Shown here in pieces: positions 1 to 27,630 of a stretch of 27,630 nt of DNA. The translations under genes were made by a program, and so were the position numbers. The notes beneath the pieces were generated by a model that did not search any database, had not been told where the DNA came from, and worked only from the letters and a program-made list of their open reading frames with translations. Every line of letters starts with the position of its first letter. Position 1 is the first letter of the stretch. Where the stretch lies: assembly GCA_016839605.1 (NCBI GenBank), contig JAEOTX010000071.1:1-27630 (forward strand), read 5' to 3'. Source of the stretch: Candidatus Thorarchaeota archaeon (GTDB taxonomy: Archaea; Asgardarchaeota; Thorarchaeia; Thorarchaeales; Thorarchaeaceae).

Positions 1-15
1 ACGGGAGGCTGAGAA

Positions 16-762
16 ATGAGCAAGTTTCTTGAAGATGTAAGGTTTTACGGATTAGTCGCACTGTCAATTACTCTAATTGCTTTTGCCATTTTTGTGCGTA
101 CTTATGATGAGACTATCAGCTTGTACGTACTAGGCGGATCACTGGTCATTATAGCCTTCATGAGCTATCTACTCTATGGACCACCAGCTACTGCTCCTGA
201 CAGTAGAAAACCGCGAAAGAAGAAAACGGAAGAAGAACCCAAACCGAGACCAGCTGAAGAACCCAAACCGAAACTAGCTGAAGAACCCAAACCGAAGCCT
301 AGATCGAAACCAAAGGCAGATGACAAGCATGCAGAAAGACATACTCCAGAAGTTGTTCTACCCACGGTCAGTCTCAGAGAACTGCCTATTGAAACGATAG
401 AAGGAATCGGCGAGAAATATGGTAAGATGCTTCGAGCAAAGGGAATCGATTCTGTTGACGATTTGATCAATGCTGATCCAGTGAGAATAGCTGAGATCAC
501 CGATGTTGGTCTTTCAGTTTCCAAGAGATGGATTGCTATGAGCCGGTTTGCTTGGCTTGATGGCATATCTGAAGAAGATGCTGAAGCAATCGTGTTTGCT
601 ACCGGGATAAAGACCGTCAAAGCACTTGCCAGAGCAAATCCTGCGGATCTACTTGATAAAATTGAGAAAGCAGTAGCCTCTGGTGATGTTCGAATCCCCG
701 CAGGTTATGAGTTCACAATTGAGATGGCGGAGAAGTGGGTAGAATCAGCAAGAAACGCATAG
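16..762 (+). CDS. Membrane-anchored DUF4332-type helix-hairpin-helix protein (2 N-terminal TM helices, Pro/Lys/Glu linker, tandem HhH domain)
   Basis: Two hydrophobic segments at about aa 10-28 and 34-54; EEPKP-repeat linker; C-terminal IEGIGEKYGKMLRAKGIDSVDDL and LDGISEEDAEAIVFATGIKTVKALA HhH pair typical of DUF4332; GGAGG RBS upstream. Confidence 0.75.
   Translation: MSKFLEDVRFYGLVALSITLIAFAIFVRTYDETISLYVLGGSLVIIAFMSYLLYGPPATAPDSRKPRKKKTEEEPKPRPAEEPKPKLAEEPKPKPRSKPKADDKHAERHTPEVVLPTVSLRELPIETIEGIGEKYGKMLRAKGIDSVDDLINADPVRIAEITDVGLSVSKRWIAMSRFAWLDGISEEDAEAIVFATGIKTVKALARANPADLLDKIEKAVASGDVRIPAGYEFTIEMAEKWVESARNA
232..300 (+). repeat. In-frame 24-bp tandem repeat (about 2.8 copies, GAAGAACCCAAACCG core) encoding EEPKPRPA/EEPKPKLA/EEPKPKP
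   Basis: GAAGAACCCAAACCG occurs at 232, 256 and 280. Confidence 0.9.
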
Positions 763-781
763 GCTGAGTCCAGTTGTGCAT

Positions 782-1852
782 TTAGTCCGCTCTTCCTCTT
801 TGGACTAAGATTATGGCTTCAACAAGGGCAACAAGTCCAAAGACACCTGAGAGCATCAGAAGCGCAAGATTCAGAGTGGTTCCTGTTGCTCCTGGTCCTT
901 CAGCCTCTAGCCCAGCTGACAAGGCTCCAAGGTTGTAGGTCATGAGCGCGATATAGTCCTCGAGGTCTTCAAAGAAGATTGCTCTGCACCATACAAGTGG
1001 TAGATCATAGTCTTCTGCAAGTTGCTGAGCATACTCTCCTCCTGCTTGTAGCCTCGCAACATCCGACCCGAGAATCAGACTCACATCCCCTGCACGAATG
1101 GCGTCTTGTACCTCAAGAAGTTCAGTCCCCGAGATGAGGACTTGGTCTACCTGAAGAACTGCCTCTACTTCGATTTCAAAGGCTTCTGCAATATATGCCT
1201 CAGCTGGAGTCACTACAATCGCATGCATCTGTGAAAATGAATAATCTCCATCCGCTGAGCTTACAAGCTCCAGGAACGCCTGAACATCCTCAGTGAACCT
1301 GTCAAAGTTATCTTGCCAAATTGAAGAAAAGCTCGCGTTGAGTGTAGAGAACGCGGAACGAGTTGCGTTGGCTATCGCAATTGCGTTTCCAGGTAACAAC
1401 CACCAAGCATGTGGGTTGCCTTCGTGCTCATGCTGCGCAATCAGACTTCCCTCTGCATGGTCGCCTGGCATTTCAGAGAGCCTTGCACCGAAGTCCTCAT
1501 AGCTCTCCAGCGCTAGATCGTCATCCAACGTGAGATAAGGGGTGTCTATAACTTCCACCAAGTCCTCTTCCCATGGGAAGTGCCCAGTCAGCACCAAAAG
1601 GTCTGCAGCCTCTGCAGCAGCAACAGCTTCAGGTGAGAGGGATGCCGCATGCGGTTCAATGCCCTCTGAAAGCATTACCGTTGTTTCGATATATGTACCT
1701 CCAATCTCGTTGACAAGTCCAGCTAGGGGTGCAATCGAGACCGCAATTTCCAAGACTGGCTGTGACTGAGCCCTCGTTGCTGGTACCATACCAACAGCGG
1801 ACATAATGACAATCAATCCCAGAAATGCCAACGAGATTTCCTTTCTCTTCAT
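782..1852 (-). CDS. znuA: Metal ABC transporter substrate-binding protein, ZnuA/TroA (cluster A-I) family, with C-terminal TM anchor
   Basis: Signal peptide; VSIAPLAGLVNEIGG, GIEPH, ADLLV, short His-rich loop (HAEG..QHEHE), NPHAWW; C-terminal hydrophobic helix followed by RGR. The metal specificity is uncertain. Confidence 0.85.
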   Translation of the reverse strand: MKRKEISLAFLGLIVIMSAVGMVPATRAQSQPVLEIAVSIAPLAGLVNEIGGTYIETTVMLSEGIEPHAASLSPEAVAAAEAADLLVLTGHFPWEEDLVEVIDTPYLTLDDDLALESYEDFGARLSEMPGDHAEGSLIAQHEHEGNPHAWWLLPGNAIAIANATRSAFSTLNASFSSIWQDNFDRFTEDVQAFLELVSSADGDYSFSQMHAIVVTPAEAYIAEAFEIEVEAVLQVDQVLISGTELLEVQDAIRAGDVSLILGSDVARLQAGGEYAQQLAEDYDLPLVWCRAIFFEDLEDYIALMTYNLGALSAGLEAEGPGATGTTLNLALLMLSGVFGLVALVEAIILVQRGRAD

Positions 1853-1921
1853 CCAATCACCTGCTGGACCTATGCCCAGCTTTGCAGAGGGTCAATCCCT
1901 TGTAATGGAACATATCCGTAG

Positions 1922-1951
1922 ATTATTAAGTATTGTTAAATAACTAATAAT
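1922..1951. promoter_or_regulatory. Candidate NikR-type operator ATTATTA-N16-TAATAAT in the divergent znuA/nikR promoter
   Basis: Perfect 7-bp inverted repeat at 1922-1928 and 1945-1951 with a 16-bp spacer, the spacing of the E. coli NikR operator (GTATGA-N16-TCATAC). It ends 11 bp before the regulator's start codon. Confidence 0.65.
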
Positions 1952-1962
1952 GAATCACTGAG

Positions 1963-2364
1963 GTGAGGAACATACCAATAGTTGCTATTTCAATGCCTGA
2001 TGAGGATTTAGCCAAGCTTGAACATCTCCAGAGAGAGGGAGGCTTCTCCAATAGGTCTGAAGTTGTGAGACATGCTCTTCAATCTCTGCTAGAAGAACAT
2101 CGACGCATGGAAGGATATTCAGGAGATGTCACCCTAGTTGTGACTACAATGATTGCACCTGGAGGGAAGGGCAATCAGTTGAGCAAGATTCAGCATATGC
2201 ATAACCGCCTCATCTCTGCGATGATGCATGCACATTCAAGGGATGGAGCGTGTGTTGAGATCATGGTTGTCAATGGGGAGGCAAATGAAGCGAGGCAGTT
2301 TGTTCAGAAAGTAAGGGCTCTGAAACAGGTAGTTAGGGTTCAGGTCAGTCTTGCAGGAAAGTGA
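1963..2364 (+). CDS. nikR: NikR-family ribbon-helix-helix metalloregulator
   Basis: N-terminal RHH (IVAISMP...GFSNRSEVVRHAL); C-terminal ACT-like domain with QH...HAH.....C, matching the NikR His76/His87/His89/Cys95 ligand pattern. Confidence 0.85.
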   Translation: MRNIPIVAISMPDEDLAKLEHLQREGGFSNRSEVVRHALQSLLEEHRRMEGYSGDVTLVVTTMIAPGGKGNQLSKIQHMHNRLISAMMHAHSRDGACVEIMVVNGEANEARQFVQKVRALKQVVRVQVSLAGK

Positions 2365-2370
2365 TTGCCA

Positions 2371-3171
2371 ATGTCAGCACCACTAATCGAGGCAGAGAAC
2401 CTTGCGGTTAGATATCCCGATGGTGAGATCGCGCTGCATCATGTGAGCTTCAAAGTGGAATCACCTACATTCATGGCAATAATCGGACCAAATGGATCCG
2501 GCAAGAGTACGCTGCTAAAGACCATATTAGGTCTCATGAAACCGATGAGAGGACATGTCAATCTTATGGGATATGACTCAGAGAAAGAGCATTCAAAGAT
2601 CAGAAGGTTGGTTCGTTATGTGCCTCAGCGTGATCGAATTGGACTTAACGTTCCAATGAAGGTCAAGGATGTGGTTCTCATGGGGCGGTTACTGAAGAAG
2701 CCACTGCCGAGGCTAGCTTCAGAAAAGGATGAGATGATTGCGCGCAATGCTTTGGTTCACGTTGCTATGGAGGATTATTGGGAACGCCCGTTTCCTGAGC
2801 TCTCCGGAGGACAAAGACAGCGAGTTTTGGTTGCGCGTGCCTTAGCAGGTGAGGGGCAAGTCCTGATGCTTGATGAACCGCTGGCGGGTACCGATATGGA
2901 GAGTCAAGAGCTCATAGTTGAAGCTCTTGATCAATATCATCGAGACAATGACGTCAGTGTAATCATGGTTACTCATGATTTGAACCCAATACACACCTTA
3001 GTACGTGATGTACTCATGCTGAAGAATACGGTCGTTGGTGTCGGTACTCCGTGTGATGTAATGGATCCCGCTCTAGTGCAAAAGCTCTACGGTCCTACTG
3101 CAAAGATAGTTGAGCATTCAGGCCATCGCTATTGTTTGACGCGCGATACAGGAGCGGATAGGCATGATTGA
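2371..3171 (+). CDS. znuC: Metal ABC transporter ATP-binding protein (ZnuC/MntA type)
   Basis: Walker A GPNGSGKST, Q-loop YVPQ, signature LSGGQRQR, Walker B LMLDEP, H-loop VTHD. ATG at 2371 preferred over TTG at 2365. Confidence 0.92.
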   Translation: MSAPLIEAENLAVRYPDGEIALHHVSFKVESPTFMAIIGPNGSGKSTLLKTILGLMKPMRGHVNLMGYDSEKEHSKIRRLVRYVPQRDRIGLNVPMKVKDVVLMGRLLKKPLPRLASEKDEMIARNALVHVAMEDYWERPFPELSGGQRQRVLVARALAGEGQVLMLDEPLAGTDMESQELIVEALDQYHRDNDVSVIMVTHDLNPIHTLVRDVLMLKNTVVGVGTPCDVMDPALVQKLYGPTAKIVEHSGHRYCLTRDTGADRHD

Positions 3172-4105
3172 TGCTATTCTCCTGATACTTGAAAGTCCGT
3201 TCATCCAGAGAGCAATCATTGGAGCTCTAATGATTGCGGTGGTTGCCTCAACAAGCGGGAGCTTCTTGGTCTTCAGGGGTCTCTCATTCATGACCGCCGG
3301 TGTTGCACATGCGGCTCTAGGAGGGGCTGCTTTGGGTCTCTTTTTGCAGGCGTCTGGTATTGCTCCATGGTTTGATCCAATGCTTGGCGCATTGATCTTC
3401 GCTGTCTTTGTGGCTTTGGTGACAGGTTATGCGGGTGAAACTGGCATTGGTGAAAAGATGGAAGTAGCAGTAGGTGTTTCATTCGCATTGTCAATGAGTC
3501 TTGCTGTCTTTCTGATGTACTATATACCTCCGGTGCAAGTTCCAAGCATTTGGGGTTATTTAGTTGGTGACCTCCTTCTTCTAGACAATTTGGATATCGT
3601 GATGCTATCAGGGACTGCTCTTCTGTTGCTTATCACTACTATTCTGTTCAACAAGGAGTTCATCTATGTAAGTGTCGACATGGAGGGTTCTACAGCACAT
3701 GGACTGAATGCCAGAGCTTACCATTACCTCATGTTGATCACTTCGGCACTAGCTATTGCATTGGCTACCAAAGCTGTAGGTGCCATTCTAGTCTATGCCA
3801 TTCTTGTCGCACCCGCAGCAGCATCAAATGAGTTGCTGAGCTCAGTTCGTGGAGTTCTTGTCGCGGTGTTCTTCATCGCCCTGATATCTCAGTTTGCTGG
3901 AATTGCCCTCTCTTTGTCAGTCCGGACTTCGCCCAGTGCAGTGGCTGGAATCCTGGCTGCCCTTTCCTATGTAATTGCTTTGCAAATCAAAAAGATGCGG
4001 GACCGTGTCCATATTGATGAAGAATTAGAGGAGCTGCTTAAGATGGACGCTAACGAAGCCCAACATGTTCACACTGAGAGTCATGCACATGATCATGAAC
4101 ACTAG
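3164..4105 (+). CDS. znuB: Metal ABC transporter permease (ZnuB/ABC-3 family) with His-rich C-terminal tail
   Basis: FIQRA, GSFLVFRGLSFMTAGVAHAALGG, YLVGDLL and VGAILVYAILVAPAAA motifs; overlaps znuC by 8 nt; tail HVHTESHAHDHEH. Confidence 0.92.
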   Translation: MIDAILLILESPFIQRAIIGALMIAVVASTSGSFLVFRGLSFMTAGVAHAALGGAALGLFLQASGIAPWFDPMLGALIFAVFVALVTGYAGETGIGEKMEVAVGVSFALSMSLAVFLMYYIPPVQVPSIWGYLVGDLLLLDNLDIVMLSGTALLLLITTILFNKEFIYVSVDMEGSTAHGLNARAYHYLMLITSALAIALATKAVGAILVYAILVAPAAASNELLSSVRGVLVAVFFIALISQFAGIALSLSVRTSPSAVAGILAALSYVIALQIKKMRDRVHIDEELEELLKMDANEAQHVHTESHAHDHEH

Positions 4106-4116
4106 AATGTTTCCTG

Positions 4117-4560
4117 TTAGGGGAACATGTCGAGAAGTATACGCATAGCACCTTCCACAAACTTTGGGCATATCTTCTCGAAGTGTCCTTTGTCAAGGGC
4201 TGCTTGGAGCTGTTTTGGATCCGCCATATCTACTCCTACCAATTCATTACACATCTGAGAAGAGAATTCTTCTCTGAATCTCTTGAGAAACTTCATTGTC
4301 ACTCGATAGGTTTCATTCTTGCTTTTCCCCAGATTTGATATTGTCTGGCCGGTGAGCATTCCTATAGCGAGTACACCGCCTGTGGCTGCGCCGCATGTTT
4401 TTCCTTGAAGACCAACTCCTCCTCCAAGGCCGGCTGCTAAATGAACCGCCTCCTTGAATGCTAATCCTTTATGTTCTAAGAAAGAATACAGGACAGATTG
4501 CGCACAATTATGGTCATCTGTGAAACGTGCTAATGCACCATCAATGACTTTCTGACTCAT
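4117..4560 (-). CDS. C_GCAxxG_C_C family putative redox/metal-binding protein
   Basis: HNCAQSV, GLGGG...TCGAATGG, MCNELVG, ICPKFV: the complete four-Cys pattern of the family. Confidence 0.88.
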   Translation of the reverse strand: MSQKVIDGALARFTDDHNCAQSVLYSFLEHKGLAFKEAVHLAAGLGGGVGLQGKTCGAATGGVLAIGMLTGQTISNLGKSKNETYRVTMKFLKRFREEFSSQMCNELVGVDMADPKQLQAALDKGHFEKICPKFVEGAMRILLDMFP

Positions 4561-4681
4561 AGTGTTTCATTCCCATTTGATTTTGCACGGAACTCGGAGT
4601 GAAAAGCATACTGCTTCTTCCACCAACAACATTAACTGCGCAATACATACTCATGGAGATGTTGGAAGGAGTCAGAAGCCA

Positions 4682-5281
4682 ATGTCCAAACATATCTACA
4701 CGAGAAAAGGCGACAAGGGCAAAACAGGTCTATTATCTGGCGAACGAGTAGGAAAGGATGATCCTCGTGTAGAAGCATACGGTACAGTTGATGAGCTTAT
4801 CACTGTCCTAGGTATTGCAAAGAGCCATCTGGATATTTCATCAGATCCTGTTGCTAAATACATCCATAATATGCAGCAGCTATTGTTCTACGTGGCTGCT
4901 GAACTCGCTACAAATCCTGAGAATGTTGATCCAGATGACAATCTCATGAGCCTGAGGAAGGTGTCGGACAAAGACGTTGCTCAACTCGAGAATATCGCCG
5001 ATGAACTCACAGAGAAACTGCCTCCTCTTACCAACTTCGTGATACCTGGTGGAACTCCTGCTGCAGCTTTCCTTCACCAAGCCCGCACGGTTTGTCGTAG
5101 GGCTGAAAGAAGAGTCATAACTTTCTCCAAGAGTCAGAAGGTGAATCCCGATCTGATTCGCTACTTGAACCGGCTATCAGATCTGTTGTTCGTGATGGCG
5201 AGATACGTGAACCATGAGAAGGGTGATGGGGACTTCATAATCTCTAGAGACGGTGTGTCACGTCAGCCACGTGAAGAATGA
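4682..5281 (+). CDS. pduO: ATP:cob(I)alamin adenosyltransferase, PduO type
   Basis: IYTRKGDKGKTGL, RVEAYGTVDEL, FVIPGG, LHQARTVCRRAER, YLNRLSDLLF. The start is best placed at ATG 4682 (MSKHIYT), downstream of a GGAG. Confidence 0.95.
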   Translation: MSKHIYTRKGDKGKTGLLSGERVGKDDPRVEAYGTVDELITVLGIAKSHLDISSDPVAKYIHNMQQLLFYVAAELATNPENVDPDDNLMSLRKVSDKDVAQLENIADELTEKLPPLTNFVIPGGTPAAAFLHQARTVCRRAERRVITFSKSQKVNPDLIRYLNRLSDLLFVMARYVNHEKGDGDFIISRDGVSRQPREE

Positions 5282-5292
5282 GAGTAATGTGA

Positions 5293-6555
5293 ATGCGATA
5301 CGAATGTGTCAAGGCAAAGTCCCTTCTCTCCAAGCCTCTCAAGGCTGATGGCTGGTTTCATGTCAATCGCACAATGAACGCATATCGGGGCTGTGAACAC
5401 GGCTGTGTATATTGTGATGGCATGTCTGAACACTATCATGTGGACAACTTCATGACTCATATTCGTATCAAGGAGAACGCGCCTGAGGTCCTATACAAGG
5501 AACTCAAGAAGGATGGTTACATTCCTCAGAGTGAGTTGGAGACGGAAACCCTATGGTCGTTCCTTGATGAGGAAGATGCCATGCGTATTGCTCAGAAGGT
5601 TCCCCGTCGGAAAGTGATTGGAGTTTGCGGGGGAGTAAGCGACGGTTACCAGCCAGCAGAAAGGGAGCATGAAGTGACTCGAAGGGTTCTCGAGACCCTC
5701 CTTGATTTTGGTATGCCTACATTTGTGTTAACCAAATCAGACCTCGTACTTAGAGACCTCGAAGTGCTACGAGAGATTAATGAAAGAGCCTTTGTCAATG
5801 CAATGTTCACAATAACTCTCCATGACGAAACTGTCCAGAAGGTGTTCGAACCTCGTGCATCAACCACGTCAGAGCGTTTTAGTGCTCTCAAAGAGGCTCG
5901 AAAAGCGGGCCTGTTAGGAGGAGTCATGGCAACTCCCTTGATTCCTGGGATCGGCGACAGCATCGAGAACATTAGAGGGCTTGCAATAGAAGCCAAGAAA
6001 GCTGGTGCCGAGTTCATCCAATTTGGTGGAATGACGTTAAAACCCGGCAGACAGAAGGATTACTTCCTCAATGTCGTGAAGAAGCAATTCCCGCAGCAGC
6101 TTGAATTGCTCCGCAGCGTCTATGCTGATGACCACCCCTATGGCCAGCCAAACTACAAACGCCTGCCAGTCAGTGTTATGACTCTCGGCTATGCCATCAG
6201 TAAGGAAGTGGGAATCAGAGACCGATCTATCCGAAACAAGATTCCTCATGAACATGATGCGAACAACTTGGTACTAGGTGTTCTCCTGGATATTGTATTC
6301 AGAAGGACAAACAACTTGGGAATGTCATGGAATAAGACTAAGCCATTCTACGAGCTCGCAGCTCGAATAGAGCGTGGTGTTGAGGACATCAATCTTGTCA
6401 GAGAGCGCGGTGAATTGGACGAATATCTTCACATTGACACAGAGATGGCTGAAACAGTAGAGGAAATCCTCGACAAGGGCACCTGTCAAGTCCTTGAGGA
6501 GATTGAGGGCCGCTTGGACGAATATTCCCAAAAGGTAATGGAATCGTTACCCTGA
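5293..6555 (+). CDS. SPL/SplB-like (Rv2578c-type) radical SAM protein with C-terminal PolX 8-kDa (HhH_8)-like extension
   Basis: NAYRGCEHGCVYC (CxxxCxxC), SDGYQPAE, LTKSDLVLRD, FEPRASTTSERF, PLIPGI. The last ~100 aa resemble the PolX N-terminal domain. Confidence 0.85.
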   Translation: MRYECVKAKSLLSKPLKADGWFHVNRTMNAYRGCEHGCVYCDGMSEHYHVDNFMTHIRIKENAPEVLYKELKKDGYIPQSELETETLWSFLDEEDAMRIAQKVPRRKVIGVCGGVSDGYQPAEREHEVTRRVLETLLDFGMPTFVLTKSDLVLRDLEVLREINERAFVNAMFTITLHDETVQKVFEPRASTTSERFSALKEARKAGLLGGVMATPLIPGIGDSIENIRGLAIEAKKAGAEFIQFGGMTLKPGRQKDYFLNVVKKQFPQQLELLRSVYADDHPYGQPNYKRLPVSVMTLGYAISKEVGIRDRSIRNKIPHEHDANNLVLGVLLDIVFRRTNNLGMSWNKTKPFYELAARIERGVEDINLVRERGELDEYLHIDTEMAETVEEILDKGTCQVLEEIEGRLDEYSQKVMESLP

Positions 6556-6621
6556 TGGCAACTGCTTTTGTACGAAACAGCTTTCCGATATTTGGAGATG
6601 AAAGGGAAATCAAATCAGTTC

Positions 6622-7332
6622 CTATCTCTTGCCAGGCATCAAGTGTACGAGGTCAATATTGCTTGTTTCAGCCTGGTCGATGATTAATCGTGCTGCCTTT
6701 GCAACATCTCGAGCTGAAAGCATTGTTGACCGATCAACGTCCTTGCCATCAAACCAAGGGGTGTCCACCGATCCAGGGTTTATTGTGGCTGCCTTGACAA
6801 GTGTGCCCTTGAGTTCATCCCTCAGTGACCAGACCATTGCTTGAACTGCATGCTTGGTTGCTGCATATATGCTTGCTCTGGCTGAGGTCTTCAAGCCTAG
6901 ATTCGATGAAGTGACTATTATCTGTCCCCCATTCTTAGACTTCATCTCTGGCAGAACCTTTCGCAGCCAGAGGAAAACTCCTCGGACATTTGTATTGAAC
7001 TGCTCGTCATATTGCTGAATGCTCAGGGTTTCCAGATTGCCAAAATGACCAACACCTGCATTTGCCACAAAGACATCCACTGTGCCAAGGGTCTGTTGAA
7101 TTTTGGAGTATAAGGTATCTACCGCTCCTTCTTCAGAAACATCTCCGATGCCGATGACTGCTTTGGCACCAAGTCCTTCTACTTCTTTCTGTACGTCTTC
7201 AAGCCGTTCTCGATTGCGACCCATAAGGAAAAATGAATGTCCATCAGGTGCCATTTCGAGCGCAATCTCACGACCTATACCACTGGAAGCCCCAGTTATC
7301 ACAATGGTTTTGGCATTGCTGTCATTCTTCAT
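6622..7332 (-). CDS. Short-chain dehydrogenase/reductase (classical SDR)
   Basis: TGASSGIG, VANAG, catalytic S and YAATK, INPGSVDT. Confidence 0.93.
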   Translation of the reverse strand: MKNDSNAKTIVITGASSGIGREIALEMAPDGHSFFLMGRNRERLEDVQKEVEGLGAKAVIGIGDVSEEGAVDTLYSKIQQTLGTVDVFVANAGVGHFGNLETLSIQQYDEQFNTNVRGVFLWLRKVLPEMKSKNGGQIIVTSSNLGLKTSARASIYAATKHAVQAMVWSLRDELKGTLVKAATINPGSVDTPWFDGKDVDRSTMLSARDVAKAARLIIDQAETSNIDLVHLMPGKR

Positions 7333-7396
7333 TCTTGTTCAATCCGATTTGGCAACTCAAGAGGACATAAAGCGTTGCGGTATGACCGTCAGAGTT

Positions 7397-7525
7397 CTAG
7401 AAGACCCAGATGGGCAAGCTCTCTACGTCATCATCCATCATCTTCTTAGCCTCAGACTTCTGAGAGCTGAGCTCTTCCTCTGGTTCATCGAGAGTTTTCT
7501 CCGAGTCGCCTTGGACTGATTTCAT
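7397..7525 (-). CDS. Putative 42-aa acidic small protein (MKSVQGDSEK...DDDVESLPIWVF)
   Basis: ATG at 7525 with GGTG about 10 nt upstream; lies in the SDR-pirin gap on the same strand as SDR; no family recognised. Confidence 0.4.
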   Translation of the reverse strand: MKSVQGDSEKTLDEPEEELSSQKSEAKKMMDDDVESLPIWVF

Positions 7526-7653
7526 AGACTTTGTACACCAAGAACTCTCTGAAGAAGATGCATCTCGGAAGGGCCGAGTAACACTTAGCCTGCTATTCCT
7601 CAATCCTTTTAGCCTAACTAAACGATAGTTATGAAGTTACAGAATAAGGTGTC

Positions 7654-8514
7654 ATGACAATGGGACAAGTACGATTCATCGAGAAAGTCTGGAAGAGCAG
7701 ACCAACAATGGAAGGCGCAGGTGTTCGCTTGAACCGGGCATTTGGCTTCTACGAGGTTCCTCTGTTTGATCCATTTCTCCTACTAGATGATTTTGGCTCT
7801 GATAATCCAGATGACTATCTTGCGGGATTTCCATGGCATCCTCATAGAGGAATCGAGACAATCACATACATGCTTGAAGGAGAAGTGAAGCATGGTGACA
7901 GTCTGGGCAACTCAGGGACAATAGGCACTGGTGATGTACAATGGATGACCGCTGGAAGTGGAATCATACATGAAGAGATGCCTCATAGACAAGAAGGCTT
8001 GATGGCTGGATTCCAACTCTGGGCTAATCTTCCTGCGTCAGATAAAATGATGGATCCAAGGTATCGGGATATCAGGAGTGATGAGATTCCAGAAGTGTCG
8101 CTAGGCAACTCCGCAAAGGCAAAGGTCATCGCAGGAAAGGTGAATGGAGCAAAGGGACCAGTTCAAGATGTCGTTACTGATCCCGAGTATCTGGATGTGA
8201 CAGTCAATCCCAAATCCGAATTTCGACATAAGGTGGAACGAGGACACAATGTCTTTGCATATGTGTTCGAAGGAGAAGCCTACTTTGACGAAGAAAAAAA
8301 GGAAATCTGCGGAATTAGAAATGTGATTCTCTTCGGTGATGGTGATGAAGTATTGATATCAACTGGTGACAAGCATGCTCGCTTCCTACTGATTTCTGGG
8401 AAGCCCATCAATGAGCCTGTTGCTTGGCAAGGGCCTATTGTAATGAATACAAAAGAAGAACTTCAAATTGCATTTGGCGAGTATCGGAATGGCACTTTCA
8501 TTAAGCATGGCTGA
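7654..8514 (+). CDS. Pirin family bicupin
   Basis: DPFLLLDDF, GFPWHPHRGIETITY, GDVQWMTAGSGIIHEE, FQLWANLP, GPIVMNT. Confidence 0.95.
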   Translation: MTMGQVRFIEKVWKSRPTMEGAGVRLNRAFGFYEVPLFDPFLLLDDFGSDNPDDYLAGFPWHPHRGIETITYMLEGEVKHGDSLGNSGTIGTGDVQWMTAGSGIIHEEMPHRQEGLMAGFQLWANLPASDKMMDPRYRDIRSDEIPEVSLGNSAKAKVIAGKVNGAKGPVQDVVTDPEYLDVTVNPKSEFRHKVERGHNVFAYVFEGEAYFDEEKKEICGIRNVILFGDGDEVLISTGDKHARFLLISGKPINEPVAWQGPIVMNTKEELQIAFGEYRNGTFIKHG

Positions 8515-8613
8515 GATGATACTCATACTTAGCAACTACGAAAAATCAACTTGGTGGAGGGAAAAATTCATCTCCATCACTTGCTATCTATAAGATAGGG
8601 AGATTGGATTCTT

Positions 8614-9267
8614 TTGAGCGATAGGATCCGAAGGCTGAAGATAATCATTGTTGTGTGTCTCTGTATGGTGATTACTATTGCAAGTGTTACTCTAGCTTTC
8701 TACGTTAGTCCTATTGAAACCATTAACAATGATGAGATAAGCTGGTCAGGTGCATTATCAGGTGAAATGATTGTTGACTACCAAGTTGAGCATGTTGAAA
8801 ACCAGATTGAACTTGGTCAGTTTTCGGTAGACTGGGGATTGGAAACCTCCAATTCGACAAGTGAGGAGTATGATTACTACACATTTCGATACAGGCAAGT
8901 CATGACAGATGCACTTGGACTTGAAACTGGTCCCGGGAGGACCACAGGCGGATTAACCACCTTATCTCTCTCAGATTCTGCCATGATCCGGGATTACGAA
9001 ATCGAGGGCTCTGGCTATATCATGGATATTACCAGCTCATTCAATCACACGTGGGGTGATAGTCTTCAATGCGACTTCGGAATTGATCTTGAAGGAGGTC
9101 AATATAGCAATACTTTGAGACTCAATATGATCTTGCGAGTCCTGAGAGCACAAGCATTAATCCTCACAATATCTATCACAACAAACTGGGATTTTTGGGA
9201 CCTTGGTTGGAAGCGAGTAACCTGCAACGAGCAGCTTTCAATAAGTTTGGATCCTCTAGAGTTCTAG
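8614..9267 (+). CDS. Hypothetical protein with N-terminal signal anchor and acidic, beta-rich extracellular domain
   Basis: Basic N-terminus (RIRRLK) followed by a ~20-aa hydrophobic helix; S/T/D/E-rich remainder; TTG start after GGGAG. Confidence 0.6.
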   Translation: MSDRIRRLKIIIVVCLCMVITIASVTLAFYVSPIETINNDEISWSGALSGEMIVDYQVEHVENQIELGQFSVDWGLETSNSTSEEYDYYTFRYRQVMTDALGLETGPGRTTGGLTTLSLSDSAMIRDYEIEGSGYIMDITSSFNHTWGDSLQCDFGIDLEGGQYSNTLRLNMILRVLRAQALILTISITTNWDFWDLGWKRVTCNEQLSISLDPLEF

Positions 9268-9348
9268 TCATTTACTGCTTTACTTGTTTATCTAGAAATG
9301 AAAGGTATGAAGCCCATCTGCTGGGCTTCATCATGGTGTCTAGCTGCT

Positions 9349-10548
9349 TTACCATAGCTGGTATTGCCGTTTCACAAAACCTTCCCAGACTCGTGGGAGT
9401 TTCGCGATGACCTCATTAGAGATGCTCTCGACTGAGCCTCTGACCTTGTCTAGGTCACAATCCCCAAAGAGCTCGACGTTGATTGCCTTTGGCTCGGTAA
9501 TAGGTGCGCCAATCTGACTCACGATGTAGCAGTATGCTTGGGTCAAGTCTGGATGTTCAGATACAACCTTCTCGACAATTTCTCGCGCCGCGACGTTATA
9601 CGTTTTACCAACGTGTGAAACGGGGTTCTTCCCTGCAGCAGCTTCGAGGGTCATGGGTCTGTAGGGAGTGATGAGCCCATTGGCTCTATTTCCTCGGCCA
9701 ACCTGACCATCATCACCATGCTCGGCTGATGTGCCAGTCACGGTGAGATAGAACAGGCCTTCTTCAGGACTGTCAGCTGTGTTCACACTCACTTCGACTG
9801 GAATGTCGGTGATTTTTGCTGCAGTGTCTGCAACTAAGCCCTGGATTCCCTCCATGACATTGGCGTACTCGTTGGCATCCTTGGTCTTGGTGGAAATGAT
9901 TGCCGAAGCAACCTGCAGGTGTATCATGTCGCCCACTCTTGTTCCCATAATCTTAACGTCTTCTCCTATCTGGGGCCACTTCTTCTTGGTGTAAGCATGA
10001 TTCAGCAGTTGCTCAGCTTCGAGCACAAGCTGCTCTGTTGGAGAAAGAGGAGCATACCCGACACCAAAGCTAGTATCATTAGCTCTTGGCATTTCGGTCT
10101 CAATATCAAAGTTGCCAACAAGATCAGTGCTTCCTGCTCTAATCTTATAATCAATGATGATGTCTGAATTGACGTCCAAGTTTGGAAGGTCTCCACTAAG
10201 CCACTCTCTCGTGTGTTCAACAGCAAACTTGCCAACTGGAACTTGGCGCTCATAGTCCTTATCAACTACATCAACGGCACGGCCGCTGAGAAGAAGGTAT
10301 ATAGGTTCAATGACATCGCCTCCCCCAAATCGGGCATTGGACTGGCCTCCGACAAGGAGCACCTTATCCACGTTATGATGCTGGACTCTTCCAAAGGTCT
10401 CAAGATAATATTCACTTAGTCTGACAGAGAGTTCCTCTGCCGCTTTATCGCAAAGAGTGTCCGGATGCCCTTTTCCCTTGCGCTCTACTATCTCGACTTT
10501 GCTCTGGGCTACCGGAGTACATTTGCCATGTGTTACTTCGATCTGCAT
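9349..10548 (-). CDS. mat: S-adenosylmethionine synthetase, archaeal type
   Basis: VEIVERKGKGHPDTLCD, HHNVDK, ANDTSFGVGYAP, GEDVKIMG, TSAEHGDDGQVGRGNR, AAGKNPVSHVGK. Confidence 0.96.
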   Translation of the reverse strand: MQIEVTHGKCTPVAQSKVEIVERKGKGHPDTLCDKAAEELSVRLSEYYLETFGRVQHHNVDKVLLVGGQSNARFGGGDVIEPIYLLLSGRAVDVVDKDYERQVPVGKFAVEHTREWLSGDLPNLDVNSDIIIDYKIRAGSTDLVGNFDIETEMPRANDTSFGVGYAPLSPTEQLVLEAEQLLNHAYTKKKWPQIGEDVKIMGTRVGDMIHLQVASAIISTKTKDANEYANVMEGIQGLVADTAAKITDIPVEVSVNTADSPEEGLFYLTVTGTSAEHGDDGQVGRGNRANGLITPYRPMTLEAAAGKNPVSHVGKTYNVAAREIVEKVVSEHPDLTQAYCYIVSQIGAPITEPKAINVELFGDCDLDKVRGSVESISNEVIAKLPRVWEGFVKRQYQLW

Positions 10549-10635
10549 AGTAACTCATCTCAATGTCTTGTTGTTCTCGGCCGCGAACTAGAGTGCATAA
10601 AAGGATTATCATGAATACATATTATCAGTACTACT

Positions 10636-10663
10636 GGTTATTAAGAAAGGTTCTTCAATAACC
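10636..10663. promoter_or_regulatory. Inverted repeat GGTTATT-N14-AATAACC between divergent mat and HTH-CBS genes (candidate operator)
   Basis: Perfect 7-bp arms at 10636-10642 and 10657-10663; inner AAGAA/TTCTT also pair with a 1-nt bulge; adjacent palindrome CAGTA-C-TACTG at 10626-10636. Confidence 0.5.
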
Positions 10664-10664
10664 T

Positions 10665-11288
10665 ATGGTAATTATTCTACTCAGGGTGAAAGACTTGTCT
10701 AATGAGAATACAAAAGGTCCAGAGAGCAATGAGGTACGCAGGCTCATTCAGTTAAGGCTGGAATCCAGACTCACCCAGGCAGAACTGGCAAAGGCAGTCG
10801 GGGTTTCGCAAGCTTACATAGCACGAATTGAGAGAGGGACGCTAGATCCAAAGCTATCAATAGTATCTCGAATAACTGATCACTTAGCAAGCCAGATTGC
10901 CAAACGTCGATATCAAGGACGATTTCACGACATGACTTGTTCGGAAGTGATGACTCCCAACCCAATGACAATCGATGCCAGAGACCCTGCCTCAAGGGCT
11001 GTAGATTTCATGCTTGAGCATAGCTATTCTCAGGTACCAGTTCTGCGAGGCAATAACATTGTGGGAATTCTCACTGAGCGCGATATTATAAAAGATCTAC
11101 ATCATGATCTGAGCCAGATGTCAGTGCAAGCAGTCATGTCGCCTGAATCCCCACCCGTTGTTTCTGAAACCACACTCGTTACCGACGTGGTTCCTCTGTT
11201 TGAAACACACCAAGCCATTCTTGTTCAGAATCAGGGACGTCTGAGTGGCATTATGACACGAGCTGATCTACTCAACCAGCTATCATAA
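10665..11288 (+). CDS. XRE-type HTH transcriptional regulator with tandem CBS domains
   Basis: LTQAELAKAVGVSQAYIARIERG (HTH_3) followed by two CBS repeats (VMTPNP...YSQVPV...VGILTERDI; VMS...SGIMTRADL). The true start may be a downstream GTG or TTG. Confidence 0.9.
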   Translation: MVIILLRVKDLSNENTKGPESNEVRRLIQLRLESRLTQAELAKAVGVSQAYIARIERGTLDPKLSIVSRITDHLASQIAKRRYQGRFHDMTCSEVMTPNPMTIDARDPASRAVDFMLEHSYSQVPVLRGNNIVGILTERDIIKDLHHDLSQMSVQAVMSPESPPVVSETTLVTDVVPLFETHQAILVQNQGRLSGIMTRADLLNQLS

Positions 11289-11369
11289 GAATATCAACGG
11301 AGCATCACGGTGTTACACAGAGAATCAGTTATATACACTCATTCAAAGGCAAACATGGAGACTTGAAAC

Positions 11370-12029
11370 TTGGCTGGTGACGAATTCGAAGCATTTGAAG
11401 ACCTTCGAGATAGTCTTGACACTTTTGTAGAACGATGGTCCAAGATTCAACGAAACTCCGTCAAGTCAATCCAAGCAGTCACTAACACACTTGTCCAGAT
11501 CGAGCATATAGATGGCCCACTTGGAAAACTGGAAACACTCCAGAACATCCGAGACAACGCGCGCGGCAAACTGTTGGTCAATCTCTTTGACAAACTAGTT
11601 CCCGCTCTAGAGACATCCATTAAAGAGTTTACCAAGCTCATGAAGATGTTCGAAACGCTCCGACACAGGACCTCCACACTCCAGACAATAACAGAGTCCC
11701 TCCGTCAAGATGAGCGGAACGACAAGCAACTAGAAGACCTTGTAGGATTTCTGGATCTCATTGTGTTGAGCATCCAAGATATTCTTGATATGTTTGAAGC
11801 TGAATTTTTAGTCAAGATTACAATCTTTCGAGACCTTGAAGAAGGCGCAGTCGAGGTAGGAGTAATCTCCAACTATTTGACAATGTGGAGCGTTGAGCCC
11901 AACATTGAACCTCACGCACTCGAGAAGCTCCTGAAGGATCTTGATGAGCATTTTGACCTTCTGAGGGACATCTTTCTTGGAAAAACTGGGATTCATCTCC
12001 CAGATGTCTATCGAAAGGTATCGTTCTAG
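11370..12029 (+). CDS. All-helical protein resembling eukaryotic CINP / C1orf109 (AIRIM) family
   Basis: Heptad-rich. ILDMFEAEFLVKITIFRDL...NYLTMWSVEPNIE parallels the CINP C-terminus as I recall it (LLEMYRKELLLKRTVAKEL...SYLSMWLHQPYVE). TTG start with GGAG RBS; T8 tract after the stop. The CDS itself is confident; the family call is by eye. Confidence 0.6.
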   Translation: MAGDEFEAFEDLRDSLDTFVERWSKIQRNSVKSIQAVTNTLVQIEHIDGPLGKLETLQNIRDNARGKLLVNLFDKLVPALETSIKEFTKLMKMFETLRHRTSTLQTITESLRQDERNDKQLEDLVGFLDLIVLSIQDILDMFEAEFLVKITIFRDLEEGAVEVGVISNYLTMWSVEPNIEPHALEKLLKDLDEHFDLLRDIFLGKTGIHLPDVYRKVSF

Positions 12030-12030
12030 G

Positions 12031-12038
12031 TTTTTTTT
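12031..12038 (+). terminator. Oligo-T (T8) archaeal-type terminator
   Basis: TTTTTTTT starting 2 nt after the TAG of 11370..12029. Confidence 0.55.
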
Positions 12039-12130
12039 GGGGCTTGAAGACCTCTATTCTAAGGAAGTAAGCAGGCAATTCCTGTTGGTGCATTTTAACT
12101 TGCATCTAGCGTCTGATGCTAGGATGCAAG

Positions 12131-14917
12131 TTACCTCGCGATTCGTTTTCTGGCTTCTTCAACCAAGAGCAAGACTACTCCAAAGATGGCGACCTCAATC
12201 CATTCCCAGATTTCAAGTTGGACAAGGCCAAACACACCTGAAAGCGGCGGAATGAGGAAAAGAATGCTTACAAGGAATATGTCAATTACGTATACCGCTA
12301 GTATGAACTTGTTCGTTAACAGTCCAATTTCTGTTATTGATTTTGTAGGTGAACGGCAGTTTTGTACACTATACCATTGAAGAACAATCAATGACACAAA
12401 AAGCATAGTCCGGATTTTTTCTTCAGGCTGTCCAATATGCTGGAAATAAACGAATATCACGAAGGCAGCCATTACAATACCATACAGAAAAGCCCGTCCT
12501 AAGGTGTCCCTTGAAAGAATGCGGTTTCTAAGCGAGCCCGGAACTTGATCCAAGAGTCCTTCTTCTTTTGGTTCCAGTGAAAGAGCAACATCCAGCATTC
12601 CATCTGTCACAAGATTGATCCAAAGGATTTGCAGAGGCAAGAGTAATACTGGGTTTTGAAACAGCAATAGGATGCCCAAGATCGCGAAGCTTTCTGCAAA
12701 GTTCGTTGATGTTAAGAATAGCACAACCCTTCGCAGCGAGTTGAGAATATGTCGCCCTTCCTCAATACCATCAACGACTGCCTCGAATCTTTCATCCTGA
12801 AGAACTATATCGGCGGCTTCTTTGGCAATATCAGTACCCGTAATGCCCATGGCTATTCCAACATTAGCTTGACGCAAAGCTGGACTATCATTCACACCAT
12901 CCCCAGTCATGCTCACAATCAAGGATTGATTCTGTAGAGCCTTGACAACTCGGAGTTTGTGAATTGGACTTGTTCGCGATAGGACTTTAGCGCCTTCTGA
13001 GAGAGCCCTTTCAAGTTCCTCCTCGTTCATTCCATCAATATCATCACCAGTTAGACTGGTGTGTCCAAGCTCTGAATCAAAGATTCCTACTTCTCTTCCG
13101 ATTGCTTCTGCAGTGAATGCGTTATCCCCCGTTATCATCAGTATGTCTATTCCAGCCCTCTTTGACTTCTCAATATAGTTTCGAACTCCCTCTCTAGGTG
13201 GATCATTGATACCACAGAATCCGAGAAAGATCATATCCTTGAGGTCTTCTTCACGTATCTGTGACGAATCCTGGGGGATTTCCTTAATTGCACAGGCCAG
13301 AACCCGAAGACCCTGTGATGCAAATTCACCCACAAAGTATTCTGTTCCAGATGGCTTCTCTAAGAATGTTTCAATGATTTCTGGTGCGCCCTTGACAATC
13401 AGCAAATTATCGCCACTTGAAACATCAAGTGAATCTGCTTGCTTGCGAGGAATGTGTAAAGTTGCCATGTATTTCCGCTTGCTTGTGAACGGAATCTCTG
13501 ATACACGAGGCCAAGCTTCATCTAGGACATACTTGTGAAGTTGGGCCTTTTCAAGGGCAACAAGTAGCGACGCTTCAGTTGGCGAGCCCTTTATTTTCCA
13601 AACTCTGTCTTCTCCAGTGCACTTGCGTATTGGGTCCTTTTCTGTCAAGCAAACAGAATATACCTCAGAATCATTGCACAAGGCCATTGCACTAAGCAGC
13701 ATCTCAAGGTCAGGATATTCGGAGAGGCTTTCTCCACGTATTGGAACCCTCTTTGATTCATCCCTTTCTGTTTCTAAGGCAGGTGACCTGAGACATCCCT
13801 CTGGACCGCATCCTTGAATGAATATTCCCCCAGTTTCCGGACTGAATCCACTTCCGCTTACCTCAAACATGTTGCTGGTTGTGAAGATTCTGCGAACCAT
13901 CATCTGATTCTTTGTGAGTGTTCCTGTTTTATCTGAACAAATGACATTCACAACACCTAAGGTTTCAACTACACTAAGGTTCCTTACTATCACGTTCTTC
14001 TTTGATAATCGATATACACCGACAGATAGAACTACAGTCACAATGGCAATCAGGCCTTCTGGAATGGCTGAAACTAGCGCAGAAAGGGAGAACAGAAGCA
14101 ATTCTGTGGTTTCAATCCCTCGATAGATTCCTAGGACGAAGTTTACGCCAACAAAAGCGAGTGCTGCAATGAGAAAGAAGACACTGAGCCTTTTCAAGCG
14201 GACCATTACGGTCGATTCTTCTTTTTCAACATCTGCTAATTCGCGATTAATCTCTCCTAGGACAGTGTTGTCACCAGTTTCTTCGACAAGAACCCTAGCA
14301 CGTCCCTCAGTAACATACGATCCTGCAAAAACCTGGTTTGATTTTTCATAGTAATGTGGGTTCTCAATTAGGCATAGTACATCTTTTTTTATTGGGATGC
14401 TTTCGCCTGTCAGGAGACTCTCATCAACATGTAAATTCCTCTCAAACAATACCCTACCATCAGCCGGGACTCTCTCCCCCGCACGTAATAGCAAAACATC
14501 TCCAGGAACGATTTCATTTGATGGAATATCACGTTCTTCCCCTTCTCTAACAACAAGCGATCTCTCCTCGATTAGCTGGCGTACAGATTCAATTGTCTTC
14601 TCAGCTTTCCACTCCTGTACGAATCCAATGATAGCGTTGACTATCAAAATGATAGCAATGACTAGAGCATCAATCGCATGATCCGCAAGAATAGAAACTG
14701 CAGCTGCAAGAATTAGAACGTATACCAAAGGTGAGTTGAACTGCCGCAGAAACAAATAGAGTGGATTCTCACCCTCTTTAAGAGAAAGCTCGTTAGGACC
14801 GTGTTCAACTAATTTCTGGGTAGCCTCTTCTTGCGTGAGTCCTTCTGGATTTGAACCCAAATTAGCCAAGCACTCGCTATAGTCAAGCATGCCATCAGGC
14901 GAACCTCGTGTTTCCAT
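12131..14917 (-). CDS. P-type ATPase, type IIA (Ca2+/cation-transporting)
   Basis: DESLLTGES, AIPEGL, CSDKTGTLT, KGAPE, DPPR, MITGD, MTGDGVNDSPAL; TM5 N..E and TM6 QILWINLVTDG. Confidence 0.93.
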   Translation of the reverse strand: METRGSPDGMLDYSECLANLGSNPEGLTQEEATQKLVEHGPNELSLKEGENPLYLFLRQFNSPLVYVLILAAAVSILADHAIDALVIAIILIVNAIIGFVQEWKAEKTIESVRQLIEERSLVVREGEERDIPSNEIVPGDVLLLRAGERVPADGRVLFERNLHVDESLLTGESIPIKKDVLCLIENPHYYEKSNQVFAGSYVTEGRARVLVEETGDNTVLGEINRELADVEKEESTVMVRLKRLSVFFLIAALAFVGVNFVLGIYRGIETTELLLFSLSALVSAIPEGLIAIVTVVLSVGVYRLSKKNVIVRNLSVVETLGVVNVICSDKTGTLTKNQMMVRRIFTTSNMFEVSGSGFSPETGGIFIQGCGPEGCLRSPALETERDESKRVPIRGESLSEYPDLEMLLSAMALCNDSEVYSVCLTEKDPIRKCTGEDRVWKIKGSPTEASLLVALEKAQLHKYVLDEAWPRVSEIPFTSKRKYMATLHIPRKQADSLDVSSGDNLLIVKGAPEIIETFLEKPSGTEYFVGEFASQGLRVLACAIKEIPQDSSQIREEDLKDMIFLGFCGINDPPREGVRNYIEKSKRAGIDILMITGDNAFTAEAIGREVGIFDSELGHTSLTGDDIDGMNEEELERALSEGAKVLSRTSPIHKLRVVKALQNQSLIVSMTGDGVNDSPALRQANVGIAMGITGTDIAKEAADIVLQDERFEAVVDGIEEGRHILNSLRRVVLFLTSTNFAESFAILGILLLFQNPVLLLPLQILWINLVTDGMLDVALSLEPKEEGLLDQVPGSLRNRILSRDTLGRAFLYGIVMAAFVIFVYFQHIGQPEEKIRTMLFVSLIVLQWYSVQNCRSPTKSITEIGLLTNKFILAVYVIDIFLVSILFLIPPLSGVFGLVQLEIWEWIEVAIFGVVLLLVEEARKRIAR

Positions 14918-14995
14918 TGTAGGACATCCTCCATGTCCGGAGAAGGGGAGTTCATTCGCACCATATATGCATCATGTTTGAATTTAGGTTTTCAC

Positions 14996-16618
14996 TTAGA
15001 CATTCTTGCCTTCCCTAGTGAGTTTCAGTTTCATCATGATGTCTTCAATCTCAGCTTCGATTTCCCTTTTCTCATCGTCGTATGCTATATCTGAGAGTCT
15101 TCCTCTCTCATACTCACCTTGCAGGTAGTTGAGCTTATAGGTGAACACCATCTCACGCACTTCTAGTTCTTGTTCTCTCGCTCTCCTATCTGTGACTAGC
15201 TTTCGTAGTTCATCCTCGAGAGTGAAAATCTCTTCTTCGAGTTCAGCCTTCATGCGCAAATATAGATCCTCAGGCATTTTCCCTTCAGTATATAGATCAA
15301 CTATCTGGAGTAAAGCATGTCTTGTTGCATTTCTATGAGCTGATATCTCTTCGGCAAGATCAGCCTCCTCCACGCAATCGAGTCTGGTTGCCAATCTGGG
15401 AGTCGTGAGTCCCTGTAATACAAGACTAATCATCAACACAATGAAAACAATCGAGTTGATTTGATTGCCCAACTCAATGTATCCGTCAACTTGATAATTG
15501 GTGATGACAGATATCGCGATAGCTGCAAGTGCCGCACTCGCAACACCTTTCACACCTGCCCAGCTCACGAAGAAACGATCACGAACTCCCATGCTGCGAT
15601 CAGCCGATGTGACAAGAAACACTGATGCAGGTCTAGCAACGAAGATTACCAGAAATGCAACTATGATGCCCGAGATTACCGTCCCCGGGTTTGATACTAG
15701 AAATGCTGTGTCCAAAGTGAATCCAAGCAAAATGAAAATGACAATCTCAAAAGCAAAGGACACATTCTTCATTACTCCTCGCATGGATTTCTGCGGCAAA
15801 ATATCTAGGCCAATCTTCTTTGCATTTGCCATGAATATCCCTGTAAAGACACAAGCTAGCGCCCCAGGGTGGACTCCAGGTAGATTAGCTCCTTCAAGAA
15901 ACAAGGATATAGCCTCACCAATTCCATAGGCAAGTATTGGTGTTGCAGCTGTCAGAATAGCGATGCTCGTATCCTCACCAGTAATATGGAGAAGCCATCC
16001 AATTCCGTATGCTACTGTATAACCAATTAATACGCCTAAGCCCATGCTCAAAGCAAACTCAAGGATGATGAAACCCAACGTCTGCTGGAGAGATAGCACG
16101 ACCAAAGGGACGAAGACTGTCAGAACCAGAACAACGCTAGTTGCATCGTTAAACACAGCTTCTCCTTCAAGAATAGCGAAGAGCTTGCGTTTCACAGTGA
16201 CTCCACCTGATTCCAGTACTGAAAACAGAGCTGCTGGGTCTGTAGGAGAGAGTATTGCTCCTATGAGAAGAGCAAATGCCATACTAGATCCTATAATGAG
16301 AGTTATAGTTAAGCCAGCTATTACGGAGGTCAGTAGAACGCCCAGTGTTGCAAGTAGCAAGACAGATTTTATTGACAGCCTAAGCTCCTTGATATTCAAT
16401 GTTAAACCGGCATAGAATAGAACCGCCGCGAGTGTGAGCTGCGCGATGAACTCAATCCCAATCGAATCAACGAATCCTTGCTGTGGAAATACTTGAGCTA
16501 GGATAATTCCTGAGATAATCAATGGTATTGGATAGGGAAAACGATATTCTTCCGCAAACTTCGCTAGACCAGCTCCCATTATGAGAATCCCAACAAATAG
16601 GTACTGCTCTGCGGCCAA
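14996..16618 (-). CDS. CPA1 (NhaP/CvrA-like) cation:proton antiporter with long helical cytoplasmic tail
   Basis: ILSPTDPAA, LEGEAVFNDATS, VARP, WAGVKG, LQGLT; TTG start with GAGGTG RBS; charged coiled-coil C-terminus of about 120 aa. Confidence 0.9.
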   Translation of the reverse strand: MAAEQYLFVGILIMGAGLAKFAEEYRFPYPIPLIISGIILAQVFPQQGFVDSIGIEFIAQLTLAAVLFYAGLTLNIKELRLSIKSVLLLATLGVLLTSVIAGLTITLIIGSSMAFALLIGAILSPTDPAALFSVLESGGVTVKRKLFAILEGEAVFNDATSVVLVLTVFVPLVVLSLQQTLGFIILEFALSMGLGVLIGYTVAYGIGWLLHITGEDTSIAILTAATPILAYGIGEAISLFLEGANLPGVHPGALACVFTGIFMANAKKIGLDILPQKSMRGVMKNVSFAFEIVIFILLGFTLDTAFLVSNPGTVISGIIVAFLVIFVARPASVFLVTSADRSMGVRDRFFVSWAGVKGVASAALAAIAISVITNYQVDGYIELGNQINSIVFIVLMISLVLQGLTTPRLATRLDCVEEADLAEEISAHRNATRHALLQIVDLYTEGKMPEDLYLRMKAELEEEIFTLEDELRKLVTDRRAREQELEVREMVFTYKLNYLQGEYERGRLSDIAYDDEKREIEAEIEDIMMKLKLTREGKNV

Positions 16619-16628
16619 GGATTACACC

Positions 16629-17252
16629 TCAGAAGCCTTCCACTGTTTCCGCAAAATCCAACAGGTTATCCGTAATGTGTTCGAGTTCTCCCACAATCTT
16701 TCTCATGAGATAGATCACATAGTCTGGATGTCCCTCCGTTGCCACTGAGATTTGGCGACATATTATGATGTGCTCCTCATCCACTTCACGCTCTATTCTT
16801 GTGATGGTTTCACTACACTCAGTGATTGAATTTGGATCCTCAGGAAATGAATCAGCCATGTTCTTGAGGGAAACGATGGCATCGAAGACTTTGCGAGAGA
16901 TAGAACTCAAAGAATCCATGAAAACTGCACCAAACTCAACATCTCTCAACATATCTATCATATAGAAAATACGTTGATACGCTCCACCGATTTTCACAAG
17001 AGACGATAATGCTTCAAGAGCAATCAAACCCACCTCATTTGTTGGAAGTCGATTAGAGATGCTATGCTTTGGTGATATCTTCTGAAATGCCTTTGTCACT
17101 TTATTACGATCAGTTTCCCAATCAGATTCGCAATCTCCCGTTATTTCTTTGCATAATTCCCTGTTAATTGCTTCTGCTATCTCGACCAAATGTTCCGCAA
17201 TGTGAGCAAGGCTTTTAGCTATGTCAGTCCGATCCAAAACTTCGCTTGTCAT
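16629..17252 (-). CDS. PhoU/DUF47-like helical-bundle protein (divergent)
   Basis: C-terminal half has ITRIEREVDEEH and ELEHITDNLLDFAE (the PhoU E-x3-D and E-x-I-x-D patterns); the N-terminal repeat is degenerate. Confidence 0.65.
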   Translation of the reverse strand: MTSEVLDRTDIAKSLAHIAEHLVEIAEAINRELCKEITGDCESDWETDRNKVTKAFQKISPKHSISNRLPTNEVGLIALEALSSLVKIGGAYQRIFYMIDMLRDVEFGAVFMDSLSSISRKVFDAIVSLKNMADSFPEDPNSITECSETITRIEREVDEEHIIICRQISVATEGHPDYVIYLMRKIVGELEHITDNLLDFAETVEGF

Positions 17253-17255
17253 CTA

Positions 17256-17507
17256 TCATTCCTCCATGGATTCAACTCGTTTCCAGCGTAGTGCTAGAAT
17301 GACACGAATTGTGCTCTTCCTAATCTTCACTTCTAATCCAGTTTCAATAGGCTCCCCCAGCTGCAGTTCAATCTGACCTTCTCTCAAGCTTGGCATTGGA
17401 AGCTCTATTCTTTCACCTTTTCGAATCTCATCGGCCAATTTCTCAAGGAGTTCAGCAACTTTCGCATGGGTGCGTTCTTCTTCAAACTCGTACTCATCAA
17501 TATCCAT
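17256..17507 (-). CDS. Amphi-Trp domain protein
   Basis: Amphipathic helix VAELLEKLADEIRKG, then beta strands (IELQLGEPIETGLEVK) ending in Trp (ILALRW). ATG at 17507 with GAGGT RBS. Confidence 0.75.
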   Translation of the reverse strand: MDIDEYEFEEERTHAKVAELLEKLADEIRKGERIELPMPSLREGQIELQLGEPIETGLEVKIRKSTIRVILALRWKRVESMEE

Positions 17508-17575
17508 GATACACAACCTCATGGAGGTAACTGATTGAAAGGCGAGACTCTTGCCTTTTTAGCCTAACCATTGTG

Positions 17576-17675
17576 ACGAAAACTGCCATCCTTAATTGCA
17601 AAATCACAGGCTGAGAGATTCACGGTGACATCCACATTCCAGAGTGATTATGATGAACGAAGATGACATGATCGT
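17576..17675 (+). repeat. Direct repeat copy 1 (100 bp): duplicate of the trpS upstream region and first ~8 codons
   Basis: Aligns without gaps to 18577-18676 with 7 mismatches in 100 bp, counted by eye. Confidence 0.95.
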
Positions 17676-17802
17676 CTTGTTCAAGAGAATCAAGATGAAG
17701 GGTGGTCCACTGCTCAAGGCACTAAGAAAGTTTAAGCCATGTACTCCTGACATGAAAGATGGGGATATTTTGGTGACTTGTCCTGCTTATTCTGAGAACT
17801 AA
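17650..17802 (+). CDS. Putative chimeric 50-aa ORF starting with a TrpRS-like N-terminus (MMNEDDMIV...) then unrelated sequence; possibly a pseudogene fragment
   Basis: Open frame MMNEDDMIVLFKRIKMKGGPLLKALRKFKPCTPDMKDGDILVTCPAYSEN*; it inherits the duplicated trpS upstream region. Confidence 0.35.
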   Translation: MMNEDDMIVLFKRIKMKGGPLLKALRKFKPCTPDMKDGDILVTCPAYSEN

Positions 17803-17970
17803 CACGAAATGAAAGCGGACTCATAATCGTCTATCTCATGCTATATGTAGAATTAGAGCATCTCTGCCAGAACTATTAACTCCACTGCATTGCGCCGAAT
17901 CGATTTTCAAGCATAGGGATGTCCCAGGAAGAAAGCATAGATTAAACAGCATAATTTCAGAAGACATGCT

Positions 17971-18462
17971 ATGGTCGACAAGGAATACAATGAGGAAATG
18001 ATGCAAGATGAAGGCATCATTGTAGACACCTCACTTGACATTCTAAGAGAGGGCGTGAAGAAGGTCCTCTTTGAATTTAATGAAACTATCTTGGACATAA
18101 GTGGTAAACCAAGAGCAAGTGAATCTGAAATCAAGTCCGGAGATACGATTCTTTTTGTGGAAGCCATTCCAAATGTGCCTGCTCGTATTGTAGCCGTTTA
18201 TATCAACAGGAATTGCTGGTATGTCAACGCAACTTCTGAAACTCCAAGGGGAGGGTATCCTTCTGGGAGAGATGCAATGAAAGCAGCTGAAATGGATCTT
18301 AAGAAACTGAAAATTCTAGAAAGATTTCTGATTGAAAAAGAAGGTAAAACCCACGTAAAGGATGTAGAGGACTGGAAACCAGACCTAAGAAGTGATGCTG
18401 CTGATGTCCTCAATATTCTAAGGCAGGCAATCAGGAAATGGCATCATAGGCTTGTCGATTGA
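17971..18462 (+). CDS. Hypothetical protein (163 aa, orphan) between the direct repeats
   Basis: Long ORF with globular-protein composition; no family recognised. Confidence 0.65.
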   Translation: MVDKEYNEEMMQDEGIIVDTSLDILREGVKKVLFEFNETILDISGKPRASESEIKSGDTILFVEAIPNVPARIVAVYINRNCWYVNATSETPRGGYPSGRDAMKAAEMDLKKLKILERFLIEKEGKTHVKDVEDWKPDLRSDAADVLNILRQAIRKWHHRLVD

Positions 18463-18576
18463 TCTACATGCCATACCGTTCGCAATCCGAGAGAAGCGAT
18501 TCTAGATCAAGTTCAGAAGATTGCATTATCCTTTGATATGCTGTGAAATTGCTCGTGGATATGCATATCGGGCTTA

Positions 18577-18676
18577 ACGAAAACCGCCATCCTTAATTGC
18601 AAAATCATAGGCTGAGAGATTCACGGTGACATCCACATTCCTGAGTGATTAGAATGAACGAAGATGAAATGGTCGT
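18577..18676 (+). repeat. Direct repeat copy 2 (native trpS promoter and 5' end)
   Basis: Partner of 17576-17675, offset by 1001 bp. Confidence 0.95.
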
Positions 18677-19796
18677 TACTCCTTGGGAGGTCAGAGGAAA
18701 GATTGACTACGACCGCCTAATCAAGGAGTTCGGAACAGAGCGTATTACGCCCGATCTCAAGCAGCGAATGTACAAGATCACAAAAGAGAAGCATGTCATG
18801 CTTGAACGTGATTACTTCTTCTCTCATCGTGACCTCAACTGGATACTTGACGAGTACGATAAGAAGAACAAGTTCGTACTCTATACTGGACGCGGTCCAA
18901 GCGGCCATACTCACATCGGCCATCTTCCGACATGGATTTTCACCAAGTGGATGCAGGACCGGTTTGACACACGACTCTACTTCCAGATGACGAATGATGA
19001 GAAGTTCGTGTTTGAGAGTCACCTTAATCTTGAAGATGTCAGGAAATTCACCTACGAGAACACACTCGACCTACTAGCTCTGGGATTCGAGCCGGAGAAC
19101 ACTTTCATCATCCAGGATATAGAACACATCGATCTAATGTACGAGATTGCTGTCCAAGTGGCCAAGAAGGTCACATTCTCATCAGCAAAGGCAGTGTTTG
19201 GTTTCGACAACAGCATGAACATAGGCGGCATCTGGTTCCCAGCGATGCAGGCTGTTCCCGCCTTCATTCACTCTTGGGTATATGGCAAAAAGACTCCCTG
19301 TGTCATTCCCTGTGCAATTGATCAGGATCCATACTGGCGAGTCACACGAGATGTTGCTGAGAGGATTGGCTACTACAAGCCAGCATCCATCCAGAACCAG
19401 TTTATACCTGGTCTCAAGGAGGGAGGTAAGATGTCAGCCTCCGACCCAATGTCTACAATCTTCACTACAGATACAATTAAGCTGGCCAAGAAGAAGGTCA
19501 TGAACGCATTCACTGGTGGTAGAGCCACAGTAGAGGAGCAACGCAGACTGGGCGCCAATCCCGACATATGCAGCGTCTTCAAGTACTATGAATTCATGTT
19601 CATGCCTGATGACAAAGACCTAGCAGACATTGGGAGGAAATGTCGGGGTGGTGAGATACTCTGCGGCGAATGTAAGCAGATACTTGCACCCATGATGACG
19701 GAGTTCCTTGAGAAGCATCAAGCCACTAGAGAAGAAGTAAAGGATCGTGTTGATGAGTTCTCTGCAGCGCGACTCAGAGATGAATTGAAACGGTGA
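18654..19796 (+). CDS. trpS: Tryptophanyl-tRNA synthetase (archaeal/eukaryotic type)
   Basis: VTPWEV, YTGRGPS, HIGH, IPCAIDQDPYWR, KMSAS, AFTGG, CGECK. Start at ATG 18654, or GTG 18645. Confidence 0.97.
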   Translation: MNEDEMVVTPWEVRGKIDYDRLIKEFGTERITPDLKQRMYKITKEKHVMLERDYFFSHRDLNWILDEYDKKNKFVLYTGRGPSGHTHIGHLPTWIFTKWMQDRFDTRLYFQMTNDEKFVFESHLNLEDVRKFTYENTLDLLALGFEPENTFIIQDIEHIDLMYEIAVQVAKKVTFSSAKAVFGFDNSMNIGGIWFPAMQAVPAFIHSWVYGKKTPCVIPCAIDQDPYWRVTRDVAERIGYYKPASIQNQFIPGLKEGGKMSASDPMSTIFTTDTIKLAKKKVMNAFTGGRATVEEQRRLGANPDICSVFKYYEFMFMPDDKDLADIGRKCRGGEILCGECKQILAPMMTEFLEKHQATREEVKDRVDEFSAARLRDELKR

Positions 19797-19815
19797 GTCA
19801 TACCTGTCCAATCAC

Positions 19816-20322
19816 TTGGAAGCAATCCTTAATATCGCAAATGAGAAGAGAGGCTTGAGTTCCAGGAGGCGGCGTTTCTTGAGGAGCTACATAATCGAGG
19901 AGCCTGATATCGACCTTTTGCTCAGTCATCTCTCAAAGTATTTCTCCAATACATTCAAGAGAATCAGCCGATATGAGTTGATTCGGTTTGCTGTTTTCAT
20001 TCATAGAATTCCTGCCAAAGACCCAAATACGGACTTCATCAATTTGACTACTGTTGTGGAGTATAATCCTGTTGGTAGAGAGGCATATCTAACTCTTGAA
20101 AGCTCAGGAACCGAAGCTAAAGAAGCAAAATTGGCCGTAGAAATTCTTGGTCCAGCTAATAACAATCAGTGGAATTATAGACGCAATGACAGAACCATTC
20201 AGGACTGCCCCCATTGCAAGGCAACCTACGTCTATAGAATTGATATTAGTCAACAAAATGTGACAACTGTTGTATGTCATAATTGTGCTAGGGAGTTCCA
20301 AGTAACTCAAATCATCAAATGA
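19816..20322 (+). CDS. Hypothetical alpha/beta protein with C-terminal Zn ribbon (paralog of next gene)
   Basis: CPHCKATYVY...CHNC; N-domain EEPDIDLLL..L..YFSNTFKRI resembles the next ORF. Start uncertain. Confidence 0.75.
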   Translation: MEAILNIANEKRGLSSRRRRFLRSYIIEEPDIDLLLSHLSKYFSNTFKRISRYELIRFAVFIHRIPAKDPNTDFINLTTVVEYNPVGREAYLTLESSGTEAKEAKLAVEILGPANNNQWNYRRNDRTIQDCPHCKATYVYRIDISQQNVTTVVCHNCAREFQVTQIIK

Positions 20323-20378
20323 TGTGCTCAGATTTATTTAGTCATGGAGCAATCTGCTTCAAGGAGGGATAATTTCAC

Positions 20379-20837
20379 ATGCAGAGCTTCATGTTGAAGA
20401 ATCCTGACATCGATATACTACTCGAGTTTCTAGAGGAGTCTTATGCAAACAAATTCAAAAGAGTGAAGAAAACTGCCTCGGTAATTTTCGGAGTCTTTCT
20501 CCACGATTCCTTCTTCCAGAGAATGCCCGGGGATTTGACATTGGCAATCGTCTTAGACTATGAGGCAAATGCAAATCTAGCTACAGTTTGGTGCATCGCG
20601 ATGGGCGGTGTTCGAATGGAGGCTAATGCCCAGCAGGCCGCCGAACGTGATTTTATAATTGATGTAGGGAAGATCGCGATTGATCACAACTGGAAAGTCG
20701 AATATGGTCCAGAGAAAATGGCTCTGAAGTGTCCACACTGTAAAGCACAGTATGTGTACCTTGCGGAAGAAGTGAAGGGCAGCTTTGCGGATTCCACAAG
20801 ATGCCAAAACTGCGGTAGGTTGTTTCACCCTGAGTAG
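20379..20837 (+). CDS. DUF6054-like domain plus C-terminal Zn ribbon (paralog of previous gene)
   Basis: KNPDIDILLEFL..SYANKFKRV; GVFLHDSFFQR..LTLAIVLD..VWCIAMGG resembles DUF6054 as recalled; CPHCKAQYVY...CQNC; GGAGG RBS. Confidence 0.75.
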   Translation: MQSFMLKNPDIDILLEFLEESYANKFKRVKKTASVIFGVFLHDSFFQRMPGDLTLAIVLDYEANANLATVWCIAMGGVRMEANAQQAAERDFIIDVGKIAIDHNWKVEYGPEKMALKCPHCKAQYVYLAEEVKGSFADSTRCQNCGRLFHPE

Positions 20838-20918
20838 AGTAATTCTCCTCTATACCTGACGAAGTCTTAAATGCCATCAGAACGCATGTCCCCCCAGAAA
20901 CTCCCCGGAGAGTTTACG

Positions 20919-21980
20919 ATGAGTTCTGAAGCACAAGCAGTGGACGTATTCAAGTGTCCAGTCTGCAGCGGCAACGTCAAGACCGGCCCTGACGATGTCG
21001 TGATAACCTGCACTTACTGCGGTAGCACGACGACAATCGAAGGGAAGGCTATTGGCGACCATCTTATGGAGTCCGGTGTAGATCTTGATGAACGTCTAGA
21101 TGGCTTTCGTAAATTCCTTGACAAGAACAAGGGTATGAACAAGTCCCTAGTTCAAAAGGCTCAAGTCGTCGAAAACAAGCTACTTTTCGTGCCTGTTTGG
21201 ACGGCGAAGGTGAAAGCGGACTCATGGTACAAGGGCTACAAGACCGTGCAGGTTCCAGTCCAGAAAACTAGAACCGTTCGCGACTCAGATGGAAATACCC
21301 GAACTGAGACCTACACGGACTATGAAACAGGCTATGTCCCTGTACAAGATGAGATTCACACTGACACTAATGAGCGATTATTGGCAAGGAAAGGAGCACG
21401 GTTCTATGGACTTGAGGAGTATCTCGAAAAGGTCGACCTCAAAAATACCGAGGCTTATAATTTTGAAAAAATAAAGGATCTACGGTCCTTTGCACATAAT
21501 GAAGAGACTGAACTGACCCTTCTAAACGCAGAGATTGGTGAGGAAGAGTTCGAAAAGACTGTTCATGGTCGAGTAGCTGATCGACATCGATCCCAGGCTG
21601 CGGGCGGACTTTCTGAGCTTTTTGATTGCAGGACCAATACTGAGGTTCGTGGAACTACCTACCTTCAAGCACCTTTTGCTCTGGTTCGATACAAATTCGA
21701 GGGCGACCTCTACAAGGCCGCCTTGGATGGTCATACTGGAAAGGTCGTTTTAGGAGAAATCCCGATCACAAAAGCACAGCGTGCCATGTGGACATTTTTG
21801 GGTCTACTCGGCATTATACTCGCGCTAATTGGTGGACAGTTGGGCTATACAGAAATGATGCTAGCTGAACCATCGACTGCACTCCTAATCGGAGGCATGG
21901 CAGCTGCTGTGGTTGGTTGGATAATGGCAATAGCTGGGTTCCGAGTGTTGATTATGACTCAGCGGGAGAAGACGGGGTGA
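20919..21980 (+). CDS. Zn-ribbon membrane protein (N-terminal CPxC..CxYC, central alpha/beta domain, 2 C-terminal TM helices), paralog A
   Basis: CPVC...CTYCG; FVPVW; PF..RYKFEG..Y...DGHTGKV; two C-terminal TM helices. ATG 20919 after GGAG. Confidence 0.8.
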   Translation: MSSEAQAVDVFKCPVCSGNVKTGPDDVVITCTYCGSTTTIEGKAIGDHLMESGVDLDERLDGFRKFLDKNKGMNKSLVQKAQVVENKLLFVPVWTAKVKADSWYKGYKTVQVPVQKTRTVRDSDGNTRTETYTDYETGYVPVQDEIHTDTNERLLARKGARFYGLEEYLEKVDLKNTEAYNFEKIKDLRSFAHNEETELTLLNAEIGEEEFEKTVHGRVADRHRSQAAGGLSELFDCRTNTEVRGTTYLQAPFALVRYKFEGDLYKAALDGHTGKVVLGEIPITKAQRAMWTFLGLLGIILALIGGQLGYTEMMLAEPSTALLIGGMAAAVVGWIMAIAGFRVLIMTQREKTG

Positions 21981-21985
21981 TCAAA

Positions 21986-22945
21986 ATGGCAAGATGTCCG
22001 TTCTGTGATGCAGACTTTGAAGCTGGTCGTGGAGATGTTCTCCTAGTGTGTCCGTACTGCGGTACAGCGCATACAACTGATGGAGCGAAGTTCACTGACC
22101 ATTATATGATTCGAGTCCATTTTGATCAAGGTGAAGCTCAGACCACCCTACTTGATTGGGTGTCCAAACAGCTGGGCGCACCCGAAGACCTTCCCGCAAA
22201 AGCCCGCTTTTTGAAGTATCAGCAGTACTGGTATCCCTTCTGGATAAGTAGAGTCGACTCCCACTCAACATATCGAGGTCTCGGCAGAGACGCGAACTTC
22301 TATGATGAGTGGCCTCAGAGACGAGGAGCATACAAGCGGATTGACTACTTCTGGAAGCCAGAGTCAGGCCAGTTTACTCGACGACATGAGATCAATATCC
22401 CCGGTATGAAGGATCTGGATGATGATGTCAAGAGGCATCCAATTCCTACAAGGGCGAAGGAGTTCTTCAGCCATGCACACGCTGAGGAATTTGACGGAAA
22501 GGTTATGCATAGTAATATTGGTGAGGATGAAGCTAAAGGCCTTGCAAAGCAGATGGCCTATGATAGGCAGACGAATCTCATCATGTCCGAAGTTGACAAG
22601 ATAGAGGAGCGCGATGACACCAATACTGTAGGTGAAACCTTCCTTGTACATGTCCCTGTTTGGGAATTGGAGTACAAATACGGAAACAGCAAGTACAAAG
22701 CTTCTGTGGCAGCATCTACAGGCTATGTTATCGAGAGCAAGTATCCAAGGTCAATGGCATTTCGTGCTGCAGGATTGGGGTTTGGTCTTTTACTCCTTCT
22801 AGGAGGTGTGGGACTACTAGCAGTAGCACTAGTGCTGGAGATGTTTATTGGTGCTGGCCTTGCTGGTGGAAGCCTGATGGCTTTGCTGGGCTTGATCTTG
22901 ATGTATAAGGGTGCTTCTCGAAAGGAAGCCAAAGAGCAGATTTAG
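21986..22945 (+). CDS. Zn-ribbon membrane protein, paralog B
   Basis: CPFC...CPYCG; WYPFW; VPVW..YKYG..Y....STGYV...YP; two C-terminal TM helices. ATG 21986 after GGGGTGA, 5 nt after the paralog A stop. Confidence 0.8.
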   Translation: MARCPFCDADFEAGRGDVLLVCPYCGTAHTTDGAKFTDHYMIRVHFDQGEAQTTLLDWVSKQLGAPEDLPAKARFLKYQQYWYPFWISRVDSHSTYRGLGRDANFYDEWPQRRGAYKRIDYFWKPESGQFTRRHEINIPGMKDLDDDVKRHPIPTRAKEFFSHAHAEEFDGKVMHSNIGEDEAKGLAKQMAYDRQTNLIMSEVDKIEERDDTNTVGETFLVHVPVWELEYKYGNSKYKASVAASTGYVIESKYPRSMAFRAAGLGFGLLLLLGGVGLLAVALVLEMFIGAGLAGGSLMALLGLILMYKGASRKEAKEQI

Positions 22946-22976
22946 GGGCTCAGCCCCTATCCCTCTCTTTTTTTTT
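22943..22976 (+). terminator. GC-rich hairpin plus T9 tract terminator
   Basis: TAGGGGC-TCA-GCCCCTA (22943-22959), a pyrimidine run, then T9 (22968-22976), between convergent genes. Confidence 0.75.
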
Positions 22977-22985
22977 CTTCATTCC

Positions 22986-24146
22986 TTAGACTGTTATGTG
23001 AACTAGGGGATGGACCGCTTCCTCAAGCCCGAGGATTTCGAGCAGAGGATTATCCAAAGCCCATCTCCCTAGTTCTGGTCGGAGGACAGAAGTAAGCACT
23101 GCCAAAGCATTGCCCTTGTCTTCCACCTGAACTGGAGTAGAAAGGAGTGCTTCCTTTACTCCTGCTCTAGAAATCCAAGGGCCGAGAGAATTGCTTTTGG
23201 CATTGCGAGAGAAATGGAAGATAACTAGATGTGAGGATTCTTTGTGAGCGACCATTGTCGTGTAAGCTGAGAATCGCGCATAATCTGAATGAACCGCAGT
23301 TGTGATATCGGTTGTAGGACAATGAAGGTCTTCAAGACTACTTGTGCAGATGAGTTCAGCAGGTTTCTTTTCCATTCTCAGATAGTCAACTCTTGGTTCT
23401 CCGGGAATGGATAGCACTGTGAAGCTTTCGCCGTACAATGTTGCCATTTGGATCTTTGATTCTACTGCTCTGTGACAGTCAGCAAGCTCAATGATGGAGC
23501 GACTGATGATTGAGTCCATGGTCGCCTTGTAGGCGCTTCGAAGTGGCATCATTCTTCTATGGTTAAAGTGGCCCAAGAGGCCGACTGACATTAGGCGCGC
23601 GATCTGGTCAATGGTGTAGTCATAATTCAATAGACTCCAGATTGCCTCTGAGGCAGATATGTCCATTTGCGTAATTCGATGGGCTACATTGCTAATCTCA
23701 GGTTCAGCAGCAATCTCTATTGAATCAACATTGATTACTGGGCCACATGGCAATAGTCCTCTAATTGGTTGCAGTTCAGGAGCTAACATGCCGTCGAGTT
23801 GAACCTCAAGAGCTATCGGACTAACAGAGAGCGCCAAAGTCTGAAGGACTTTCACTGTTTTGCTAGGCTCCATTTTCCTGGAATCAACAGGAAGTACGAA
23901 TCTGAAGAGTTTCTCTCTCATGCCGAAAATAGCATCTCTCTCAAGCCCTCTCCACGATTCAGGATGGTCAAAGATTGAGAGCCATTCAGAAGATTCAGGT
24001 GATGCCAAGACTCCGGCTGTGAGAATAGGAAACTTGAAGGTCTCTATGAATAAGCCAGGGGGGCTATAGACGGTCAGACTCTTGCTCCGAGAAGCAGATT
24101 CAAGCCGTGATTGGGATTTGAATTCCTGAGAGATGACCATAGCCAA
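22986..24146 (-). CDS. Divergent Nre-family (DUF650/DUF651) archaeal DNA-repair protein homolog
   Basis: SPPGLFI..FP, FDHPESW, MSVGLLG..RRMMPLRSAYKAT.D (canonical: RLVPTRWSITAVD), LGPWISRAGV (canonical: LGVWQVRE.V). No N-terminal Cys4 finger and no C-terminal PIP box. Confidence 0.72.
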   Translation of the reverse strand: MAMVISQEFKSQSRLESASRSKSLTVYSPPGLFIETFKFPILTAGVLASPESSEWLSIFDHPESWRGLERDAIFGMREKLFRFVLPVDSRKMEPSKTVKVLQTLALSVSPIALEVQLDGMLAPELQPIRGLLPCGPVINVDSIEIAAEPEISNVAHRITQMDISASEAIWSLLNYDYTIDQIARLMSVGLLGHFNHRRMMPLRSAYKATMDSIISRSIIELADCHRAVESKIQMATLYGESFTVLSIPGEPRVDYLRMEKKPAELICTSSLEDLHCPTTDITTAVHSDYARFSAYTTMVAHKESSHLVIFHFSRNAKSNSLGPWISRAGVKEALLSTPVQVEDKGNALAVLTSVLRPELGRWALDNPLLEILGLEEAVHPLVHITV

Positions 24147-24261
24147 GCCCCTGACTGAGAGTATGGACCCTATATTCTAGGTGCCGCCTTTGCTAAGTCA
24201 ATTATCCACCCCTATTATGCGGTTTCACATATTCCGTGGTCTTGGGGAGGCCCCGCCGAGA

Positions 24262-25467
24262 CTATTCTTGCAGTCTAGTGCGAAGATAGTCTACTATTTT
24301 GGAATAGGTTTCTTCAGGCGCTTCTGTTTCAGAGAATCCGCCAGTATAGACGTCGCGACTGCCTCCTCCTTTACCACCCATCTCTTCGACTATGTGAGCT
24401 ATGTATTCACCTGCATCAACTGGCAATTCGTTCGTACTCAGAGTCAGCGTTGATTTTTCACCAGGAATGAATAGCAGCAAAGCAGCTGGTCCCGATAGTT
24501 TGATCTTCTTTATGATGTTCTTAATGTCTTTAGAATCCAATCCCGGGATGTACTCATGAATGAAGGTGATTCCCCCAATATCTTCGGAAGTGATTCCTTC
24601 GGTTAGAAGCTGTACAATCTTTTCCACCATCAGTTTTCTTTCATCAGCTGCAGATTTCGCCTTGTCAAGTACATCTCCGATCTGCTCCATTTCAAAAGGA
24701 TAACTGTGCTTGCGACGAAGAACCTCATTGTATGTCGCTTCAATGGTCTTCTTGGCCTTATCGCCAGCAGCAAATGTCACTCTAGATCCCTCTCCCTTGG
24801 CCTTGAAATCAATGACCTTGAAGAACCCAATGTCGCGAGTATTTGTGACATGAATGCCTGAACAAGCGGAGGTGTCATGGTCTCCTACTTCCACAATTCT
24901 CATGACCTCATGTTTGTCGGTCAATCCTTCTCGAGCCCTAACTTCTGAGCTTATGTCTGATGCTTTCATAAGCTTCATGTCGACCTGAATAGATTTCTCA
25001 ATCATATTCTGCACACTTTGCTCGGCTTTTATTAGATGTTCAAATCCAAGCTCCTTTCCTTCGAGGTCAACCGTGCCGCGCTCTCCATCTATCCAAATAT
25101 AGCCCAGCTCAATCTCGGGGTGCATCTTCTTTATCGCTGCTACGAACAGATGCTCTCCTGTATGATTTCTCATCATAGCCTTGCGCCATTTCATGTCAAT
25201 TCTCACTGTAGCAGCTGTGTCTGGTTCAATAGGCGAGCTTGCCATGAGGACAAGCTTGCCATCGATTCTTGCGGTATCATTGAACTTCTCTGTTTCATCA
25301 CCGAACTGAATCTCCCCTTTGTCACCTGCCTGCCCACCTCCTGCAGCTCTGACAACTTCTTGGTCTATCACAATTTCAAAATGGTTATCGGATTTCGTAC
25401 AGGATAAGATTGTGACTGAAAACTCATCTCTTTCGGGATCTGTCCAATACGGATAATCATTAATCAT
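24262..25467 (-). CDS. alaX: Alanyl-tRNA editing protein AlaX with C-terminal DHHA1/C-Ala domain
   Basis: GGGQAGDKG, Zn ligands HTGEH and CSGIH, C-terminal GGKGGG. Confidence 0.9.
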   Translation of the reverse strand: MINDYPYWTDPERDEFSVTILSCTKSDNHFEIVIDQEVVRAAGGGQAGDKGEIQFGDETEKFNDTARIDGKLVLMASSPIEPDTAATVRIDMKWRKAMMRNHTGEHLFVAAIKKMHPEIELGYIWIDGERGTVDLEGKELGFEHLIKAEQSVQNMIEKSIQVDMKLMKASDISSEVRAREGLTDKHEVMRIVEVGDHDTSACSGIHVTNTRDIGFFKVIDFKAKGEGSRVTFAAGDKAKKTIEATYNEVLRRKHSYPFEMEQIGDVLDKAKSAADERKLMVEKIVQLLTEGITSEDIGGITFIHEYIPGLDSKDIKNIIKKIKLSGPAALLLFIPGEKSTLTLSTNELPVDAGEYIAHIVEEMGGKGGGSRDVYTGGFSETEAPEETYSKIVDYLRTRLQE

Positions 25468-25550
25468 CGAAATTCACATCGGCCGAAATCGATAAAGCAG
25501 GGACGTACAGGTTGTTTACTAACCTACCGGATGAGTAGAGGCGAAAACTG

Positions 25551-26798
25551 ATGTCTAGATTCCTCAAAAGAGACCCACTAAAGAGAGCCAAGAAACACGT
25601 TGAGAAAGCACTGAAGGAATTGGAAGACGGATATCCCGATTATGCTAGCACCGAGTATGAGAAGGCAGCTTGTTTGTTTCTCGAGGAGGGTGAAACCGAT
25701 TTTGCAGTCAAATACTTCAGAGAGGCTGCTTTTTGCTCCTTGGATGCAGAAGATCATTCACGTGGCGCAGATATGAAGATGGAGGCCGCAAACGCACTCC
25801 TCAGAGATAGTAGATTCGATGCGGGCGGTGCACTTCTCTCTGAAGCCTCGGATCACCTCTTTAGGGTGAAGAAACAGAAGAGCTCGCTCAGGGCACTCGC
25901 AGTTGCAATCATATGTTATCTAGCTGCAAGGAGTTTTAGCACCGCAGTGAATCTCGATAGAAAGGCCAAGAAGCGATTCTCTGAATCTTCTGTGAAGGAA
26001 TCTATGTTCAACTTTGCTCAGCTTTCAACCAAAATTCTATGTGAGGGTGCTGCCTCAACGGATCGCGAACTGAGGAAAACGATTAGCGCCGCAAAACCAA
26101 AACCTGTAGAAGAGGAATTAGTAAAGTTCGTGGCAGAGTCAGTGAAGCTAGCTCAGAAGACTGAGGTTCTAATAGAGTGGGCGGGTGCATCTAAAAAAGA
26201 AATCAGTGTCAAATCTCCTGTTGAATTCGAGTTGCGCTACAAATGCCCTGTCCCTGTGAAGGTGGTTGACAGTAGATATTCACTGTCAAAAAGCCTGAAG
26301 TTCACCAAGGAACCAGACATCGAACCGAGACTTGGCAAAGAAGACTCTTGGCTGCTTGAGATTCTCCCTGTTCTAAGCGGTGAGGGATTAGTGGGACCCT
26401 TCAATATGACACTTGAAGGTGAAAGCGTATTGGTGAATAAATTCAGCAATACAATCGAGTTTCATATCGCTCGTGCACCATCGGACTTGAAGATGAATCT
26501 TACACCGGAGCGTTTGTCATGCGGATTGGGTGACGAATCGGTGTTTGACGTTGAGTTTGTAAATGAAGGAGATGGACCTGCAGACAACATCAAGGTCAAG
26601 GTCGAACTATCGGATGGCTTAGAGATATCTTTGGGGAGCACTGAGAAAACTATTCAGTTCATTGGTCCCAGAGAGCGGATGAGATTTCAGGTCTATGTTA
26701 GAGGTGTTTCAATAGGTGATGAGATGGTGACTATCAAAGCTGTCGACAGTAGAGTCGGTGAGGAAATCGTGAAATCATCAGTTGTGAGAGTGGCTTAG
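25551..26798 (+). CDS. SNAP/TPR-like alpha-solenoid fused to two C-terminal Ig-like beta-sandwich domains
   Basis: aa 1-200 contain repeated A..Y.KAA..F, A...F.EAA and AIICYLA helices. aa 205-415 are alternating beta strands (FDVEFVNEGDGPADNIKVKVELSDGL, CARDB/DUF11-like). No signal peptide or TM helix. Confidence 0.7.
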   Translation: MSRFLKRDPLKRAKKHVEKALKELEDGYPDYASTEYEKAACLFLEEGETDFAVKYFREAAFCSLDAEDHSRGADMKMEAANALLRDSRFDAGGALLSEASDHLFRVKKQKSSLRALAVAIICYLAARSFSTAVNLDRKAKKRFSESSVKESMFNFAQLSTKILCEGAASTDRELRKTISAAKPKPVEEELVKFVAESVKLAQKTEVLIEWAGASKKEISVKSPVEFELRYKCPVPVKVVDSRYSLSKSLKFTKEPDIEPRLGKEDSWLLEILPVLSGEGLVGPFNMTLEGESVLVNKFSNTIEFHIARAPSDLKMNLTPERLSCGLGDESVFDVEFVNEGDGPADNIKVKVELSDGLEISLGSTEKTIQFIGPRERMRFQVYVRGVSIGDEMVTIKAVDSRVGEEIVKSSVVRVA

Positions 26799-26803
26799 AA
26801 AAA

Positions 26804-27541
26804 TCATTTACCTTTTCGGCGCTTCTTCTGATTCTCCTGTAGAATGTTTAGACATGCACCCATGAGTTCCTGAATGGTGTCTTGACCTTTGAAGGCTTTG
26901 AGGTGATCATCGGCGTCATCAAGATTGTCGTTGGTCAGAGCTTCTACGAACGAAACGAGCGTTTCAAGCCATTCTCCTCTGGTCTTCTCTATAGCACGAC
27001 GTGCCTTCTCTATTCTATCCTTCGCGTCGGCAGTCTTCTCTATAGTCGCAAATCCCATGGCTGCGAGAGAGAGGTCTATCACAGCGCTCTGAGGCTTTCC
27101 TTCCTCAACTGCTTTTTCCGCAGCCTTATCGTATAGGTTGCCCATGTTCTCAGCACACGTAAGGAAATAGTCGGTATTGCCCAACTTATGACAGGCAAAT
27201 GCAGCCCAGAGATATGCTTGAGCAGCGGTCTCTGTAAGATTCTCCTTGAGGGCATATTCTGCTGCATGCTCGAAGAGTGTTAATGCAGTGTCTAATTCAC
27301 TTACTTGCTTGTACTGAGTAGCTGCCTCGAAGTAACCTGTTGCTGCAGCTCGATTATCATCCGCAGAGACCTTCTCCTCAGCATACATGTGGTAGTATTC
27401 TGCTGCTTTCCGTGTCATCTCGATTACACGGTCGAGATAGCAGCCCGCAGCCTGTTTGTATTGACTGGCTGCCTGGTAGAAATTCTCACCATCTGCGAAC
27501 TCGCCAGCGAGGCGTTCCCACTGTGCACACTCTTCTTCCAT
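26804..27541 (-). CDS. Soluble NSF attachment protein (alpha/gamma-SNAP)-like TPR protein
   Basis: AASQYKQAAGCY and AAATGYFEAATQYKQ...ALTLFEHAAEY..EN....AAQAY resemble the alpha-SNAP repeat as recalled (DAATCFVDAGNAFKK...AI....AIEIY...G....AA); GAGGT RBS; basic tail. Confidence 0.65.
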   Translation of the reverse strand: MEEECAQWERLAGEFADGENFYQAASQYKQAAGCYLDRVIEMTRKAAEYYHMYAEEKVSADDNRAAATGYFEAATQYKQVSELDTALTLFEHAAEYALKENLTETAAQAYLWAAFACHKLGNTDYFLTCAENMGNLYDKAAEKAVEEGKPQSAVIDLSLAAMGFATIEKTADAKDRIEKARRAIEKTRGEWLETLVSFVEALTNDNLDDADDHLKAFKGQDTIQELMGACLNILQENQKKRRKGK

Positions 27542-27630
27542 CGCATTCTCGACCTCAGTTTAAGCTGTACGTATAGCGGACTCACTAAGTCTACCCTGTA
27601 GGGTGGGTACGTAGCTGCTGTCTAGCACAA

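Follow-up and report, generated by a model that had tools for sequence, protein, structure and literature searches.

Human CINP and C1orf109 (AIRIM) are subunits of the 55LCC complex (SPATA5-SPATA5L1-C1orf109-CINP), and in plants the corresponding assembly is the OPENER complex; in both lineages these proteins act as cofactors of Cdc48-family ATPases, and plants and animals both possess the two paralogues (PMC12332008). Each human protein is monomeric alone. When complexed, C1orf109 binds CINP at helix 4 and loop 4 through its own loop 1 and helices 1-2, and two T-shaped CINP-C1orf109 dimers make a funnel among the six ATPase N-domains. Human 55LCC removes the placeholder RSL24D1, and CINP binds segment 452-474 of GTPBP4. 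SPATA5 and SPATA5L1 are of eukaryotic origin, archaea having only generic Cdc48 (PMC5070193); how yeast can dispense with CINP and C1orf109 when animals and plants require them has been stated to be an open question (bioRxiv 10.1101/2025.11.07.687187). In archaea, Kostlbacher et al. (bioRxiv 10.1101/2024.07.03.601958; Nat Microbiol 2026, PMC12962969, Fig. 4h) described an Asgard CINP-like protein (CINPL) as a eukaryotic signature protein. According to that article, CINP homologues occur in five major Asgard clades and in no other prokaryotes, and in its tree the eukaryotic sequences are monophyletic and adjoin Hodarchaeales. At least in its main text, C1orf109 paralogy, oligomeric state, Cdc48 binding and virus-like copies are not dealt with, and a literature search returned no paper adding a function to the family.

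The window analysed here (the whole stretch of 27,630 nt) carries a Thorarchaeial member of this already published family, the existence of which is therefore not new. The initial annotation had taken the gene to encode a eukaryotic signature protein and had cautioned that Asgard surveys might already list it; it was right on both counts (PMC12962969). As in the published set, full-length CINP homologues were found in several Asgard clades, Hodarchaeal members included. All matches with a name were Asgard; several had no taxon, and three lay on virus-like contigs. What is added here is the single-copy, family-wise distribution, a putative interface with two faces, the apparent absence of the ribosome docking partners, the lack of linkage to cdc48, and the virus-like homologues. 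The gene and its candidate signals, the latter read from the DNA letters, are as follows.

11370-12029, plus strand: CINP/C1orf109-like gene, 219-residue helical bundle (ORF, profile, Pfam, structure and codon evidence)
11329-11335, plus strand: TATA-like box TTATATA, putative promoter element
11357-11360, plus strand: GGAG, possible ribosome-binding site 9 nt 5' of the TTG
12031-12038, plus strand: run of eight T directly after the stop codon, candidate archaeal-type terminator

The reading frame runs for 219 codons without interruption from TTG to TAG. An in-frame ATG lies five codons upstream of the TTG; since a TGA intervenes, the TTG is the likely start. When the gene was compared with those of five close relatives, 84-116 codon changes were synonymous and only 7-28 non-synonymous; this excess, together with 147 close homologues of similar length (mostly Thorarchaeota among those with names), shows that the ORF is a real gene under strong purifying selection. 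The TTATATA box suggests that it has a promoter of its own.

Used as a single query, the protein matched CINP at E 0.45 and the Pfam CA109-like model (PF15011) at E 7e-4 (residues 19-152; 19.9 bits, under the gathering cut-off of 27), weak scores that would also fit a generic coiled-coil or helical-bundle likeness without common ancestry. An exhaustive search retrieved 13 distant relatives near full length (22-30% identity), those with names being Asgard. A profile of 25 Asgard members that included such distant relatives matched human CINP with E 4.5e-10 over positions 7-185, W23, M141, E145, K149, Y169, W173 and P177 being common to both, and C1orf109 with E 0.07. With the Thorarchaeial rows removed the profile still matched CINP (E 1.4e-8). 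The CA109-like model was matched by 23 of these 25 sequences (best E 1.6e-14). Ten distant members were compared with its gathering score, and six surpassed it, with 35-55 bits. The C-terminal half alone matched CINP (E 1e-6) and not C1orf109, a point of difference from C1orf109 and PF15011. ESM language-model features gave 0.93-0.94 to eukaryotic CA109-like clusters (oomycetes, plants, arthropods), with plant clusters among the top matches.

The AlphaFold model (mean pLDDT 88) agrees with the all-helical 219-residue protein described in the initial annotation: five long helices, plus a short one in loop 1. In the Foldseek search that the annotation had proposed, all six top matches were CINP or C1orf109 chains, and the model of a second family member reached CINP at E 7.6e-5; an ESM Atlas structure search gave generic bacterial bundles only. 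As the model shows, the protein folds into the same five-helix bundle as CINP and C1orf109. VIA gave a Z-score of 14.6 with CINP (168 residues aligned, 3.0 A); with C1orf109 it was 13.0 (187 aligned, 3.5 A). Since a de novo helical bundle scored in between (13.2), similarity of fold does not by itself decide the matter, and the similar Z of de novo bundles could be cited for a likeness without shared descent. Such a reading is contradicted, however, by the nearly full-length profile match with its shared residues, which effectively refutes it, by the agreement of independent Pfam, Foldseek and language-model results, and by the published phylogeny; its probability is negligible. The protein is homologous to both CINP and C1orf109, as had been proposed, and its profile and structure matches are significant rather than generic coiled-coil hits. 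The motifs noted earlier also lie where expected, with ERWSKIQ at residues 21-27, ILDMFEAEFLVKITIFRDL at 138-156 and, after a spacer of 11 residues, NYLTMWSVEPNIE at 168-180; the human CINP C-terminus that had been cited for comparison agrees with the PDB sequence, in register.

Compared with human CINP (PDB 8CIH, 9GWJ, 8RHN, 9LGO), the archaeal protein has the same five-helix bundle with an N-terminal Trp helix (∼17% identity) and the same C-terminal motif, M-Y-x-x-E...K...Y-L-x-x-W-x-x-x-P in the human protein. It differs in that its loop 1 is ordered, conserved and of the C1orf109 type, while the disordered N-terminal tail of CINP is missing and there is no paralogue to pair with. With human C1orf109, PF15011 and plant OPNR it shares the fold over residues 1-197. 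Members of family f30 and of one Thorarchaeial genus are longer, at 244-256 residues (P0133; L051); in P0133, ∼40 extra residues separate helix 2 from helix 3.

Among 400 Asgard genomes, 132 gave a match, four of them weak and partial, leaving 128 carriers. Presence was nearly all-or-none by family: 79 of 85 genomes in the family of the query, 21 of 22 in a family of Hodarchaeales, and 17/19, 5/5 and 2/2 in three further families. Families of 135, 31, 14, 12 and 12 genomes had practically no genuine match. The weak matches seen in non-carrier families (G019, G142, G238, G266 and G128) turned out to be partial coiled-coil alignments within longer frames. Save for fragments and one doubtful duplicate, the gene is single-copy in carriers, and a second family member that could serve as a heterodimer paralogue was found neither in the present genome (80% complete) nor, as a rule, in other carriers. 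Because it is single-copy and similar to both paralogues, the archaeal gene is quite probably the counterpart of eukaryotic CINP and C1orf109 together, predating their duplication; the occurrence of both paralogues in plants as well as animals and the monophyly of the eukaryotic sequences in the published tree are in keeping with this.

Two segments seem to correspond to the two surfaces of the human heterodimer:

11496-11573, plus strand: residues 43-68 (from the last part of helix 1 through loop 1 into helix 2), putative counterpart of the C1orf109 face in contact with CINP (Pfam, register and conservation; residue mapping partly provisional)
11790-11909, plus strand: residues 141-180, signature M-F/Y-E-x-E...K...Y-L-T-x-W-x-x-E-P, putative counterpart of the CINP helix 4/loop 4 surface to which C1orf109 binds (profile and conservation)

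The human interface is formed by L162, S181, Y182, S184, M185, H188, P190 and Y191 of CINP and by Q48, L63, L69, R72, L73, K76 and Q77 of C1orf109. In the profile alignment the CINP residues correspond, in that order, to V148, N168, Y169, T171, M172, V175, P177 and N178. The C1orf109 residues Q48, L63, F66, L69, R72, L73, K76 and Q77 presumably correspond to Q43, L54, L57, I60, N63, A64, K67 and L68; this partly provisional mapping was pinned by residues named in papers and agrees with the alignment register. The position of L57 is occupied by Phe in 14 of 17 sequences. The 16 mapped positions are more conserved in Asgard members than random ones (mean 2.5 versus 1.1, p 0.001), a comparison in which buried positions would score as conserved too; each half taken separately gave p about 0.02, the C1orf109 half being mapped in part provisionally. 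Human CINP loop 1 aligns poorly to the Asgard profile. Judging from the alignments, a single archaeal protein seems to keep both halves of the human interface, a hint that head-to-tail self-assembly came before the duplication. The monomeric state of human CINP and of human C1orf109 alone speaks against this. On balance, we favour the idea that the Asgard protein self-associates in this way: loop 1 of one copy would bind the helix 4/loop 4 face of its neighbour, and one gene could then build the funnel that humans assemble from two heterodimers. The ancestor, with both faces, would have self-associated, and each eukaryotic paralogue would have retained one face.

By analogy with 55LCC and OPENER, the function proposed for such an assembly is that of an adaptor funnel, with the differences that SPATA5-type ATPases are not reported in archaea, that no Rlp24-type substrate was found, and that there is one archaeal adaptor gene as against two or three. 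The protein may accordingly be a self-associating helical adaptor of a generic Cdc48 unfoldase, a proposal made tentatively; its funnel could perhaps sit on the N-domains of the archaeal Cdc48 hexamer and feed it substrates. The present genome encodes two full-length Cdc48 proteins with N-domains (G000 contigs C196 and C135), and Cdc48 was present in 28 of 28 Asgard genomes tested. A quick tree of 62 Cdc48 proteins from 29 Asgard genomes showed several paralogue classes in which carriers and non-carriers were mixed, and none confined to carrier lineages; because of this mixing, the adaptor role rests on the animal and plant analogy. Nearly every carrier family yielded an EF1-beta-linked class of Cdc48, and the member of that class on C196 would be the likeliest partner. 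As large Asgard families have the same class without the CINP-like gene, the protein is not a core part of Cdc48. A complex prediction with two copies and the C196 N-domain scored 0.01; it was run without controls and is evidence neither way.

No cdc48 was found near the CINP-like gene in 51 loci examined, and this absence of linkage to, or co-distribution with, any Cdc48 paralogue is in keeping with a different view, in which a true homologue acts independently of Cdc48 as a helical scaffold for some other partner and was recruited to AFG2/SPATA5 only in eukaryotes. The patchy distribution of the gene, the eukaryotic origin of SPATA5 and SPATA5L1, and the fact that yeast Drg1 operates without such adaptors point the same way. 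Against it, the characterised animal and plant relatives act with Cdc48-family ATPases, and with Cdc48 in all tested genomes co-distribution would not be expected to reveal a link. A Cdc48-independent role is a real possibility, if somewhat short of an even chance. The single archaeal protein and one Cdc48 make up a minimal system open to in vitro reconstitution, in which one could ask whether the adaptor funnel is older than SPATA5 and the removal of ribosomal placeholders.

Several features of the Asgard cdc48 loci were recorded. The universal Asgard Cdc48 class (L033:2051-4246 and related loci) often has a gene identified by eye as EF1-beta-like just before it and a conserved gene for 86-100 residues after it; in Thorarchaeia, a FEN1-like gene diverges nearby. 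On contig C135 (L034:400-4233), the second cdc48 is preceded by a gene for a 143-residue small heat-shock protein-like product, and the product of a divergent gene at this locus has an AN1-like zinc finger at its start. Genes for comparable zinc fingers lie beside cdc48 in other Asgard genomes as well; in eukaryotes, AN1 proteins serve as cofactors of p97.

A role in large-subunit maturation, with Cdc48 recruited to the archaeal pre-50S particle for placeholder removal much as 55LCC acts on RSL24D1, would match the function common to humans and plants (PMC12332008), and NOG1 and eL24 homologues are indeed present in Asgard genomes. However, eL24 was single-copy in 44 of 45 genomes, and none of the 30 copies read has an Rlp24-like tail (they end 54-81 residues after the first cysteine). 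The GTPBP4 docking segment seems to be lacking, Asgard NOG1 frames being at most 416 residues long and so too short to hold positions 452-474. Both eL24 and NOG1 are equally present in lineages without the CINP-like protein, and no co-distribution of the gene with an eL24 form or with NOG1 was seen. The protein is moreover acidic (pI 4.8, net charge -14), a poor fit for rRNA contact. As judged from these sequences the human ribosome docking partners look absent in Asgard archaea, the substrate is probably not a ribosomal placeholder of the Rlp24 type, and this role is improbable.

Three divergent homologues (P0134, P0171 and P0172) were found on separate contigs in Logan assemblies:

L162, 2736-3344 (SRR29324603): virus-like CINP-like gene
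L164, 1984-2592 (SRR11241200): virus-like CINP-like gene
L165, 796-1392 (SRR14116363): virus-like CINP-like gene

They are 45-57% identical to one another, match the Thorarchaeial profile with 99% probability, and group in a clade whose long branch attaches on the Thorarchaeial side (support 95/91). Their contigs (2.6-3.4 kb, 31-37% GC) consist of tightly packed small ORFs on the same strand, without annotation; several of these ORFs are common to the contigs, none matches the present genome, and the weak matches obtained were to zinc ribbons and a nucleoside deoxyribosyltransferase. No hallmark gene or larger contig for the clade was found in IMG/VR, JGI metagenomes, GenBank phages, PHROGs, BFVD or the 400 Asgard genomes. 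The contigs have the look of viral or mobile-element DNA in which a eukaryotic signature protein is encoded, and a viral origin of the copies, still unproven, is fairly likely. If confirmed, it would hint that the CINP-like protein controls something worth hijacking. The boldest version of the whole scheme, in which copies of the Asgard protein, joined head to tail in a closed homo-oligomer (a tetramer being the simplest case), and the homohexameric Cdc48 beneath them were the two-gene ancestor of the four-gene 55LCC, with direct eukaryotic descendants, and a copy was captured by a virus or mobile element, possibly redirecting the host unfoldase, is speculative and on present evidence unlikely. 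Further work should be directed at the putative two-faced interface and at the virus-like copies.

Gene neighbourhoods are conserved within lineages only and wholly different between them. In Thorarchaeia the neighbours are metK, a gene for an HTH-CBS regulator and that for TrpRS; elsewhere they are phosphosugar mutases, HypF, Lsm or a cluster of ribosomal proteins. A divergent Hodarchaeales neighbour of Cdc48-like size (714-730 residues) was discarded, its N-terminus resembling a signal peptide and not a Cdc48 N-domain. Immediately upstream of the CINP-like gene in the window lies:

10665-11288, plus strand: HTH-CBS regulator gene, a usual but not obligatory Thorarchaeial neighbour

This neighbour is replaced in three loci (L016, L019 and L024) and absent in other lineages, and probably has no functional link to the CINP-like gene. 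Together with the SAM synthetase gene it forms a divergent pair (9349-11288), kept in most Thorarchaeial loci; the 116-bp spacer contains a perfect 7-bp inverted repeat (10636-10642 and 10657-10663, 14-nt gap), and the regulator is possibly SAM-responsive. Elsewhere in the window, two adjoining minus-strand genes (25551-27541) show weak SNAP/TPR similarity (245 residues, E 1e-5; 415 residues, E 0.08), the longer product having a DUF11-like region at its C-terminus. Beside the TrpRS gene, two tandem pairs of zinc-ribbon paralogues (168/152 and 369/342 residues) occupy 19816-22945 on the plus strand, the larger pair having hydrophobic segments at the C-terminus.
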